This document shows, one piece after another, positions 1 through 64,000 of a stretch of 64,000 nt of DNA. This stretch comes from a bacterium (GTDB taxonomy: Bacteria; Hydrothermota; 32-111), in assembly GCA_050239825.1 (NCBI GenBank), contig JBFXGO010000001.1:73478-137477 (forward strand), in the 5' to 3' direction. Positions within the stretch are counted from its first letter, which is position 1. Each line of letters begins with the position of its first letter. Both the position numbers and the translations under genes were made by a program. The notes beneath the pieces were generated by a model. It made no database searches and was not told where the DNA came from. It saw only the letters and a program-made list of their open reading frames with translations.

Positions 1-585
1 AAACTGCTCAGAGTGCTTCAAGAGGGAGAATTCGAAAGGGTAGGCGGCAACACACCCATCAAAACAGATGTAAGGATAATAACTGCGACCCACAGAAACA
101 TTGAGCAGATGATGAAGGATAAATTGTTCAGAGAGGACCTTTACTTCCGTCTGAATGTGGTCAGCCTTGAAATCCCGAAGTTGTCTGAAAGAAAAGAAGA
201 CATAATGCTTCTGTCAGAGCATTTTTTGAAAGTATACTGCGCGGAAAATCAGAGGAAAATTTCCGGCTTTTCCAAGAGGGCAACAGAGAAACTTATGGAG
301 TATGATTATCCGGGAAATGTGAGGGAGCTTCAGAATATAGTCCAGAGAGCCGTAATACTTTCTAAAGGAATTGAAATTGAAGATGATGATATTGTCATAA
401 AACACATGCCGGCTCCAGTTGAAACCGGTGAAGGCTCTCTTGAAGATATGGTGGAAAGAATGGAAAAGAAAAGGATAGCCGAATCACTGAAAAAGAATTT
501 AAATTCGGTCAGAAAAACTGCGGAGGAATTGAAGGTCACAGAGAGAGTTTTAAGATATAAGATGGAAAAATACAATCTAAACTGA
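1..585 (+). CDS. Sigma-54-dependent transcriptional regulator (NtrC/Fis family), 5'-partial
   Basis: The frame is open from base 1 (KLLRVLQEGEFERVGG). It carries the DVRIITATHR, FREDLYFRLNV and YDYPGNVRELQN motifs and a C-terminal HTH (TAEELKVTERVLRYKMEKY). Confidence 0.92.
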   Translation, partial: KLLRVLQEGEFERVGGNTPIKTDVRIITATHRNIEQMMKDKLFREDLYFRLNVVSLEIPKLSERKEDIMLLSEHFLKVYCAENQRKISGFSKRATEKLMEYDYPGNVRELQNIVQRAVILSKGIEIEDDDIVIKHMPAPVETGEGSLEDMVERMEKKRIAESLKKNLNSVRKTAEELKVTERVLRYKMEKYNLN

Positions 586-594
586 GAGGAGAAT

Positions 595-1155
595 ATGAAA
601 ATCGGCTTAACGGCTCTTGTTCTTGCAATTGTGTTTTATGTTGTTTATCTTTTCAACAAGCTTGTAAGGCAGAAGAATTTTGTTAAAGAGGCATGGAGCG
701 GCATCGATGTTCAACTAAAGAGGCGATATAGTCTAATACCAAATCTTGTGGAGACAGTCAGAGCATACACAAAGTATGAGGGTACTGTTCTTGAAGAGAT
801 TACAAAGATTCGGCAGAAGTGCGTAGATGCTTCAAATGTAAAGGAGCAGAGCGAAGCGGAGGTGATGCTGTCATCCGGATTCAAACAGTTCTTCGCTCTT
901 GCCGAGGCGTATCCCGACCTTAAAGCGAACAGCCAGTTTATAAACCTGCAGAAGAATCTTATTGAAATAGAGGATGCAATACAATATGCACGAAGATATT
1001 ACAATGGCACTGTGAGGGATTTTAACATACTCACAGAATCGTTTCCTTCAAATATTATTGCATTATTGTTCAATTATAAAAGCAAAGATTACTTTGAAAT
1101 TACTTCCTCGACAGAAAGGGAGAATGTTTCAGCGGATGTAAAAGCGGGTAATTGA
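595..1155 (+). CDS. lemA: LemA family protein
   Basis: N-terminal TM segment; AWSGIDVQLKRR..LIPNLVETV, AEAYPDLKANSQF and ARRYYNGTVRDFN motifs; GAGGAG RBS. Confidence 0.95.
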   Translation: MKIGLTALVLAIVFYVVYLFNKLVRQKNFVKEAWSGIDVQLKRRYSLIPNLVETVRAYTKYEGTVLEEITKIRQKCVDASNVKEQSEAEVMLSSGFKQFFALAEAYPDLKANSQFINLQKNLIEIEDAIQYARRYYNGTVRDFNILTESFPSNIIALLFNYKSKDYFEITSSTERENVSADVKAGN

Positions 1156-1333
1156 GAAGGTACGTTCTTCTTCTGATATTTGCTTCAGTTTTTCTTTTCT
1201 GTCAGGATTCACAGGATAGTTTGTCATTGCAGGAAGAGAGAATTACATCCTTCCTGTCCGATGTGGTAATAAGAGAGGACGGAGTGCTTGAGGTAACCGA
1301 AACAATACGAGTTTACGAGGCGGAGGATGGTGA
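1152..1333 (+). pseudogene. DUF2207-family membrane protein remnant (large internal deletion)
   Basis: A signal peptide and ERITSFLSDVVIREDGVLEVTETIRVY resemble a DUF2207 N-terminus, in the usual position after lemA. They are joined out of frame at about 1317 to GGC GGA GGA TGG TGA (GGGW*, 1319-1333), the typical DUF2207 C-terminus. Confidence 0.75.
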
Positions 1334-1338
1334 GATGG

Positions 1339-2500
1339 TAAGACAAAATCTTACTCAACAGTGTCACCCTGAACTATTCAGTAGTTATGACTATCGTGAA
1401 GGGTCTATCAGTTTATTGTTAATTGATTATTGAAGATTGAGCTGGGGCTACACGCGGGTGTAGCGTCGGCTCACACACTCCGCTTCGCCGCTTTATCAAG
1501 ATGGGATAGCGGAGCAAGGGGACAACCACTTGATGGGCGTCTGCGCAGAGCGTCCTCGCCGACTTGTAGCTTTCGTGTATCAATAAGTTATTTAATTGAT
1601 TGAATCTTCACAAAGCATTGGCGCGGGTGTAATGTGCGCGAACGCACATGATAGACGCTTCGGGTTGCACCAGAACTTTGTGAAAATTATTGAAAAGGCA
1701 AAATCTTAATCAAAAGCTATCCCTAGTTCAAAATCACTAGTCGCAAATCAAGAAATATGAGGGGGCTGATGAATAGCATAGCGTCGGCTCGCACACTCCG
1801 CTTCGCCGCTTAATCAAAAGCTATCCCTAGTCCAAAATCACTAGTCGCAAATCAAGAAATATGAGGAGGCTGATGAATAGCGTAGCGTCGGCTCGCACAC
1901 TCCGCTTCGCCGCTTAATCAAGATGGGTTAGCGGAGCAAGGGGAGAACCACTTGATGGGCGTCTGCGCGGAGCGTCCTCGCCGACTTGTAGCTTTCACTT
2001 TCAATAAGTTAATTAATTGATTGTCCTCATGAGAAGCATTGAAAAGACGAGCGCTGTGGACAGGCTTCTCATTCGGAATTGTAAAGACAAAATCTTACTC
2101 AACAGTGTCACCCTGAACTATTCAGTAGTTATGACTATCGTGAAGGGTCTATCAGTTTATTGTTAATTGATTATTGAAGATTGAGCTGGGGCTACACGCG
2201 GGTGTAGCGTCGGCTCACACACTCCGCTTCGCCGCTTAATCAAGATGGGATAGCGGAGCAAGGGGAGAACCACTTGATGGGCGTCTTCGCGGAGCGTCCT
2301 CGCCGACTTGTAGCTTACGTGTATCAATAAGTTAATTAATTGATTGTCCTCATGAGAAGCATTGAAAAGACGAGCGCTGTGGACAGGCTTCTCATTCGGA
2401 ACTGTAAAGACAAGTCATTTAATCATCTGTCCTATTGTATTTAAACTCGCAACCCGTAACTAGAAATGGAATTATCTATCAGTTTATTGGTTATTCGCTG
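1339..2500 (+). repeat. Modular palindromic repeat array 1 (3 full 99-nt cores and 1 partial)
   Basis: Cores GTCGGC...GCCGAC at 1465-1563, 1887-1985 and 2209-2307, and a partial core at about 1783-1817. They are separated by hairpin modules that recur in arrays 2 and 3. Confidence 0.95.
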
Positions 2501-2583
2501 TAAAGTGTCAAAATGCTCTGTTTAAGCGGAGTTCGGATGATATGTGGCATTTTACCATATTTGAAAAAAAGATACCGCCCCCC

Positions 2584-2612
2584 TTGATTTTTGTAATACA
2601 ATGGTGTATAAT
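2584..2612 (+). promoter_or_regulatory. Sigma-70-type promoter
   Basis: TTGATT-N17-TATAAT upstream of the small basic ORF. Confidence 0.55.
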
Positions 2613-2775
2613 TAAGTTATATGAATTATGAAGGTTACGGGAAATTAGTAAAAAAAGCGAAAAAATTATACTATATAAATATATATAAACACAGACAAAA
2701 GGATATAAACTGATGTTTAGCTATTTTGAATCATCGTTAATTGAAAAGATCACAAATCTCAAGAAAGGAGGCACT

Positions 2776-2892
2776 ATGCCAACGAAAAAAGAGTGCACAT
2801 GCGGATGCAAGACAGCGAAGAAAGCTGCAACGAAAAAAGCAGCAGCAAAGAAGACTGTAAAGAAAGCAGTCAAAAAGACCGCAAAGAAGTAA
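2776..2892 (+). CDS. 38-aa Lys/Ala-rich histone-H1-like peptide with CxCxC (not in ORF track)
   Basis: AGGAGG RBS, then MPTKKECTCGCKTAKKAATKKAAAKKTVKKAVKKTAKK*, followed by a hairpin. Confidence 0.8.
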   Translation: MPTKKECTCGCKTAKKAATKKAAAKKTVKKAVKKTAKK

Positions 2893-2904
2893 GCAGATTC
2901 TTTT

Positions 2905-2935
2905 ATAGTCGGGGCTTTGAAAAGCCCCGCACTAT
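2905..2935 (+). terminator. Hairpin / putative intrinsic terminator
   Basis: atagt-cggggcttt-ga-aaagccccg-c-actat inverted repeat directly after the small ORF; the U-tract is weak. Confidence 0.55.
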
Positions 2936-2966
2936 TCCCCAAAAAACAAAATATAAAAAAGACAGG

Positions 2967-2994
2967 TTGATTGAATTTACTTTTGTGATATAAT
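2967..2994 (+). promoter_or_regulatory. Sigma-70 promoter, probable leaderless transcript
   Basis: TTGATT-N16-TATAAT with an extended -10 TGn. It ends 6 nt before ATG 3001 and there is no SD sequence. Confidence 0.55.
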
Positions 2995-3000
2995 CTCTGA

Positions 3001-6000
3001 ATGCTGAATTTGGTGCCTGAATTTATATTAAACAAACTAAATAAAAATGAGATGAGCGGTATTGCGGAGGGTTCTGCTTTATTTGTTGATATAAAAGGAT
3101 TCACGCACATGACGGAAACTCTGATGAAGGAAAATGACAAGGGAAGCGAAATCCTGTCTGAAATAATAAATGAAATATTCCACTCACTCATTTCTCCAAT
3201 ACACAAATATAACGGTTTCATAGCCACATTCGCCGGAGATGCATTCACCGCTATTTTCCCGGATGATACAGGGATAAACTCCGCCGGAGCTTCAATAGAT
3301 ATAGTTAGAGAGATTGAAAAGAACAGAATCAAGAAGACAGTTTTGGGGGATTTCGAGATAGCTGTAAGAATCGGCGTTTCGGCTGGAGTCATAGAATGGG
3401 CAATCGTAGGAGATGATAGTAATCTTTCATACTATTTCAAAGGGCAGACGATAGATGATGCCGCTGAGGCAGAGGCAGAGTCTCTTCCGAATGAAATCAA
3501 CCTGCATGAGTCGGTTTTAAAAAATCTGCCGGCAGATTTTTTCCAAGAAAAAGAAAATAAATATTTTCTTTTAAAGAGCAGTAAGATAAAGAAACCTTCC
3601 TTGAAGACAGAGATAATAGAGAATGACCATTTAACCGGAAAATTTTTCAACATCAAGCTGATGCCCGAGAAGTTTACCGGAGAGTTCCGCGACGCTTCAT
3701 CTCTCTTCGTTTCATTCAGGAATTATGACGCATTTGAAAAAATAAACTCTCTTATGAAGATGATAATAAATTATACAAGAGAATATAAAGGCTACTTCAA
3801 CATGATTGATTTCGGAGATAAGGGAGCGAAGGTTGTGATACTTTTCGGAGCTCCCGTATCATTCGAAAAAAACCTTGAGAGGTCTATTGAATGCGCAAAA
3901 GCGATTGTCTCTCTCGACGAAAAGAATATAAGAGCCGCTTTAACTTACGGTAGAGTATATGCCGGCTATATCGGCTCAAGAGAAAGATGTACATACACGA
4001 TACTTGGCGATAAAGTAAACATGTCTGCAAGAATTATGAGCAGTTCGCCGTACGGCGCTCTCTGGACAGAGAAACATGTGGCAGAGGAAATGAAGTGGAA
4101 GTATGTTTTTTCTGAAATAGGAGAGATTCTCTTCAAAGGGAAATCAAGAAAAGAGATGGTGTATGAGATAAAGTCAAAAAAGAATCTGAGCAGGGAGGAG
4201 ACGCTTTTTGAAAATGAAATTGTTGGAAGAGAACGAGAGGTCGGCAGAATCCAGCAAATCGTGGATGAAAAACTAATGAACGGAAAATTTGGAGGAGTTG
4301 TAAACATCTATGGCGATCCGGGAGTCGGAAAATCTCGTCTGATGTTTGAAATAATGCAGAAGAATTCCGAGGTATGCACCATTGCTCTTCTCAAAAATGA
4401 CGACATTTACAATAAAAGTTTTTTACCATTTGAGATATTTCTAAAGAAGCTTTTTGGTCAGATAAACAATGAGAGCGAAAAGCAGAGGAAAGATGAGTTT
4501 GAAAATTCATGGAAGCGGGTGATTTCTGCTTCGCCCGAATGTGAAAACAAATGGACGGATGAAGAAATCAGCCACACCAAGGATATGCTGAAAGGGTTTT
4601 TGAAAATAGCGGAAAAAGATTCACAATGGGAATCAATGGATTCCAAGCTGAAATTTGAAAATGCTGTTTTTGCCATCAAACATCTGCTTAAGATAATCTC
4701 ATTGGAAAAACCTCTTATTATCTGCGTAGAAGATATCCAGTGGCAGGATAAGGAATCAAATGAGGTGTTTAAAGTTCTTGCAAGAAAGATAGAGGATTAT
4801 CCGATTCTTGTAGTTACTACCTCACGATATTCGGATGACGGCTCAAAAATTACACTGCCTGTCGAAGCGGAGTGTCCTGTGAATGAAATTACAGTTGGCC
4901 TATTTGACCTTGAGCAGAGCAGGGATTATATTTCAAAACAGCTTATATTTTCGCCATCCGAAAATCTGATAGAGAAAATTTTTCAAAAGACAGAAGGCAA
5001 TCCTTTCTACATAGAACAGATATCTTTGTATCTTATCGAGAATGAAATCCTTGAAATAAAGAATGATGAGTATTGCCTGAAAAAGGATATTGAAGATATT
5101 CCGCAAGGGATAAATGCAATAATCATTGCGAGAATTGACAGGCTAACGAGAGAACTGAAGGAGATGGTGCAGAGCGCCGCAGTGTTGGGCAGAGAGTTTG
5201 AAATAGATGTTCTTTCGAAAATGCTTTCGGGAAGGATGGATGAAAAATCCCTTTCTGAAGGCGTCGATGAGAAAATATGGCAACCCCTAAATCAGTTGAA
5301 ATATATATTCAAGCACAACATGATGAGAGATGCGGCATACAATATGCAGTTGAAAAACAAACTGAAAGAGCTTCATCTTGTAGCGGCGAATGCTCTTGAA
5401 AGAATCCACGGAAAGGAGATGGAAAAATATGCGGATATGGCTTATCACTATGAAAAAGGCGAAGTTTTCGACAAAGCCAAATACTATTATAAAGAAACAG
5501 GAATTGAATCCAAAAATAATTTTAGAAACTATGATGCGGAAAAATATCTTCTGGCGGCATTGAAATACTCTGATGACAGGAATGAATATTTTGATCTGAA
5601 CCTTGCTCTGGGGGAGGTATACTACCAAATGGGGGAATGGGAAAAAACGAAAATTATTTACGAGAATCTTGTTTCCGGCATGAAAGAAGCGGACGATGAT
5701 ATCAGGAAAGCCAGAACATTTCTTGCCTATGGAGAACTTTTGTTTGAAAGAGGCGAAATAGAGATGTCCAAAGAATCTTTTAAAAAGGCGGAAGTGATTT
5801 TCCAGACCGCTCAAAACAGAGAGGGCATGACAATGGTGCTGATGGGAAGAGCTCAGACATGTTGGAGAGCGGGCGATCTTGACATCAGCAGGGAGCTGTA
5901 TCAAAAGGCGCTTGATATGGCTGAAGAGCTCAATAACAGCAAGTTGATAGCTGAAATACTTTTAACCATGGGCAACATCAACAAAGACAAGTGTGAATTT

Positions 6001-7050
6001 AATGAGGCGATGGAGTACTACGAAAAGTCAAAGAAGCTTTGCACGGAGAATAATCATAAAACAGGTCTCTGCGGAGTAATAGGCAACATGGGGTTGATAG
6101 AATGGATGAAGGGAAATTATGAAAAGGCTATGGATTATTTCAATGAAGAGATGGAGGTGGCAAAAACCATAGGTAGTAAATTCGTGCTTAGTTACATATA
6201 CGGAAATATGGGTTCGGTCTATTTTCACATGAACCTCTTTGACAAGGCGGAAGAGCACTATCTAAAACAGATTGCAATTGCCGAGGAGCTGGGTGAGAAA
6301 AAAAATATCAGGATTGCGCTCAACAATCTCGGCGGAGTATGCGAAATGAGAGGAGATTATGAAAAAGAGCTCGATTATTTCCAGAAGAGCCTGAAGATAG
6401 CGGAGGAGCTGAATGCGAAAATGGGAATAAGGATAGTGTTGAGCAATATAGGAAATGTGTATGGAAAGTGGGGTCAGCATGATAAATCTCTGGATTATTT
6501 CACAAGAAGCCTGAAGATCGCTGAGGAGCTGGGCGATAAAAGAGGAATTTCCATTTTGAAAATGAATCTTGCATGTTCATACAATCTTCTTGGAGATATT
6601 GAAAGGGCGGAAGAGAATATTGATGAAGCATTGAAGATAATGATTGAATACAATCTAAATCCTAATATGGCAAAAGCGCTTTTAGAAAAATCGAAAATAC
6701 TCTTTAAAAAAGAAAAGTATGATGAAGCTTTAGTTAAAATTGAAGAGGGGTTAAAAGCTCTGGAAAAAGGTGAAGTGCTCCTATCGGAGAGTGAAAGAAT
6801 AGGGCTCATTATTCTGAAGTGTCTCATGATTTCTAAAAGAAACAAGGAAGAGGGGAAAGAAAAACTTTTAGAATTGCTCAATGACGCCAAAGAAAAATCG
6901 GATATAGGCGATGTGTATAATGCATTGCTTGAAATATCAGGAGACGATTCATACAGGATTAAGGCGATTGAATCTTATGAGCAGTACTACTCATCCCATC
7001 CGGTAAAAGAAATAGAAGACAAAATAAAATCTCTCAGGAGAGAAAAATGA
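3001..7050 (+). CDS. Class III adenylate/guanylate cyclase (two cyclase domains, sAC-like) + STAND/AAA ATPase + TPR repeats
   Basis: C1: FVDIKGFT and FAGDA. C2: GDKG, LFGAP and YTILGDKVNMSARIM. Walker A GDPGVGKS, Walker B ICVEDIQW, then GNPFYIEQ and AAVLGREF, and many TPRs. Confidence 0.92.
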   Translation: MLNLVPEFILNKLNKNEMSGIAEGSALFVDIKGFTHMTETLMKENDKGSEILSEIINEIFHSLISPIHKYNGFIATFAGDAFTAIFPDDTGINSAGASIDIVREIEKNRIKKTVLGDFEIAVRIGVSAGVIEWAIVGDDSNLSYYFKGQTIDDAAEAEAESLPNEINLHESVLKNLPADFFQEKENKYFLLKSSKIKKPSLKTEIIENDHLTGKFFNIKLMPEKFTGEFRDASSLFVSFRNYDAFEKINSLMKMIINYTREYKGYFNMIDFGDKGAKVVILFGAPVSFEKNLERSIECAKAIVSLDEKNIRAALTYGRVYAGYIGSRERCTYTILGDKVNMSARIMSSSPYGALWTEKHVAEEMKWKYVFSEIGEILFKGKSRKEMVYEIKSKKNLSREETLFENEIVGREREVGRIQQIVDEKLMNGKFGGVVNIYGDPGVGKSRLMFEIMQKNSEVCTIALLKNDDIYNKSFLPFEIFLKKLFGQINNESEKQRKDEFENSWKRVISASPECENKWTDEEISHTKDMLKGFLKIAEKDSQWESMDSKLKFENAVFAIKHLLKIISLEKPLIICVEDIQWQDKESNEVFKVLARKIEDYPILVVTTSRYSDDGSKITLPVEAECPVNEITVGLFDLEQSRDYISKQLIFSPSENLIEKIFQKTEGNPFYIEQISLYLIENEILEIKNDEYCLKKDIEDIPQGINAIIIARIDRLTRELKEMVQSAAVLGREFEIDVLSKMLSGRMDEKSLSEGVDEKIWQPLNQLKYIFKHNMMRDAAYNMQLKNKLKELHLVAANALERIHGKEMEKYADMAYHYEKGEVFDKAKYYYKETGIESKNNFRNYDAEKYLLAALKYSDDRNEYFDLNLALGEVYYQMGEWEKTKIIYENLVSGMKEADDDIRKARTFLAYGELLFERGEIEMSKESFKKAEVIFQTAQNREGMTMVLMGRAQTCWRAGDLDISRELYQKALDMAEELNNSKLIAEILLTMGNINKDKCEFNEAMEYYEKSKKLCTENNHKTGLCGVIGNMGLIEWMKGNYEKAMDYFNEEMEVAKTIGSKFVLSYIYGNMGSVYFHMNLFDKAEEHYLKQIAIAEELGEKKNIRIALNNLGGVCEMRGDYEKELDYFQKSLKIAEELNAKMGIRIVLSNIGNVYGKWGQHDKSLDYFTRSLKIAEELGDKRGISILKMNLACSYNLLGDIERAEENIDEALKIMIEYNLNPNMAKALLEKSKILFKKEKYDEALVKIEEGLKALEKGEVLLSESERIGLIILKCLMISKRNKEEGKEKLLELLNDAKEKSDIGDVYNALLEISGDDSYRIKAIESYEQYYSSHPVKEIEDKIKSLRREK

Positions 7051-7562
7051 ACAGAGAGCAGAATTTCCTTCTTACGAGAAGAAGCACGAGAAAGTATTCT
7101 GACAAAGAGATTGAAAAAAAAAAGATTGAAGTTATTTTGAAAGCTGGAATGTATGCTCCGTCAGCCCACAACACTCAGCCGTGGCATTTCATTGTCATCA
7201 GAAATAAAAATCTTATGTGCGAAATATCCAAAGTGCACAGATATGCCGGCATGACAAAGAATGCATCAGCGGTGATACTTGTATGTGCTGACACTGCAAG
7301 GCAGGATGACCCCGGATACTTTTCGCAGGACTGTTCGGCGGCGACAGAGAATATACTCCTTTCTGCACACATTGAGGGCATAGGGGCATGCTGGATTGGC
7401 ATTTACCCGGTAAAGGAAAGGATGGAGAAGATTTCCGCACTTCTAAAACTCAAAAAAAATCTCGCTCCTTTCTCACTGATTGCGCTGGGTTATCCGGGAG
7501 AAACAATCGCAGGCAAAGACCCCGAAAGGTATGATAAGAAAAAGATAGAATTCGTAGATTGA
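7047..7562 (+). CDS. Nitroreductase family protein
   Basis: RRSTRKY, APSAHNTQPWHFIV, DCSAATENILLSAHIEGIGACWIG and IALGYP motifs. Confidence 0.93.
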   Translation: MNREQNFLLTRRSTRKYSDKEIEKKKIEVILKAGMYAPSAHNTQPWHFIVIRNKNLMCEISKVHRYAGMTKNASAVILVCADTARQDDPGYFSQDCSAATENILLSAHIEGIGACWIGIYPVKERMEKISALLKLKKNLAPFSLIALGYPGETIAGKDPERYDKKKIEFVD

Positions 7563-7603
7563 AATAAAATCGGGGCGACCTGTTTTACTATCAAGCAAAA
7601 AAC

Positions 7604-8422
7604 TTAAAGAAGAAACATGCTGAATATTATTATCACAAGGGAAATATACTAATGAGGACTCAGACGCTCTTTGAACATGAAGACGGATACTGTAGCAGTG
7701 ACAGAAGGGCTTGAACAGAATATCGGAGATGCCAGTGATATGGGAATTTTAACTGCCGAATAATAAAAAAGCATAAGACCCGAGGATACAAGAACGGCAA
7801 ATCCAACTGCACGACTTCCGCATTCTTTTCTCTTCTTACTGCTATTATAAATAAGGAGTCAAAAGAGAAAAAGAAAGAATTGAGTTAAAGAAAGAGAGTT
7901 CGTTAGGTTTGACTTCTAACAGCATGACTTTCGATAGAAATGCCCAGATTCCCAAGAGTAGAGTAGCGGCAAGAGTCAGAGCGAGCCACAGATACCTCTT
8001 TTTTTTCTCCTCCGCGGACCTATTGCCATCAAATGAAATTCCTATGCTTTCTGAAATTATAAGAAGCACTGCGATTCCCTGAACCACTGAAATCTTTTCT
8101 TTCAGAACAATTATTCCCAAAACAACACAGAAAATTGATGATGCAGAGAGTATCGCCGTAAGTATGGATACATCTCCATGAAGAAACGCAATTATGCAGA
8201 GCAGATAGGCGAGAATTGAAACAACCTGAACGGCAGAAAGTTTCAAAAGAAGATATTTATCCGGAAATTCGCCCCTCATGACATAAAAAAAGAGTCCATT
8301 GAGAATCAGTTGAATGATTCCGGAGATAACCATTAGACGCCCGGTTTTAGGCGCATCACTGCGTATTTTGAAAAGGCATCTGCAATACCTATAAACAATG
8401 CGGCAAGTAAGGCAAAAATCAT
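7604..8422 (-). pseudogene. EamA/DMT family transporter pseudogene
   Basis: Starts MIFALLAALFIGIADAFSK, with a frameshift at about 8335. It continues ...VLGIIVLKEKIS... to a stop at 7845, and a further hydrophobic part IPISLASPI..VFMFKERLSPH*YISLVIII contains an in-frame TAG. Confidence 0.75.
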
Positions 8423-8519
8423 TACTTCAGTATCTTGATAAAAATCAAATTGTAAAGATGTGCATATTGACAACCGATGTCTAATCATTATTATTTTAGA
8501 TAATAAAAAAGAGGAGATT

Positions 8520-11500
8520 ATGATTGGAAAATTTTTTTTCGCGGACATATCAAATTTCACAAAGACAACTGAAATGTTTATCAAAAAGAGTCAATACGGT
8601 CAGGAGGTTATAAGGGATATCGTGGACTCGGTATTTTCCGGCGCAATTCAGAAAATATATGAGAAAGACGGGTATGTAATTCTATTTGCAGGCGACGGAC
8701 TCCTATTCTATCTCTCTCCCGAGTTTTCAAATTCCGTCAGAAGCGAGTTTGAAAAAAACATAGATAAGTTCAACAGAAAAATGTCAACCGAGCTGGGCAT
8801 AAAAATAGAAGAGATGACTGAAAATCTATTTCCTCATATCGTAAAAGCAGAAAAAAGAGAGTTTATCTACTTTCATCCCCAGATATCTTCTTTCACCTAT
8901 GAGGATATAAAAGAGAGTATCAATCTCGATTTTCCTCCCGTAATAGGGGAGATGAGAAAAAAAAATTCTCTTGGCGAGCTGAGGGAGATACCTGCAGGTT
9001 TCATAAATATTGCAGAGGAGAAGAAACCCGAGGATTTGAGAGAGTTTTTCGAGCAGATGATTTCAGAGGCAGACAGAGAACAGGTTTATGTCAATAAAAT
9101 AGAATGGGCGGATAAGGGATGGATGGTTCTTGTTGCCTGTGGGATGCCTGTCTCCGTGGAGAATGCTCCGATGCGTCTTCTTTACTATATGAATTACCTG
9201 CTCAAAAAGGCTGAACAACTTGGAATAGAGATTAAAATCGGATGCACCCTGAAGAAGGGATATGCAGGAATAATAGGCGGAGAAGAGAGATGGGAATACA
9301 CATTCATTGGGGGAAACATAAATCTGGCGGCAAGAATTGCAGTCAAGGGGGAGAGTATGAAGATATTCTCCGACAAGAGTTTTGCGGATGCAGTATCGTC
9401 ATCCGCTCTGTTTGACAAATACGGCGATTTTACTTTCAAAGGAATAAATGAACCGGTCGAAGTCATGTGTTTCAAAGAGTTTTCTGATTCATCAAAAAAG
9501 GATTTGTTTGTCGGCAGGCAGAAAGAGACCGCAGAGGCGATCTCTGCTCTCTCGAAAGATTCAACATGTCTTTTGGTCTCCGGAGAGGGGGGAATCGGAA
9601 AAACCCATTTTGTAAATTCAGTTTTGAAAAGTATTCCGTTTTCAACCATAAAGACTATCTGTTCACAGAGAAAAGAGCCATTCTTTCTTGCGATGAAAAT
9701 TCTTTTGGAAATGGATAAAGCAAGAGACAGCATAGATTCCTATGAGTCCGTCTTTCTAAGATTATCAAAAATGCAAACAGTCAAAGAGAGATTCAAGCAT
9801 CTTTTAAATTCATTCACCAAAAGTGTTTTGATAATTATTGACGATTCACAATATATTGATTCTGAGTCCCTAGAGCTTTTGAATTGGGTCTTTTTTGAGA
9901 GACCGGAGCATATCAGGTTCATATTTATAGGAAGGGAAATGAAGAATCTTTCATTCATAAAATCAAAGCTCTCTAAATTTGCTTATACTGAAATAAATTT
10001 GATTGGTTTCAATGAGGAAGGCATTTCGGATTTTCTCTTCAAAAGCACAATGCTAAAGCCAAAACCTGAGGATGTGCGCGAACTTTCCCGCATTTCTGGA
10101 GGAAATCCGCTCTATCTAAACCAGATTATCTCTTTCATGCTAAAGGAAAACAACATCGAATCAAAGGGAGGATATCTTAATTTCAAATCAAGAATTCAGG
10201 ATTTTCCATATTCTCTTAAAGAGCTCATTCTGGTGAAGTTCGACAGATTCCCCGCTGTCACCAAGAATTTTGTGGAAACAGGCTCTGTGATAGGGGAAGA
10301 ATTCGTAAACTCAATAGCTTTGAATTCAACGGGATCGGAAGACAGCATAGAGAATGCAGTGACGCCTGCGGTGGAAAATAAAATTCTAAGCAGAAAATAC
10401 GAAACAGTCTCAATGTTTTATCATTCGATAGTCAAACAGACAATATTTGACAGAATGCTCAAAAAAAGAATTGATGAAATCTGCGTCAAAGTGGGTGATG
10501 AGATGGCAAGGAGCAGTGATAATCCGTTTATGCTTCTTCAGGCTGGGGATTTTTACGCTTCAGCCGGACACAGCAGGGCATTCGATATGTTCATCTCCGC
10601 GGCGAGGCTTTTTAAGAATGACAGGAACTCAATTTATGCTTCTCACTCTCTTAATAAAGCTCTCTCACAGAGTGTGCCTCCGCAAAAACAGCTTGAAGCG
10701 GTCATTCTGTACCCGGAAATTTCCAGACAGCATGTCGATAAAGAGTTCTTAGAAAACGCATTTTCAGCTCTTATCAGAGTAAAAGAAAAGCTTAGCAAAG
10801 ATGATGCATCCGTTTATGAGTCCATAGCATACGGTTTTTTGAATATTCTAAGGGAAAACAAAAAGACAGAGCATGTACTGCGCCTTTATAAAGAGAAGTG
10901 CGGAGAGACATTCGGATACTGCATGCTCAAGGGAAGATTGGAGAAGGAAAAAAAGTCGATAGCCGGAGCCTTGAAGGTTTATAAGGATATCAAAAAGAGA
11001 TTTAAGATGAATTTTAACGAAGAATTTGAATATTATCTTGCAGTTGCATCATTTTATTTTTTTAATACAACCGACAGGAAAAATCTCGCAGTTAATCTGA
11101 AGAAACTCGAACTTGCAAGCAGAAAATTAAAGGATTCTGCAAAGAAAGCTGCTTACTTTGATTTTATGACATCCGTTTTCCTGCACACCAATGAAATTAA
11201 AAAGGCAGAGGCGTTCGCAGATAAGAATCTTCTGTTTGCGAAAAAAAGCGGTCAGACAGACCTTTTGACATCTCTCTACAACACATTCGCAATAATCAAC
11301 TCAAACAAATTCTTCAAAACGAAGAACCGCAAGTATGAAAAACTCTCATTGAAGTATCATAAAAAAATCTACGATATTTACAAAAAGGATATGAACCTCT
11401 CAGCTCTTCCGCTGATCACGACTAATTTGGGAATGGCATATCTAATGGCCGGTGACGCAAAAAAGAATTTTCACTACCTTTATGAAGGACTCCTCTACGG

Positions 11501-12248
11501 ACTTGAAATAGACCACCCTGTCGAGGTTCCTTACAATTACATACTGCTCTCTCTCTACATGTATGAACGAGGTGCCGAAAAAGCGGCATTTAATCTTTCC
11601 GATTTCATAATAAATTACAAACACAAAATCGATATATGCTCCACATCATTTTTCATGAAATATCTGCAGACCAGAGAAAGAAAATTTCTGAAGAGAGGAT
11701 TGAACATTTCAGAGCGTTACCTGAAGAGACAGAATACACCGCCATATCAGATATACTATGATTTGATGTTTATGAAGCATTACAGAGACAAGAACACAGA
11801 CGAAATGAAGAGATTGATGAAACAGATATCCGAATTTGAAAAGAAGGCGAATCTGAGGCAAAATACGAAAAATAAGTTCAGGCAGATGAAACTGATTTCT
11901 AAACTGGAGTCAGGCTCTGCAGATGCCGTTGAAGCAGAAAAATCGGTAAATGAGGCGATGAAGATGAAGCTTTACTCGGCGACTGCGATAATGCTGTTTT
12001 TTTCCTACGGAAAATTCCTTATCTCGAAAAATAAGATTGACGAAGGGTTGAAGAGCATTGCAGAAGGACGCAGACTTTCAAAAAAACTTCTGTTCTTCAA
12101 CCACACCCTTGCGATTGATGAGTATCTATCGGCAGAAATTAAAATGAACGCGGCTTCCATAAAGAGAACAGAAGAGAGCAGAAATACCCTGAAAATAATA
12201 TCAAGCTTTGAAAATCTTGAGCAGTTCAAAGCATTCATCGAAGAGTAA
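8520..12248 (+). CDS. Divergent class III cyclase + STAND/AAA ATPase + helical repeat protein
   Basis: GAGGAG RBS before ATG 8520; FFADISNFT, FAGDG, ADKG and YTFIGGNINLAARI cyclase motifs; Walker A GEGGIGKT, Walker B IIIDDSQY and GGNPLYL. Confidence 0.85.
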   Translation: MIGKFFFADISNFTKTTEMFIKKSQYGQEVIRDIVDSVFSGAIQKIYEKDGYVILFAGDGLLFYLSPEFSNSVRSEFEKNIDKFNRKMSTELGIKIEEMTENLFPHIVKAEKREFIYFHPQISSFTYEDIKESINLDFPPVIGEMRKKNSLGELREIPAGFINIAEEKKPEDLREFFEQMISEADREQVYVNKIEWADKGWMVLVACGMPVSVENAPMRLLYYMNYLLKKAEQLGIEIKIGCTLKKGYAGIIGGEERWEYTFIGGNINLAARIAVKGESMKIFSDKSFADAVSSSALFDKYGDFTFKGINEPVEVMCFKEFSDSSKKDLFVGRQKETAEAISALSKDSTCLLVSGEGGIGKTHFVNSVLKSIPFSTIKTICSQRKEPFFLAMKILLEMDKARDSIDSYESVFLRLSKMQTVKERFKHLLNSFTKSVLIIIDDSQYIDSESLELLNWVFFERPEHIRFIFIGREMKNLSFIKSKLSKFAYTEINLIGFNEEGISDFLFKSTMLKPKPEDVRELSRISGGNPLYLNQIISFMLKENNIESKGGYLNFKSRIQDFPYSLKELILVKFDRFPAVTKNFVETGSVIGEEFVNSIALNSTGSEDSIENAVTPAVENKILSRKYETVSMFYHSIVKQTIFDRMLKKRIDEICVKVGDEMARSSDNPFMLLQAGDFYASAGHSRAFDMFISAARLFKNDRNSIYASHSLNKALSQSVPPQKQLEAVILYPEISRQHVDKEFLENAFSALIRVKEKLSKDDASVYESIAYGFLNILRENKKTEHVLRLYKEKCGETFGYCMLKGRLEKEKKSIAGALKVYKDIKKRFKMNFNEEFEYYLAVASFYFFNTTDRKNLAVNLKKLELASRKLKDSAKKAAYFDFMTSVFLHTNEIKKAEAFADKNLLFAKKSGQTDLLTSLYNTFAIINSNKFFKTKNRKYEKLSLKYHKKIYDIYKKDMNLSALPLITTNLGMAYLMAGDAKKNFHYLYEGLLYGLEIDHPVEVPYNYILLSLYMYERGAEKAAFNLSDFIINYKHKIDICSTSFFMKYLQTRERKFLKRGLNISERYLKRQNTPPYQIYYDLMFMKHYRDKNTDEMKRLMKQISEFEKKANLRQNTKNKFRQMKLISKLESGSADAVEAEKSVNEAMKMKLYSATAIMLFFSYGKFLISKNKIDEGLKSIAEGRRLSKKLLFFNHTLAIDEYLSAEIKMNAASIKRTEESRNTLKIISSFENLEQFKAFIEE

Positions 12249-12250
12249 TT

Positions 12251-13195
12251 TCATTTCTTTTTGCAGTAGTAGATGTCAGCCTCTATTATATTGACTGAAG
12301 AATCCATATAATGATGAACGAAATAAATATTGCCTTCGGAATCAATGGTAGGCTCTCCTGCGAAATTGGAAATTATCTCTTCCGGTTCGCTCCACACTCC
12401 ATTTGTTTTCAAAGACCTGAACACCGCCGGTCCTGTGTATCCGAGTTTGCTGTCAGAAGTGTACCAAAGTTCATTTCCGTTGTCTGCAAGGCATGGCTGA
12501 TTTTCATTCTTTGAAGTGTTCAGCGCCGATACTGCGGCAGGATTCTTCCATTCACCGTTTACATTCGAAAGAACCCATAAGTCATAATCAGTACCATTGT
12601 ATTTCCCATAGTATAGAGTCGATTTGTCATCCGAGATATGGAATTCCCCAATGTCATAGGTTACATTCAGAGCTTCTCCGCAGTTTGTGACATCCGCATA
12701 GTCATCACCATTCCACACTGAAGTAAAGATGTCAATTTCACCGAGATTTCCGGTTCTGACTGAGGCAAAATAGAGAGTATCTCCGGCTGCAAAAGCGCAT
12801 CCGTCAAGGCATTCTATTGATTCAAGATATACTCTTCTCGGTTCAGTCCAGGAAAGGCCGCTCTTTTCGCTCATCCATATTCCTGTGACAGTATCAACGA
12901 GCTGTTCAGTCAAAGGCACTCTCACATCAGGAGTAAAAAAGAAGAAAAACCTGCTCATGTCATCAGTTATAAAAGGCGAGTCCTCAGCGCCGAGAGTGTT
13001 TACCTGTCCCTCCATAGGCATCGGAGTCTCCCATTCATCTGACTGCATCACAGGCTTGAAAATGTCATTTTCCGGTGTTCCCTTGACTATATCCGTTGGA
13101 AGTTTATCCTCTCGGGAGATATCAAAATCGAAATTGTTCTGAGAGCATGAGGCAAGCATAACCGTCAAAGCAAGCAAAAAAATTATTCTGTGCAT
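12251..13195 (-). CDS. Lipoprotein with PD40/TolB-like beta-propeller repeats
   Basis: Lipobox MLASC; repeats of the type NT..AEDSPFITDD..FFF, TLYFASVR..GEIDIF and NENQPCLADNGNELWY. Confidence 0.75.
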   Translation of the reverse strand: MHRIIFLLALTVMLASCSQNNFDFDISREDKLPTDIVKGTPENDIFKPVMQSDEWETPMPMEGQVNTLGAEDSPFITDDMSRFFFFFTPDVRVPLTEQLVDTVTGIWMSEKSGLSWTEPRRVYLESIECLDGCAFAAGDTLYFASVRTGNLGEIDIFTSVWNGDDYADVTNCGEALNVTYDIGEFHISDDKSTLYYGKYNGTDYDLWVLSNVNGEWKNPAAVSALNTSKNENQPCLADNGNELWYTSDSKLGYTGPAVFRSLKTNGVWSEPEEIISNFAGEPTIDSEGNIYFVHHYMDSSVNIIEADIYYCKKK

Positions 13196-13302
13196 TCTCT
13201 CTCCTTTTTGATTGATACTATCAGAAATTGTCGGATAAATCAATTGATTTTTCCATTGCTTGATTATTGACATTTTTTCTGTTAAAGGCATAATAATCAA
13301 TT

Positions 13303-14241
13303 ATGAAAAGAGCGTCCCTTGTTATTTTTATCATCTCTGTGACTGCAGTTCTCATCGCATGGTCTCTGCTTAACAGAAGCCTCATAAATAAAGCAATGAC
13401 AATTCATGCCCCTGAAATAGGCGGCAATGTAAAGACTCTCATTATGGGAGATTCGCATGCGCAGACCGCTCTTGACCCTTCCCTGATGAAAGACGCTATA
13501 AGTCTTACATACAGCAATGAAAATTATTTCTTTACTTACTATAAGCTGAAGTGGGCTCTTGAAAGAGGCAGGAATATTGAAAATGTCATAATTGGTTTTT
13601 CCATCCATAATCTTACGGATGCGCAGGAGAGAGTGATAAAGGAGAGAACATTCTTTCTTGAGCATGGATTCCTTCTTCTTGATGATTACGGAAAGAATAT
13701 TGTCAAAAAAAAATCATCAGACCTCTACAACTATTTCAAACTCAAGTATGAGTTCGGAGCGCCTATGAATTTTTACAACAATGACCTTCTTCTGATCAAT
13801 TTTGCGTCTGATAAGGAAGAATTCCGCGAAAAAATATGGGGTGGGTATAAAAAGATGTCATCTGCCAATATGACTGAAGAGCAGAAGCAGAAACTGATAA
13901 AAGAGAAGAACACCAAGGATTACATATCGTCGCCTCTGATGACCGAATATCTTCTGAAAATAGTCTCCCTCTGCGAAGAGAGGAAAATATCCCTCTACCT
14001 TCTGAACACTCCCATTCACAAACTTTATTTTGAAAGATATACTGAGGAGACTGTGATAACATTTTTTAAAGACATAGAATTTTTAAAGGAGAACGTTGAC
14101 TTCAGGTATCTCGACTATCAGTGGTTTATGCAGGATGATTCTTTCTTCTATGACGGAGAGCATTTGAATGAAAGGGGAGCGGAAATCTTTTCCCGCATTA
14201 TTGACAGTATAGTATCTGGAGGAGAGAAAAGTGCTATTTAA
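13303..14241 (+). CDS. SGNH/GDSL-like acyltransferase partner of MBOAT
   Basis: N-terminal TM, GDSH block I and DGEHLN (DxxH) block V; overlaps the MBOAT gene. Confidence 0.75.
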   Translation: MKRASLVIFIISVTAVLIAWSLLNRSLINKAMTIHAPEIGGNVKTLIMGDSHAQTALDPSLMKDAISLTYSNENYFFTYYKLKWALERGRNIENVIIGFSIHNLTDAQERVIKERTFFLEHGFLLLDDYGKNIVKKKSSDLYNYFKLKYEFGAPMNFYNNDLLLINFASDKEEFREKIWGGYKKMSSANMTEEQKQKLIKEKNTKDYISSPLMTEYLLKIVSLCEERKISLYLLNTPIHKLYFERYTEETVITFFKDIEFLKENVDFRYLDYQWFMQDDSFFYDGEHLNERGAEIFSRIIDSIVSGGEKSAI

Positions 14242-15706
14242 TTCGTTGCAATACTTTATATTTTTCCCATTAGTAGCTGTTTTTTATTTTATAATCCCAT
14301 TCAATTATCGCTGGATATGGCTTCTTTCAGCCAGTTTCTATTTTTATATGGCTTGGAAGCCGGAGTATGTTGTTCTTATGATTGCGGCGATTCTCATAAA
14401 TTACTCTGCGGGAATAATGATTCAAAGAAGCAGAAAAAAAGAATGGAAAAAATTTCACATGCTGTTTGGAGTATGCGCCAGTTTCTTTATTCTTTTCGTT
14501 TTTAAATATTTCAATTTCATTAACTCATCTGTGAGGGCTCTGTTTTCTTATTTCGGCATGGATTATCCCATAAGCGGCCACAGTCTGCTACTGCCCGTGG
14601 GCATATCTTTTTACACCTTCCAGACTTTAAGCTATACTATTGATGTTTACAGGGGTAAAGAAAAAACGCAGAAGCATCTCGGAATATTTGCTCTTTATGT
14701 AACTTTCTTTCCCCAACTGGTTGCAGGACCGATAGAAAGATCCACAAATCTTTTGCCGCAATTCTTCAAAAAAAATGCCTTTGACCTGCAGAGGGTTCTT
14801 GACGGAGGAAAACTTATACTTTGGGGGCTTTTTAAGAAAATTGTAATTGCGGACAGACTTGCCGTTCTTGTCAATACGGTTTTCAACAACCCCCACGGTT
14901 ATTCGGGGTTCCAATTTGTGACTGCAATAGTATTCTTTGCGTTTCAGATATACTGTGATTTTTCAGGTTACTCCGACATAGCCATAGGAAGCGCTCAGAT
15001 AATGGGGTACAAGCTGATGGATAATTTTAACAGGCCATACTTTTCCAAATCTATTTCAGAGTTTTGGAAACGATGGCACATATCGCTTTCAACATGGTTC
15101 AGGGATTATCTGTACATACCCATGGGAGGAAGCAGAACCTCAATTCCCAAGTGGTATTTCAATCTGTTTGTCACATTTCTTGTCAGCGGAATATGGCACG
15201 GGGCAAACTGGACATTTGTGGCATGGGGGGCATTGAACGGCCTTTACATTGTGCTTGAGACAGCGGGTATGAAGAGAATCAAGAGGATTGAAAATAAATT
15301 GAGATTGAATGAACATAAGACTTCGCTGAAAATCTTAAAAATCTCAACAACATTTTCCCTTGTTCTTTTCGCCTGGATTTTTTTCAGAGCGAATACAATT
15401 TCGGATGCTATATATGTGATATCAAATATCCCTAAAAATTTCATGGCGACATTCTGGGAAATCGCCACATTGAATGAACATGCACTTAAGAAAATGGGAA
15501 TAGAGAGAGTGGATTTTGTGATTTCCATAGCTGTGATACTCTTCATGGAATCAGTGCATGCGCTTCAGAGGCACAGGGGCATTCGCTCAATGCTGAAAAA
15601 GAAGCCTCTGGCTTTGAGATATGTGGTTTATGCGGCATTTATCTTTGGAATAATTGTTTTCGGCACCTATATCAATTCCGCATCATTCATCTATTTCCAA
15701 TTCTAA
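14231..15706 (+). CDS. MBOAT family O-acyltransferase (AlgI/PatA-like)
   Basis: MLFNS start, LPVGISFYTFQ, FFPQLVAGPIER, DFSGYSDIAIG, EFWKRWHISLSTWFRDY, SGIWHGANWTF and FIYFQF end. Confidence 0.95.
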   Translation: MLFNSLQYFIFFPLVAVFYFIIPFNYRWIWLLSASFYFYMAWKPEYVVLMIAAILINYSAGIMIQRSRKKEWKKFHMLFGVCASFFILFVFKYFNFINSSVRALFSYFGMDYPISGHSLLLPVGISFYTFQTLSYTIDVYRGKEKTQKHLGIFALYVTFFPQLVAGPIERSTNLLPQFFKKNAFDLQRVLDGGKLILWGLFKKIVIADRLAVLVNTVFNNPHGYSGFQFVTAIVFFAFQIYCDFSGYSDIAIGSAQIMGYKLMDNFNRPYFSKSISEFWKRWHISLSTWFRDYLYIPMGGSRTSIPKWYFNLFVTFLVSGIWHGANWTFVAWGALNGLYIVLETAGMKRIKRIENKLRLNEHKTSLKILKISTTFSLVLFAWIFFRANTISDAIYVISNIPKNFMATFWEIATLNEHALKKMGIERVDFVISIAVILFMESVHALQRHRGIRSMLKKKPLALRYVVYAAFIFGIIVFGTYINSASFIYFQF

Positions 15707-15757
15707 TACAATAAAAAATACTTTATTTTTTCTATTATTATGATATAATAACAAACT

Positions 15758-17095
15758 ATGAACTTGAGAATTTTTACTCTCATCCTGCTTCTGGCGGTTC
15801 TATCATCGTGCGCCTATTTTAACACATTCTATAATGCACGGAAATACTATGAAGACGGAGTGAGGCCTCTTGAAAATGGCGGGATAGTCAACAAATCCCT
15901 TCTCGACAGGTCGATAGAAAAATCATCAAAAATTCTGCAGTTTCATTCAAAATCGGAATATGTCGACGATGCCCTTCTTCTGATAGGAAAATCATATATG
16001 TACACCGGCGAGTACACCAAAGCTATCAGGAAATTCACGGAGCTTCTTGATTATTTCCCGAATTCAAAATTTTCCGACGAGACGCTCTTTTTTATGGGCA
16101 AGACATATCTTCTTCAAGGTGAGAGCGAGGTGGCAAAGACGATCTTTAAGCAGGTTGTGGCGCGAAACAGGAAGTATCGCATAGAGGCCGTCTCCGAGTG
16201 CATAGAGATAATGCTTGAAAAATCATCTCATGAAGAGGCAGACTCATTCATCAATCAGCTGTCAGACAGGGACAAAAAAAACAATAAGGTAAAATTTCTT
16301 TCCGGAAAGGTTAAGTGGACTTCCGGGCTTTATGATGAAGCATTGAGGTATCTGTTGAATGTGAATTCCGGAAAGCTTTCAAAGGACGATGGTTTCGACT
16401 ACTATAGAATCATCACCGACCTCTATCTGAAAAAAAATGAGATAATAAAAGCTGAAAAATCAATAAACAATGGTATAAGAATTTTTCAGGATCATGCATA
16501 CAAAAATTCCCTCTACCTGATGAAGGCAAAGATTCTAACTGCAAACAAAGAATATGAAAAAGCAGAGGAACTTCTCTCGGAAGTTCTCATACAACCGGGA
16601 GCAACCGCCAAGGATTCTCTTATCTTTTTCAAAGGGATCCTATATGAAACTTATTTTTCGGATTATGAGAAGGCCCTTGAATCTTACAGGCAGATAGTGA
16701 ATGAGGAAAAAAATTCAAAGCTCTTTGCAGAGGCAGAGATGAAGGTGAAATCTCTTGAACTCTTCATTTCTCTCTCAAATGATTCTCTGGGAGAAAATGT
16801 CGAACAAAATATCGAAAACAGATTCCTTCTGGCGGAGATAAACTATCTGAATCTTGACAGAATCGATGAATCCATAATCAAATACAAGTCGATTGCCGAT
16901 TCATTTCCCCAATCGGTTTATGCCCCCAAAAGTTTGTTTGCGCTTTCATATATTTATCTCAAGGATAAGAATGATTCTTTTTTGAGCGCTGAATACCTTA
17001 GCAGGATTACCGACAAATATCCGAATACGGAGTATTCTGTTTTAGCTGAAGAAAAACTAAAGGAGTTTAAACTTGCTCTCGACACTCTTAGATAA
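15758..17095 (+). CDS. TPR lipoprotein (BamD / SprE-PorW-like)
   Basis: Lipobox LSSC followed by AYFNTFYNARKYY; SEYVDDALLLIGKSY and ELLDYFPNS TPR motifs. Confidence 0.7.
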   Translation: MNLRIFTLILLLAVLSSCAYFNTFYNARKYYEDGVRPLENGGIVNKSLLDRSIEKSSKILQFHSKSEYVDDALLLIGKSYMYTGEYTKAIRKFTELLDYFPNSKFSDETLFFMGKTYLLQGESEVAKTIFKQVVARNRKYRIEAVSECIEIMLEKSSHEEADSFINQLSDRDKKNNKVKFLSGKVKWTSGLYDEALRYLLNVNSGKLSKDDGFDYYRIITDLYLKKNEIIKAEKSINNGIRIFQDHAYKNSLYLMKAKILTANKEYEKAEELLSEVLIQPGATAKDSLIFFKGILYETYFSDYEKALESYRQIVNEEKNSKLFAEAEMKVKSLELFISLSNDSLGENVEQNIENRFLLAEINYLNLDRIDESIIKYKSIADSFPQSVYAPKSLFALSYIYLKDKNDSFLSAEYLSRITDKYPNTEYSVLAEEKLKEFKLALDTLR

Positions 17096-17789
17096 ACAGG
17101 AATTGACAGAAAATATTTTTCTGATGACTTTCAGCAGGAACGATGACTCTGTTTTATATCCGGGTCAGTTTCTAAGTATTCTCCATTCAAGCAGGGAGAA
17201 GATATTGAGAAGGCCGTTCTCTGTTTTCAGCTACACCGATAGAAAGGTATCAATTCTTGTGAAGAGAGTCGGAGGAGGCACGGATGCCATAACACAGATG
17301 CAGGTTGGATGCTCCGCAGATATCCTCTGTCCTCTGGGTAAGGGATTTACCGAAACTCTTGACAGTGAAAAAACCCTCTTCATAGCAGGAGGGATAGGTA
17401 TAGCAGGCATTTATTCTTTCATAGGACAAAGAAAAAATTCCAAGATAATATTCGGAGACAGGGAGGGAGAATTCGGAAAGGTGATTGAGTTTTTGAAAAT
17501 TCAATGCCTCTATGCTTCTGAAAAGCAAGGTAAAGGCAGAACAGGAAGGGTGACGGATTTCATAGAAGCTTTTGATTTTGACACCATAGTCGCATGCGGT
17601 CCCAAAAAGATGCTCAAAGCAGTTAAGGATAAGGCAAACGGAAAAAGATATCTTGCCGTGTGCGAGGAGATAATGGCATGCGGAGTCGGACTCTGCAACG
17701 GGTGCATGGTCAAATACGATGACAACACATTTTGCAGAGTGTGCGCCGACGGACCGGTGCTTGACGGCAACAGGATAGTATATGATTAA
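17073..17789 (+). CDS. pyrK: Dihydroorotate dehydrogenase electron transfer subunit
   Basis: PGQF, LRRPFS, GGIGIAG, ACGP and MACGVGLCNGC..RVCADGPV (2Fe-2S) motifs. Confidence 0.9.
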   Translation: MLSTLLDKQELTENIFLMTFSRNDDSVLYPGQFLSILHSSREKILRRPFSVFSYTDRKVSILVKRVGGGTDAITQMQVGCSADILCPLGKGFTETLDSEKTLFIAGGIGIAGIYSFIGQRKNSKIIFGDREGEFGKVIEFLKIQCLYASEKQGKGRTGRVTDFIEAFDFDTIVACGPKKMLKAVKDKANGKRYLAVCEEIMACGVGLCNGCMVKYDDNTFCRVCADGPVLDGNRIVYD

Positions 17790-18693
17790 TACTCAAATAA
17801 AGGTTGGAAAGACAATTCTCAAAAAACCGATTCTCGGCGCAAGCGGTTGTTCCGGCTGGGGAGAGGAGCTTGTCAGATTCAATGATTTTTCAAAAATAGG
17901 CGGTTTTGTCACAAAATCAATAACACTAAATGAAAAGCGCGGCAATGAAATGCCGAGGATAATGGAGACATACGGAGGACTTCTCAATTCAATAGGGCTT
18001 GAGAACAAGGGAGTAGATTATTTCGTAAAAAACATTCTGCCGATTCTGAAGAATCTTCAATGCGCAAAATTCCTGAACATTGCGCCTTTTGAAAAAAACG
18101 AACTTGGAAAAATGATAGGAATTCTTGATTCTGAAGACGGATTCGACGGCTATGAGATAAACATCTCCTGTCCCAATGTTTCTCACGGAGGAATTTCTTT
18201 CAACGCATCGATTGAGGATGCCGTCTCTCTTATAAACGGGGCGCGGAAGATGACAGAGAGAACTCTTCTGTTAAAACTATCTCCCGCATATGAGAATTCT
18301 TTTCAGATCGGCAAGATAGCCGAAGACTGCGGATTTGACGGTCTGACATTCACCAACACTTATATTGGAACTGCGGTTGATATAAAAACAAAAAGCTTTG
18401 TCTTCAAAAACAAACAGGCGGGTTTGTCGGGTCCAGCAATAAAACCGCTCTCTCTTTTGAATGTCTTCAAAATGAAAAAAAGTGTGTCAATTCCCATTTT
18501 AGCCGCAGGGGGGGTCAGAACCGCAGATGATGTTTTGGAATTCTTAATTATAGGCGCATCAGCCGTACAGGTAGGAACTCAGCTTCTGATAGAGCCGGAT
18601 ATTCTTGAGAAGCTTTCCAATGGACTTGAAGAGAGAATGAAAGAACTGAAGATTGAAGATATAAATAATCTTATCGGATCAATAAAGGAGTGA
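17782..18693 (+). CDS. pyrD: Dihydroorotate dehydrogenase family 1B catalytic subunit
   Basis: LLNSIGLEN, EINISCPNV, KLSP and GLSGPAIKP motifs. Confidence 0.95.
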   Translation: MINTQIKVGKTILKKPILGASGCSGWGEELVRFNDFSKIGGFVTKSITLNEKRGNEMPRIMETYGGLLNSIGLENKGVDYFVKNILPILKNLQCAKFLNIAPFEKNELGKMIGILDSEDGFDGYEINISCPNVSHGGISFNASIEDAVSLINGARKMTERTLLLKLSPAYENSFQIGKIAEDCGFDGLTFTNTYIGTAVDIKTKSFVFKNKQAGLSGPAIKPLSLLNVFKMKKSVSIPILAAGGVRTADDVLEFLIIGASAVQVGTQLLIEPDILEKLSNGLEERMKELKIEDINNLIGSIKE

Positions 18694-18695
18694 TA

Positions 18696-19427
18696 ATGAA
18701 GTTGAATGACAGACTGATAATCCCGCTTGATGTTGAGAAGTTGAGCGATGCTGAGAAGATTGTCCGTGAGCTTGAAGATTCCATAACCACTTACAAGGTG
18801 GGTCTTCAGCTGTACACAAGGGAAGGAAAAAAAGTAATTGAGATGCTTAAAAAATACGACAAATCTATTTTCCTTGACCTTAAGTTCCACGACATACCGA
18901 ATACAGTAATGGGAGCAGTCAAATCAGCGCTCGACCTTGGAGTCGACATGATGACAATTCACGCGATGGGCGGATTCGACATGATGGAGGGTGTTGCAAA
19001 GATGCTCTGGCAGAGAAAGAATGACGGAAAACACACCCCCATAATTTTTGCCGTGACATTGCTGACATCTCTTGATTCGGCATTTCTTATGGATGTGATA
19101 GGCACTACGAATAGAACTGTGGACGATGAGGTTGTCATACTCGCAGGCGCGGCGCAGTCTGCAGGTATAGCCGGAGTTGTGGCATCGCCTCAGGAGATAA
19201 AAAGCATCAGAAAGAAATATGGAAAAGAGCTTCTCATTCTGACACCGGGAATAAGACCGGCCGGAAGCGATAAAAATGACCAGCAGAGGACAGCCACTCC
19301 ATTTTCTGCAATGAAGGATGGTGCGGATTTTATAGTGGTAGGCAGACCGATTCTTCAGGCAGAAGATAAGATAAAAGCTGTAAAAAACATACTAAGGGAG
19401 ATGAAGGATGGACTTAAAGACTCTTGA
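18696..19427 (+). CDS. pyrF: Orotidine-5'-phosphate decarboxylase
   Basis: FLDLKFHDIPNTV, TPGIRP, DQQRTATP and VVGRPI motifs; AAGGAG RBS. Confidence 0.96.
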   Translation: MKLNDRLIIPLDVEKLSDAEKIVRELEDSITTYKVGLQLYTREGKKVIEMLKKYDKSIFLDLKFHDIPNTVMGAVKSALDLGVDMMTIHAMGGFDMMEGVAKMLWQRKNDGKHTPIIFAVTLLTSLDSAFLMDVIGTTNRTVDDEVVILAGAAQSAGIAGVVASPQEIKSIRKKYGKELLILTPGIRPAGSDKNDQQRTATPFSAMKDGADFIVVGRPILQAEDKIKAVKNILREMKDGLKDS

Positions 19428-19962
19428 AAAAGAGAATGTAATATTGAAGGGGCATTTCCTTCTGACAAGCGGGCTTCACTCTGACACCTATTTTGAGAAG
19501 TTCAGGCTTCTCGAAAATCCGAAGATTCTTGTTGAACTTGTCTCCAATGCGATAAAAAAAATGACATTCAGGGATATTGACTATGTGCTCGGACCGACCG
19601 TAGGAGGAATAGTCGTTGCTTATGAATTTGCGCGCCAGCTAAAATGCAGGGCGGCGTATCTTGAAAAACGCGAAGACAAAATGGGTTTGTACAGGCAGAC
19701 TCCGGTTTCGTCAAGTCACAGGCTTCTTTTAGTGGATGATGTTCTTACAACAGGAAAATCAATACATCAGATGATAGATGCGGTGAATGAAATGAAAGGA
19801 AACATAAAGGGAATAGCAGTTCTGATAGACAGAAGCAGAGACTCTAAATTCGACTGGCCTCTGTTTAGCGCCATGGCAGTTGAAGCAGAGATTTATGCAC
19901 CGGAATCATGCAAACTGTGCGACAAGAAAATTCCCATCGTGCGTCCCGGCGGAAAAAGATAA
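19408..19962 (+). CDS. pyrE: Orotate phosphoribosyltransferase
   Basis: GHFLLTSGLHSDTY and the LLVDDVLTTGKS PRPP motif. Confidence 0.95.
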   Translation: MDLKTLEKENVILKGHFLLTSGLHSDTYFEKFRLLENPKILVELVSNAIKKMTFRDIDYVLGPTVGGIVVAYEFARQLKCRAAYLEKREDKMGLYRQTPVSSSHRLLLVDDVLTTGKSIHQMIDAVNEMKGNIKGIAVLIDRSRDSKFDWPLFSAMAVEAEIYAPESCKLCDKKIPIVRPGGKR

Positions 19963-19983
19963 AAATCAAAAAGGAGGATATAA

Positions 19984-20733
19984 ATGTCAGGACACAATAA
20001 GTGGAGCACAATCAAGAGAAAGAAGGCAGTGGAAGACAACAAGAGAGGCGCCATCTTTACAAAACTCATAAAGGAAATCACTCTTGCGGCAAGAGACGGC
20101 GGCGGAGACATTGAGAGCAACGCCAGACTCAGAGCGGCAGTAGCTTCGGCAAAGAAAGCCAACATGCCTGCGGACAATGTCGAGAGGGCAATAAAGAAGG
20201 GCACAGGAGAGCTTCCCGGCGTCATTTATGAAGAGGTTACATACGGAGGCTATGGAGCAGGCGGAGCGGCCATTTTAGTTGATGTGGTCACAGATAACAA
20301 GAACAGAGCCACAAGCGAGATACGTCACATATTCTCAAGATACGGGCGTGAGCTCGGCGATGTGAGCTCTGTTGCATGGATGTTCGACAGAAAGGGTCTC
20401 ATAGAAGTCGACGGCACCAAGCACAAGTTTGATGATATTCTGGAAGTCGCGATAGACGCAGGCGCCGAGGATGTTGTTGACGGCGGAGAAGTTATAAACA
20501 TATATACGGCTCCCGAAGCCCTTTACAAGGTTAAAAAGATGCTGGATGAAAAGAAGATAGAATCTCATTCGGCAAATCTCACAAAGAAAGCCCAGTCCCT
20601 TGTTATTCTAAGCGAGAGCGATGCTTCAGTCATGATACGGCTAATGGATGCTCTTGAAGAGAATGATGATGTGCAGAATGTTTATTCAAACTTTGATGTG
20701 TCCGATGATGTTGCGGAGAAGCTCTCAAAGTGA
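19984..20733 (+). CDS. yebC: YebC/PmpR family protein
   Basis: MSGHNKWSTIKRKK, TDNKNR and DDVQNVYSN motifs. Confidence 0.96.
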   Translation: MSGHNKWSTIKRKKAVEDNKRGAIFTKLIKEITLAARDGGGDIESNARLRAAVASAKKANMPADNVERAIKKGTGELPGVIYEEVTYGGYGAGGAAILVDVVTDNKNRATSEIRHIFSRYGRELGDVSSVAWMFDRKGLIEVDGTKHKFDDILEVAIDAGAEDVVDGGEVINIYTAPEALYKVKKMLDEKKIESHSANLTKKAQSLVILSESDASVMIRLMDALEENDDVQNVYSNFDVSDDVAEKLSK

Positions 20734-21188
20734 ATATAATCGGTTTTGACCCGAGCTTGAGGCAGACCGGATATGCCATTGTTGACGCGGAAAAGCAGAA
20801 GATTATAACTGCGGGAGTCATAAAGACAAATTCCGAAAAGGACCTCAATGAGAGAATCTTTGAGATATTCAGGAATGCCGGAGAAATTCTTGAAAAACAT
20901 AATGTCTCCCACTCGGCTTTTGAAGAATCATTTTACCATAAAAATGTGCGCACCTCCAACATTCTCTCTCAGGTGAGAACCGCGCTTATCATCAGCTGTA
21001 TGGAGCGGGGGCTTACCATCTCGGTCTTCTCCCCCAACAATATAAAAAAATGCGTCACAGGAAGAGGACACGCCTCAAAAGAGCAGGTTCTCTACATGAT
21101 AAAACAGATATTTAAAATAACCGAGGATGTGCCTGACGATGTCTCGGATGCTCTTGCCATCGCATACACATTCCTTGCGAGGTCATAA
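20730..21188 (+). CDS. ruvC: Holliday junction resolvase RuvC
   Basis: IIGFDPSLRQTGY, VTGRGHASKEQV and DDVSDALAIA motifs. Confidence 0.94.
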   Translation: MNIIGFDPSLRQTGYAIVDAEKQKIITAGVIKTNSEKDLNERIFEIFRNAGEILEKHNVSHSAFEESFYHKNVRTSNILSQVRTALIISCMERGLTISVFSPNNIKKCVTGRGHASKEQVLYMIKQIFKITEDVPDDVSDALAIAYTFLARS

Positions 21189-21748
21189 TGAACTCATTCA
21201 TAAAGGGAACCCTTGTTCAGAAAACCTTCTCATATATTGTGATTGAAAACAACGGAATAGGCTATATGATGAGAATTTCCCTCTCTTCTTATGACAAACT
21301 TCCGCCGACCGGCGAGGATGCAATGCTACTAACATTCCTGTCGATAAAAAACGAAGAGGTGTCAATCTACGGTTTTTCTGATGAGAAGGAGAGGTCTCTT
21401 TTTTTAAAGCTTATTGATATACCCAAGATCGGCCCAAAGACTGCGCTTTCTATTTTCAATGCGATGACTCCTGAGGATTTTGAGGGATTTGTATTAATGA
21501 GAAACAGCGCATCAATCGCAAAGGCAAAGGGCATAAGCAGAAAGACGGCTGAAACGATAGTTCTGGAGCTTTCAGGAAAAATATCTGCTGATGGAGCGCG
21601 GATTGCCAATGACGCATACGATGCGCTTCTGGCATTGGGATTCACGGTCAAGGATATTGATGCGGTAATCAAAGATGTTATGGATTCTGTTGAAGACAAG
21701 ACTGACACTGAAAACATTGTCAAAGAAGCATTGAAGAGGCTCAGATGA
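21188..21748 (+). CDS. ruvA: Holliday junction branch migration protein RuvA
   Basis: NNGIGY, IYGF..ERSLFLKLI..IGPKTAL and ALLALGF motifs; synteny. Confidence 0.93.
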   Translation: MNSFIKGTLVQKTFSYIVIENNGIGYMMRISLSSYDKLPPTGEDAMLLTFLSIKNEEVSIYGFSDEKERSLFLKLIDIPKIGPKTALSIFNAMTPEDFEGFVLMRNSASIAKAKGISRKTAETIVLELSGKISADGARIANDAYDALLALGFTVKDIDAVIKDVMDSVEDKTDTENIVKEALKRLR

Positions 21749-22755
21749 ACAAAGAGATAATCACATCCTCAAAACTGATGGAGGATGCGGAGATAGAGGA
21801 ATCCCTAAGACCGAAGAAACTTAGTAATTTTGTCGGTCAGAGCCGTTTAAAAGAGAATCTCGAAATAGCTATAGAATCCGCAAAAAGGAGAGATGACATT
21901 CTCGACCACATCCTTTTTTTCGGTCCTCCCGGTTTGGGAAAGACAACTCTTTCATACATTGTGGCAAATGAAATGAATGTAAAAATATACTCAACAAGCG
22001 GCCCTGTGCTTGAACGGCCTGGCGACCTTGCCGGAGTGCTTACAAAGCTTGAGAAGGGAGATATACTTTTCATAGATGAAATTCACAGGATAAACAGGGT
22101 GGTTGAAGAGTATCTTTATCCTGCAATGGAGGATTTTGCCATAGACATTCTTATTGATTCCGGTCCCTCTGCGAGGAGCGTCAAGCTGAAGCTGAAACCA
22201 TTCACACTCATAGGCGCAACGACAAGAAGCGGTCTTTTGACTGCTCCCATGAGGTCCAGATTCGGCATGTCGACCCGTCTTGACTTTTACAATGATTCGG
22301 ATATTGCCGAGATTCTTAAACGGTCAGCAAAGATACTGAAAATTGAGTCGGATGAAGACGGATTTTTTGAAATAGCAAAAAGGTCCCGCGGGACTCCGAG
22401 AATCGCCAATCGTCTTTTAAAGAGAGTAAGAGACTATGCCGTGGTAAAGTCCGACGGAACAATAAACAAAGAGAAGGCAGAAAAGGCAATGGAGACCCTT
22501 GATGTTGACTCCCTCGGGCTCGATGATATGAGCGTCTTGATACTAAAGACAGTAATCGAAAAATACGATGGAGGTCCGGTGGGGGTCTCCACTCTCGCCA
22601 TATCCATAGGAGAGACATCCGAAACGATAGAGGAGGTTTACGAGCCCTTTCTTATTATGAAAGGACTTATGAAGAGAACTCAGAGAGGAAGAGTCGCGAC
22701 AAAACTGGCTTATGACCACCTCGGCATCAAGAGAGAGGGTCAGCTCTTCGAATAA
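21745..22755 (+). CDS. ruvB: Holliday junction helicase RuvB
   Basis: LRPK, GPPGLGKTT, FIDEIHR, GATTRSG and RGTPRIANRLL motifs. Confidence 0.97.
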   Translation: MNKEIITSSKLMEDAEIEESLRPKKLSNFVGQSRLKENLEIAIESAKRRDDILDHILFFGPPGLGKTTLSYIVANEMNVKIYSTSGPVLERPGDLAGVLTKLEKGDILFIDEIHRINRVVEEYLYPAMEDFAIDILIDSGPSARSVKLKLKPFTLIGATTRSGLLTAPMRSRFGMSTRLDFYNDSDIAEILKRSAKILKIESDEDGFFEIAKRSRGTPRIANRLLKRVRDYAVVKSDGTINKEKAEKAMETLDVDSLGLDDMSVLILKTVIEKYDGGPVGVSTLAISIGETSETIEEVYEPFLIMKGLMKRTQRGRVATKLAYDHLGIKREGQLFE

Positions 22756-23777
22756 TGCCGCACCTGAAGGATTTTGATTATAAACTGCCAAACGAGCTCA
22801 TTGCATACTCGCCAAAAGAGAGGGGAGAGAGCCGACTTTTGATAGTGGAAAGAAAGAGCGGATCTTTTAAGGAATCCGTGACAAGAGAGATCCCCTCGAT
22901 TATAGAGTATCCTGCAGTTGTGGCGAGAAACATCACCAAAGTTGTCAAAACGAGATTCTACGGACAAAGAGAGAGCGGAGGCAGAATTGAGTTTCTTGTC
23001 TTAAATCCGTACCAGAGTTCAAATGAATATTCATCACTCATAAAACGGTCGTCGAAACTGAAAATAGGCGATGCACTGCAGATAGCACCCGATGCAAAGG
23101 TTGAAATAATCGGAAGAGAGAGTAGCGTGTGGAGAATAAGAATAGAGACAAAGATGAGCAGTGCACAATTTTTTGAAAAATACGGGCATACGCCGCTTCC
23201 TCCCTACATAAAGAGAGCTGACGAGAGAATTGATGAAGAGAGCTATCAGACAGTCTATGCTTCGATTGATGGGTCTGCGGCCGCTCCTACGGCAGGGCTT
23301 CATTTTTCGGATAGCATGATTGAAGAAATCCGGAAAAGGGGGGGAGATTTTGCAGACATAATCCTTCATGTGGGACTCGGAACATTTGAGAGCGTGAAGG
23401 AGGAGGATGTAAGTAAGCACAAAATGCACTCAGAATACTTCTCTGTGACAAAGAGCGCCGCTGAGAAGCTTAACAGAGCCAAGGTAAAGAATCAAAAAAT
23501 TGTTTCAATAGGCACCACAACTCTGAGGGTGCTTGAAACAGTATTCAGCGAGTCGAAATTTTCAGAACAAAATGGAATGACCGACATTTTCATTTATCCA
23601 CCCTACAAAATAGAGAGCGCCGACATTCTGCTCACCAATTTTCATCTTCCGCAATCAACCCTTTTGATGCTTGTCTCGGCATTCGCCGGTAGAGAACTAA
23701 TACTCGACGCATATAATTATGCAATAGAACGAAGATTCAGATTCTTCTCATACGGGGATGCGATGCTTATATTATGA
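22755..23777 (+). CDS. queA: S-adenosylmethionine:tRNA ribosyltransferase-isomerase
   Basis: PLPPYIKR, YQTVYA, AAPTAGLHF, TNFHLPQSTL and FFSYGDAM motifs. Confidence 0.96.
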   Translation: MPHLKDFDYKLPNELIAYSPKERGESRLLIVERKSGSFKESVTREIPSIIEYPAVVARNITKVVKTRFYGQRESGGRIEFLVLNPYQSSNEYSSLIKRSSKLKIGDALQIAPDAKVEIIGRESSVWRIRIETKMSSAQFFEKYGHTPLPPYIKRADERIDEESYQTVYASIDGSAAAPTAGLHFSDSMIEEIRKRGGDFADIILHVGLGTFESVKEEDVSKHKMHSEYFSVTKSAAEKLNRAKVKNQKIVSIGTTTLRVLETVFSESKFSEQNGMTDIFIYPPYKIESADILLTNFHLPQSTLLMLVSAFAGRELILDAYNYAIERRFRFFSYGDAMLIL

Positions 23778-24838
23778 ATATTTTCAAGATAAAAAAATCA
23801 TCAGGAAAGAAGAGGCGCGGAGTGATAGAGACCGCGCATGGAACTGTGGAGACACCCAATCTTATGGTTGTGGCAACTCAGGGCTCTGTCAAAGCCGTCT
23901 CGGCAGTAGACCTTAGGGAATGGGGAAGCGAATTCATAATAGCAAATACATACCATCTCTATCTTAGACCCGGGCTTGAGATTCTTAATGAAGCCGGCGG
24001 TCTTCACAGGTTTATGAATTGGGATAAAACAATTTTTACAGATTCAGGAGGATTTCAGGTATTCTCTCTCTCAAAACTAAGAAAATTCAAAGATGACGGC
24101 ATAATATTTCAGTCCCACATTGACGGGTCATACCATACATTCACTCCGGAAAACAATGTGAGGATGCAGAGGTCGATAGGAGGAGATGTGATGATGGTGC
24201 TTGATGAGTGTATGGAGTTCCCTGTCACTCACGCCTATGCGAAACATTCTGTGGAGCGAACTGTAAAGTGGGCTGAGAGGGCGCGCAGGGAGTTTGAGGA
24301 AAGTTCTCCTCTCTACGGCTATAATCAGAGTCAGTTCGGCATTATCCAGGGGTCTACATTTCACGACCTAAGAAAAATGTGCGCCGAAAAACTATCTGAG
24401 ATTGATTTTGAAGGTTATGCAATGGGCGGTGTCGCAATTGGAGAATCGAAAGACTACATCAGGAAGGTTATAGACATGGCTGATGAGATAATGCCGAGAG
24501 AAAAATGCAGATATCTCATGGGAGTCGGAGAGGAGGATGATGTAAGATATGCTGTGGAAAACGGGTTTGATATTTTTGATTGCGTCATTCCTACGAGGAA
24601 TGCGAGGAACGGGGCTTTATTCACGAAGAACGGAAGGATGCTGATAAAGAATGCAAAATTCAAAAAGGATTTTGCTCCGGTGGAAGAGGGGTGCGATTGC
24701 CATCTTTGCAGAAATTATTCAAGGTCATATCTGCATCATCTGTTCAAAGCGGGAGAGATGCTTGGAGGGATTCTTGCGACAGAGCATAATGTAAATTATT
24801 ATCTGCGTCTTATGAAAGAGATAAGGGATTCTATTTGA
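23774..24838 (+). CDS. tgt: Queuine tRNA-ribosyltransferase
   Basis: ANTYHLYLRPG, TDSGGFQVFSL, YLMGVG, DCVIPTRNARNG and the CDCHLC zinc site. Confidence 0.97.
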   Translation: MNIFKIKKSSGKKRRGVIETAHGTVETPNLMVVATQGSVKAVSAVDLREWGSEFIIANTYHLYLRPGLEILNEAGGLHRFMNWDKTIFTDSGGFQVFSLSKLRKFKDDGIIFQSHIDGSYHTFTPENNVRMQRSIGGDVMMVLDECMEFPVTHAYAKHSVERTVKWAERARREFEESSPLYGYNQSQFGIIQGSTFHDLRKMCAEKLSEIDFEGYAMGGVAIGESKDYIRKVIDMADEIMPREKCRYLMGVGEEDDVRYAVENGFDIFDCVIPTRNARNGALFTKNGRMLIKNAKFKKDFAPVEEGCDCHLCRNYSRSYLHHLFKAGEMLGGILATEHNVNYYLRLMKEIRDSI

Positions 24839-24850
24839 GAAAAGATTATT

Positions 24851-25893
24851 ATTTGTTATTCGCTGATGGCAGGCGTAGCGTCGGCTCGCACACTCCGCTT
24901 CGCCGCTTTATCAAGATGGGATAGCGGAGCAAGGAGAGAACCACTTGATGGGCGTCTGCGCGGAGCGTCCTCGCCGACTTGTAGCTTTCACTTTCAATAA
25001 GTTAATTAATTGAATGAATCTTCTAAAACCATTGGCGCGGGTGTAATGTGCGCGAACGTCCATGATAGAAAGAACGGGTTGCACCAGAAGTTTTAGAAGA
25101 TTACTGAAAAGACTAAATATTAATCAACTCCCCGTATTAAGCTCATGGCACACGGCACACGGCTCAGGGCTGATTTAGTGGCTGCACGCGGGCATAGCAT
25201 CGGCTCGCACACTCCGCTTCGCCGCTATATCAAGATGGGATAGCGGAGCAAGGGGAGAACCACTTGATGGGCGTCTGCGCGGAGCGTCCTCGCCGACTTG
25301 TAGCTTTCACTTTCAATAAGTTATTTAATTGATTGAATCTTCTAAAACCATTGGCGCGGGTGTAATGTGCGCGAACGTCCATGATAGAGGTATCGGGTTG
25401 CACCAGAAGTTTTAGAAGATTACTGTAAAGAATAAATATTAATCAGCTCCACGTATTGTATTTAAACTCGCAACTCGTAACCCGTAACTCGAAACTGAAT
25501 TATCTTTTAATATTGATGACTGCACTGGAATTTTTCCTCGGAACTGTAAAGGCAAGTCATTTACTCATCTCTCCGTATTTTGCTCATGGCACATGGCTCA
25601 AGGCTCAGGGCTGATTTTGGGGGCTGCTGGCAGGCGTGCGTCAGCTCACACACTCCGCTTCGCCGCTTTATCAAGATGGGATAGCGGAGCAAGGGGTCGC
25701 CCACTTGATGGGCGTCTTCGCGGAGCGTCCTCGCCGACTTGTAGCTTTCACTTTCAATAAGAACCTGTTGTGGGGACACACCGAAGGAATGTCCCCAAAC
25801 ATTGAATAGCAGTGCGGAGATGCACTGGAATTTTTCCTCGGAACTGTAAAGCCAAGTCATTTACTTAATTCTCCGTATTATGTTTAAACTCGT
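24851..25893 (+). repeat. Modular palindromic repeat array 2 (3 cores)
   Basis: Cores at 24880-24978, 25199-25297 and 25640-25738, with the same modules as arrays 1 and 3. Confidence 0.95.
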
Positions 25894-25979
25894 ATTCAGC
25901 ACCTCTTTGCCTTTTAACCTTTTTACTTTTTTTACCCAGTACATATTATATTGTAATTGTAATTTAGAGACATTATCTA

Positions 25980-26007
25980 TTGACTCTGATTCATTTTATT
26001 GTAAAAT
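25980..26007 (+). promoter_or_regulatory. Sigma-70 promoter, probable leaderless transcript
   Basis: TTGACT-N16-TAAAAT ending 6 nt before ATG 26014; no SD sequence. Confidence 0.5.
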
Positions 26008-26013
26008 TAAAAT

Positions 26014-27693
26014 ATGAAGAGATTGAATGAAAAGAATTTTTTTATTATTTTTCTACTTATATGTTTCATAATTCTTACGCTGATAGGCATTGCGCATTTG
26101 ATATCAGTCTATTATGTCAATAATACTATTTATGAAAACCACAGAAATCTCACAGAAAGACTCTTAAAGACAGCAGAAAACGGAATAACCTATTACATAA
26201 ATGAAATTCAAAATGACATGACTGTCTTATCAAAGGCTGAGGATATAAAGTATTTCAGCAGGGGGGGAGAGAATCATGTGGAGCAATTTCAGCAGAGCAA
26301 CAAAGATATATACACGAATGTGTCAAGATTGGATAAGTATGGCAAATTAAAGTATACTTTTCCAAAGAATCCCGCGTCACTGGGAAAGGACCTGCTTTTT
26401 CAGGAACACAACAAAAAGCTCTTTGAAGAAAAAATAGCTGTTATATCAAGGCCATTCATGGCTGTTCAGGGATATAAAGCCATAGCAATTGCCATTCCGG
26501 TTTTTCAGGGAGATTCTTTTGACGGGTGTATTTCCGGACTAATTCCTTTTGACAGAATGTGGGAGCTGTATGTGAAGCATATAAAACCCACGGATAATTC
26601 TTTTGTCATACTTGCAAATCAAGAGGGAGGCATAATATATTCACCTGAATATATGTGCCAGTATGACAATGTCAGGCAGATGATGGATATATTCAGATTT
26701 GACGATTCTCTGTCATTTGATACGACATCGGACTATGCTCTTCAAAGAATTTCCGTTATTAAAGACCAAAACAACAAGCTTAAAAACAGCAGGTACTCTC
26801 TTATAAAATCCTCTCTCAGAATAGGAGACGACATCTGGTATCTGCTTGTTTACACGCCTGACAATGACATAAAATCTATATATCAGCTTGTCTTTAAGAG
26901 CCAAACTGTCTTTGCCTACCTGATAATTTTCCTGCTCGTTTTTACTGCCATTTCATTTATCAAGATACTAAATCAAAGGATCGAAGAGAAGAACAAACTG
27001 GTGCAGGAGATTTTTGAGGAGAAGCGTTTCTCAGAGGGAGAGAAGGAGTTTCTTGAAAATATCATAAAATCAATAATAAAAGTCAACGGACTCTATCTAT
27101 TTGTTCTGAAATCATCGGGAGAAATTGTCTTTCACAATCAGCAGGTTCTTGATGCTAAAAACTTCTACGAACTGACTGATTCCGCAAAAAAGAAGCATGT
27201 AAAGGAGTCCTTTGATTTTATTTACGAAAAGAACAGAGTGACTGCCATGATGATAGAGTTGGAGCTCTCTTCAAAGTATATAAATATTCTTTTCAACATT
27301 TCATCATTCACATTTAAGGAGGAGAGGTTCATTGTTCTTATGGGATTTGAATATTCAAAAATAAAGGATGTAAGCATAATTTCGGACATTTTTGCAGATT
27401 CTTTCAAGAAATGGTATACCAATGATAAGATGCTCTGCTTCATTGAAAGTTCGGGCAGGATTATCGCGGCGAACAGGATGTTTCAGAGGAGGTTTAACAG
27501 CCCCGAGTCGATTCTGTCGATAAAGAACTCCGATGAAAATCCACCTCTGGAAAAGGTTATAGCTGAAGTGTATGAGAATGTGAACGAGGTTGTGATTGAC
27601 CTGCGGCTTGACGGGAATAACAATAAAATGACCCTCATACCCATTGTAAACGAATTCCTCAAAGTGGAATACATAGCCGTAGAGATAAGCTGA
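26014..27693 (+). CDS. Membrane sensor protein with dCache-like domain and degenerate PAS-like cytoplasmic part
   Basis: Two TM helices flank a Cache-like region (GKDLLFQEH..AVISRPF..IAIAIPVF..FDGCISG). No kinase, GGDEF or MCP motif is seen. Confidence 0.65.
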   Translation: MKRLNEKNFFIIFLLICFIILTLIGIAHLISVYYVNNTIYENHRNLTERLLKTAENGITYYINEIQNDMTVLSKAEDIKYFSRGGENHVEQFQQSNKDIYTNVSRLDKYGKLKYTFPKNPASLGKDLLFQEHNKKLFEEKIAVISRPFMAVQGYKAIAIAIPVFQGDSFDGCISGLIPFDRMWELYVKHIKPTDNSFVILANQEGGIIYSPEYMCQYDNVRQMMDIFRFDDSLSFDTTSDYALQRISVIKDQNNKLKNSRYSLIKSSLRIGDDIWYLLVYTPDNDIKSIYQLVFKSQTVFAYLIIFLLVFTAISFIKILNQRIEEKNKLVQEIFEEKRFSEGEKEFLENIIKSIIKVNGLYLFVLKSSGEIVFHNQQVLDAKNFYELTDSAKKKHVKESFDFIYEKNRVTAMMIELELSSKYINILFNISSFTFKEERFIVLMGFEYSKIKDVSIISDIFADSFKKWYTNDKMLCFIESSGRIIAANRMFQRRFNSPESILSIKNSDENPPLEKVIAEVYENVNEVVIDLRLDGNNNKMTLIPIVNEFLKVEYIAVEIS

Positions 27694-27695
27694 AT

Positions 27696-28712
27696 ATGAA
27701 GGGCGTCCTTATGGGTGTGTCCGGAGGAATCGACTCTCTCGCGGCATCGCTTTATTTCAAGGAGAACAAATACAATGTAATTCCGGCATATATAATTCTG
27801 ACAGATATGCACTCTAATAAAGCTGACTCAGTTAGAAAGCTTTATGATTCATTTGGCATGAAAGTCGAAGTTAAGGATGAGCGCAGACTTTTCAAAGAGA
27901 AGGTAATCGACTACTTTTCAAATGCGTATAGAGTGGGCATCACTCCGAACCCCTGTGCCATGTGCAACAGAATGATAAAATTCCCACTTCTAAAAAAATA
28001 CTCTGAGGAATTTGAGTGCGACTTCTTTTCCACAGGGCACTATGTGAGAATTCTCAACAGAAGAATATTCAAAGCCAAAGACGAATCGAAAGACCAGTCG
28101 TATTTTTTGTCAACAGTAAAAAAGGAAGACCTTGATAAATTCATCAATACTCCTTTGGCAGATGCCAAAAAAAAGGATATCAGAGAAAGACTGATTGATA
28201 AGATTGAAATCACAGAGAAAGAATCTCAGGAGATATGCTTCATAGACAACAATGATTATGCTGACTTCCTTGAAACTTATAGAGGGTTTAAGGAGCAGAG
28301 AGGCAGTTTCATAGATGATGAAGGAATGAAAATCGGAGAACATCGCGGATACTACAGGTACACTGTCGGAGAGAGAAGAAACCTCGGGATGGGATTTAAC
28401 AGGAGAATGTATGTAAAGTCAGTTGACAGTGAAAAAAATGAAGTTCACTTGACTGACAGGGAGAATCTCAAGAGTAAGAGATTTTCCATTGAAATTATTG
28501 AGATGTTTGAAAAACTCTCGGACAAAGAGTATTTAGTAAAAACAAGGTACAGGCAAAAAGAAGTTCCGGGCAGAGCCTCTTTGACAAGTGAAAATTCAGC
28601 GGATATAATTCTGAATGAAGATATGGAGGCAATCACACCCGGCCAGATATGCGCAGTTTATGAAAAAGATATGGTTGTCGCATCGGGATTTATCACTAAA
28701 GAAACATGGTAA
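27696..28712 (+). CDS. mnmA: tRNA 2-thiouridine(34) synthase MnmA
   Basis: SGGIDS PP-loop, TPNPCAMCN, TGHY, KDQSYFL, ESQEICF and AITPGQ motifs. Confidence 0.95.
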   Translation: MKGVLMGVSGGIDSLAASLYFKENKYNVIPAYIILTDMHSNKADSVRKLYDSFGMKVEVKDERRLFKEKVIDYFSNAYRVGITPNPCAMCNRMIKFPLLKKYSEEFECDFFSTGHYVRILNRRIFKAKDESKDQSYFLSTVKKEDLDKFINTPLADAKKKDIRERLIDKIEITEKESQEICFIDNNDYADFLETYRGFKEQRGSFIDDEGMKIGEHRGYYRYTVGERRNLGMGFNRRMYVKSVDSEKNEVHLTDRENLKSKRFSIEIIEMFEKLSDKEYLVKTRYRQKEVPGRASLTSENSADIILNEDMEAITPGQICAVYEKDMVVASGFITKETW

Positions 28713-28715
28713 GAA

Positions 28716-28796
28716 TGCCGGGGAAGGGACTTGAACCCTTACGGGAATCCCACACGCCCCTTAAACGTGCGCGTCTGCCAGTTTCGCCACCCCGGC
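28716..28796 (-). tRNA. tRNA-Leu, anticodon AAG
   Basis: GCCGGGGTGGCGAAACTGGCAGACGCG-CACGT-TTAAGGG-GCGTG-TGGGATTCCCGTAAGGGTTCAAGTCCCTTCCCCGGCA; long variable arm; CCA not encoded. Confidence 0.9.
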
Positions 28797-28808
28797 ATGT
28801 AAAAGAAG

Positions 28809-28881
<73 letters not shown>

Positions 28882-28892
28882 GTGAATTGAAT

Positions 28893-28920
28893 ATAATACA
28901 TATTACCGAAAAAAAGTCAA
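28893..28920 (-). promoter_or_regulatory. Sigma-70 promoter of the tRNA-Phe/Leu pair
   Basis: Minus-strand TTGACT-N16-TATTAT ending about 11 nt upstream of tRNA-Phe. Confidence 0.5.
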
Positions 28921-29072
28921 GAGGAAACAAAAAAAAGAAACAGATTGTTCGTCAAAAACAAAACTTTTTTGTTTTGCTGTTTTCTCTTCATGTCGGCTTT
29001 TTCTTAATTAGGTATTGAAATAATTATAATAATTATTATAATATAAAACTCAAATTACAAATTGGAGGTCTT

Positions 29073-30161
29073 GTGATAAAGAAAACCGCATTTTTCGATA
29101 TGCATGTTCAGAACAAAGGCAAGATAGTACCCTTTGCCGGTTTTGAAATGCCGGTTCAGTTCAAGGGCGTCATTGATGAGATAAAAAGAGTGCGCTCAAC
29201 AGTGGGAGTCTTCGATGTATCCCACATGGGGGAATTCATAGTGACAGGAGAGAGAAGGAAGGAGTTTGTTGATTATATCACCACCAACTCTGTCGCCTCT
29301 ATGGAGGACCATCAGGTTCAGTATTCAAACTTTCTCTATGAGAACGGAGGAATAGTCGACGACCTTCTTGTCTACAACCTTAAGGATAAGATAATGCTTG
29401 TGGTGAATGCATCAAACTGCGAGAAAGATTTCGATTGGGTCATGAAAAACAGGTGGGATGATGTCATTGTCGAAAATATTTCCGACAAAATTTCACAACT
29501 GGCGGTTCAGGGTCCGGTCGCTGAAAAGGTTATTCAAAAACTAACGGACTATCCGCTTGAAAAGATGCCCTTCTACTACTGCGCCGAAACAAAGGTGTGC
29601 GGAATTGAAATGGTCATATCCCGCACCGGATACACGGGAGAGGACGGGTTTGAGCTTTACTTCTACAATGAAAACGCAAAGAAGATGTGGGACGAAATAT
29701 TCAGCGCAGGCAAAGAGTTTGACATAGAGCCGATAGGACTGGCGGCGCGCGACACTCTGCGCCTTGAAATGAGGTATATGCTCTACGGGAATGATATAAA
29801 CCAGGATACAACTCCCCTTGAAGCAGGCACAGGCTGGGCTGTCAAAATGGAGAAGGGCAAATTCATAGGAAGGGATGCTCTGATAAGGCAAAAGGAAGAT
29901 GGCCTCAAGAGAAAGCTTGTTTGTTTTGAAATGCTTGATAAGGCTATACCGAGGCACGGATACGAAATATTTGCAGAAGACAAAAAAGTGGGAGAGGTGA
30001 CAAGCGGAAACTTCTCACCTTCCACCGATAAATACATAGGTCTGGGGTATGTCGATTCACCTTACAACAAACCCGGGCAGGATCTATTCATAGAGATTAG
30101 AGGAAAGAAAAAAGCAGTGGTTGTAAAACCGCCTTTCTATAAAAATGCAACACACAAATAA
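29073..30161 (+). CDS. gcvT: Glycine cleavage system aminomethyltransferase T
   Basis: FAGFEMPVQF, FDVSHMG, SRTGYTGEDGFE and GLAARDTLRLE motifs. Confidence 0.97.
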   Translation: MIKKTAFFDMHVQNKGKIVPFAGFEMPVQFKGVIDEIKRVRSTVGVFDVSHMGEFIVTGERRKEFVDYITTNSVASMEDHQVQYSNFLYENGGIVDDLLVYNLKDKIMLVVNASNCEKDFDWVMKNRWDDVIVENISDKISQLAVQGPVAEKVIQKLTDYPLEKMPFYYCAETKVCGIEMVISRTGYTGEDGFELYFYNENAKKMWDEIFSAGKEFDIEPIGLAARDTLRLEMRYMLYGNDINQDTTPLEAGTGWAVKMEKGKFIGRDALIRQKEDGLKRKLVCFEMLDKAIPRHGYEIFAEDKKVGEVTSGNFSPSTDKYIGLGYVDSPYNKPGQDLFIEIRGKKKAVVVKPPFYKNATHK

Positions 30162-30177
30162 CAAATGAGGAGGAACA

Positions 30178-30567
30178 ATGAATACGCCCAATAATCTTAA
30201 ATACACAAAAACCCACGAATGGGTTAAAATAGAGAATGACACGGCAATTGAGGGAATAACCGATTTTGCCCAGTCGGAGCTTTCCGACATAGCATTTGTA
30301 GAGTTTCCTGAAAAGGGAAGAAAAATCGCGCAGGGTGATGTTATAGGAACGATAGAGGCGGTAAAGGCTGTCTCAGACCTTGTAGCGGCTGTATCAGGAG
30401 AGATAATCGAAGTCAACGAAGCTCTGAAAAGCTCCCCGGATAAGATAAACACAAGCGCATTTGAAGAGGGCTGGATAGTCAAAATCAAGATTTCAAATCC
30501 TGATGATGTGAAAAAGCTGATGAACGCCGATGAGTATGCCAAGCATTGCGAAACAAGCCACCACTGA
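30178..30567 (+). CDS. gcvH: Glycine cleavage system H protein
   Basis: YTKTHEW, GITDFAQ and the lipoyl-Lys motif IEAVKAVSD. Confidence 0.96.
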   Translation: MNTPNNLKYTKTHEWVKIENDTAIEGITDFAQSELSDIAFVEFPEKGRKIAQGDVIGTIEAVKAVSDLVAAVSGEIIEVNEALKSSPDKINTSAFEEGWIVKIKISNPDDVKKLMNADEYAKHCETSHH

Positions 30568-30574
30568 GGGAAAA

Positions 30575-31909
30575 ATGAAATATATTCCGGCAAATGAGGC
30601 AGAGAAAGAGAGACTATTAAAAGAAATTGGAGTTTCTTCTTTTGAGAAACTTATAGATTACATTCCGAAGAGTGTGCGCGAGTGCTGTCTTAACCTTGAA
30701 AACGGGAAAAGCGAACATGAACTTTTGAGGGAGTTCAAAAAACTTGCAGACCAAAATATCACAACCGATGACAAAATCTCTTTTATGGGATGCGGCATAT
30801 ACGACCACTATATTCCGCCGGTGATAAAGCATATAATCTCTCGTCCGGAGTTTTACACAGCGTATACTCCATACCAGCCGGAGGTATCGCAGGGCACCCT
30901 GCAATCAATCTATGAATACCAATCGATGGCCTGTGAACTCTTCTCTATGGAGATAGCAAATGCTTCAATGTATGACGGAGCAACCGCAACAGCAGAAGCC
31001 TGTCACATGGCAATGTCTATCAAAAACAAACACAGGGTTCTTTTAAGCGACGGTCTTCATCCTGTCATAAAAGAGGTAATACACACCTATCTGAAAGGTC
31101 AAAATATTGAATGCGAGAGCGTGAATCTTAAAGACGGGGCTCTTGATATTGAAGATCTTAAAAATAAAGCTGGAGATGCCTATGCGGCATTCGTACTTCA
31201 GACACCCAACTTTTTTGGAGTCATAGAGGACGGAGAAGCGATAGGAAGCATAGTGAAAGAGAAGGGAATGATGTATATAGTAAACCAGAATCCCATGTCT
31301 CTTCCTATACTTAAACCGGCTGGAAAGATGGGAGCAGACATTGCAGTGGGAGAGGCGCAGGTCTTTGGAATAAGCCAGTCATACGGCGGACCGCTTCTTG
31401 GAATGTTTACTTCAAAGAAAGAGTTTTCAAGGAGCATGCCGGGAAGAATAATCGCCAGAACAGTCGATAAAAACCAAAAGCAGGGCTTTGTGATGACTCT
31501 TCAGACAAGAGAACAGCACATCAGAAGAGAGAAGGCAACATCCAATATATGCACAAATGAGGGGCTATGCATGCTTATGGCGACAGTATATCTGGAATCA
31601 ATGGGAAAAGCAGGTTTAAAGCAGGTTGCGGCAGATTCACTTCTATCAGCTCATTATCTTGCGGAACAATTGTCGAAAACAAAGGCAGAGCTTCTTCATC
31701 CCTCTCAGGAATTTTTCAATGAGTTTGCAATCAGATTAGACAATCTTGATGAAGTCTACGGGAAGATGAAAGAGAGAGGTTTTTTAATGGGCGTCAAGCT
31801 CGAAAGGTTTTCGAAGGACTACAAGAACATTCTGCTTATTGCTTCCACTGAGACTAAGAGCAAAGACGACATAGACAGTTTCATTAAAAATATGAAAGAG
31901 GTAATATGA
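30575..31909 (+). CDS. gcvPA: Glycine dehydrogenase (decarboxylating) subunit 1
   Basis: EFYTAYTPYQPEVSQGTLQ, NASMYDGATA and LQTREQHIRREKATSNICTN motifs. Confidence 0.96.
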   Translation: MKYIPANEAEKERLLKEIGVSSFEKLIDYIPKSVRECCLNLENGKSEHELLREFKKLADQNITTDDKISFMGCGIYDHYIPPVIKHIISRPEFYTAYTPYQPEVSQGTLQSIYEYQSMACELFSMEIANASMYDGATATAEACHMAMSIKNKHRVLLSDGLHPVIKEVIHTYLKGQNIECESVNLKDGALDIEDLKNKAGDAYAAFVLQTPNFFGVIEDGEAIGSIVKEKGMMYIVNQNPMSLPILKPAGKMGADIAVGEAQVFGISQSYGGPLLGMFTSKKEFSRSMPGRIIARTVDKNQKQGFVMTLQTREQHIRREKATSNICTNEGLCMLMATVYLESMGKAGLKQVAADSLLSAHYLAEQLSKTKAELLHPSQEFFNEFAIRLDNLDEVYGKMKERGFLMGVKLERFSKDYKNILLIASTETKSKDDIDSFIKNMKEVI

Positions 31910-32148
31910 TATTTGTTTCAACTCTTGAAATAATTACCGGTAAAACAGATGAGGCGCTTGACCTTGTAAAACATGTTAAGCCGTCGGAAGAAGTCAAGGT
32001 ACTCCATTTCCTGCAGATGTTCGGCAAGCCTGATTTCTTTTTAATATTTGAAGCTCCGAATGAGGAGGTTGCCATGGATTTTGTTTTGAATTTCTCGACA
32101 GCTATGGAATCCTCAACCCAGCTTGGCGTATCGGTAGATGAGCTGTGA
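31906..32148 (+). CDS. Small ferredoxin-like protein (GYD / Lrp ligand-binding-like)
   Basis: 80 aa, translationally coupled on both sides; the FGKPDFFLIFEAPNEE pattern resembles GYD-domain proteins. Confidence 0.55.
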   Translation: MIFVSTLEIITGKTDEALDLVKHVKPSEEVKVLHFLQMFGKPDFFLIFEAPNEEVAMDFVLNFSTAMESSTQLGVSVDEL

Positions 32149-32663
32149 TGGCTAAAGGATACATACACATATATACAGGCAGTGGCAAGGGAAAGACCAC
32201 TGCGGCGTTTGGACTTGCGGTAAGGTCGCTTGGACATTCAAAGAGAGTCGCCGTCATTCAGTTTCTCAAGAACGATGTGAATTACGGAGAAGTTAAGTTC
32301 CTCTCCAACTCTGCGGCGATTTTCCAGTTCGGCTCAAAAAAATTCGTTGACCCGAAGAATCCCACCAAAGACGACATTGATCTTGCGAAAGAGGCGCTTT
32401 TGAAGAGCAGGGAAATTCTTTCTTCAGAGAGTTATGATTTGGTTATTCTGGATGAAATTATTGTTGCCGCATCATTGAAACTGATATCCGAAAATGATGT
32501 GCTTTCACTGATGAAGGGCAAGTCCGAGAGCATTGAGCTTGTTTTGACAGGCAGGGGTGCGACTGAGAGAATGATAAATGAAGCAGACCTTGTCACTGAG
32601 ATGAAGGAGGTTAAGCATTATTTCAAGCAGAAAGTCAATGCGCGGGAAGGAGTTGAATATTGA
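32148..32663 (+). CDS. cobO: Cob(I)yrinic acid a,c-diamide adenosyltransferase
   Basis: IYTGSGKGKTTAAFGLAVR, IQFLK, ILDEI, LVLTGR and ADLVTEMKEVKH motifs. Confidence 0.95.
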   Translation: MAKGYIHIYTGSGKGKTTAAFGLAVRSLGHSKRVAVIQFLKNDVNYGEVKFLSNSAAIFQFGSKKFVDPKNPTKDDIDLAKEALLKSREILSSESYDLVILDEIIVAASLKLISENDVLSLMKGKSESIELVLTGRGATERMINEADLVTEMKEVKHYFKQKVNAREGVEY

Positions 32664-33607
32664 ACCATCAGACTCTGCTTGTTGATTTCAAAGCAGGAAA
32701 AAGGTCTGCCCTCGCGAGAATGATAACTCTTGTCGATAATGAAGAGCATGAAGGTCTTGAATTTTTAAAAGAGAATTACGACAAAAGAAATGATTCTTTC
32801 CGTCTCGGAATCACCGGCCCTCCGGGTGTCGGTAAATCCTCACTTATGAATCATCTTATAGAAAAGTTTGCTCAAAAATATGGAAAAGTAGGGGTTATAG
32901 CAATTGACCCTTCAAGTCCCTTCACCGGAGGCGCGCTTCTTGGAGATAGGCTCAGAATGAACAAACTTTATGATTATGAAAATGTCTTTGTGCGTTCTCT
33001 GGCATCAAGAGGTTCTCTCGGCGGACTCTCTACATCAACCGAAAATGTCGCGCAGGTCATGGAGATTTACGGAATGGATATTGTTTTGATCGAAACAGTT
33101 GGAGTGGGGCAGTCTGAGCTTGATGTGATGGAGATAACAGATGCTGTGGCAGTTGTATTGGTTCCTGAATCCGGAGATTCCATTCAGGCGATGAAGGCCG
33201 GATTGATGGAGATAGGAGACATCTTCATAGTAAATAAATCAGACAGAGAGGGCTCCGACAGGGCTGTTGAATTTATAAAATCATCTCTCTCCTTCAAAAA
33301 AGCAAATGAAGCAAGAGATGTTCCGGTAATAAAAACCAGCTCGCTTAAAGATGAAAACATAGACCTTTTAGTTTCAGAGATAGAGAAGACAAAGGAATAC
33401 CTTACGGAATCGGGAAAGATAACAGAGAAAAGAAAAAACAGAAGAGAGAAAGAGGTAAGGGACCTTATCAGGGATATGTTTATTAAATCTATTGACAAAT
33501 ACATAAAAAATATGGAAAATATAGATGCCTCTCCCTATGAGAAGGCAAAGAGCATTATGGAAAAAACAGGATTAAATATTACGGAGGATTTATGGAAAGA
33601 AAAATAA
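32660..33607 (+). CDS. meaB: Methylmalonyl-CoA mutase-associated GTPase MeaB
   Basis: [40 protein letters not shown] and VNKSD motifs. Confidence 0.95.
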
Positions 33608-34026
33608 GAGTTTTAGTGGCTAAGCCGGGTCTCGACGGGCATGACCGCGGCGCAAAAGTCATTGCGGCCGCCTTGACCGATGCGGGAATGGAGGTTATCT
33701 ATACGGGGCTTCACCAGACTCCGGAGAAGATAGTCAGAACAGCTATTGAAGAGGATGTTGATGTTATAGGCCTCTCGGTTCTTTCCGGAGCCCACATGTC
33801 GATATTTCCCAAAGTGATGGAGCTTCTGAAGAAGGAAGAAAAGAGAGACATTCTTCTCACCGGAGGCGGAATAATTCCGGCAGAGGATATGGAGGCGCTT
33901 CAAAAGATCGGAGTCGGAAAATTGTTCGGTCCCGGTTCGAAGACTCAGGACATTGCCGACTATATAGTCAACTGGCACAGTAAAAACCGAAAAAAGGAGA
34001 ACACAGATGCACCTGCTTCTCAGTGA
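33592..34026 (+). CDS. Acyl-CoA mutase cobalamin-binding small subunit
   Basis: [13 protein letters not shown] (DxHxxG), GLSVLSGAH and GGGIIP motifs. Confidence 0.95.
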
Positions 34027-35173
34027 AGAATTGATAGAAGTCAAAAAACTTTCCCGTCAGATTGCTGAAGAGAAAGTTAAGCCTGTCAGGGAGGAGTTTG
34101 ATGAGAAGAAGGAATTTCCCTATGAGATAATGAAATACTTGGGAAAATCAGACCTTTTCAGAGTATTTATACCTGAAGAGTATGACGGCATGGGTCTCGG
34201 AATCTCCGGTATGTCAATTGCAACAGAGGAACTTTCGCGCGTCTGCGCGGGTATAGCCCTCGGATATGCAGGCACCGGCCTCGGCACAATGCCGATAATT
34301 TTATTTGGAAGCGAAGAACAGAAGAAGAAGTATCTTCCTCAGATTGCTTCAGGTGAGAAGCTTGCGGCATTCGGCCTAACGGAGGCAAATGCCGGGAGCG
34401 ATGCTTCAAATATCCAGACGATAGCAAAAAAAGACGGTGACTATTTTGTTCTTTCCGGAACCAAGCAGTTCATAACCAATGGCGAGGTTGCTGGAATATA
34501 TACTGTCATTGCAAACACCGACCCTTCAAAGGGGATAAGAGGCCTCTCCGCATTCATAGTTGAAAAGGGAAGAGAGGGATTCACATTCGGAAAGCATGAA
34601 AACAAAATGGGAATAAGGGCATCCGCAACTTCAGAGCTTGTCTTTGACAATTGCAGGGTTCATAAATCAGATATGCTTTCATCTGAGGGGCAGGGATTCA
34701 AGGTTGCAATGAAGACTCTGGAATATTCAAGGCTCGGAGTGGGATCGCAAGCCCTCGGAATAGCACAGGGTGCATTTGAAGAGGCGGTTAAGTACGCCAA
34801 TGAAAGAGTGCAGTTCAATCAGAAGATAATATCCTTCCAGATGATCCAGCAGATGATTGCTGACATGGCAATTGCAATTGAAGCGGGCAGGGCTCTTGCA
34901 TACACAGGAATGAGGTATGTAGACGGAGGCGGAGCAGATGTTGCAAAGATAGGGTCAATGATAAAAACATACTGTTCGGATATGGCGATGAAGGTCACCA
35001 CCGATGCGGTTCAAGTTCTGGGCGGATACGGATACATAAAGGAGTACCCCGTGGAAAAGATGATGCGCGATGCTAAAATCACGCAGATCTATGAGGGGAC
35101 AAACCAGATTCAGAGACTGGTGCTTGCACAGGAGATATTAAAAAAGGGTTGTGAGATAAACGATATGTATTAA
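34007..35173 (+). CDS. Acyl-CoA dehydrogenase (butyryl-CoA dehydrogenase-like)
   Basis: [31 protein letters not shown] and [17 protein letters not shown] motifs. Confidence 0.96.
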
Positions 35174-35185
35174 TTGGAGGTAAAG

Positions 35186-35785
35186 ATGAAAAAGGTTGTT
35201 TCAATGATTGTTTTCGGGGTTATTCTTGTTTTTGCGGGATGCACCCTTCTTCCGTGGGTAAAGGATGCCAACAATATCTATGACTGGTTTAAAAAACCGA
35301 CAGAGGATGTTGTCTATTTATACAGAACCATAACTTATATTGACAATATAAATTTTAGCGATACAGAGAACTACCAGTTGAAATTCACCGATGTGGATGA
35401 AAATGATGATAATATCACAGTTCTTGTCAATGACGACGGCACAAACAGATACCTTGTGGCTGACAGGGATGAGAATATTATATTCTACGGAAGAGACCAG
35501 TACTTCACAGATTATGACGAAGATGAAGTTTATCTTGAAGCGCCGGTCAATCTTGACAACTCATGGCCATGCAAAAAAGAGACAAGGTCTGTTGTTTCAA
35601 TAGACACAACTGTAACTGTTGATGCAGGGACTTTTTCAGATGTGGTGAAGGTCAAGATAATAGAGGAGGATGCCGATTATATAGGATACTACTACTGGTC
35701 TATTTCAAGAGGACTCATATATTATGAAATAACATATGAGGATGGCTCTTATGTTAAGACGGAACTGACAGACATAGACGAGTAA
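35186..35785 (+). CDS. Hypothetical lipoprotein
   Basis: GGAGG RBS, lipobox FAGC, and a TVTVDAGTFSDV..YYWSISRGL beta-rich motif. Confidence 0.7.
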   Translation: MKKVVSMIVFGVILVFAGCTLLPWVKDANNIYDWFKKPTEDVVYLYRTITYIDNINFSDTENYQLKFTDVDENDDNITVLVNDDGTNRYLVADRDENIIFYGRDQYFTDYDEDEVYLEAPVNLDNSWPCKKETRSVVSIDTTVTVDAGTFSDVVKVKIIEEDADYIGYYYWSISRGLIYYEITYEDGSYVKTELTDIDE

Positions 35786-35789
35786 AAAA

Positions 35790-37508
35790 ATGGAACTCTT
35801 CAATATAAGGGACCTGCCTGAAGCTTCGGCAAAAAAATTCGGAAGCAAGATAGCTCTGCAGATAAAATCCGGCTACTCATTCTCATCAGTGACTTACGAA
35901 CAGCTCAACATAAAGACATCACAGCTTGCGGAGTATCTGATGAGCATTGGAATAAAAAAAGGCGACGCCTTTGCTGTATATGGAGAGAACAGGCCGGAAT
36001 GGGCGATAGCATATCTCTCAATAGCCCGCACCGGAGCATACATAATTCCGATAGACTCAATGCTGAAAGAGCAGGAGATAAAACTTATACTCCATTTCAT
36101 AGGAGCAAAGGGAATTATTGTCTCTCCCAGATACAATGATATTATAAGGGAAATAAAAGAGGATCTGCCGGAGCTGAAAAGCGTAATTTCAATGGACGAA
36201 GCAAAACATCCCTATGAAATGCCGTTTAATGAAGCTCTTGAAAAGGGGCGGATTCTCATTGAAAATGGTTCATTGAAGCACAGAGAAGTTAAAATGGAGC
36301 TTGACGACCCTTATGTAATACTCTTCACATCAGGGACCACAGGCCAGTCAAAAGGAGTTATGCTCACCAACAGAAATGTTTCGCATGACATCGTAAAAGC
36401 GACAAAACTCATAGAATTCAGCGAAAGCGACAGATTCATTTCAATGCTACCGCTTCACCACACATTTGAAGCGACAGCGGGTTTTCTCGTGCCTCTCTTT
36501 TCCGGTTGCACAATAACATACGCTCGTTCTTTGAAGCCGGTTGAAATAATTGAGGACATAAAGGATTCCCAGTCAACCATAATGCTGGGTGTGCCCCTCC
36601 TCTTTGAAAAACTAATATTGGGGATAAAGAGAGCGATAAAAGCCTCTCTTGTTAAATCAACGGTTGTGAACGGAATGCTTGCAGTTGAAAAAGGCTCAAA
36701 ATTTCTCTTGGGAGTAAAGCTCGCAGGTCCGATCTTCAAGAGCCTCAGAGACCAGTCGGGATTATCTACAATAAATCTCATGATATCGGGCGGCTCTGCA
36801 TTAAAACCTGAGGTTGCTCAGGCATTTGAGGATTTCGGATTCACTCTCTTTCAGGGTTACGGATTAACCGAGACATCGCCTATTGTAACAATAAATCCGA
36901 GAAATAAATACAAACACGCATCCATAGGGGTGGCTATTGAAGGAGTCGAAGTTGAAATAGATTCTCCAAATGAAAACGGAGAGGGCGAGATAAAGGTTAA
37001 GGGACCAATAGTGATGAAAGGATATTACAATAACAAGACAGCTACGGACGAGGTCATAAAAGACAACTGGTTCTATACAGGAGATGTCGGTTACAAAGAC
37101 AAAGAGGGATATTTCTACATCTCCGGCAGGAAGAAGGCGATAATAGTCACGGAGGCTGGGAAGAATGTCTATCCGGAGGAGCTTGAAGAGAGACTCTGTG
37201 AAAGCAACATGATTGAGGAGGCTCTTGTGCTTCCGGTCATAAACAATCAATCGAAGCGCGAGGAGGTGGGAGCCATAATCTATCCGAATCCGGAGCTTAT
37301 AGAATCGGTGCTGAAGAAAAACATGAGCGAAGAGGAGAATGAAAAAGAGCTGAGACAAATCATTAAAGAGGTCATCAATTCTGTCTCCGAAGAGGTCGCG
37401 GATTACAAGAGAATCAAGCATTTTGAGTTAAGGTATGAAGAGTTTCCAAAGACAACCACAAAAAAGATCAAGCGCTATCTTTTTATCAATAAGCATATTA
37501 ACGGTTAG
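35790..37508 (+). CDS. Long-chain fatty acid-CoA ligase (AMP-binding)
   Basis: FTSGTTGQSKGVML, LPLHHTFE, QGYGLTETSP, FYTGDVG and GKNVYPEELE motifs. Confidence 0.93.
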   Translation: MELFNIRDLPEASAKKFGSKIALQIKSGYSFSSVTYEQLNIKTSQLAEYLMSIGIKKGDAFAVYGENRPEWAIAYLSIARTGAYIIPIDSMLKEQEIKLILHFIGAKGIIVSPRYNDIIREIKEDLPELKSVISMDEAKHPYEMPFNEALEKGRILIENGSLKHREVKMELDDPYVILFTSGTTGQSKGVMLTNRNVSHDIVKATKLIEFSESDRFISMLPLHHTFEATAGFLVPLFSGCTITYARSLKPVEIIEDIKDSQSTIMLGVPLLFEKLILGIKRAIKASLVKSTVVNGMLAVEKGSKFLLGVKLAGPIFKSLRDQSGLSTINLMISGGSALKPEVAQAFEDFGFTLFQGYGLTETSPIVTINPRNKYKHASIGVAIEGVEVEIDSPNENGEGEIKVKGPIVMKGYYNNKTATDEVIKDNWFYTGDVGYKDKEGYFYISGRKKAIIVTEAGKNVYPEELEERLCESNMIEEALVLPVINNQSKREEVGAIIYPNPELIESVLKKNMSEEENEKELRQIIKEVINSVSEEVADYKRIKHFELRYEEFPKTTTKKIKRYLFINKHING

Positions 37509-37929
37509 CCTCTTTTTGTCAGGCTGCGTTTACTCTTTTGTAAAGGGAACAATCTCTATAAAGGAGTATTATTTGGGTTCTATTCAAAACAGTTCGCTCA
37601 ATGCCGAATTACAACCTCTGATTTATGATGCTCTTCAAAAACAGATGCCCCAATATGGCAATATTGAAATTCTTGAAACAGGGGATGCGAAGGACACTCT
37701 ATCTGTTGAAATAAAGGAGTATTCAAGAAAGGAGGATGCCTATGACGGGAAAGGCAACATCCTTTCATACAGGTATTCTTTGTTTGTCGAGTATATTGCC
37801 TCAAATAAAAAAATGCTGGTAAGCTCTATAAAAACATTTGATTCCTCTTTAAGCGAAGAAGAGTGCAAGGATTCCATTGCAAATGAATCTGTAAAAGGAT
37901 TCATAGATAAATTGAGAGGTGATTTTTGA
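37435..37929 (+). CDS. LptE-like lipoprotein (start uncertain)
   Basis: Lipobox LSGC-VYSF; size and beta pattern are consistent with LptE; overlaps the upstream gene. Confidence 0.5.
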   Translation: MKSFQRQPQKRSSAIFLSISILTVSLFLSGCVYSFVKGTISIKEYYLGSIQNSSLNAELQPLIYDALQKQMPQYGNIEILETGDAKDTLSVEIKEYSRKEDAYDGKGNILSYRYSLFVEYIASNKKMLVSSIKTFDSSLSEEECKDSIANESVKGFIDKLRGDF

Positions 37930-38013
37930 ATAAGTGTATGAAAATAAAACACTTGACTTTTAAAAGATTTGTTATAAAATCTAAAAACTGAAATAATAAC
38001 ACAAGGGGGAACA

Positions 38014-38301
38014 ATGACTGTAACCAAAGCTGATGTTATTGACATTATAGCGGAGAAGACAGGAGTAATGAGAAAAGATGTTGAAATGTGCTTTCAGGCA
38101 CTCATTGATGTAATATCTGAAACTCTTGAAAAAAAAGACAGAATTGAGATAAGAGGACTCGGTGTCTTCAAGACAAAAAAGAGAAGCAAGAGAATAGCGC
38201 GCCATCCTAAGACAGGCGCAAAGGTTGAGGTGCCGGAGAGGTATGTGCCTGCATTTAAACCTTCCAAACTTCTAAAAGAAAGAATGGAAAAGGTAAAGTA
38301 A
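38014..38301 (+). CDS. HU/IHF family DNA-binding protein
   Basis: TKADVID, IEIRGLGVF, ARHPKTG and PAFKPSKLLK motifs. Confidence 0.95.
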   Translation: MTVTKADVIDIIAEKTGVMRKDVEMCFQALIDVISETLEKKDRIEIRGLGVFKTKKRSKRIARHPKTGAKVEVPERYVPAFKPSKLLKERMEKVK

Positions 38302-38360
38302 GAAAAATAATAAGGTACCGGGTACTAGGTACTGGGTACTATAAACACAGGAGGTAAAAA

Positions 38361-38450
38361 GTGCCGTGCGGTAGAAAAAGAAAGAGAAAAAAGATAGCGA
38401 CCCACAAGAGGAAGAAGAGAAGAAAAGCAATGCGTCATAAGAAGAAGTAA
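38361..38450 (+). CDS. 29-aa basic AURKAIP1/COX24 (bS22/mS38-like) ribosomal peptide (not in ORF track)
   Basis: AGGAGG RBS and GTG start; MPCGRKRKRKKIATHKRKKRRKAMRHKKK*. Confidence 0.85.
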   Translation: MPCGRKRKRKKIATHKRKKRRKAMRHKKK

Positions 38451-38451
38451 T

Positions 38452-38525
38452 GCACCCGTAGCTCAACTGGACAGAGCGGCGGATTCCGGTTCCGCAGGTT
38501 GAAGGTTCGAATCCTTTCGGGTGTA
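38452..38525 (+). tRNA. tRNA-Arg (CCG)
   Basis: GCACCCGTAGCTCAACTGGACAGAGCG-GCGGA-TTCCGGT-TCCGC-AGGTTGAAGGTTCGAATCCTTTCGGGTGTA. Confidence 0.95.
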
Positions 38526-38655
38526 AAATAAGGTATTGACTTTTTTATAATTCTGTATAATAATATATAAAAAAGAAGGAGGAAAAATTAATAAGAGCGG
38601 TCTTGTTAAAAAATCAGTTTTCAAAGGAAACATGTTAAACCAAATAGGAGGTACA

Positions 38656-40584
38656 ATGAAAAAAGTATTCGTTGTAACGATTCTTTTGGTATTTGCAGTA
38701 CTATCAGTATTTGCAATGCCCAAAGATGAGGCAGTCAAGAAGTTTGATCTCATGACATCAGTGACACAGGATGGAAAGCTTCCCGAAATCGCGGCTGTGA
38801 AAGACTCATTTGCGCAGGCGGCTGGATTCAAGGGAATTCTATTCCTTGACGGCGATTTCAGAGGATTTGCGCCGACACCTTCAAACAGTTCGGTCTCATC
38901 AAAAGACGGAGATACAATTCAGGTTATCTCAGGTCTTTCAGATCACGGAGACCTTGTGGGAATGCTCGGTGTTTATTACACAGTTTCATTTGATGGCGGA
39001 GCAACATGGACAGCCCCTCTTCTTATAACCTCAGCAGGTCCATTCTCAAGAAATTACAATGAAATAGCAGTTGCAGACGGACAGTATCCTTATGTTTTAG
39101 TTAATTACAGAACACCTGCTTACTTTGGCAATTGGTTCACAACAGACCCGCTCGGACCAAACGGCGGCGGATGGACATCACCTCTTCTCGTAACAGACAC
39201 GGCAAACTTTGCGGCTTATATGCCTACAATTTCTGTGAATGCGGCGGGAGACAAGGTCTGCATGCTTGCTTATGATGCAGTCGGCGGAATAGGTTCGAAC
39301 TATTCAACAGATTACGGCGCCACATGGTCAACATACGACCTTCCTGCAGAGCTCAATGATTCAATATGGGGACCTGATGTATGCGCATCAAGGTGGGGTC
39401 AGGGCGATGTAGTTCATGCAATAGTCGGAATGTCATGGTACGATGAAGTTCGTTATGACATTGCAGGAGCAAGCGCGGCATTCTATGAAGGATATTCAAA
39501 ATCAATTGACGGCGGAGCGACATGGTCAGTTCCTATAGGAATTTACAATGGCGAGAGAAGGACAAATATTCCTTCAATCAACGGAGATACATTTACCTAT
39601 TACATAGACACCATTGACAATGAGGCAGTTGATTCAACAGCAGTCTTGGCATACCTTGACGAAGCAACAGGATACTGGGCAGATGACCAGGGCATCATTG
39701 ATGGCGGTGCTTTCGGCTTCGGAACATGGTGGTACTGGTGGGATGCAGAGTATTTCGCAGAGGAAGACAGATTCTTCTACGCAATACCTATGGCAGACCT
39801 CTTCATAGATTATTATGTTTCAGGCGACCTCTACACATACCAGTGGCAGGGTCAGTCAATCCTCTTCGGTTTCAAGGATGACGCAGATGCAGAATTTACA
39901 TACGATTACATTGACATACATGATGCGGCAATCATAGACACATTAGGAGCGTCAGCTACATGGAGAGGAAATGCCTACTCGGCAAGTGTTACTTATGACA
40001 AGGCAGATGGTTCAATCTACATTATATACAATGATTATGTTGACACAACTACAGGAGAGGGTTCTGTTGAAGCATTAAGGATAAACAACTTTGAAATACA
40101 CAGAGCAACACTCTCACTCAATGCGGCTCCATACTCGGTTGAAGCATCGGCATACATCTCAGATGACCACTTTGTGCATGTAGTAATGGCACCCGGCACA
40201 CTTGATTCAATCTACTACAAAGCGATTGATGTTACTGATGCAGGACTTGTCTGGGAGTATCTCGGAGTTTCAAGCTATGATTCAAAATTTGACGGAGTCA
40301 ACACAGGCAGAGTTATTGCAAATGCAGAAAACAGCATATTCAGCATGCCGTCAATAGTGAAGAATGACTCAAAGATTTCATTCACTCTCAAGTCAAACAT
40401 GGAAGTCAACATTTCACTCTATGATGTCACGGGAAGAATCGTGAAGAACCTTGCAAACAATTCATTCACAAAGGGAACCCACACTATCAACATGAATTCA
40501 AATGATTTCAATCAGGGCGTCTATTTTGTGAAAATCAATGCAGGCGACACGAGCGTTTCAAAGAAAGTGATTGTTGTCAAATAA
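38656..40584 (+). CDS. Secreted Asp-box (BNR) repeat protein with T9SS type A sorting domain
   Basis: Signal peptide; SFDGGATW, STDYGATW and SIDGGATW Asp-boxes; C-terminal ISLYDVTGRIVK..GVYFVKI..SKKVIVVK. Confidence 0.85.
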   Translation: MKKVFVVTILLVFAVLSVFAMPKDEAVKKFDLMTSVTQDGKLPEIAAVKDSFAQAAGFKGILFLDGDFRGFAPTPSNSSVSSKDGDTIQVISGLSDHGDLVGMLGVYYTVSFDGGATWTAPLLITSAGPFSRNYNEIAVADGQYPYVLVNYRTPAYFGNWFTTDPLGPNGGGWTSPLLVTDTANFAAYMPTISVNAAGDKVCMLAYDAVGGIGSNYSTDYGATWSTYDLPAELNDSIWGPDVCASRWGQGDVVHAIVGMSWYDEVRYDIAGASAAFYEGYSKSIDGGATWSVPIGIYNGERRTNIPSINGDTFTYYIDTIDNEAVDSTAVLAYLDEATGYWADDQGIIDGGAFGFGTWWYWWDAEYFAEEDRFFYAIPMADLFIDYYVSGDLYTYQWQGQSILFGFKDDADAEFTYDYIDIHDAAIIDTLGASATWRGNAYSASVTYDKADGSIYIIYNDYVDTTTGEGSVEALRINNFEIHRATLSLNAAPYSVEASAYISDDHFVHVVMAPGTLDSIYYKAIDVTDAGLVWEYLGVSSYDSKFDGVNTGRVIANAENSIFSMPSIVKNDSKISFTLKSNMEVNISLYDVTGRIVKNLANNSFTKGTHTINMNSNDFNQGVYFVKINAGDTSVSKKVIVVK

Positions 40585-40600
40585 CAGAAGCGCAGTCTTA

Positions 40601-40630
40601 AAAAGGGGAAACTTAGTTTCCCCTTTTTTT
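40601..40630 (+). terminator. Rho-independent terminator
   Basis: aaaaggggaaac-tta-gtttcccc followed by a T-tract. Confidence 0.85.
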
Positions 40631-40658
40631 ATATTCATGATAAAAAAGGAGAGTAGGT

Positions 40659-43600
40659 ATGTTCTTTAAAAGAGGGCTAATCTACCTTGCAGTCCTGACT
40701 CTGATTTTGGCATTCTCATTTAATGTTTTTGCCGGAGTCACAGGAAAGATTACAGGTAGAGTCATTGACAAACAAACTAAAGAGGGTATCCCGGGCGTGA
40801 ACGTGATAGTGCCTGAACTAGGCATTGGAGCGGCCACAGACCTTGACGGATACTACTTTATTTTGAATGTTCCTGTAGGAGAATATTCCGTACAGGCTCA
40901 GATCATTTCATATCAGACGCAGACAAAATCAGGTGTCTCTGTCTCAGCTGATATCAACACTACGGTCAATTTTGACCTTTCTCTCGGCGCTATCGAGTAT
41001 GATACTGTGATAGTTGAGGCGAAAGAGTCAAAGATACAGACAAATGTGACTCAGAAAGAGAGAACGATGAATCAGGAACTGCTCAACGAAGCAGTTTCAA
41101 GCAATATCATGGCGGCAGTGGCTAACAATGCCGGAGTAGTCGGGTCAGGCAACAACCTCCATGTTAGGGGCGGCAGAACCGATGAAGTCGGATACATGGT
41201 TGACGGTATGTCAATCGTTGACCCTGTCACAAAGGGTCTCGGAGCCACAATCAACAAAAACGCTGTCTCCGAAGTAAAATTCATCTCAGGCGGTTTCAAT
41301 GCCGAATACGGGGAAGCCATGTCCGGAGTTCTCAACATAGTCACCAGAGAAGGCGCAGGCAAATATGAAGGTACTGTCAAGTATGAAGGCAATTCTTTCC
41401 TTCCGAGCGCCTTCAACTATGGAGATAACAGGATAGAGCTTTCATTGGGCGGACCGATATATAAGGACAAAGCCCGTTTCTTTTTCTCAGGCGATGTTTA
41501 CACTACAAATGATTGGAGTCCAATGTTCATTACAACCCCTGATTTCATCTATGTCAATGACAGCAATGACATAGCATTTGAATACGATCTTTACGATTAT
41601 GTTTTGAATTATGACAGCACGGGAGCATATCTGGATTCAGTGCCGAGTCATATAACCTACAACGATGATTCTGTGCCGTATTTCACATACGACCTTGACA
41701 CTGTCTTTGATTCCACTGGAGCTATATACGGAATTTATAACAGAGTTATTGTTGATACCGTGTTATGGAACAGGTACGGGCCCTCATACTGGGAGAATCT
41801 CGGTATAGTTGCTCCTCATCACAAGAGGCACGAATATCACGGACAGGCAAAGTTCACATTCAAACCGACCAACAACATCAAGCTGAATATCGGAGGCTTT
41901 GTCTCTCACTCTTCATATCAGCAGTTTAACAATGATTTGAAATATAATCTTGAAAGATTTGTTTCAAGAAATACTGATGGATATCAGTTGAATTCAACAA
42001 TGAACTGGATGTTCAATCAGTCCAATTTCATCACATTGACGGCGAGCTATTTCCACACTCAGACATACCTAGGACCTGAGTTTGATGATACTATTATTAC
42101 AACTGTAGGTAAAACTCTGAATCCTCCGGAGACAATCATACCGGAGTGGTATGCAGTGTGGCAGCCATACGGAATAATGGATACGACTGCATTCAAGAAT
42201 CTTCCTTCAATAAATGACAAATGGGCATCCAATTCGCCATGGGGCTGGTGGAATGACCCTCAGCTCATCTATCCCAATTGGTACGGTTCTGCTTCATACA
42301 GGTATTCAAATTACCTTGCATTGAAGGGCGACTGGACAAGCCAGGTGGGAAGATATCATGAAGTCAAATCTGGTATCGAATACAAAGCATACGAACTCTA
42401 TCTATGGGACCTCTATCTGCCCTGGTCTCCGAATCCATTTGCAGACTATTACCATGTCTATCCTCAGCAGATAGCGGCGTATGTTCAGGACAAGATGGAG
42501 TTTGAGGGAATGGTCGTAAACCTTGGTATCAGGCTTGACTATCTTGATGCAAATACGCCATACTACAGCGATGCGACCAACAGAAACTTCCCCCTGTACA
42601 AAGACACTGTAATAAATGAAGACACTGTCTTGGTTCCCAATATCGTAAAGCCGGCAACACCGCTTGAAGGCTACACTCAGGCTGACTGGGACTCTCTTGT
42701 TTGGCCCATCTCAATGGCATCAAAGAAGTATAAAGTATCGCCCCGTCTCGGAATATCCCACCCGATTTCCGAAACATCAGTACTGCATTTCAATTACGGA
42801 CACTTCTTCCAGACGCCTCAGATGGATTACCTCTTCACAGGACTTGGAATTGATTTCTCAAAGAGAGGCAATTCAAACATCGGTTCTCCCAATCTTGAAG
42901 CAGAGAGAACCGTCTCCTATGAATTCGGTATAGCAACTCAGGTCGGCGCAGACATGGCTATCGACTTTACAACATACTATAAGGACATATATGGACTCAT
43001 AGGTTCGAGAAAGGTCTATGCACTTCCCAGCGCATACTATGCTCTTCAGAATGTTGAGTATGGAAATGTGAAGGGATTTGAAGTTGCATTCTCAAAATCT
43101 TCAAAGTACTTCTCTACGGATATTGCATACACACTCTCCTTTGCAAAGGGTACTGCATCCGATGCATGGGACGGCTACTATGACACATACTCGCAGAGGG
43201 ACCCTGTAACAGGCGGAGATGTCATAATGCCTAAGATTCCATACTACCTTGATTTTGACCAGAGGCACACAATCAATGTCGGATTCGTCTTCAGAATGCC
43301 TGCAAAGGAGCTTCCTATCTATGCAGACAATTGGACAATTGCTGTTGACAATGCTATAAGCTCAGGCCAGCCCTACACCCCTGTCAATGAAAAGGGTGTA
43401 AAGACCGGAGTTACGAACAGCGAAAGGAAACCCTGGTCATTCAACACAGACATGAAGTTCAGAAAGGGATTTTTGTTCGGAACATTTGAACCGAATCTAT
43501 ATATTTCTGTCTTCAATGTCTTAAATATAAAGAATGTTGTTGATGTTTATGCTTCAACAGGGCTTCCTGACAGAAATGCCGCAATAGGCAGTTACAGCGT

Positions 43601-43790
43601 GACTGATTTCCCGACAAACCACATTGGTGAGCCCGGGTATGATGTCAGAAGAGACACAAATCAGGACGGAACAGTAACACCGCAGGAATACTATGATGTA
43701 TTCATAGCGGCTTACACTGATTATCTTAATGATCCGACAAATTACTCGACACCGAGAACAGTTACAGTCGGTATTGAGTTCTCATTCTAA
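40659..43790 (+). CDS. TonB-dependent receptor (CarboxypepD_reg-like N-domain, plug, beta-barrel)
   Basis: TGKITGRVID..GAATDLDGYYFILNVPVG, HVRGGRTDE..VDG, GGFNAEYGEAMSGVLN, SPRLGISHP, LEAERTVSYE and C-terminal GIEFSF. Confidence 0.93.
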   Translation: MFFKRGLIYLAVLTLILAFSFNVFAGVTGKITGRVIDKQTKEGIPGVNVIVPELGIGAATDLDGYYFILNVPVGEYSVQAQIISYQTQTKSGVSVSADINTTVNFDLSLGAIEYDTVIVEAKESKIQTNVTQKERTMNQELLNEAVSSNIMAAVANNAGVVGSGNNLHVRGGRTDEVGYMVDGMSIVDPVTKGLGATINKNAVSEVKFISGGFNAEYGEAMSGVLNIVTREGAGKYEGTVKYEGNSFLPSAFNYGDNRIELSLGGPIYKDKARFFFSGDVYTTNDWSPMFITTPDFIYVNDSNDIAFEYDLYDYVLNYDSTGAYLDSVPSHITYNDDSVPYFTYDLDTVFDSTGAIYGIYNRVIVDTVLWNRYGPSYWENLGIVAPHHKRHEYHGQAKFTFKPTNNIKLNIGGFVSHSSYQQFNNDLKYNLERFVSRNTDGYQLNSTMNWMFNQSNFITLTASYFHTQTYLGPEFDDTIITTVGKTLNPPETIIPEWYAVWQPYGIMDTTAFKNLPSINDKWASNSPWGWWNDPQLIYPNWYGSASYRYSNYLALKGDWTSQVGRYHEVKSGIEYKAYELYLWDLYLPWSPNPFADYYHVYPQQIAAYVQDKMEFEGMVVNLGIRLDYLDANTPYYSDATNRNFPLYKDTVINEDTVLVPNIVKPATPLEGYTQADWDSLVWPISMASKKYKVSPRLGISHPISETSVLHFNYGHFFQTPQMDYLFTGLGIDFSKRGNSNIGSPNLEAERTVSYEFGIATQVGADMAIDFTTYYKDIYGLIGSRKVYALPSAYYALQNVEYGNVKGFEVAFSKSSKYFSTDIAYTLSFAKGTASDAWDGYYDTYSQRDPVTGGDVIMPKIPYYLDFDQRHTINVGFVFRMPAKELPIYADNWTIAVDNAISSGQPYTPVNEKGVKTGVTNSERKPWSFNTDMKFRKGFLFGTFEPNLYISVFNVLNIKNVVDVYASTGLPDRNAAIGSYSVTDFPTNHIGEPGYDVRRDTNQDGTVTPQEYYDVFIAAYTDYLNDPTNYSTPRTVTVGIEFSF

Positions 43791-43807
43791 GGTATGGAGG
43801 AATGTTT

Positions 43808-46800
43808 ATGAATAAATTTATGAAGAGATTCCTTATAACCTTCCTCGCACTTGTTCTTGTAATGCCAATTATGGCAAGAACAGCAGTTGAAAACGACGGT
43901 TCAAGAATAATGGACCAGCAGCTGCTAAACATGAATGAAATGAATATGTACATCTCCAACTTCGGTATTTACGGACAGAACAACTGGACAGGAAATTCCG
44001 GAGGATGGTGGCCCAGGGCGTATCCTTCAGAGACATACATATTCGGAGCAGGTGTGTGGGTGGGTGCATTGGTTGACACTGGATTTACAGTTGACGGTAC
44101 AGACACGACATGGCTTACCGATACTCTTGTAACATGCGGATACGATGCTAATTCGGGAACGACAGAGTTTGTTCCCGGAGATATTGATCCGAATGCTCCA
44201 GACAGGCCGTCACCATGGACAAATGCATGGGACATTGTTTATGTCTCGACAGAAGAGAATGGCGGACAGCCGTGGCCAATAAAGACCACAACAGGCGCAG
44301 ATTCCGTTGTCTCAATGCAGGATTCATACTGCGAATACAATGACAAAGACTCTGCAGCGCATATAGCTATTGAAAATAAACCCCTTGAAATAGAGGTGAT
44401 GCAGACATCATACGCATGGGTCGGACCTCTAAAGGAGGACATTGTATTCCTGAAGTTCGACATAAGAAATGACAGAACAGACGGCGAGGATTTAAAGAAG
44501 TGCTTTATAGGCCTTGCGGCAGACAATGACATAGGAAATGAAGCAGATGATGCGGCTAATGACCTTCTCGGTTTCATAGACACAATGACTGTCGATTACA
44601 ATGGAGTTGAAGACACTTTGATGCAGATCAATGTCGGCTATCAATTCCAGCTTGAATCTGAAGCCGGATGGCATGATACCCCTGGAATAATAGCTTACAA
44701 GTATATGCAGTCGCCAATAGCAACTGAGAGAGTTGATTTATATCACGACGAATCAGTAGTCATTGAACCCGGACTTGACACTATTTACACTGATTCGACA
44801 AGAACGGTCATTGACACAATTCTTCCGAGGCAGATCGGAATGACAACATTCAATTACTTTACGATTGCCACAGACCCTTCAACAAAACAGGCAAGGTATG
44901 TCACTCTTGCCGGCTATGACCATACAGCATTCAATCCTCTCGATCCTGATGTATCATTCAGACCATTCCCTGTATGGGGAACAGGAGTAGCGGGATTTCC
45001 TGGACAGACACAGGACCCCTCACTTGCCGCTGACAAGCGCTTTGTGATGAGCTCAGGTCCCTTCACACTCTTCAATGATTCAACTGTAACAGTCATCATA
45101 GCAATAATCATGTCAAAAAATTCAGACGAGATGCTTGACAAAATGCTGATAGCGCAGTCAATCTATGACGGCGGATGGCTCGGTCCGGTTGCTCCGGGAC
45201 AGGTCAACTTTGACCTTGTCGGTCTTGACAAAAAAGTTCAGATATATTGGGACAATGCACAGGAGCTGAAGGCAGACAAATACTACACCATAGTTTCTGA
45301 CCCGGGTTCACCTTCCTATAACCCTGCTTACAGGGATTTTGACATTGAAGGATACAATATCTATAGGTCAAAGACCGGAGCAGTGTGGGAACTTTTGGCG
45401 AAATATGACAAAATCAATGAATATACAGCAATAGTAATGGATTCGCTTATCTATGTTGACAATCTGACCGGAGCGTGGGAGACTACATACTACTATGAGA
45501 CTCTCGGCACAAACACGGGAATACCATACTATTTCGTAGATTCAAATCTTGTCAACGGAGTAACCTATTACTACACAATCAAGGCGTATGATTTCAATTA
45601 CAATGACTTTGACACAATCACCCTTGAAGGAAAATCACCCATAATACTTGAAGGAGCAGGCAAGACAAAGGCGGTCGTTCCGAGAAGTTTGACATCAAAT
45701 TACACTGCAGGAACCCATAACATAGAGTTCATTTCAGGCAACATTGATACAAATGCAATAGAGATGGACATTGTGCAGGTTCTTGACACTCTTGTGCAGG
45801 ATATGGCAAAGGACACATTCACTCTTACCTTCGGACTTGCTGACAGCTCAATCCTCAATACAATGCTTCCCGCATACAACTATGTAATTACAAACAAAGC
45901 AGGAACAATTGTCGGAGAGGATAAAATTTCAATGGACACTCTATGGAGGTTTGATGAAGAGGCAAATGCCCAGATAAAGGTAATCTCAAACATTGTAGAG
46001 AATGCCAATGCCCACAGCGGTTTTGTATTCAAGATTAATAAGTATGAACTTGATACATTAAACTGGCCTACGGGTGCAAACAGCGCTCTTGATGTCAGCA
46101 TTATCGAAGGCACATACAATGATTCAATACTTAGGGCAGAGATGGCCGCAGCGGGACGCCAGTTCTATCACGCAAGCAAACTCTATCGCTTGACTTGGAG
46201 TGAGGTGGTTTATTCAACTCTTACAGTTATCGGCACAGATACATTCCTGCCGAATGACACAAATCTCACACTCACAATACTTGATGTTGATAACAACATT
46301 GAGATACCCTATAACAGCAGAGTTATAGGCGATAACTGGCACTTTAATTATTCAACGACAGCTACACCGGCACAGTGCGGCCAGTATCTCAATACAACCT
46401 CTTTGGCAACAGAAAAAACCGGTATTTACTTCTCCAACATGAAGCTTTCATTCAATTATACAGACAGACCAAGAGCTATAGTGTGGACCGCCAGACCAAA
46501 GGACGGAGATGTGTGGGAAATAGAAATTACACCAAATGACACTACATTGACTTATGTCTATCCTCCTTATAATTCCGTTTACAAATTCACGGTTACACCC
46601 TCTTCATTCACTGAACTTAATGATTCAATACTTGACAATATTAAGGTTGTGCCGAATCCTTATGTAGTGCGCTCAGAGCTTGACCTTGATTACAATTACA
46701 GAAGGATTCTCTTCACAAATCTTCCGAAGGCCTGCACAATAACAATCTACACTCTTGCGGGAGAGCTTATAAAGACAATAGAGCATAATACGGATTATTA

Positions 46801-46969
46801 TGTCTATTCAGGCACGGATTCAACTTTGGTTTATGACAATACCAACGGTTATGCGGAATGGGATGTTTTGACTCAGAATGATCAGATACCGGCACCCGGA
46901 ATCTACATCTATCATATCAATACACCTGCAGGTATAACCAAAATCGGCAAATTTGCTATTATTAAGTAG
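43808..46969 (+). CDS. Large secreted protein with Fn3-like segment and T9SS-type C-terminal domain
   Basis: GGAGG RBS, signal peptide, EGYNIYRS..LVNGVTYYY; C-terminal IKVVPNPY..ILFTNLP..TIYTLAGELIK..WD..PGIYIYHI..GKFAIIK. Confidence 0.8.
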   Translation: MNKFMKRFLITFLALVLVMPIMARTAVENDGSRIMDQQLLNMNEMNMYISNFGIYGQNNWTGNSGGWWPRAYPSETYIFGAGVWVGALVDTGFTVDGTDTTWLTDTLVTCGYDANSGTTEFVPGDIDPNAPDRPSPWTNAWDIVYVSTEENGGQPWPIKTTTGADSVVSMQDSYCEYNDKDSAAHIAIENKPLEIEVMQTSYAWVGPLKEDIVFLKFDIRNDRTDGEDLKKCFIGLAADNDIGNEADDAANDLLGFIDTMTVDYNGVEDTLMQINVGYQFQLESEAGWHDTPGIIAYKYMQSPIATERVDLYHDESVVIEPGLDTIYTDSTRTVIDTILPRQIGMTTFNYFTIATDPSTKQARYVTLAGYDHTAFNPLDPDVSFRPFPVWGTGVAGFPGQTQDPSLAADKRFVMSSGPFTLFNDSTVTVIIAIIMSKNSDEMLDKMLIAQSIYDGGWLGPVAPGQVNFDLVGLDKKVQIYWDNAQELKADKYYTIVSDPGSPSYNPAYRDFDIEGYNIYRSKTGAVWELLAKYDKINEYTAIVMDSLIYVDNLTGAWETTYYYETLGTNTGIPYYFVDSNLVNGVTYYYTIKAYDFNYNDFDTITLEGKSPIILEGAGKTKAVVPRSLTSNYTAGTHNIEFISGNIDTNAIEMDIVQVLDTLVQDMAKDTFTLTFGLADSSILNTMLPAYNYVITNKAGTIVGEDKISMDTLWRFDEEANAQIKVISNIVENANAHSGFVFKINKYELDTLNWPTGANSALDVSIIEGTYNDSILRAEMAAAGRQFYHASKLYRLTWSEVVYSTLTVIGTDTFLPNDTNLTLTILDVDNNIEIPYNSRVIGDNWHFNYSTTATPAQCGQYLNTTSLATEKTGIYFSNMKLSFNYTDRPRAIVWTARPKDGDVWEIEITPNDTTLTYVYPPYNSVYKFTVTPSSFTELNDSILDNIKVVPNPYVVRSELDLDYNYRRILFTNLPKACTITIYTLAGELIKTIEHNTDYYVYSGTDSTLVYDNTNGYAEWDVLTQNDQIPAPGIYIYHINTPAGITKIGKFAIIK

Positions 46970-46977
46970 GAGGCAAA

Positions 46978-48030
46978 ATGAAAAGATTAGTAATAATACT
47001 CATATCATTGCTCCTTCTTGCAAACTTTGCCTATTCAGCAAATGAGGGAACAACAGGCGCTCAATTCCTTAAGATTCTTGTCGGCTCAAAAGCATCAGGA
47101 ATGGGAGGCGCATTTGTGGCAAACGGAGACGACCCGTCAGTTCTTTACTACAACCCGGCAGGGATGGCCAACATGAACAAGATGGGAATTCTCTTCAACT
47201 ATGTCAAATGGCCTGCAGAGATAAGCTACTCATATCTTGCATTTGTAATGCCTATGGGCATTACGGGAAGCTTCGGTCTTCAGGCAGGTCTCATGTCAAT
47301 GCCTTCAATGGAAGTGACTACAATAGAACAGCCTGAGGGCACTGGAGAGTACTTTTCCGCAATGAGCTATCAGGTGGGAGTCTCTTACGCGAAGCCGTTT
47401 ACAGACAAACTCTCAGCAGGATTGACATTCAAGTACATTTCAGAGATGATTGTTGATGCAAATTCTACAATCATGGCATTTGACGCAGGAGCCACATACA
47501 AGACAGGATTCAAATCCCTCAGGATAGGCATGGCAATTAGGAACTTTGGATCAGAGGGCGAGTTCACAGGCGGCACTGTTCTTACCGATAAGTACCAGAG
47601 ATGGACTGACGGACAGACAGAGCTGAATATTTACTATAAGACAGACCCGTATCCGATACCGATGAACTTCAATTTCGGAGTGGCCTATGACTTCCTTGAA
47701 GGTCCGACCAATTTCCTCACAGGCGCTCTTGAGTTCCAGAATCCAAATGACGGAACAGAGAATGTGCGCATGGGCTTTGAATACAATTTTGCAAAAATTG
47801 TGTCTCTCCGCCTCGGCTACATTTTCAACTATGACAGATTTAAGGCAGTGCTTGACGGCTTTGACGATCTGACTGCAAACGAGAAATCAGAAAACCTCAC
47901 AGCAGGACTGGGCTTCAAGTACGGATTCTCAGGAGTGGATGTCGGAATTGACTATTCATACACTGAGATGGGTCTTCTCTCTGATTCATACATGAATGGA
48001 CACAGAGTGACTTTAACCGTTGCTTTCTAA
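46978..48030 (+). CDS. PorV/PorQ family (UPF0164) outer-membrane beta-barrel
   Basis: GTTGAQFLKI..SKASGMGGAF..YYNPAGMA motif; C-terminal DYSY..HRVTLTVAF. Confidence 0.9.
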   Translation: MKRLVIILISLLLLANFAYSANEGTTGAQFLKILVGSKASGMGGAFVANGDDPSVLYYNPAGMANMNKMGILFNYVKWPAEISYSYLAFVMPMGITGSFGLQAGLMSMPSMEVTTIEQPEGTGEYFSAMSYQVGVSYAKPFTDKLSAGLTFKYISEMIVDANSTIMAFDAGATYKTGFKSLRIGMAIRNFGSEGEFTGGTVLTDKYQRWTDGQTELNIYYKTDPYPIPMNFNFGVAYDFLEGPTNFLTGALEFQNPNDGTENVRMGFEYNFAKIVSLRLGYIFNYDRFKAVLDGFDDLTANEKSENLTAGLGFKYGFSGVDVGIDYSYTEMGLLSDSYMNGHRVTLTVAF

Positions 48031-48048
48031 AGAGGCAACTCTCAAAAT

Positions 48049-48080
48049 AAAAGAGGGGTTTTTTAACCCCTCTTTTTTTT
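48049..48080 (+). terminator. Rho-independent terminator
   Basis: aaaagaggggtt-tttt-aacccctc followed by a T-tract. Confidence 0.85.
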
Positions 48081-48084
48081 ACTT

Positions 48085-49956
48085 ATGAAAAAACTTTGTT
48101 TGATTTTATTGCTTATAACAGCATACAGTTTATCGGGGGATGTTGTATTTGCAGTGTATATGGCTACGGACAACAGCATGTACTCTGCCTACTGCCAAAA
48201 TATTGAGCAGATGAAACTTGGTTCGGCAACCGTTGAAAATACCAAAATACATGTTTTTGCGGACACGCCTCTGGAATCATACAAATTCATAATCCATGAT
48301 TCTCTGATAGATACTGTGAGTGTTGTCTCCAATGTCAATTCAGGAGACCCTAAAGTAATATCTGATTTTTTTTCCGATGTATTCGTCAGGTATCCGAATG
48401 ATATAAAAATAGCGGTAATATGGGACCATGGAAACGGCTGGTATAATTTTAAATCATCAAAATCAGTTCTTTTTGACAGCAATCCGGATGATTTCATCTC
48501 AGTCACTGAAGGTGAGCTTAGAGAGATATTTTACAAAATAATGAATAGAGTGTCTGAGAGAACCGACATTGTTGTTTTTGACGCCTGTAAAATGCAGACC
48601 CTTGAAGTTGCTTATGAGTTAACGGGTCTTGTAGATTATATAGTCGCCTCCGAGGATTCTGTTCCTTATTTAGGAATGCCTTATGCAGATGTTCTAAAGG
48701 CGGTTGATTCATCAAAAAGCTCTGAAGACGCCGGTAGAAGAATGTGCGAAGAGTACTATTCCCACTATGAGAGCCTTGATGCGCATCCTGTAATATCTCT
48801 GATGAAGCTCAGCTCTCTTGAGGATGAATTGAAAGGCATATCATTTGAAGAGAGGGAATCATTCACTGAAATTGATTCAATTGATGTCTCTGTCTCTCTT
48901 CAGAAAAGCATTATACTCAACAAATCATACAGCGATAAGTTCAAGGGGGCAAAGCTCTTTTATCCTGTTTATTTTGAAATGCTGAATGAGCTCTACCCTG
49001 AATACATAAAACTGAAATTAGACATAGATTTCGACATAGTAAGAAAAGAGTTTATCTGGCACGCTATGCCGGATACATTCAAACCCCTGCCTGTTGAAAC
49101 CTGCACGCTTTTATTTATAGGCAATGAAAATTACAGGGTGTTTTTTAATGAATCTTTTGATTTTTCAAAGATAGCGGAATACAACTTTCGCCATTCTGCC
49201 GACTTCTCCAAGAGAAACGAGAATTTTAATTCACTGCCTCCCGAAGTCTCCGGAACAGTAATCCTCTCCGACTTTCAGCCTAATTCAAAACCATACTCTC
49301 TCTATGCAAAATCTCTTACAATGAACATGGAAATGAGCAGTGAAAGTAATTTGGTGGAGTTTTACCTGAGAGGCATCTTTGCTGAGAATCCATTCACAGT
49401 AAAAAATAACGGAGAAGTCATCTACTCCAATAACAGGTACACTCCTTTATGGAAACCTGTGAGATTTCTTGCTGAAAAAGGAGTGTTGACATTTGAATTC
49501 AATACAACAGAATCACCATCTCAGGATTACCTTTATCTGGATGATCTGTCAATATACGGATTCACATCACTCAATACGACAGTCCTAAAAGACACAACGG
49601 GTATATGCCATAAGATGTTTTCAGGAGAGAATACAGTCTTTGTCACCGCTGTCGATGAATTCGGAAATGTATCGGACATAGGCGAAATATTTGCTTTTGC
49701 TATTATAGACAGCGTAAAAGCAGTCATCTATCCAAATCCTGCAAAAGACCGCTTCAAAATAAAAACAGAGTATGAGGGAGATTACATACTTAAAATATTC
49801 ACAGCTTCAGGCGGTCTTGCGGCTGAATTTGAAGGAAGGCAGACGAATAGAGAAATAAATGTTGAGCTTGAAAATCCTCTAAAGCCCGGCATCTACTTCT
49901 ATGTTTTGATTATAGGTGGAAAATCAATGAAAGGGAAAATCGGCATCATAAAATGA
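48085..49956 (+). CDS. Clostripain-family (C11) peptidase with T9SS-type C-terminal domain
   Basis: VYMATDN, NSGDP, WDHGNGW (catalytic His), FDACKMQ (catalytic Cys), VASE; C-terminal IYPNPA..PGIYFY..GKIGIIK. Confidence 0.85.
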   Translation: MKKLCLILLLITAYSLSGDVVFAVYMATDNSMYSAYCQNIEQMKLGSATVENTKIHVFADTPLESYKFIIHDSLIDTVSVVSNVNSGDPKVISDFFSDVFVRYPNDIKIAVIWDHGNGWYNFKSSKSVLFDSNPDDFISVTEGELREIFYKIMNRVSERTDIVVFDACKMQTLEVAYELTGLVDYIVASEDSVPYLGMPYADVLKAVDSSKSSEDAGRRMCEEYYSHYESLDAHPVISLMKLSSLEDELKGISFEERESFTEIDSIDVSVSLQKSIILNKSYSDKFKGAKLFYPVYFEMLNELYPEYIKLKLDIDFDIVRKEFIWHAMPDTFKPLPVETCTLLFIGNENYRVFFNESFDFSKIAEYNFRHSADFSKRNENFNSLPPEVSGTVILSDFQPNSKPYSLYAKSLTMNMEMSSESNLVEFYLRGIFAENPFTVKNNGEVIYSNNRYTPLWKPVRFLAEKGVLTFEFNTTESPSQDYLYLDDLSIYGFTSLNTTVLKDTTGICHKMFSGENTVFVTAVDEFGNVSDIGEIFAFAIIDSVKAVIYPNPAKDRFKIKTEYEGDYILKIFTASGGLAAEFEGRQTNREINVELENPLKPGIYFYVLIIGGKSMKGKIGIIK

Positions 49957-50816
49957 TAAGTGCAATAATAATAAATTATAACGGAAAGAGATTTGTTGAC
50001 AAACTTGCAGATTCTTTGAATTCGCAGTCATCTCCTTATGATGAAGTTGTGATTGTTGACAACAACAGCACGGACGGAAGCGGAGAACTGCTCTTCAAGG
50101 AACTTCGAAATTGCGTTCTCTTGAAAATGAGTGTCAATAAGGGCTTTGCCTCTGCGGTCAATTTGGCGGTAAATCAATGCTCTGGAGAAAACATAATGCT
50201 TCTGAACAATGACCTTTACATTGATGTCTGCTTCATAGAGAGAGCGTTGAAAAATATTGATGAAAATGATAAAACATTCTTCGCCCCTTTGGTGATGGAT
50301 TACAGCGGAGAGAGAATAGATTCTGCCGGAGATGAAATATCTGCCGGATTCAGGCCAGTAAAAAGATTTTCCGGGCAGAAGAGAGAAAACATCAAGAGAG
50401 AGATGGTTAAGGGATTTTCAATGTCAGCCGCCTATTTCAGAAAGAAAGATTTTATCTCTCTTTGCGGTCTTGATGAGAAATTCTTCATGTATTTTGAGGA
50501 TGTTGATTTTTCAATAAGGGCATCTCAGAGAGGTTATACCATTCTGTTTACTCCCGAGTGCGTCGCTTATCACTATGTCTCCGCGGGCACAAAGAGCATA
50601 GGCAAGGGACTCTACTCTCCACAAAAAACATATTGGGAGGCAAGAAACCGAGTGTGGGCTTTCTTTAAATCATCTTATGCAAAGAATCCGCTTAAAGTAA
50701 TGGAATTCATTTTTGGAACAGCTTCATCAATGAGGTTTCATGCAGTCAAATCAAAGTATATTCTGGAATACATGGAAGGTCTTATTGCCTCATTGAATCC
50801 TGGAAGAAGAAAATGA
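49953..50816 (+). CDS. Glycosyltransferase family 2 (WbbL-like)
   Basis: IIINYNG, VDNNSTDGS, NKGFASAVN, LLNND and DEKFFMYFEDVD motifs. Confidence 0.92.
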   Translation: MISAIIINYNGKRFVDKLADSLNSQSSPYDEVVIVDNNSTDGSGELLFKELRNCVLLKMSVNKGFASAVNLAVNQCSGENIMLLNNDLYIDVCFIERALKNIDENDKTFFAPLVMDYSGERIDSAGDEISAGFRPVKRFSGQKRENIKREMVKGFSMSAAYFRKKDFISLCGLDEKFFMYFEDVDFSIRASQRGYTILFTPECVAYHYVSAGTKSIGKGLYSPQKTYWEARNRVWAFFKSSYAKNPLKVMEFIFGTASSMRFHAVKSKYILEYMEGLIASLNPGRRK

Positions 50817-51619
50817 AATATTCCATTATAGTGCCATTTTACTCTCACCCTATAGATTCTGTTTTGGCAGTTGCAGAGGGAAGAAACGATACTGAGGTCA
50901 TAATCTCCTTAACCGGAGAGAAAGAACTAAATTCACAATCATCGATGCTGATAATAGTGCAGTGCAGAGGTTGTGGTTATGGGGAAGCTGTAAACAGAGC
51001 AGTTGAGATATCAAGAGGAGATGTTCTGATAGTGATGAATGATGACATAATACTCGAAAATGATTTCATAGACAAGATTGATGTTCTTGACTTTGATATT
51101 CTCATTCCGCATGTGATTGACATTAAGAGCGGAAATACCGAATCATACTATGCAGTTTTAAATTCTTTTTGGTATTCCAAATTAAGAACCAAAATATCAA
51201 ATAAGGATGATAAATACATTCCCGGGTCGATTTTTGCTGTTAAGAGAGAAATTTTCATGAAGAGCGGAATGTTTGACAAAGATTATTTTATGTACTATGA
51301 GGACATTGATTTATCAAAGAGAATTAAGAAAACAGCAAAGGTTTCTCTCGCTCCCGAAATAAAGGCATTTCACAAACACTCATTCTCGGACGGAGGAATG
51401 AAAAGATACTATCTGCAGAGAAACCGGCTTCTGATGATATTGAAAAATTGCGCATCATGGATGCTCATACCTTTTGTCTTATATGCGATGACTTTTGAGA
51501 ATCTGATAATGGTTGTTCAGATTGTAAGGCAAAAAAATCTTCTTCCGCTTAAAGCAAGGTATGACTTTTTCAGAATGTTCCCCAAGTTTTTCAGGAAGAG
51601 ACATGAAAATACTCGTTGA
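50813..51619 (+). CDS. Glycosyltransferase family 2
   Basis: YSIIVP, GYGEAVN, VMNDD and FDKDYFMYYEDID motifs. Confidence 0.88.
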   Translation: MKYSIIVPFYSHPIDSVLAVAEGRNDTEVIISLTGEKELNSQSSMLIIVQCRGCGYGEAVNRAVEISRGDVLIVMNDDIILENDFIDKIDVLDFDILIPHVIDIKSGNTESYYAVLNSFWYSKLRTKISNKDDKYIPGSIFAVKREIFMKSGMFDKDYFMYYEDIDLSKRIKKTAKVSLAPEIKAFHKHSFSDGGMKRYYLQRNRLLMILKNCASWMLIPFVLYAMTFENLIMVVQIVRQKNLLPLKARYDFFRMFPKFFRKRHENTR

Positions 51620-52634
51620 TGGAGCGACTCTCTCAAAGGGCGGCGGAGTGGCAGTATATTTGGAGAACATATTGAAAAATTTTACTGAGAGGAATATTAT
51701 TATTCTTCTTGTGAGAGAAGAAAAGGATGGCTTGAAGTTTAAAGACAAGAAGAATGTTGAGTGCAGGAGAATGCCTTTTTACAATCTTTTAACGAGACTC
51801 TTTTATGAGCACCTTCTGATTCCTCTCTATGCATTTGTTAGAGGTGCGGATGCGATTTTTCTTCCTAAACAGTATGCGCCTCTTTTAAGAACAGTCAAGA
51901 TAATAACCACAATACATGATTTCATACCCGATAAGAAGGAGAGCGGTGAAAATCTTATAACCCGCATCTATTGGTCATTGCAGTATAATTTAATCAGCTT
52001 AAAGAGCGATGCTATAATATTTCCTGCAAGAACGGTGATTGATGAATACAGAAATAGATTCAAAAACTTGAACAGCAAAAAGCATGTTTTCATACCTGAC
52101 GGTTTTGATAATTATGAGAAGAGAGCGGAGCAGAAGAAGATGTATATTTTGATACCTTCAACAATAAAGAAGAGAAAAAACATAGAGATTTCATTGAAAC
52201 TTGCAAATAGGATAAAAGAGGATTACAGTGACAAAGAGATTGTGATAACGGGAAGAGTGGATTCAATGGATATTATGGAGAAACTGAAAAAAGAGTGCGT
52301 TAAATGCACTCTGCTTGGATACGTGTCAAAGGAGAAAATGGAGGAGCTGTTCAATGACGCCTTTGTGATTCTTTATCTCTCTGAGCAAGAGGGATACGGA
52401 CTTCCAATTGCGGAAGCGATATCTTTGGGCAAATATGTAGTTGCGGCGGAGACAGCTTTGAATAAGAGTATTTACGGGGATTTACCGATTTACTATAATC
52501 TTTCAGAGAGTCTTGATAAAAATTACGAAAAAATAATGAAAAAACTAAAGGAAGGCATTAAATATGAAGAAAAGACAAGAACCTGGAAAGAAGCAGGAAG
52601 AGAGACGGAAATTTTCATTGAATCTCTTATCTGA
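51603..52634 (+). CDS. Glycosyltransferase family 4 (GT-B)
   Basis: MKILVDG..GGVAVY, TIHD, KRKN and EGYGLPIAEA motifs. Confidence 0.9.
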   Translation: MKILVDGATLSKGGGVAVYLENILKNFTERNIIILLVREEKDGLKFKDKKNVECRRMPFYNLLTRLFYEHLLIPLYAFVRGADAIFLPKQYAPLLRTVKIITTIHDFIPDKKESGENLITRIYWSLQYNLISLKSDAIIFPARTVIDEYRNRFKNLNSKKHVFIPDGFDNYEKRAEQKKMYILIPSTIKKRKNIEISLKLANRIKEDYSDKEIVITGRVDSMDIMEKLKKECVKCTLLGYVSKEKMEELFNDAFVILYLSEQEGYGLPIAEAISLGKYVVAAETALNKSIYGDLPIYYNLSESLDKNYEKIMKKLKEGIKYEEKTRTWKEAGRETEIFIESLI

Positions 52635-54339
52635 CAAGAGATTCCTCCTTCTGCTCGCCGTTCTTTCTCTGTTATCGGTTCTGCCTCTTTTAACGACCTT
52701 AAACTATCCCTTCCAGTTCGATGATTATCCCACAATATTTGAAGACCCCAATGTTGACAGTTTTAATGATATTTTTTCTCTGAAACTCTCCGAAAGGCCG
52801 ATAAGGAAGATATCAATAATATTCGACAGAATGCTCTTCAAAGATAATGTATCTCTTTACAGAGGAGAGAATATCCTGCTTTATTTTATTACCATACTGC
52901 TGACCGCTCTTCTTGTTTACAGGATGACGAAGGATAGAGCTTTTGTCGTCTTAACTCTCTTCATCTTCGCTTTTCATCCCGTGCACATGGAAAATGTGCT
53001 GATAATAACGCACAGAAAGGAACTCTTTCTTTACATATTCTCAATGCTCTCTTTCTATGCCCATATTGAGAAAAAGAACATCTTGTCTGTTGTTTTCTTT
53101 TTTCTTGCGCTCTTCTCAAAGGAGGTCGCAGTTGTTCTTCCCTTGATATATTTTCTCTACGACAGATTGTTTAAAGTGCAGATAAACAAAAAACTCTACT
53201 ATGTGTATTCCGGAATATATCTAACTGGAATAATATCTGTAACACTTCTCTCGGATTTGACAGGTTTTTACCTGCCGTCTTTGACAAATATGAAGGAGTA
53301 TTTCAGTGTCAACAGGATGCTGAGAAATGCGGATTATTTTGATATCATTAAGATTCAGCCGATACTTTTTGTGCAGTATATCAAAAACCTTATTGTTCCA
53401 TTCAATCTCAATGTAGATTACTATATCCCAGTCACAGAAGACATAAATTTGAAGTGGGCAGTCATGACCATTCTCTCTGCTGCATTTTTTGCGGGATTGT
53501 ATTTTGCCAGAAAAAACAAGATACTTTTGTTCTCAATGCTCTTTTTTGTCATATCTTATGCGCCTCTCTCAAATTTCATACCCGTACTAAATCTCTTTGC
53601 CGACAGGTATCTCTTTTTCCCCTCCTTTGCTTTAATTCTGTCTCTTTTTGTTGTCTTTAAAAATCTTGGCAGATACAGGTACGTTATCTATCTTCTTGCT
53701 CTTTACTATCTTGTCGTCTCTCTCTCCTACATTCCTTTTTTCAAAAGCGAGAAGAGCTTATGGGAGTATGTGGTGTCAAAGAATGGGAAATCCGTTGTAG
53801 GGCTGAACAATCTCGGTCTTTTCTCTTTAAAAGAGGGTGATTTTGACAATGCAGAGAAGTATCTCATAAAGGCGGTGGAGACGGATTCTATGTACGGAAA
53901 TGCATACATCAATTTGGGAACCCTATACGCACAGAGAAGGGATTTTCGAAAAGCACTTATCTTTCTTGAAAAGGCAAACGAAGTAGAGCCTGACAATGTG
54001 AAGGCGCTGTACAATCTCGGCCTCACATATATGAATTTGGGAATGGCTCAGAAGGCTCAGGAGACAATGAAGAATATAATTAGAATATCTCCTGAATCCT
54101 CTCTTGCTTACAACAATCTCGGTGCGTCCCATTTTGAAGAGGGAGTTATGTACGAGAGCGCCATGAAGCTATTTTACACAACAATGTGCTATGGACTCTT
54201 TCCGTTTTTTATTGAGAATGCTCTTGAAAGTTATATTACTGCAAAGGGGTATTTTGAAGAGGGATTAAAGATGGACAAGTCCTATGAAAAACTCAAACAG
54301 AATGTTGAAAGGATAAATAAGAAAGTGCGCGGAGAGTAG
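52564..54339 (+). CDS. TMTC-like (GT-C) protein O-mannosyltransferase homologue with TPRs
   Basis: FQFDD, RP, HPVHMENV..HRKE, LFSKE and ADRYLFFP motifs; many TMs; C-terminal TPRs. The start is uncertain. Confidence 0.85.
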   Translation: MKKRQEPGKKQEERRKFSLNLLSDKRFLLLLAVLSLLSVLPLLTTLNYPFQFDDYPTIFEDPNVDSFNDIFSLKLSERPIRKISIIFDRMLFKDNVSLYRGENILLYFITILLTALLVYRMTKDRAFVVLTLFIFAFHPVHMENVLIITHRKELFLYIFSMLSFYAHIEKKNILSVVFFFLALFSKEVAVVLPLIYFLYDRLFKVQINKKLYYVYSGIYLTGIISVTLLSDLTGFYLPSLTNMKEYFSVNRMLRNADYFDIIKIQPILFVQYIKNLIVPFNLNVDYYIPVTEDINLKWAVMTILSAAFFAGLYFARKNKILLFSMLFFVISYAPLSNFIPVLNLFADRYLFFPSFALILSLFVVFKNLGRYRYVIYLLALYYLVVSLSYIPFFKSEKSLWEYVVSKNGKSVVGLNNLGLFSLKEGDFDNAEKYLIKAVETDSMYGNAYINLGTLYAQRRDFRKALIFLEKANEVEPDNVKALYNLGLTYMNLGMAQKAQETMKNIIRISPESSLAYNNLGASHFEEGVMYESAMKLFYTTMCYGLFPFFIENALESYITAKGYFEEGLKMDKSYEKLKQNVERINKKVRGE

Positions 54340-54351
54340 AACCCTCCGCGC
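54327..54351. terminator. Hairpin between convergent genes
   Basis: gcgcggag...ctccgcgc inverted repeat with an A-rich flank. Confidence 0.55.
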
Positions 54352-54371
54352 TAATAAAAGAAAAAGTTGTA

Positions 54372-54860
54372 TTACTTTATTGCAATTACACCGAAATCAA
54401 ATGATTCAGAACAGGTTTTGTTGTATCCGTAGTTGTCCTTTCCGTGAAGAAAGACTCTCAGAGTGACTCCTTCCCAATCATTTTCAACCATTTTATCCCA
54501 AACTTCATCAGGCAGAGGAAAAGGAAGATTTTCAATAGTGGCTGTACCTACAACTATAGAATCTCCGACTGACTTGTTGGCGGGTAAAAGAATATTCATG
54601 GACATAAAAGTGTCGGTTGGGGAATCATATATAATAATGCCATTTTTGATATATTGATAAGTTGATCTGTAAATGACTGTCTCAACTGCCGCATTATTCT
54701 GAATTTCCAACTCGTCAATAATTACAAAAGAAGTGTCTGAACCGACAGCATAGCCATTATTACTTAACCATGTAACAGAAAAATCCGGATTTGGTGTTAT
54801 TGTCGAACATGATGCGACAAATAATGCCAAAAGAACGATAATTAACATTCTGAATTTCAT
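54372..54860 (-). CDS. Hypothetical lipoprotein
   Basis: GGAGG RBS and lipobox VASC. Confidence 0.75.
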   Translation of the reverse strand: MKFRMLIIVLLALFVASCSTITPNPDFSVTWLSNNGYAVGSDTSFVIIDELEIQNNAAVETVIYRSTYQYIKNGIIIYDSPTDTFMSMNILLPANKSVGDSIVVGTATIENLPFPLPDEVWDKMVENDWEGVTLRVFLHGKDNYGYNKTCSESFDFGVIAIK

Positions 54861-54919
54861 CAAAACCTCCTTAAATTTAATATAAATATCATAATATCAA
54901 AATCTTTAAAAGTCAATAT

Positions 54920-55447
54920 CTACGGTTTGACCAGTAAAAACGGTTTCCTAACAGGCAGAGACGAATACTCATCTCCCATCTCATCCGTGTATCTGACCTG
55001 AACTTCAAGAATGCCTCTTCCGACATTGTCATGCACTCCGTCGGAGACATCAATGTCATATGCTGTGTTTTCGGCTACAATGATTTCAAGTGAAGGCTGG
55101 ATATCAATTGTGTCCGACTCAGTTATCTCGAGGGGGATTTGAAATTCATATGAACCATCCTCAATCTCATTATTATCCACTATGAGAGAGTAGTCAATCC
55201 TGTAAATGTATGCATTCTTCTCCTTGATTTCAGTTGCTTCTGTGGAAAGGTAGTAGGTGTCTGCTCCGATATCCATCCAATTGTAATTTTCCCACCCGTC
55301 AGCATCAGTATCAGGAACGGAGAATGTTATTTCAAACGTATCTTCAATAATTTTGACTATGGGTTGGTCTGTGTAAATAGGAACGGGTCCTATAGAACAT
55401 GAAGCAAGGAAGAGAACTATTGTTGAAAGCAAATATATTTTTTTCAT
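54920..55447 (-). CDS. Hypothetical acidic lipoprotein (paralog family)
   Basis: Lipobox LASC; YDIDVSDGVHDNVGRG; ends VKP. Confidence 0.8.
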   Translation of the reverse strand: MKKIYLLSTIVLFLASCSIGPVPIYTDQPIVKIIEDTFEITFSVPDTDADGWENYNWMDIGADTYYLSTEATEIKEKNAYIYRIDYSLIVDNNEIEDGSYEFQIPLEITESDTIDIQPSLEIIVAENTAYDIDVSDGVHDNVGRGILEVQVRYTDEMGDEYSSLPVRKPFLLVKP

Positions 55448-55456
55448 TATTTCCTC

Positions 55457-55963
55457 CTATGGTTTTACGGCAATGACATCTCTATAAAAAGAGCGCGAAG
55501 TGAAGGTGACTCCGTTGTTGTCATAGAATTTCACATTTATTTCGGCAATGCCGTAAGCCACTCCGTCTTCAGCCCCGTCCTCTTCATCAAGGTCATTCGC
55601 ATAATGTCCGTTCAAAAAGAAGAGAATCTTAAGAGTATCTTCAGTATTAGCCTTCAATTCCTGAGGAGCTGTGAATATTTTTGTAAAATGCTCTCTCGTG
55701 TTGCCGTTATAATCGCTTATGCTCCAAGATACTTCTGTGATAAATGCGTCAATGCCCTCTGTCTCAGTAAATATAACATCAAGATTTATTGAATCCTCAT
55801 CTTCCCAGTTCCAAATGTCATCCTCTCCCGGATCAATAGAGAATTCAAGCGTGTCGGAAAGAGAAATCTCAATCACCGGTTGATAGTATTTTATTGCTGT
55901 CGGAGACATGTAGCATGAAGTGAGGATAATGATAAATAGAATTACTGTGAATATTTTTTTCAT
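55457..55963 (-). CDS. Hypothetical acidic lipoprotein (paralog family)
   Basis: Lipobox LTSC; NDLDEEDGAEDGVAYG; ends VKP. Confidence 0.8.
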   Translation of the reverse strand: MKKIFTVILFIIILTSCYMSPTAIKYYQPVIEISLSDTLEFSIDPGEDDIWNWEDEDSINLDVIFTETEGIDAFITEVSWSISDYNGNTREHFTKIFTAPQELKANTEDTLKILFFLNGHYANDLDEEDGAEDGVAYGIAEINVKFYDNNGVTFTSRSFYRDVIAVKP

Positions 55964-55976
55964 TTTAGCCACCTCT

Positions 55977-56486
55977 CTACGGTTTGATTACCTTTACAGG
56001 CAGATAGAAGGGAAGGGATTCAAATTTATTTGCCCTCTCATCATAGTAAACAATCTTAATGATGATTACTCCGCTTCCGACATTGTCCTGAATACCGTCT
56101 GAAATGTCTATGTCGTAAGCATCGTGCTCCTCTATCACAAGCGGTATTTCAATTGAATCAGATGCGCTCTTTTTGAGCTCGAGCGGAGAGAGAAGTACAA
56201 TGTTGCCTCCATTGACATTGCCGTCCAGTTCAGTGACAATGTTCCATTCAATGTCTGTAATGTATGCGGCGACATCCTTTATCTCCTTAAGAACTATTGA
56301 AAATTTCAGCGAATCTACTCCATCGCCGGCCCACCAGCCGTCAGGCTCAAGGTCATCAACATAGAATGACTGTTCCGTTGTGTCAGCTTCGATTTTCACC
56401 ACCGGCTGATATGTATAGACATATACAGGCCCCATGGTGCATGAAGCAAGAAGAAGTGTCAAAACAACAATACATATAAATTTCAT
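55977..56486 (-). CDS. Hypothetical acidic lipoprotein (paralog family)
   Basis: Lipobox LASC; YDIDISDGIQDNVGSG; ends IKP. Confidence 0.8.
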   Translation of the reverse strand: MKFICIVVLTLLLASCTMGPVYVYTYQPVVKIEADTTEQSFYVDDLEPDGWWAGDGVDSLKFSIVLKEIKDVAAYITDIEWNIVTELDGNVNGGNIVLLSPLELKKSASDSIEIPLVIEEHDAYDIDISDGIQDNVGSGVIIIKIVYYDERANKFESLPFYLPVKVIKP

Positions 56487-56602
56487 TCAACCTCCTTTCA
56501 GATTAAATAAACTATATAATCAATTCATATTGATGTCAATATGATAATTGATTTTTCAATCTATATTATGTTATAATTATAAAAATTGAATAAGGAGAAA
56601 AG

Positions 56603-56938
56603 ATGATAAAAAATTTTATTAAGGAGAGTGATTTTGGACTTACAATATGCGACAAAGAGGGCGTAATAATTTATATGAATGACAAGGCTAAAATAATATT
56701 TAGAAATTATGGAGATGATCTTATAGGAAAGTCGCTCTTTGACTGCCATCCCGAACCAGCAAAAAGCAAACTCAGGGAGATGCTTAAAAGCGAGACAAAA
56801 AATGTCTATACAATAGAGAAGAACGGGATAAAGAAAATGATTTATCAGATGCCTCTCTATGAAAGCGGAGCATACGCCGGGTTCTATGAACTTTCCCTCG
56901 AAATCCCTATGAACATGCCCCATTTCAAAAGAGACTGA
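56603..56938 (+). CDS. Stand-alone PAS domain protein
   Basis: LTICDKEGVIIYMN, LIGKSLFDCHP and NVYTIEKNG motifs; AGGAG RBS. Confidence 0.88.
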   Translation: MIKNFIKESDFGLTICDKEGVIIYMNDKAKIIFRNYGDDLIGKSLFDCHPEPAKSKLREMLKSETKNVYTIEKNGIKKMIYQMPLYESGAYAGFYELSLEIPMNMPHFKRD

Positions 56939-56976
56939 CATAAATCCATCAGCTTAATATCTCACTATTTCAGTTA

Positions 56977-59292
56977 CATTGTACAGAGAAGCGCTGTGGA
57001 CAGGCTTCTCATTCGGAACTGTAAAGGCAAAATCTTTCTCAACCGTGTCACCCTGAACGCCTCTATGGTTATGACTATCGTGAAGGGTCTATCAGTTTAT
57101 TGTTAATTGAAGTTTGTTTATAGGCTACTGACGGGTGTAGCGTCGGCTCACACACTCCGCTTCGCCGCTTAATCAAGATGGGTTAGCGTAGCAAGGAGAC
57201 AACCATTTGATGGGCGTCTTCGCGGAGCGTCCTCGCCGACTTTAAGCTTTCGTATATCAATAAGTTAATTAATTGTTTGTTGCAGTGGGGACACACCGAA
57301 GGAATGTCCCCACATTGGCGAGGGCGTAATGGACGCGAGCGCACATGATAGACGCCTTGGGCTGCACCAGAACTTTGTGAAGATTACTGTAAATACAAAA
57401 TCTTACTCAGCAGTGTCACCCTGAACGCCTCTATGGTTATGACTATCGTGAAGGGTCTATCATTTGATTGATTATTGATAATTGAAGATTGAGCTGGGGC
57501 TGCACGCGGGCGTAGCGTCGGCTCACACACTCCGCTTCGCCGCTTTATCAAGATGGGATAGCGGAGCAAGGAGACAACCACTTGATGGGCGTCTGCGCGG
57601 AGCGTCCTCGCCGACTTGCAGCTTTCGTGTATCAATAAGTTAATTAATTGTTTGTTGCAGTGGGGACACACCGAAGGAATGTCCCCACATTGGCGAGGGC
57701 GTAATGGACGCGAGCGTCCATGATAGAAAGAATGGGTTGTACCAGAAGTTTTAGAAGATTACTGAAAATACAAAATCTTATTCAACAGTGTCACCCTGAA
57801 CTACGCTTTAGTTATGACTATCGTGAAGGGTCTATCATTTGATTGATTATTGATAATTGAAGATTGAACTGGGGCTGCACGCGGGCATAGCGTCGGCTCG
57901 CACACTCCGCTTCGCCGCTTAATCAAGATGGGATAGCGGAGCAAGGGGTCGCCCACTTGATGGGCGTCTTCGCGGAGCGTCCTCGCCGACTTGTAGCTTT
58001 CGTGTATCAATAAGTTAATTAATTGTTTGTTGCAGTGGGGACACACCGAAGGAATGTCCCCACATTGGCGAGGGTGTAATGTGCGCGAGCGCACATGATA
58101 GACGCCTTGGGCTGCACCAGAACTTTGTGAAGATTACTGTAAATACAAAATCTTACTCAGCGGTGTCACCCTGAACGCCTCTATGGTTATGACTATCGTG
58201 AAGGGTCTATCAGTTGATTGATTATTGATAATTGAAGATTGAGCTGGGGCTGCTGGCGGGCTTAGCGTCGGCTCACACACTCCGCTTCGCCGCTTTATCA
58301 AGATGGGTTAGCGGAGCAAGGGGTCGCCCACTTGATGGGCGTCTTCGCGGAGCGTCCTCGCCGACTTTAAGCTTTCGTGTATCAATAAGTTAATTAATTG
58401 ATTGTCCTCATGAGAAGCATTGTACAGAGAAGCGCTGTGGACAGGCTTCTCATTCGGAACTGTAAAGACAAAATCTTACTCAACTGTGTCACCCGGAATT
58501 ATTCAGTAGTTATGACTCAACAATGTCACCCTGAACGCCTCTATGGTTATGACTATCGTGAAGGGTCTATCAGTTGATTGATTATTGATAATTGAAGATT
58601 GAGCTGGGGCTGCACGCGGGCATAGCGTCGGCTCACACACTCCGCTTCGCCGCTTTATCAAGATGGGTTAGCGGAGCAAGGGGTCGCCCACTTGATGGGC
58701 GTCTTCGCGGAGCGTCCTCGCCGACTTTAAGCTTTCGTATATCAATAAGTTATTTAATTGATTGAATCTTCACAAAGCATTGGCTTGGGAGAAATGTGCG
58801 CTAACGCACATGATAGAGGTATCGGGTTGCACCAGAACTTTGTGAAGATTACTGTAAAGACAAAATCTTACTCAGCAGTGTCACCCTGAACGCCTCTATG
58901 GTTATGACTATCGTGAAGGGTCTATCATTTGATTGATTATTGATAATTGAAGATTGAGCTGGGGCTGCACGCGGGCGTAGCGTCGGCTCACACACTCCGC
59001 TTCGCCGCTTTATCAAGATGGGATAGCGGAGCAAGGAGACAACCACTTGATGGGCGTCTGCGCGGAGCGTCCTCGCCGACTTGCAGCTTTCGTGTATCAA
59101 TAAGTTAATTAATTGTTTGTTGCAGTGGGGACACACCGAAGGAATGTCCCCACATTGGCGAGGGCGTAATGGACGCGAGCGTCCATGATAGAAAGAATGG
59201 GTTGTACCAGAAGTTTTAGAAGATTACTGAAAAGAATAAATCTTGCTCAGCTCCCCGTATTTTGCTCACGGCTCATGACTGACTTGGTTGGC
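56977..59292 (+). repeat. Modular palindromic repeat array 3 (6 cores)
   Basis: Cores start at 57142, 57517, 57892, 58267, 58627 and 58982 (periods 375, 375, 375, 360, 355). Confidence 0.96.
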
Positions 59293-59375
59293 AACAGCGT
59301 AACCGCTCATCATCCCTTGACTATTATTTTTTTATACATACAATATATGTGTTATTTTAATTATAGGAGGATTTT

Positions 59376-60443
59376 ATGCATAAAAAATTGTTCATTCCCG
59401 GGCCCACAGAGGTCGTCAAAGAGGTCCGCGATGCGATGGCCTGTGAGATGATCGGGCACAGGATGAAGGAGTTTACTGAGCTCTACAATGCTGTTGAGCC
59501 GAAACTCCAGCAGGCTCTCTACACAAAGAACAGAGTTCTCATGGTCACTGCTTCTGCAACAGGATGTATGGAGGCGGTTGTGAGAAACTTCTCAAAGAAG
59601 AAGATTTTGTCGGGAATGTGCGGTGCCTTTTCTGACAGATGGTATGACATTGCAGTAGGCAACGGCAAACCGGCAGGACAGTTGAAAGTCGAATGGGGAA
59701 AAGCAATAAAACCTGAAATGGTTGATGATGCTTTAAAGACAGGAGAGTACGATGTCTTTACTCTTGTACACAATGAGACATCAACCGGAGTCAAGAACCC
59801 CATAGAGGAGATTTCAGAAGTTATGAAGAAGTATCCTGATGTGATTTTTGCTGTTGACGCTGTCTCTTCTCTCACAGGGTACAAGATTGATGTTGATGCT
59901 TTGGGTATAGACATCATTCTCGCAGGCGTTCAGAAGTGCTTCGCCCTTCCCCCCGGACTTGCAGTTATGTCTGTCTCTCCGAAATCTATTGAGAGGGCAA
60001 AGACTGTTGCAAACAGGGGCTACTACTTTGATGTAATAGATATGCTCAAGTATGATGAAAAGGGCCAGACTCCCTCCACACCGTCGGTTTCCCACATTAA
60101 TGCTCTTAATGTGCAGATGGACAGGATGTTGAAAGAGGGCTTGGATAACAGGTTCGCGCGCCACAAGAAGATGGCAGACATGGTATTTGACTGGGCGAAG
60201 AGCAAGGGCATAGAACTCTTCCCTGAAAAAGGCTATGAGTCATGGACTGTGGTTACTATGAAGAACAACAGGAATTTCAATATTTCCGAACTCAACAAGG
60301 AGCTTGGAAAGAGGGGAAAGACTTTGTCAAACGGGTACGGCAAATTAAAAGAGGTGACATTCAGAATAGCCGCGATGGGAGACCTCATGCCCGCAGACAT
60401 ACACGAACTCCTTAATGATGTCAATGACATCCTTAAAATATAG
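59376..60443 (+). CDS. Class V PLP aminotransferase (serine-pyruvate / phosphoserine aminotransferase-like)
   Basis: LFIPGPTEV, IGHR, VHNETSTGV, VDAVSSL, QKCFALPPGL and FRIAAMG motifs; adjacent to serA. Confidence 0.92.
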   Translation: MHKKLFIPGPTEVVKEVRDAMACEMIGHRMKEFTELYNAVEPKLQQALYTKNRVLMVTASATGCMEAVVRNFSKKKILSGMCGAFSDRWYDIAVGNGKPAGQLKVEWGKAIKPEMVDDALKTGEYDVFTLVHNETSTGVKNPIEEISEVMKKYPDVIFAVDAVSSLTGYKIDVDALGIDIILAGVQKCFALPPGLAVMSVSPKSIERAKTVANRGYYFDVIDMLKYDEKGQTPSTPSVSHINALNVQMDRMLKEGLDNRFARHKKMADMVFDWAKSKGIELFPEKGYESWTVVTMKNNRNFNISELNKELGKRGKTLSNGYGKLKEVTFRIAAMGDLMPADIHELLNDVNDILKI

Positions 60444-60451
60444 GAGGAGAA

Positions 60452-61354
60452 ATGAAAGTCCTTGTGAGTGACAAAGTCGCCGATAGTGCAGTCGAACAAA
60501 TGCGCCAACAGGGGCATGATGTAACTGTCAAGACGGGATTAGCTCCTGAAGAACTTGAAAAAATCATCGGCGAATTCGAATGCATTATTGTGAGAAGCGC
60601 CACAAAAGTGAAGAAGAACATAATTGATGCAGGCAAGAATCTTAAGCTCGTCATCAGAGGCGGTGTCGGAGTCGACAACATTGATGTCGATTATGCAAAA
60701 TCAAAAAACATTGAAGTGAAGAACACTCCGGCGGCATCAAGCGAATCAGTGGCAGAGCTTGCTATATCACATATGCTTTCCCTCGCGAGAGCGCTACCGA
60801 TAGCGGACAAATCAATGAAAGAAGGAAAGTGGGAAAAGAAAAAATTTGAAGGAACGGAACTTTATAAAAAAACTCTCGGAGTCATAGGACTCGGAAGAAT
60901 CGGACGCGAAGCCGCCAGAATAGGATTTTACGGCTTCTCAATGAATGTTCTCGGCTATGACCCATTTGTGAAAGAGGTATCTGAACCTCCGGTAAAGATA
61001 GCCACTCTTGAACGGATACTTAAAGAGTCGGATTATATCACTCTTCATCTTCCCTTGACAGAGGATTCCAAACACATGATTTCGACAGAGCAGTTCAAGA
61101 TGATGAAGAAGAGCGCATTCCTTGTCTCCTGCGCAAGGGGAGGCATAGTGGATGAAGCGGCTCTTTTGGAAGCTCTGAAGAACAATGTGATAAAGGGCGC
61201 GGCCCTTGATGTTTTTGAAACTGAACCACCGGCAAGAAGTGGGCTTTTTGACCTTGAAAATTTCTTATCAACCCCTCATGTGGGAGCTCAGACTCTTGAA
61301 GCTCAAGAGAGAGTGGCAGACGAGATAGTCAAGATAATGGCCAGCTACAAGTAA
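60452..61354 (+). CDS. serA: D-3-phosphoglycerate dehydrogenase (short form, no ACT domain)
   Basis: IVRSATKV, RGGVGVDNID, GVIGLGRIG, ARGGIVDE, LDVFETEP and TPHVGAQTLEAQ motifs. Confidence 0.85.
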   Translation: MKVLVSDKVADSAVEQMRQQGHDVTVKTGLAPEELEKIIGEFECIIVRSATKVKKNIIDAGKNLKLVIRGGVGVDNIDVDYAKSKNIEVKNTPAASSESVAELAISHMLSLARALPIADKSMKEGKWEKKKFEGTELYKKTLGVIGLGRIGREAARIGFYGFSMNVLGYDPFVKEVSEPPVKIATLERILKESDYITLHLPLTEDSKHMISTEQFKMMKKSAFLVSCARGGIVDEAALLEALKNNVIKGAALDVFETEPPARSGLFDLENFLSTPHVGAQTLEAQERVADEIVKIMASYK

Positions 61355-61360
61355 TCTTCT

Positions 61361-64000
61361 ATGAAGAAGGAAATCTTCGGATTTCTTGCAGGTAAATATC
61401 TGAAGCAGAGAATCATTGATTCTCTGCTTCTTTTTTTATCGCACTCTCTTGTGATTTGTGGGTTATCAGCATTCTTATATAATCTTCTCTTCATGAACCG
61501 CACACTTTTTGTGGTTTTTCTTGCGGTTGCATTTGTTTTTGATTTTTACAAGGTTTTTCTCTTGTTTTTCAGGGAGTATGAGAGCATAAAGGACATAAAC
61601 AGAATCAATCCGAAGATGAGGAATTTGATCCTTGCCGCCTATGAAGAAAAACTGCGCGGCAAAGAGTTTGACCTTCAGAGGGAGCTTGATAAATCGAATG
61701 TAAATGATTTTAACTGCATCTGCCTTGAAAAGAGAGTGAAGATAATGAGAATTCTGGCTTTGACGATAATTCAATTTTTACTGCTTATTTTGCTCTTTCC
61801 ACTACATTTTTCAAATGCCGCCGGGTTGACCGAGAAAAGAGCGGTAGTGAGCATAGAAGAGAATAAAATTATTGTTAAAGGATATAATCTTGGCTCCATA
61901 ACAGGAGATTTCTTTATTGAGGATTTGTATGGCGCGCAAAAGTTTGACGAATCAAAAAAATACCCTTCAGTTTCGCTTCTCTTCTTCAAAGGTCCGAGGG
62001 TAATCAGCAACAAAATAAAGTTCGGGCTTTTAAGCAGAATGACTGTCGATTCTTTGATTACTCTTGTTCAGCCTCATCCATATCAAAAGAGAGATGGTTA
62101 TACTGAAAATTCCACAATTGTTTATATTCCCGAATATGCAGATGTAAAATCAACTGCTTATGCTTTCGAAAACACAAGGACTTTCTTCACACAAGAAAGA
62201 TTTGAGAATGACACAATTTTGAAAATACAGGGAACATCCGATTCACTCACCCTTTTGCTGATAAATGACGCCGCTCCGGCTGTAAAAATACTTGTTGACA
62301 GTGAGAGCATCAGGAACAGAGATATAGTTCTTCTTCCCTGTGCTTACGCAGATGATTATGAAGTAAAGAGAGTCGGAGTTATAATTAAGACAGAGGCGGA
62401 TTCAATAACCTTCTTTGTTGACAGCCCGAATGAATCCATCTCCTTCTTTGAAATCAATCTGTCCAATATAGCCGGTAACGAGGGCTGGATAAAGGCATTC
62501 GCCAGCGATAACAATCCATTCAGAAATCAGACATCCTATTCACAGGAACTGCGTTTCAGTAAAAAGCTTGATGTCATTGAACTGCTTGAAGAGATTGAAG
62601 CCAATGAAGTATTCTCCGGATTTTCCGAGATGACCGAAAGGATGACTGATGAGCTGAGCGAGAGGAGAATGGAGATTGAAAAAAAGAGCATAGAGGAGAC
62701 GATCGATAAATACAGTGAGAATCTGAAGGATGTGAGCGAAGCCCTAAAAGAACTTGAACAATCATTGCAGGATGCATCACGAAAGAGTCTGCCCGAAGAA
62801 ATCATGAAACAGATGTATGAAATAAAAAAAGAGATTGACAAAATAGATGAAGAGGTTCTCTCGAAAATAATAGAGAAGGTTGATAAAATAGAGAAGTCCG
62901 AAATGAATCGTGAAGCGGCAATGGAGATGATGAAGAGAGATTCAAAGATGATTGAAGAGTCATTGAAGCAGCTGCAGAAAATGCTTGAAACTCTGAACAA
63001 ACTCAGTGAATTGAAGAATTTTCAAGAGAGAATTGAAAACATGGAAAAGATGATGGAAAACGAAAACAATAAACAGAAAGATGTGACGGATGAACTGGGG
63101 AAAGAAAAGGAGAGGGCTGAAGAATCCGAAAATCTAAAAGAGTGGACAGAAGATTTGGATGAAGCAGAGAGTTTATCCAAGGCGGCAGAAGAGGATTCAA
63201 AAAAGAAAAGCAGTGTGAAGGAAAAACTTGAGAAGATAAAAAAAGAGGCGCAGGAGAAGATGAATTCCCTATCGGGAAATCAAAAGTATGACAAGGATCA
63301 GGTCATTCTCACACTTCTTGCTCTTAACGAGATGATCACAGAGAAAAAATCGGCTCTCGGCGTATATGCATCAGTTTTAAATTTTGCGCATGCGGAAAAT
63401 GACCCTAAAAATCCTCTTTTTCTCCTTATACAGCGAGGCAGAATGATTGTTGAGGAAGCCAACTCCTCTGTTGACGACATAATAAATTATAATTTCTTTA
63501 TAATATCGCACCTTTTGAAGAAAATGCCCCCATCCGGAGGAGGAATGTCCATGGAGCAGATGATGGATGCGCTCTCCTCTCTCAGTGAAGAGCAAAAGTC
63601 ATTGTCTGAAACATTGTGGAATATGTTCGATTCACAGAATATGGGTTCAGAGATGATGAACGAGATTTCAAGGTATCAGAAAGAGATAGCCCGGAAGCTG
63701 AAGGAGCTTGGAGAAAAGAGCGGAGACGGAGGAGGGATGTCACAGCTCGGAGACTCCCTTGCAGATGTCGCCGAAAAGATAGAAAAAAATGAAATCAATG
63801 AAGATATTCTGAAAAAGCAGGACAGAATTTTAAACAAGATGCTTAAGATGACAAAAGCTCTATACAAAGAGGGAATAACAGAGAAGAGGGAGTCAAAAAC
63901 CGGAAAGGAGTATGCAGAACCTGTGAGGCTTGCAGTGCCTGAGGACTATGGGTTTAAAAAGTCATCTTTTGAAAAAATGCTCAAAAAGTTTTTAACTGAA
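61361..64000 (+). CDS. Large membrane-anchored coiled-coil protein, DUF4175-like, 3'-partial (not in ORF track)
   Basis: ATG at 61361 with no stop seen to the window end. N-terminal TMs, DDYEVK and DNNPF, a long E/K-rich coil, and QDRILNKML..KRESKTGK near the end. Confidence 0.7.
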   Translation, partial: MKKEIFGFLAGKYLKQRIIDSLLLFLSHSLVICGLSAFLYNLLFMNRTLFVVFLAVAFVFDFYKVFLLFFREYESIKDINRINPKMRNLILAAYEEKLRGKEFDLQRELDKSNVNDFNCICLEKRVKIMRILALTIIQFLLLILLFPLHFSNAAGLTEKRAVVSIEENKIIVKGYNLGSITGDFFIEDLYGAQKFDESKKYPSVSLLFFKGPRVISNKIKFGLLSRMTVDSLITLVQPHPYQKRDGYTENSTIVYIPEYADVKSTAYAFENTRTFFTQERFENDTILKIQGTSDSLTLLLINDAAPAVKILVDSESIRNRDIVLLPCAYADDYEVKRVGVIIKTEADSITFFVDSPNESISFFEINLSNIAGNEGWIKAFASDNNPFRNQTSYSQELRFSKKLDVIELLEEIEANEVFSGFSEMTERMTDELSERRMEIEKKSIEETIDKYSENLKDVSEALKELEQSLQDASRKSLPEEIMKQMYEIKKEIDKIDEEVLSKIIEKVDKIEKSEMNREAAMEMMKRDSKMIEESLKQLQKMLETLNKLSELKNFQERIENMEKMMENENNKQKDVTDELGKEKERAEESENLKEWTEDLDEAESLSKAAEEDSKKKSSVKEKLEKIKKEAQEKMNSLSGNQKYDKDQVILTLLALNEMITEKKSALGVYASVLNFAHAENDPKNPLFLLIQRGRMIVEEANSSVDDIINYNFFIISHLLKKMPPSGGGMSMEQMMDALSSLSEEQKSLSETLWNMFDSQNMGSEMMNEISRYQKEIARKLKELGEKSGDGGGMSQLGDSLADVAEKIEKNEINEDILKKQDRILNKMLKMTKALYKEGITEKRESKTGKEYAEPVRLAVPEDYGFKKSSFEKMLKKFLTE

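Follow-up and report, generated by a model that had tools for sequence, protein, structure and literature searches.

The window, by which we mean the whole stretch of 64,000 nucleotides that was analysed, contains three gene-free stretches, each packed with modular units arranged head to tail. The genes around these arrays are of bacterial types (QueA, Tgt, a T9SS sorting domain; Pfam). The arrays are listed with their copies of module A, the leading part of the unit.

1293..2463, forward strand: array 1, three module-A copies, with a LemA-family gene on one side and a large cyclase/AAA/TPR gene on the other (repeat families D1-D5, blastn of one unit, Pfam of the neighbours)
24856..25882, forward strand: array 2, three module-A copies, starting 18 nt past the tgt stop codon and containing 25017..25102 (repeat search, blastn, Pfam)
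56977..59290, forward strand: array 3, six module-A copies in 375-nt units, flanked by an ORF with a PAS domain and an aminotransferase gene (repeat search, blastn, Pfam)

Beside array 1 lie proteins of 1349 and 1262 aa (3001-7050 and 8460-12248), with adenylate/guanylate cyclase and AAA/NB-ARC-like ATPase domains and, in the first, TPR; judging by these domains, they are STAND-type signalling proteins.

The repeat unit is non-coding, ~320-440 nt long (375 nt in array 3) and built in the order A-B-C, with observed spacings of 319, 322, 355, 360, 375, 422 and 441 nt. Module A, a long irregular hairpin of ~160 nt, is followed by slot B (~90-130 nt) and then by module C, module E or alternatives (~85 nt). 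The commonest occupant of slot B, type B1, holds a 13-bp outer stem and an inner hairpin; in type B2 a 25-nt hairpin takes the place of the 5' outer arm. The copies in the window on which the following results bear are given below.

25017..25102, forward strand: module B, type B1, outer-stem version h2; arms at 25017-25029 and 25090-25102; inner hairpin at 25046-25063 chimeric (TG..TC) with two pairs broken (alignment, folding)
58765..58850, forward strand: module B, type B1, outer-stem version h1; arms at 58765-58777 and 58838-58850; inner hairpin at 58794-58811 completely paired (alignment, folding)
1603..1688, forward strand: module B, type B1, version h1; outer stem with one C.A mismatch (3' arm ctttgtgaaAatt, 1676-1688); inner hairpin at 1632-1649
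25336..25421, forward strand: module B, type B1, version h2; arms at 25336-25348 and 25409-25421; inner hairpin chimeric here too
57662..57686, forward strand: 25-nt hairpin standing in for the 5' outer arm in type B2; 7-bp G/C-rich stem and C-GAA-G tip (pattern scan, fold)
57287-57311, 58037-58061, 59127-59151 and 25772-25796: other window copies of the 25-nt hairpin
57704..57721, forward strand: inner hairpin, GA..TC version, inside a B2 module whose 3' outer arm (57749-57761) is partnerless
57515..57638, forward strand: core of module A, the long irregular hairpin (12 window copies, repeat family D2), with helices GTCGGC/GCCGAC, CTCCGC/GCGGAG, CGCC/GGCG and ATCAAGaTGG/CCACTTGAT

A protein-coding origin of the repeat was rejected: stop-to-stop frames reach at most 124 aa (minus strand), every unit contains a stop and the spacings break the frame. 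The 375-nt unit equals exactly 125 codons, and 124-aa minus-strand frames lie at 57384-57758 and 58849-59223; because other unit lengths disrupt the frame, these were taken as chance.

The genome comprises 2.1 Mb on 67 contigs, and one unit used as blastn query returned 188 pieces on 34 of them. For module A, 122 nhmmer matches were grouped into 45 arrays genome-wide, three of them in the window, and in 44 of the 45 all module-A copies share one orientation. The family totals ~41.9 kb in 51 blocks, which corresponds to 2.0% of the genome and, with a crude ORF mask, to ~23% of the non-coding DNA of a genome that is 91% coding. Thus an uncultured WOR-3-type lineage with a compact ~2-Mb genome carries its own large hairpin-repeat family, amounting to about a fiftieth of its DNA and roughly a fifth of its non-coding DNA. 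The modules that close many of the arrays (for example 25120-25181 and 25561-25622) include runs of 7-8-nt mini-repeats, variable in number between arrays, of the types GGCACAC/GGCTCAC, CTCGTAAC/CCGTAAC and CTTTTAC. Many contigs of the sister genomes start or stop inside or beside the repeats (C5, C82, C77, C94 and others in G001; C26 in G002), and the family is thus a main cause of assembly breaks in the genus.

Four stems that a sequence-only reading of the window had quoted as cases of compensatory change were all found at their exact positions. For the outer stem these are aatcttcACaaaG/CtttGTgaagatt (58765-58777 with 58838-58850) and aatcttcTAaaaC/GtttTAgaagatt (25017-25029 with 25090-25102), which are versions h1 and h2 and differ by three matched double changes, as claimed. 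The genome contains 63 copies of module B, 41 with the 5' arm and 22 in which the 25-nt hairpin takes its place. Among the 41 armed copies, 35 are perfect (26 h1 and 9 h2), two have one A.C mismatch, three are mixed versions and one has a deletion. Eleven more copies from two sister species (seven and four) contribute two further versions with fully complementary arms, h3 (aatcttcGcaaag/ctttgCgaagatt) and h4 (cagattttcaaac/gtttgaaaatctg); compared with h2, h4 has five positions changed per arm, all five of them matched. The outer stem therefore exists in four completely complementary versions over three species of one genus, two of them in this genome. By simple combinatorics, the chance of matched complementary changes in a 13-nt arm is ~1.3e-4 for three changes and ~3e-6 for five. 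This is a clean case in which pairing is preserved across species and sequence is not.

For the partnerless 3' arm of the B2 copies, a search for an alternative partner yielded just interrupted, wobble-rich matches of 9-10 of 13 positions, and this idea was dropped. Within the 3' outer arm, the distal half, AAGATT, is also complementary to an AATCTT that lies ~13 nt further on, in the module-B tail (58843-58875 and equivalent positions), a possible alternative small hairpin that is weaker in the AATATT tail variant.

The inner hairpin likewise shows the two matched double changes that had been described, between atgTGcgcgaacgCAcat (1632-1649) and atgGAcgcgagcgTCcat (57704-57721), and at least five complementary versions of it were found. 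Two details escaped the sequence-only reading. The copy at 25017-25102, one of its two outer-stem examples, has a chimeric inner hairpin, atgTGcgcgaacgTCcat (25046-25063), with TG on the left and TC on the right and hence two broken pairs, and the copy at 57704-57721 lies in a module that lacks the 5' outer arm. Mixed-haplotype copies account for 3 of 41 outer stems and 5 of 63 inner hairpins. Two other candidate helices failed. The helix GGTG/CACC in module B is unsupported within the genome (double changes are absent, and 6 cells are G.U and 11 unpaired), and in relatives a single G-to-C change accompanied by C-to-G is no more than suggestive. The long-range pairing between the 3' half of module A and the core of module B, seen in the minimum-energy fold of the whole unit, lacks covariation support, as may be judged from the near-invariance of module A and from the frequent TG..CA form of the hairpin, which is incompatible with this pairing.

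The sequence-only reading had proposed a covariation check in a larger alignment, and a count of paired cells across aligned copies came out in favor of the pairing. Among 46 aligned copies and a named structure of 24 pairs, 94.3% of cells were paired, compared with 86.9 +/- 0.5% when the 3' letters were shuffled among copies (none of 500 shuffles was as high). The covariation score was 0.179 versus 0.081 after shuffling (0/500), and 9 of the 24 pairs had changes on both sides. As a control, sliding the partners by 1-3 columns reduced pairing to 33-48%. The count is conservative, since four G001 rows of the alignment were one column out of register.

Repeat copies share ancestry, and for this reason the linkage of the arms was also compared with what their distance alone would lead one to expect. 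The outer arms, ~70 nt apart, are linked with r2 0.87 (table 27/0/1/9, Fisher p 8e-8), whereas unpaired sites nearer to each other than these arms give r2 0.0-0.41. The inner arms give r2 0.68; this value is less telling because an adjacent unpaired site reaches 0.61. Clearly, the parts of module B have been shuffled by recombination, and yet the outer arms still correspond. Some process must tie them together, be it selection on the fold or correction of one arm against the other. Taken together, these comparisons support the view that complementarity is upheld by more than common descent.

The other modules behave similarly. Module A folds into nested helices, and in the sister species some of these have been exchanged whole: GTCGGC/GCCGAC for GCCGGC/GCCGGC, CTCCGC/GCGGAG for CTTTGC/GCAAAG, and CAAG/CTTG for CATG/CATG. 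Module A in those species also has a shorter tip hairpin, and one subfamily carries a wholly different long helix. Slot B is occupied by at least four unrelated hairpin cassettes, namely B1, B2 and two more with the outer stems ATGAGAAGC/GCTTCTCAT and GGAAAAA/TTTTTCC, each enclosing its own inner hairpin. A pattern scan of the genome for the 25-nt hairpin gave 57 matches in two hairpin families. The first, with a C-GAA-G or C-GTA-G tip, occurs in at least six sequence contexts, including the tip of module A, slot B and a position beside a tRNA-like sequence, and is oriented like the arrays in all cases (further examples at C7:59640 and C7:59803). It is usually preceded by GT or AT, with no fixed tetranucleotide. 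The second hairpin has the same stem, a different loop and its own conserved flanks (for example C25:182 and C25:2652). Each module has kept its capacity to fold back on itself, whereas its sequence has not been conserved.

Both other genomes of the genus carry the repeat, and it was absent from all 11 further genomes of the taxonomic family; a single 24-nt match in a distant genome is no more than chance would give. An exact two-motif pattern for module A, run against one genome for each of 185,579 species, matched only two other records, a MAG titled candidate division WOR-3 bacterium (five places) and another MAG (one place), and the same pattern matched seven contigs in a metagenome collection. 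No counterpart of the array after tgt was detected at the corresponding position in G002, G003 and G006 (one sister species and two other genera), and the contig of the other sister species stops 44 nt past tgt. Conversely, the place of one array of the sister genome G001 is taken here by a 278-nt gap that contains no array. These comparisons show that arrays have been gained and lost at intergenic sites. At the same time, 6 of 13 loci in the sister species adjoin an array of this genome, with flanking proteins ~55-93% identical. Sharing of sites between species implies that some of them predate the species split, and because the units at shared sites nevertheless differ by species, turnover or homogenization within each genome is indicated. 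Persistence of the six shared sites could reflect a benefit to the host.

In our estimate there is about an even chance that these sequences are a genus-restricted mosaic hairpin repeat of REP/BIME/BOX-like character, most likely maintained at the DNA level. On this account, arrays would grow by tandem duplication and be homogenized within the genome by gene conversion. Their hairpins would form in single-stranded DNA during replication, and complementarity would be kept if folded copies propagate or persist better, comparable to REP/REPIN sequences, the ends of IS200/IS605 elements and attC sites. Template switching might additionally repair one mismatched arm from the other. Read-through transcription of an array would produce RNA hairpins as a by-product, which may affect neighboring genes.

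As bacterial intergenic mosaic repeats, the family is a further example of an already known type. REP, BIME and REPIN sequences are, as here, intergenic high-copy hairpin repeats mixed with other motifs into mosaics and tandem clusters, and the shared features are the extragenic location, the high copy number and a hairpin kept by compensatory changes. In excerpts of the respective sources, compensatory changes are called common in REPINs, whose hairpins are predicted for single-stranded DNA (PMC3116915), and consecutive tandem copies are described for BIMEs (PMC8266576). The BOX elements of Streptococcus pneumoniae (boxA-boxB-boxC) are modular with a variable middle, expandable, strongly folded by prediction and endowed with chance open frames, and about 61% of them are oriented with the coding or leading strand, according to the passages on them in PMC3049150. 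The likeness to BOX is one of organization, not of sequence; the present family has a stronger orientation bias (36/42 arrays), multi-unit arrays and unrelated hairpin cassettes in slot B.

Three other systems offer partial parallels. Neisserial intergenic mosaic elements (NIMEs) form intergenic mosaic arrays of repeat units, and ERIC/IRU elements are long imperfect palindromes with insertions at fixed internal sites; both differ from the present family in lineage, unit size and module sequences. Integron attC sites conserve structure over sequence, are used as folded single-stranded DNA and depend on strand orientation. In contrast to attC arrays, no gene cassettes were found between the hairpins of our arrays, and the unit order is fixed. 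Repeats were not a topic in the titles and opening abstract lines of the literature on Stahlbacteria returned by a limited search.

An alternative of some weight, although on balance doubtful, is that the element acts at the RNA level: arrays would be co-transcribed with the upstream gene as a structured 3' UTR or spacer, their hairpins would stabilize, attenuate or process the mRNA, and selection on the RNA fold would keep the pairs. Several features of the layout fit this proposal. Arrays 2 and 3 begin 18-40 nt past a stop codon with no terminator between, and promoter-like sites of the downstream genes, which are consensus matches, come after these arrays.

59317..59344, forward strand: sigma-70-like promoter match TTGACT-16-TACAAT, located past array 3 and ahead of the gene that follows (consensus match only)
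25980-26007: second sigma-70-like promoter match, past array 2 (consensus match only)

Furthermore, array direction agrees with that of both neighbors in 14 of 15 arrays lying between co-directional genes, and the 13-bp stem appears in the minimum-energy fold of both h1 and h2. At a pair adjoining the outer stem, the relatives have U-A where this genome has a conserved U.G, as would suit an RNA helix. There is also precedent, since effects of BOX, BIME and ERIC repeats on co-transcribed genes are reported in the part of PMC3049150 that deals with them.

Other observations speak against it. At least five arrays start right after a terminator-like hairpin of the upstream gene and others precede one, so that position relative to transcript ends is not fixed. 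The stem folds under RNA and DNA models and on both strands; the whole unit folds better than shuffled sequences (z -4.3), but the minus strand folds at least equally well. Gene direction and GC skew are confounded, the arrays being oriented along the GC-skew-positive strand in 36 of 42 cases, and the orientation consequently fits an RNA role or strand-specific propagation of single-stranded DNA equally. Arrays are missing from orthologous sites in the sister genomes and hence do not belong to the conserved regulation of the genes concerned.

Direct searches for RNA signals were negative as well. The sequencing runs listed for this DNA were five DNA runs, three of them covering parts of the window, with no RNA run among them. 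No Rfam 15 family matched in the arrays, and at gathering score the window contained three tRNAs only; with E up to 10, array 3 gave four matches of 11-12.5 bits, far under the thresholds. Within the arrays sigma-70-like promoters were not enriched, and the sole terminator-like site is a module hairpin. This site, at 25810-25827 in the last unit of array 2, was discarded as a terminator because its hairpin and T-run belong to the repeat module and the T-run pairs with an upstream A-run; such hairpins numbered 22 in terminal and 26 in internal positions.

An RNA fold tolerates G.U and not A.C, so that the tolerated mismatch should be the commoner one when a single strand is read. Module A in this genome had 23 G.T cells (10 kinds) and 20 A.C cells (8 kinds), and the outer stem of module B had G.T in two copies against six copies with A.C (5 arm combinations). 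We thus observed no strand-specific tolerance of wobble pairs, in a test of low power given that the copies are near-identical and single mismatches probably recent.

The sequence-only reading had concluded that the covarying pairs mark a functional RNA or single-stranded DNA fold rather than drift. That the pairing is kept stands, on the strength of the four outer versions, the pair count and the linkage. The RNA part of the claim fares worse, given the absence of Rfam matches, wobble asymmetry and internal signals and the 22 of 63 copies without a 5' arm, and a fold in single-stranded DNA fits at least as well as one in RNA. The case also carries a caution, in that an RNA gene is not established by compensatory pairs within a repeat family alone.

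The near-equal numbers of G.T and A.C mismatches agree with maintenance of the pairs by mutation alone, a reading that we consider improbable. It holds that template switching or mismatch correction in a folded palindrome copies one arm onto the other in a single step, without selection or function. Such template switching during DNA replication has been proposed to create and maintain hairpins (PMC8794818, a PNAS paper of 2022 entitled 'Template switching in DNA replication can create and maintain RNA hairpins'), and it is a plausible source of the matched changes. The differences between versions are indeed clustered, with three changes within 6 nt and five within 13 nt, and are mirrored exactly on the opposite arm. 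However, purely mutational upkeep leaves unexplained why unrelated hairpin cassettes fill one slot and why the family takes so large a share, ~23%, of the non-coding DNA of a 91%-coding genome, and the mixed-haplotype copies (3/41 outer stems, 5/63 inner hairpins) have remained uncorrected.

The symmetry of the arms, their intergenic location and their high copy number might also suggest palindromic double-stranded binding sites for a dimeric nucleoid or regulatory protein. This is very unlikely, as at least four half-site versions coexist, two of them within one genome, the arms are 60 nt apart and the same slot is filled by unrelated cassettes. Scarcely credible is the idea that the 13-bp arms are the terminal inverted repeats of a small MITE whose two ends must suit the same DDE transposase: perfect 13-bp inverted ends ~60 nt apart in several discrete versions do fit it, but in the 63 copies inspected by eye module B stands behind a module-A tail in every case with legible upstream sequence, apart from one copy after module C, one at an N gap and one at a contig end, and so has not spread independently. 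Its edges show no visible target-site duplication, and covariation extends to the inner 7-bp hairpin, for which inverted ends give no reason.

Returning to maintenance at the DNA level, we looked for an enzyme that might act on the family. The genome encodes four Y1 (HUH) transposases of 259-301 aa with an HUH-type motif, which pass the cut-off of Pfam Y1_Tnp and score 56.6-73 bits against the NCBIfam RAYT model, whose cut-off is 80.

C14:63662-64483: Y1/RAYT-like gene (L011)
C5:4330-5109: Y1/RAYT-like gene (L012)
C56:11012-11902: Y1/RAYT-like gene (L013)
C18:43111-44016: Y1/RAYT-like gene (L014)

As in REP/RAYT systems, each Y1 gene is flanked by inverted repeats, here 25-36 nt long and belonging to families of 36, 16 and 12 copies. 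Among the dispersed copies are inverted pairs ~212 nt apart (for example C14:36254/36466 and C28:13895/14107), which resemble small non-autonomous elements. These repeats are none of modules A, B and C, and the arrangement that defines a REPtron, a Y1 gene flanked by inverted copies of the same dispersed repeat, is absent. For the repeat that flanks two of the genes, 14 of 36 copies lie in or at most 300 nt from arrays, 13 of these 14 in array orientation. This co-location appeared significant against the whole genome (p 3e-13), but against a non-coding baseline, with 31% expected, p was 0.21, and the link was dropped. Homologues of the Y1 proteins are spread over 22 of 31 relatives and 13 of 18 genera, and the majority of these genera have no arrays. 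Since the flanking repeats are not the modules, their co-location does not exceed the non-coding expectation and the homologues are mostly found in array-less genera, no enzyme can be assigned to the repeat family.

The modules themselves also depart from the REP pattern. REP and inverted REP sequences pair to form BIMEs and REPINs, whereas the modules here run head to tail, uniformly so in 44 of 45 arrays, in units of ~320-440 nt. A REP palindrome measures 20-50 nt and follows a conserved tetranucleotide such as GTAG; the 25-nt hairpin is of the right size, no GTAG-type head was seen on the stems, and the 13-bp stem encloses ~60 nt. With no REP/inverted-REP pairs, no cognate RAYT and no evident fixed head motif, the family is not a member of REP/RAYT as defined.

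A more speculative proposal, in which we place little confidence, is that an enzyme recognizing folded single-stranded DNA by its shape could build head-to-tail arrays, a mode of structure-specific propagation distinct from both RAYT/REP and attC recombination. It is prompted by the four or more unrelated cassettes in slot B, by the recurrence of the 25-nt hairpin in at least six contexts in array orientation, and by the alignment of arrays with the GC-skew strand.

Follow-up and report, generated by a model that had tools for sequence, protein, structure and literature searches.

Mosaic intergenic repeats such as BIME, NIME and BOX have been known for decades; to our knowledge, how these mosaics form and what recognizes them is still largely open. 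REP elements carry a conserved tetranucleotide, usually GTAG, directly 5′ of a palindrome, and in a REPIN two inverted REPs form one long hairpin that is mobilized as a unit. The pneumococcal BOX element follows the scheme boxA-boxB(n)-boxC, which has three kinds of module and lacks an invariant long hairpin, cyanobacterial STRR are plain heptamer runs, and the Neisseria dRS3 repeat is used by a phage recombinase. Integron attC sites have R″/R′ core sites (RYYYAAC … GTTRRRY) at the foot of a hairpin and are associated with cassettes that contain ORFs, and CRISPR arrays consist of 23–47-nt repeats, unique spacers of similar size and cas genes. REPs measure 20–50 nt, and BIMEs contain REPs in alternating orientation (PMC8266576), while in NIMEs dRS3, a 20-bp inverted repeat (ATTCCCN8GGGAAT), alternates with RS elements (PMC1797815). 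Tyrosine transposase genes with long terminal inverted repeats have been described as TIRtrons/TIRYT, and a GGGGWSAS motif is reported in the repeats that flank tyrosine transposases (Di Nocera et al. 2013, PMC3733652).

The window analyzed here, a stretch of 64,000 nucleotides, lies in a metagenome-assembled genome (G000) whose relatives bear the name candidate division WOR-3. On its + strand are three arrays built around a GC-rich imperfect hairpin of 99 nt, the core. The initial annotation had counted 12 full cores, three, three and six to an array and all without indels, and we recover exactly these: in array 1 (1340–2501) at 1465–1563, 1887–1985 and 2209–2307; in array 2 (24844–25929, between tgt and a dCache sensor gene) at 24880–24978, 25199–25297 and 25640–25738; and in array 3 (56977–59283; C50:130454-132760) at 57142–57240, 57517–57615, 57892–57990, 58267–58365, 58627–58725 and 58982–59080. 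The first 28 nt of the core have 13 matches in the window, all on the + strand, where 100 shuffles lead one to expect 0; the thirteenth (1783–1817, in array 1) is a partial core, its first ~35 nt alone, joined to a ‘ctag’ module. The absence of indels holds inside the window, but not genome-wide, where eight cores are 114 nt long and three are 77 nt. The arrays also start as close behind stop codons as had been claimed (within about 40 nt), that is, 6 nt past the DUF2207 remnant, 5 nt past tgt and 38 nt past the PAS-domain gene (56603–56938, +) upstream of array 3. The latter array comprises six units of ~375 bp, opens with a truncated atgagaagc-type module and closes in a heptamer-run module; Tandem Repeats Finder describes 57018–59251 as 6.1 copies of period 375 with 83% matches. 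Its bounds were drawn by similarity to other genomic copies, which leaves the original start in place and moves the 3′ end from 59292 to 59283. Beyond that end, a sigma-70-like promoter (59317–59344) precedes a class-V aminotransferase gene (59376–60443, +).

The grammar of a unit is fixed: a pre-core hairpin, an NTAG tag, the 99-nt core hairpin, an AT-rich linker a, a B slot, linker 2 and a C slot. At the foot, the core reads GTAGC-GTCGGC … GCCGAC-TTGTAGC; NTAG precedes it in 96/101 copies and GTAG in 66/101, with the same counts for NTAGC (96/101) and GTAGC (66/101), and TTGTAGC lies 3′ of it in 53/102. One of about three hairpin modules fills the B slot and one of about four modules the C slot. 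All modules originally listed are present (aatcttc..gaagatt, atgagaagc..gcttctcat, gtggggaca..tgtccccac, tgtcaccctgaa..gaagggtct, ctag..ctag and heptamer runs), as are the linkers, except that the standard AT linker is missing from the last unit of array 2. In array 3, where every module lies on the + strand, the 29-nt H1 hairpin (gtggggaca..tgtccccac, containing GGGGACAC) occurs at 57285–57313, where it stands in place of the 5′ arm of a B1 module, and again at 57660–57688, 58035–58063 and 59125–59153. A complete B1 module (58765–58850) has a 13-bp outer stem, aatcttcacaaag/ctttgtgaagatt, around an inner hairpin, atgtgcg/cgcacat, and the outer stem shows compensatory differences both within G000 and between species. 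The B2 module (atgagaagc..gcttctcat stem) lies at 58405–58458, and a 3′ fragment of it begins the array (56977–57016). The C1 module (tgtcaccctgaa..gaagggtcta, 57046–57091) is found in all units but the last, and the heptamer module is a run of two to five copies of GCWCANG. Linker 2 (actgtaaag.caaaatct..ctca, 57018–57041), a conserved non-hairpin joint ahead of the C slot, is a frequent start or end point of arrays and is conserved in the related genomes G001 and G002. Within linker a, the segment TATCAATAAGTTA (57255–57267), present after 8 of the 12 window cores, fits the IHF consensus WATCAANNNNTTR, a consensus match only. Genome-wide, one small set of modules makes up every one of the 58 inter-core segments as a mosaic, and a metagenome relative, like G001 and G002, shows the same module order.

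The 2.3-kb array 3 rests on one assembly, and its unit order and unit number are provisional. In X1, the only short-read run with good coverage, the contigs of the unique flanks break off at 57019 and resume at 59212; among the short-read contigs listed for three DNA runs, none bridges the array. G000 is, moreover, a MAG of 67 contigs with N runs, and numerous arrays of G000, G001 and G002 fall at the end of a contig, all of which would fit a mosaic order that is partly an assembly artefact, with ~100 near-identical units mis-threaded into a six-unit array. We consider such mis-threading of array 3 very unlikely. The combinatorial pattern is independent of this array, as it recurs in the 58 inter-core segments on at least 20 contigs and in three other assemblies, and branch points in the graph fall at module borders, so that alternative joins exist in the reads.

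The genome-wide search proposed in the initial annotation gave 124 blastn matches, of which 102 are near-full cores (91 of 99 nt, 8 of 114 nt and 3 of 77 nt); a covariance model finds 106. These cores form 44 intergenic arrays of one to six copies that sum to 42.4 kb, or 2.0% of the 2.1-Mb assembly. The GC content is 62% in the core, 44% between cores and 40% in the genome, and the depth of run X1 rises to ~2800 in core bins versus 22–24 in the flanks. Within an array, all cores share one strand, head-to-tail; both orientations occur together on one contig only, the small C39. In 14/16 tandem contexts, an array points the same way as its two neighboring genes, a count made with crude ORF picks of which at least one is wrong (array 3 was scored as ‘divergent’). 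Array orientation agrees with the sign of contig GC skew on 26/31 contigs; the skew tracks the coding strand, so orientation with replication and orientation with transcription are not separable. At the array ends we saw no target-site duplication and no fixed terminus; arrays start and end at several points of the cycle, and no gene family recurs beside the arrays. The initial annotation had seen no transposase, integrase or reverse transcriptase in the window, and the Y1_Tnp, RVT_1 and Phage_integrase profiles likewise have no match there. Their matches lie elsewhere in the genome: four Y1_Tnp genes, a single RVT_1 match far from arrays, and five Phage_integrase matches (two of ~300 aa, a fragment of 146 aa and two that miss the cut-off). 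An IS110-type domain gives two short matches away from the window arrays, and a search of the genome for TnpB (PF07282) found none. Multi-copy repeats of 2.2–2.8 kb, considered as insertion sequences, were rejected as such; they are paralogous secreted repeat-protein genes, which we take to be of the LVIVD type.

That the repeat is not a recognized named family agrees with all of our searches. At the gathering score, Rfam yields three tRNAs alone in the window, and at E ≤ 10 the best match in array 3 has 12.5 bits and E 1.8, with nothing relevant. The whole unit has no match in phage and plasmid collections, and the literature searches, a broader one included, listed no paper on such repeats in WOR-3.

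The core forms a single long imperfect hairpin whose four helices hold 26 pairs, and a swappable tip gives the 77-, 99- and 114-nt forms among variants that span 77–124 nt. Its two arms do not repeat a shorter REP that occurs on its own. Over 43 distinct cores, paired cells make up 98.2%, versus 91.0% after shuffling (0/500 shuffles as high), and 16/26 pairs show compensatory changes on both sides, versus 4.2 when shuffled and at most 7 in slid controls, values from an alignment that was fitted to the model and favors the structure. The hairpin is maintained via compensatory changes among diverged copies. Stem covariation in the core and in B1 is also what one would look for in tandem genes, or a precursor, of structured noncoding RNAs, read through from the upstream gene and cut to unit length, with core and modules as RNA domains. 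The domain order conserved across species suits this proposal, in that grammar and covariation also fit a multi-domain RNA; so do the co-orientation in 14/16 tandem contexts, the upstream genes, which no terminator-like site was seen to separate from the arrays, and the folding of the + strand core (z = −3.3). However, the − strand folds equally well (z = −4.0), and the wobble-pair test shows no strand bias, as G-U and A-C stem departures are balanced both within G000 (13 vs 9) and across relatives (9 vs 14). No promoter-like or terminator-like site was seen per unit, one stem arm is lost in 19/57 B1 copies, and Rfam has no match even at E ≤ 10. Matching loci in the sister species lack arrays, two convergent arrays share a single spacer in one relative, and array orientation is confounded with a strong gene-strand bias. 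The Rfam, promoter/terminator and wobble-pair results lend the RNA option no positive support, and on balance we consider an origin as processed RNAs unlikely.

Comparison with the systems above separates the arrays from CRISPR, in that a 99-nt repeat is combined with reused ‘spacers’ of 188–542 nt. Integrons share some traits with the arrays: like an attC site, the imperfect core hairpin combines a frame that is conserved with a tip that varies in length, all copies within an array are co-oriented, and in G002 a protein-coding gene lies between two repeat units. The core could then be the site of a site-specific recombinase, either attC-like without an integrase or like dRS3, with inter-core segments exchanged as cassettes. 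The GC wave, array dynamics and reused modules do match NIME features (PMC1797815). Direct reading, however, finds no R″/R′ sites (GTTRRRY/RYYYAAC) at the hairpin foot, and the inter-core segments, about 190–400 nt long, are noncoding and reused, unlike those of integron attC/CALIN arrays. The 44 arrays are scattered rather than gathered at one or few loci, none of the five Phage_integrase matches adjoins an array, no recurrent gene family accompanies them and phage and plasmid collections lack a match; the junctions, furthermore, are spread over linkers and H1. We judge a role as the site of a site-specific recombinase to be very unlikely.

As a mosaic, NIME is close. In both, a GC-richer palindromic repeat alternates with reusable repeat families of 50–150 bp, and long intergenic arrays with a GC wave differ between related genomes and have small repeats nested in them (PMC1797815). 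Here, by contrast, the invariant element is a 99-nt multi-helix hairpin, the slot grammar is fixed and there is no sequence similarity; direct reading finds the dRS3 motif ATTCCCN8GGGAAT absent from the window arrays, and no phage recombinase is known to use the WOR-3 core. BOX and STRR are alike by description, being modular intergenic repeats with a variable number of subunits, and a heptamer module occurs here as well. With REP/BIME, the arrays share high-copy intergenic imperfect palindromes, a GTAG-type tag 5′ of the palindrome (66/101), mosaic clusters with linkers, one of which fits the IHF consensus, and RAYT-like Y1 transposases in the genome. They are unlike REP/BIME in that the core is 99 nt, its copies run head-to-tail and REP/inverted-REP alternation is not seen; H1 alone, at 29 nt, would fit the REP length of 20–50 nt. 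Head-to-tail copies likewise differ from REPIN pairs.

Covariance-model matches number 106 in G000, 17 in G001, 5 in G002 and 0 in the 11 other genomes of the family, and the core was found in 3/151 searched genomes of the phylum, in 1/76 genera. The repeat family is lineage-specific and restricted to one genus. Copies are much more alike inside one genome than across species: core identity is 93–100% within G000 and 83–90% against G001/G002, and the G001 copies have common substitutions of their own. Whether a locus carries an array differs between sister species, arrays being gained or lost. The sister species G002 has no array at the LemA-DUF2207 locus, the counterpart of array 1, nor at the tgt-dCache locus of array 2, where it has a 67-nt spacer; at the third locus, the aminotransferase orthologue of G001 is preceded by heptamer repeats and a partial core. 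Separately, a 30-kb contig binned as ‘Vulcanibacillus sp.’ bears the same repeats, and its genes (polysaccharide, AbiE) are 25–43% identical to G000 proteins. We did not count this contig toward horizontal transfer, since it is probably a strain-variable island that was mis-binned.

The four Y1_Tnp genes of G000 encode proteins of 259–301 aa. Two of them were scanned, and both match REP-associated tyrosine transposase (NF047646) best within NCBIfam, at 56.6 and 73 bits where the cut-off is 80. None of the four genes is flanked by cores or by H1; their flanks hold other inverted repeats or, in three of the four, inverted repeats headed by GGGACGG. This differs from a REPtron, in which a RAYT is flanked by the same REPs. 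It is the GGGACGG-headed repeats, which flank Y1 genes and also form a repeat family, rather than the core, that correspond to the TIRtron/TIRYT arrangement. As in TIRYT, the flanking repeats are moderately abundant families in dimers or clusters, and GGGGWSAS-type motifs recur, GGGGACAC of H1 fitting the motif and the flanking repeats starting with (G)GGGACGG; unlike the stand-alone repeats described there, the modules here are set in a larger array around an unrelated 99-nt core (PMC3733652). The type-a/a2 repeat has 19 copies, 14 of them within or at core arrays and two flanking the Y1 gene on contig C5, and 16/17 GGGACGG-type motif matches flagged near arrays are in array orientation; inverted doublets of the GGGACGG repeat, ~230 bp long, occur separately elsewhere. 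The G002 orthologue of the C5 gene is 75% identical, syntenic and accompanied by the same repeats. These observations suggest an enzyme link between Y1 transposases and the arrays. Co-distribution of Y1 and core was rejected as evidence, as relatives of the Y1 protein occur in 13/14 family genomes, most of them without the core, and the gene family does not track the repeat.

The modules themselves indicate where exchange may occur. The 45 H1 copies join several left to several right contexts, including core 5′ half-H1-B2/B3, and H1 flanks assort freely. Among 57 B1 copies, the inner arms are mismatched in five and H1 replaces the 5′ arm in 19, and the partial core at 1783 meets the C3 module at a common TTAATCAA. 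Judged from such sequence patterns, H1 and the conserved linkers probably serve as recombination joints.

Our preferred reading, to which we assign a probability of about 0.6, is a lineage-specific, noncoding, hairpin-forming mosaic intergenic repeat family that falls into one general class with the REP/BIME arrays of E. coli and the NIME arrays of Neisseria. The initial annotation had offered a BIME/REP-like mosaic amplified in trans beside the RNA option, and the former is the better fit, with ~100 copies in 44 intergenic arrays, confinement to one genus, presence/absence between species, the NTAG tag and a Y1-flanking repeat that doubles as a module; in the strict sense it falls short, as the copies are head-to-tail, the core is 99 rather than 20–50 nt and no Y1 gene is flanked by cores. 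On the mosaic-repeat reading, intergenic spacers would be seeded with arrays, often right after stop codons, and arrays would grow by tandem duplication and unequal exchange. Recombination at conserved joints (core, linkers and the 29-nt H1) would shuffle the modules, and would yield the combinatorial look, chimeric hairpin arms, half-cores and homogenization within a genome. The form recognized may be single-stranded DNA hairpins, with the nested small palindromes (H1 and the GGGACGG-headed repeat) cut and joined by RAYT/TIRYT-like Y1 (HUH) transposases; the best candidate enzyme is the single-copy Y1 gene at G000:C5:4330-5109. Putative effects on the host include hairpins at the 3′ ends of read-through mRNAs, or binding of linker a by the two HU/IHF-family proteins.

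Two bolder versions, which we think unlikely, are a hairpin-guided cassette system run by a domesticated single-copy Y1 (HUH) transposase and a combinatorial library of structured RNAs expressed from shuffled units. In the cassette system, the enzyme would cut and rejoin single-stranded DNA where short hairpins form (H1, the GGGACGG repeat and the GTAG-tagged core), and noncoding modules would be swapped among ~40 loci, much as integrons shuffle cassettes but with noncoding content; action on the lagging-strand template would account for the orientation bias.

As a mosaic intergenic repeat family, the arrays make an unusually clear example, set in a compact genome (2.1 Mb) from an uncultured phylum, one that unites a large core hairpin backed by covariation, a strict slot grammar, visible joints, and gain or loss of arrays between sister species. 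For annotators, they account for the breaks at ~40 places in MAGs of the genus. One RAYT-like gene, single-copy and syntenic, has an array module as its flanking repeat, and the two provide a concrete candidate enzyme–substrate pair.

Tandem Repeats Finder resolves 56977-59283 of the window as a tandem array with a period of 375, 6.1 copies and 83% matches, and no ORF of ≥100 aa lies wholly inside it. The start of the core, a 99-nt hairpin, matches the window at 13 places, every one of them on the + strand, against a chance expectation of 0. The twelve full 99-nt cores that the initial annotation had placed in three arrays (3, 3 and 6) are all seen, as is every one of its linkers and alternative modules; the match at 1783 comprises only the first ~35 nt of the core, fused to another module. 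The genes beside these arrays are those for LemA and a DUF2207 remnant, tgt, a dCache sensor, a PAS protein and a class-V aminotransferase.

The MAG holding the window (G000; 2.115 Mb, 67 contigs, 99% complete) gives 124 core matches in a genome-wide blastn search, 102 of them near-full cores, which are grouped in 44 arrays of 1-6 cores each, of which array 3 in the window is the largest. Together the arrays cover 42.4 kb, making up 2.0% of the assembly. The uniform length of 99 nt first noted for the window's cores is confirmed there (12/12) and does not extend genome-wide, where 91 cores of 99 nt are accompanied by eight of 114 nt and three of 77 nt. GC content is 62% in the cores, 44% between them and 40% in the whole genome. 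In an independent run, summed depth reaches ~2800 in core-containing bins, a rough figure summed over all mapped contigs, versus 22-24 in unique flanks, as about a hundred copies would give. Searching with a covariance model of the core yields 106 matches in G000, 17 and 5 in its congeners G001 and G002 (lower bounds, since repeats often go unassembled in MAGs; many of these matches are at contig ends) and nothing in 11 further genomes of this family; phylum-wide, 3/151 genomes and 1/76 genera are matched. MAGs labelled "candidate division WOR-3 bacterium" are the nearest named relatives in which the repeat occurs. A 30-kb contig binned as Vulcanibacillus sp. (JBFXJF010000028.1; sequences L009, L010 and L020), with genes for polysaccharide synthesis and AbiE, carries the family at 77-97% identity and is probably a mis-binned variable island from a close relative.

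The core folds as a single long imperfect hairpin of 26 pairs in four helices. In 43 distinct cores, taken from G000, G001, G002, a relative in a metagenome and a diverged subfamily with the foot GCTCAT...ATGAGC, the share of cells that are paired is 98.2% versus 91.0% on shuffling (0/500 shuffles reach the observed value), and both-sided changes occur in 16 of the 26 pairs versus 4.2 in shuffled and ≤7 in slid controls, values biased toward the structure by an alignment fitted to the model. The tip is exchangeable: in the 114-nt form the 29-nt hairpin H1 (gtggggaca..tgtccccac) takes the place of the 18 apical nt, the tip of the 77-nt form is a short hairpin, and other relatives have cores of 97, 104 and ~124 nt. 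The diverged subfamily, which has a longer tip (L020:1532-1655 and L040:1501-1604; contigs C54:14040-14175 and C66:7901-8041 of G000), shares with the standard core the linker a that comes after it. The tag GTAGC stands 5' of the core in 66/101 copies (NTAGC in 96/101), and TTGTAGC stands 3' of it in 53/102.

All 58 inter-core segments (188-542 nt) are mosaics of one part set in constant order: linker a, B slot, linker 2, C slot and pre-core hairpin. The B slot holds one of the hairpin modules B1, B2 and B3, sometimes together with H1, and the C slot holds C1, heptamer runs, the "ctag" module (C3) or a GGGACGG-headed repeat. This grammar recurs in G001, G002 and one metagenome relative, where the outer stem of B1 has changed in sequence with its complementarity kept. 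The IHF consensus is WATCAANNNNTTR, and 11 of its 14 matches in the window fall in linker a of the arrays (57255-57267 and 10 more sites across the three), the whole-window expectation being 6.2; of the two HU/IHF-family genes in G000, one lies at window 38020-38286.

The 45 copies of H1 join several left to several right contexts in many pairings, including core 5' half-H1-B2 and core 5' half-H1-B3, and these two joins explain the recurrent half-cores. In the B1 inner hairpin the two arms agree in 52/57 copies and are chimeric in 5/57, and the partial core at 1783 meets the C3 module at 8 nt that also occur in linker 2. Arrays terminate at varied places in the cycle, linker 2 and the pre-core hairpin being the commonest, and no target duplication is visible at their ends. 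The H1 contexts, chimeric arms, 1783 junction and varied array ends are what exchange at short shared segments would leave, and the junctions give this recombination mechanism good support. They do not look like the product of a fixed unit that transposes.

At the locus of array 1, the DUF2207 gene of G002 is intact (639 aa) and the 135-nt spacer after it contains no array; the gene after LemA is also intact in G001, and repeat modules are absent from the stretch examined there upstream of the conserved downstream region. The G000 gene has an internal deletion, with ~55 N-terminal codons running straight into the final few and the original stop (window 1160-1333), and a 1.16-kb array begins 6 nt past that stop. 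The tgt-dCache spacer is 67 nt in G002 versus a 1.09-kb array (array 2) in G000, and the G001 contig ends 44 nt past tgt. Upstream of the aminotransferase gene at array 3, the G001 contig carries heptamer runs and part of a core before it ends; the repeat is absent at that place from a genome belonging to another genus. With these loci, turnover of the family is evident alongside its structure and spread. Core identity is 93-100% within G000 versus 83-90% to G001 and G002, and G001 cores at separate loci have G001-specific substitutions in common, reflecting either homogenisation inside genomes or separate recent amplification.

As to whether the units act as RNA or DNA, Rfam gave no matches, in line with the initial view that this is not a recognised named family, and on scanning the array no unit showed a promoter-like or terminator-like site of its own; the sole good promoter match is 3' of array 3, ahead of the aminotransferase gene. 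The + and - strands of the core fold equally well, and G-U-type and A-C-type departures from Watson-Crick pairing are balanced (13 vs 9 within G000, 9 vs 14 across relatives), showing no strand preference. One outer-stem arm is lost to H1 in a third of the B1 copies (19/57). Array contexts are tandem in 16 cases (14 co-oriented, 2 opposed), divergent in 11 and convergent in 7, against a background of 1449, 167 and 168, counts that rest on crude longest-ORF gene picks, by which at least one "divergent" call, array 3 itself, is wrong. Array orientation equals the GC-skew sign on 26/31 contigs; skew tracks the coding strand here, and the effects of transcription and replication are not separable. 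In a metagenome relative, two oppositely oriented arrays converge in one intergenic spacer (L072:5787-6974).

Four RAYT/TIRYT-like Y1_Tnp genes (259-301 aa) are present in G000, at C5:4330-5109, C14:63662-64483, C56:11012-11902 and C18:43111-44016, each with its own flanking inverted repeats and two directly preceded 5' by a tRNA gene. Both proteins scanned have a C-terminal helix-turn-helix and, as top NCBIfam match, "REP-associated tyrosine transposase" (56.6 and 73 bits; cut-off 80). Inverted repeats headed GGGACGG(T/A)G flank three of the four genes, and repeats so headed form subfamilies of 4-17 copies, some as inverted doublets of ~230 bp. The repeat GGGACGGTGGTTGAAATAGTTG flanks the C14 gene, and its ~230-bp inverted doublets (C14:36255-36465, C28:13896-14106, C41:22136-22345, C47:6392-6603) look like MITE- or REPIN-like derivatives. 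Among 19 copies of the GGGACGG-headed type-a/a2 repeat, 2 flank the C5 gene and 14 are inside core arrays or at their edge, usually on the 5' side or immediately ahead of a pre-core hairpin; 16 of the 17 GGGACGG-type motif matches flagged near arrays are in array orientation. The G002 orthologue of the C5 gene (75% identity) occupies the same place, after a tRNA gene and with the same repeats, resembling the single-copy, vertically inherited state reportedly found in a study on RAYTs (PMC5581495). TIRtrons of this kind, with a GGGGWSAS motif in their repeats, are described in PMC3733652, and H1 includes GGGGACAC, a fit to that motif. We infer a link of Y1 transposases to the arrays, against which count the absence of cores or H1 flanking any of the four G000 genes and the presence of the Y1 family in 13/14 genomes of the family, the majority of which lack the core.

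The largest repeats of G000 are near-identical secreted repeat proteins ("YAYVAD..GLQIIDISNP" repeats, which we take to be LVIVD-like) at C9:67098-69275, C17:8447-10624, C33:39898-42636, C53:20241-22418, C55:1335-3134 and other places. Another multi-copy element, beginning GGTTATTGGCAAAATAAAAGTCAACC, is found at contig positions C3:9808-9969, C5:16118-16279 and C64:1680-1720, and one copy abuts an array end. An IS110-type transposase gives two short matches (contigs C3:10958-11107 and C44:7269-7496). H1 hairpins at C7:59637-59882 and C27:43891-44000 adjoin the 3' end of a tRNA and a duplication of GGGATTCGAACGC, a possible attachment site for an integrated element.

In architecture, the nearest known match is the NIME array of Neisseria, for which PMC1797815 describes a conserved palindromic repeat alternating with >100 reusable RS families, as well as a GC wave, strain differences and nested repeats. 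In likely biochemistry, the nearest would be REP/BIME with RAYT, REPs being GTAG-tagged palindromes cut on single-stranded DNA according to PMC8266576. Membership in either family fails on size, alternating orientation, REPtron and dRS3 sequence. Any host function of the arrays is something we infer; the arrays themselves are a real, non-coding, lineage-specific mosaic repeat family.
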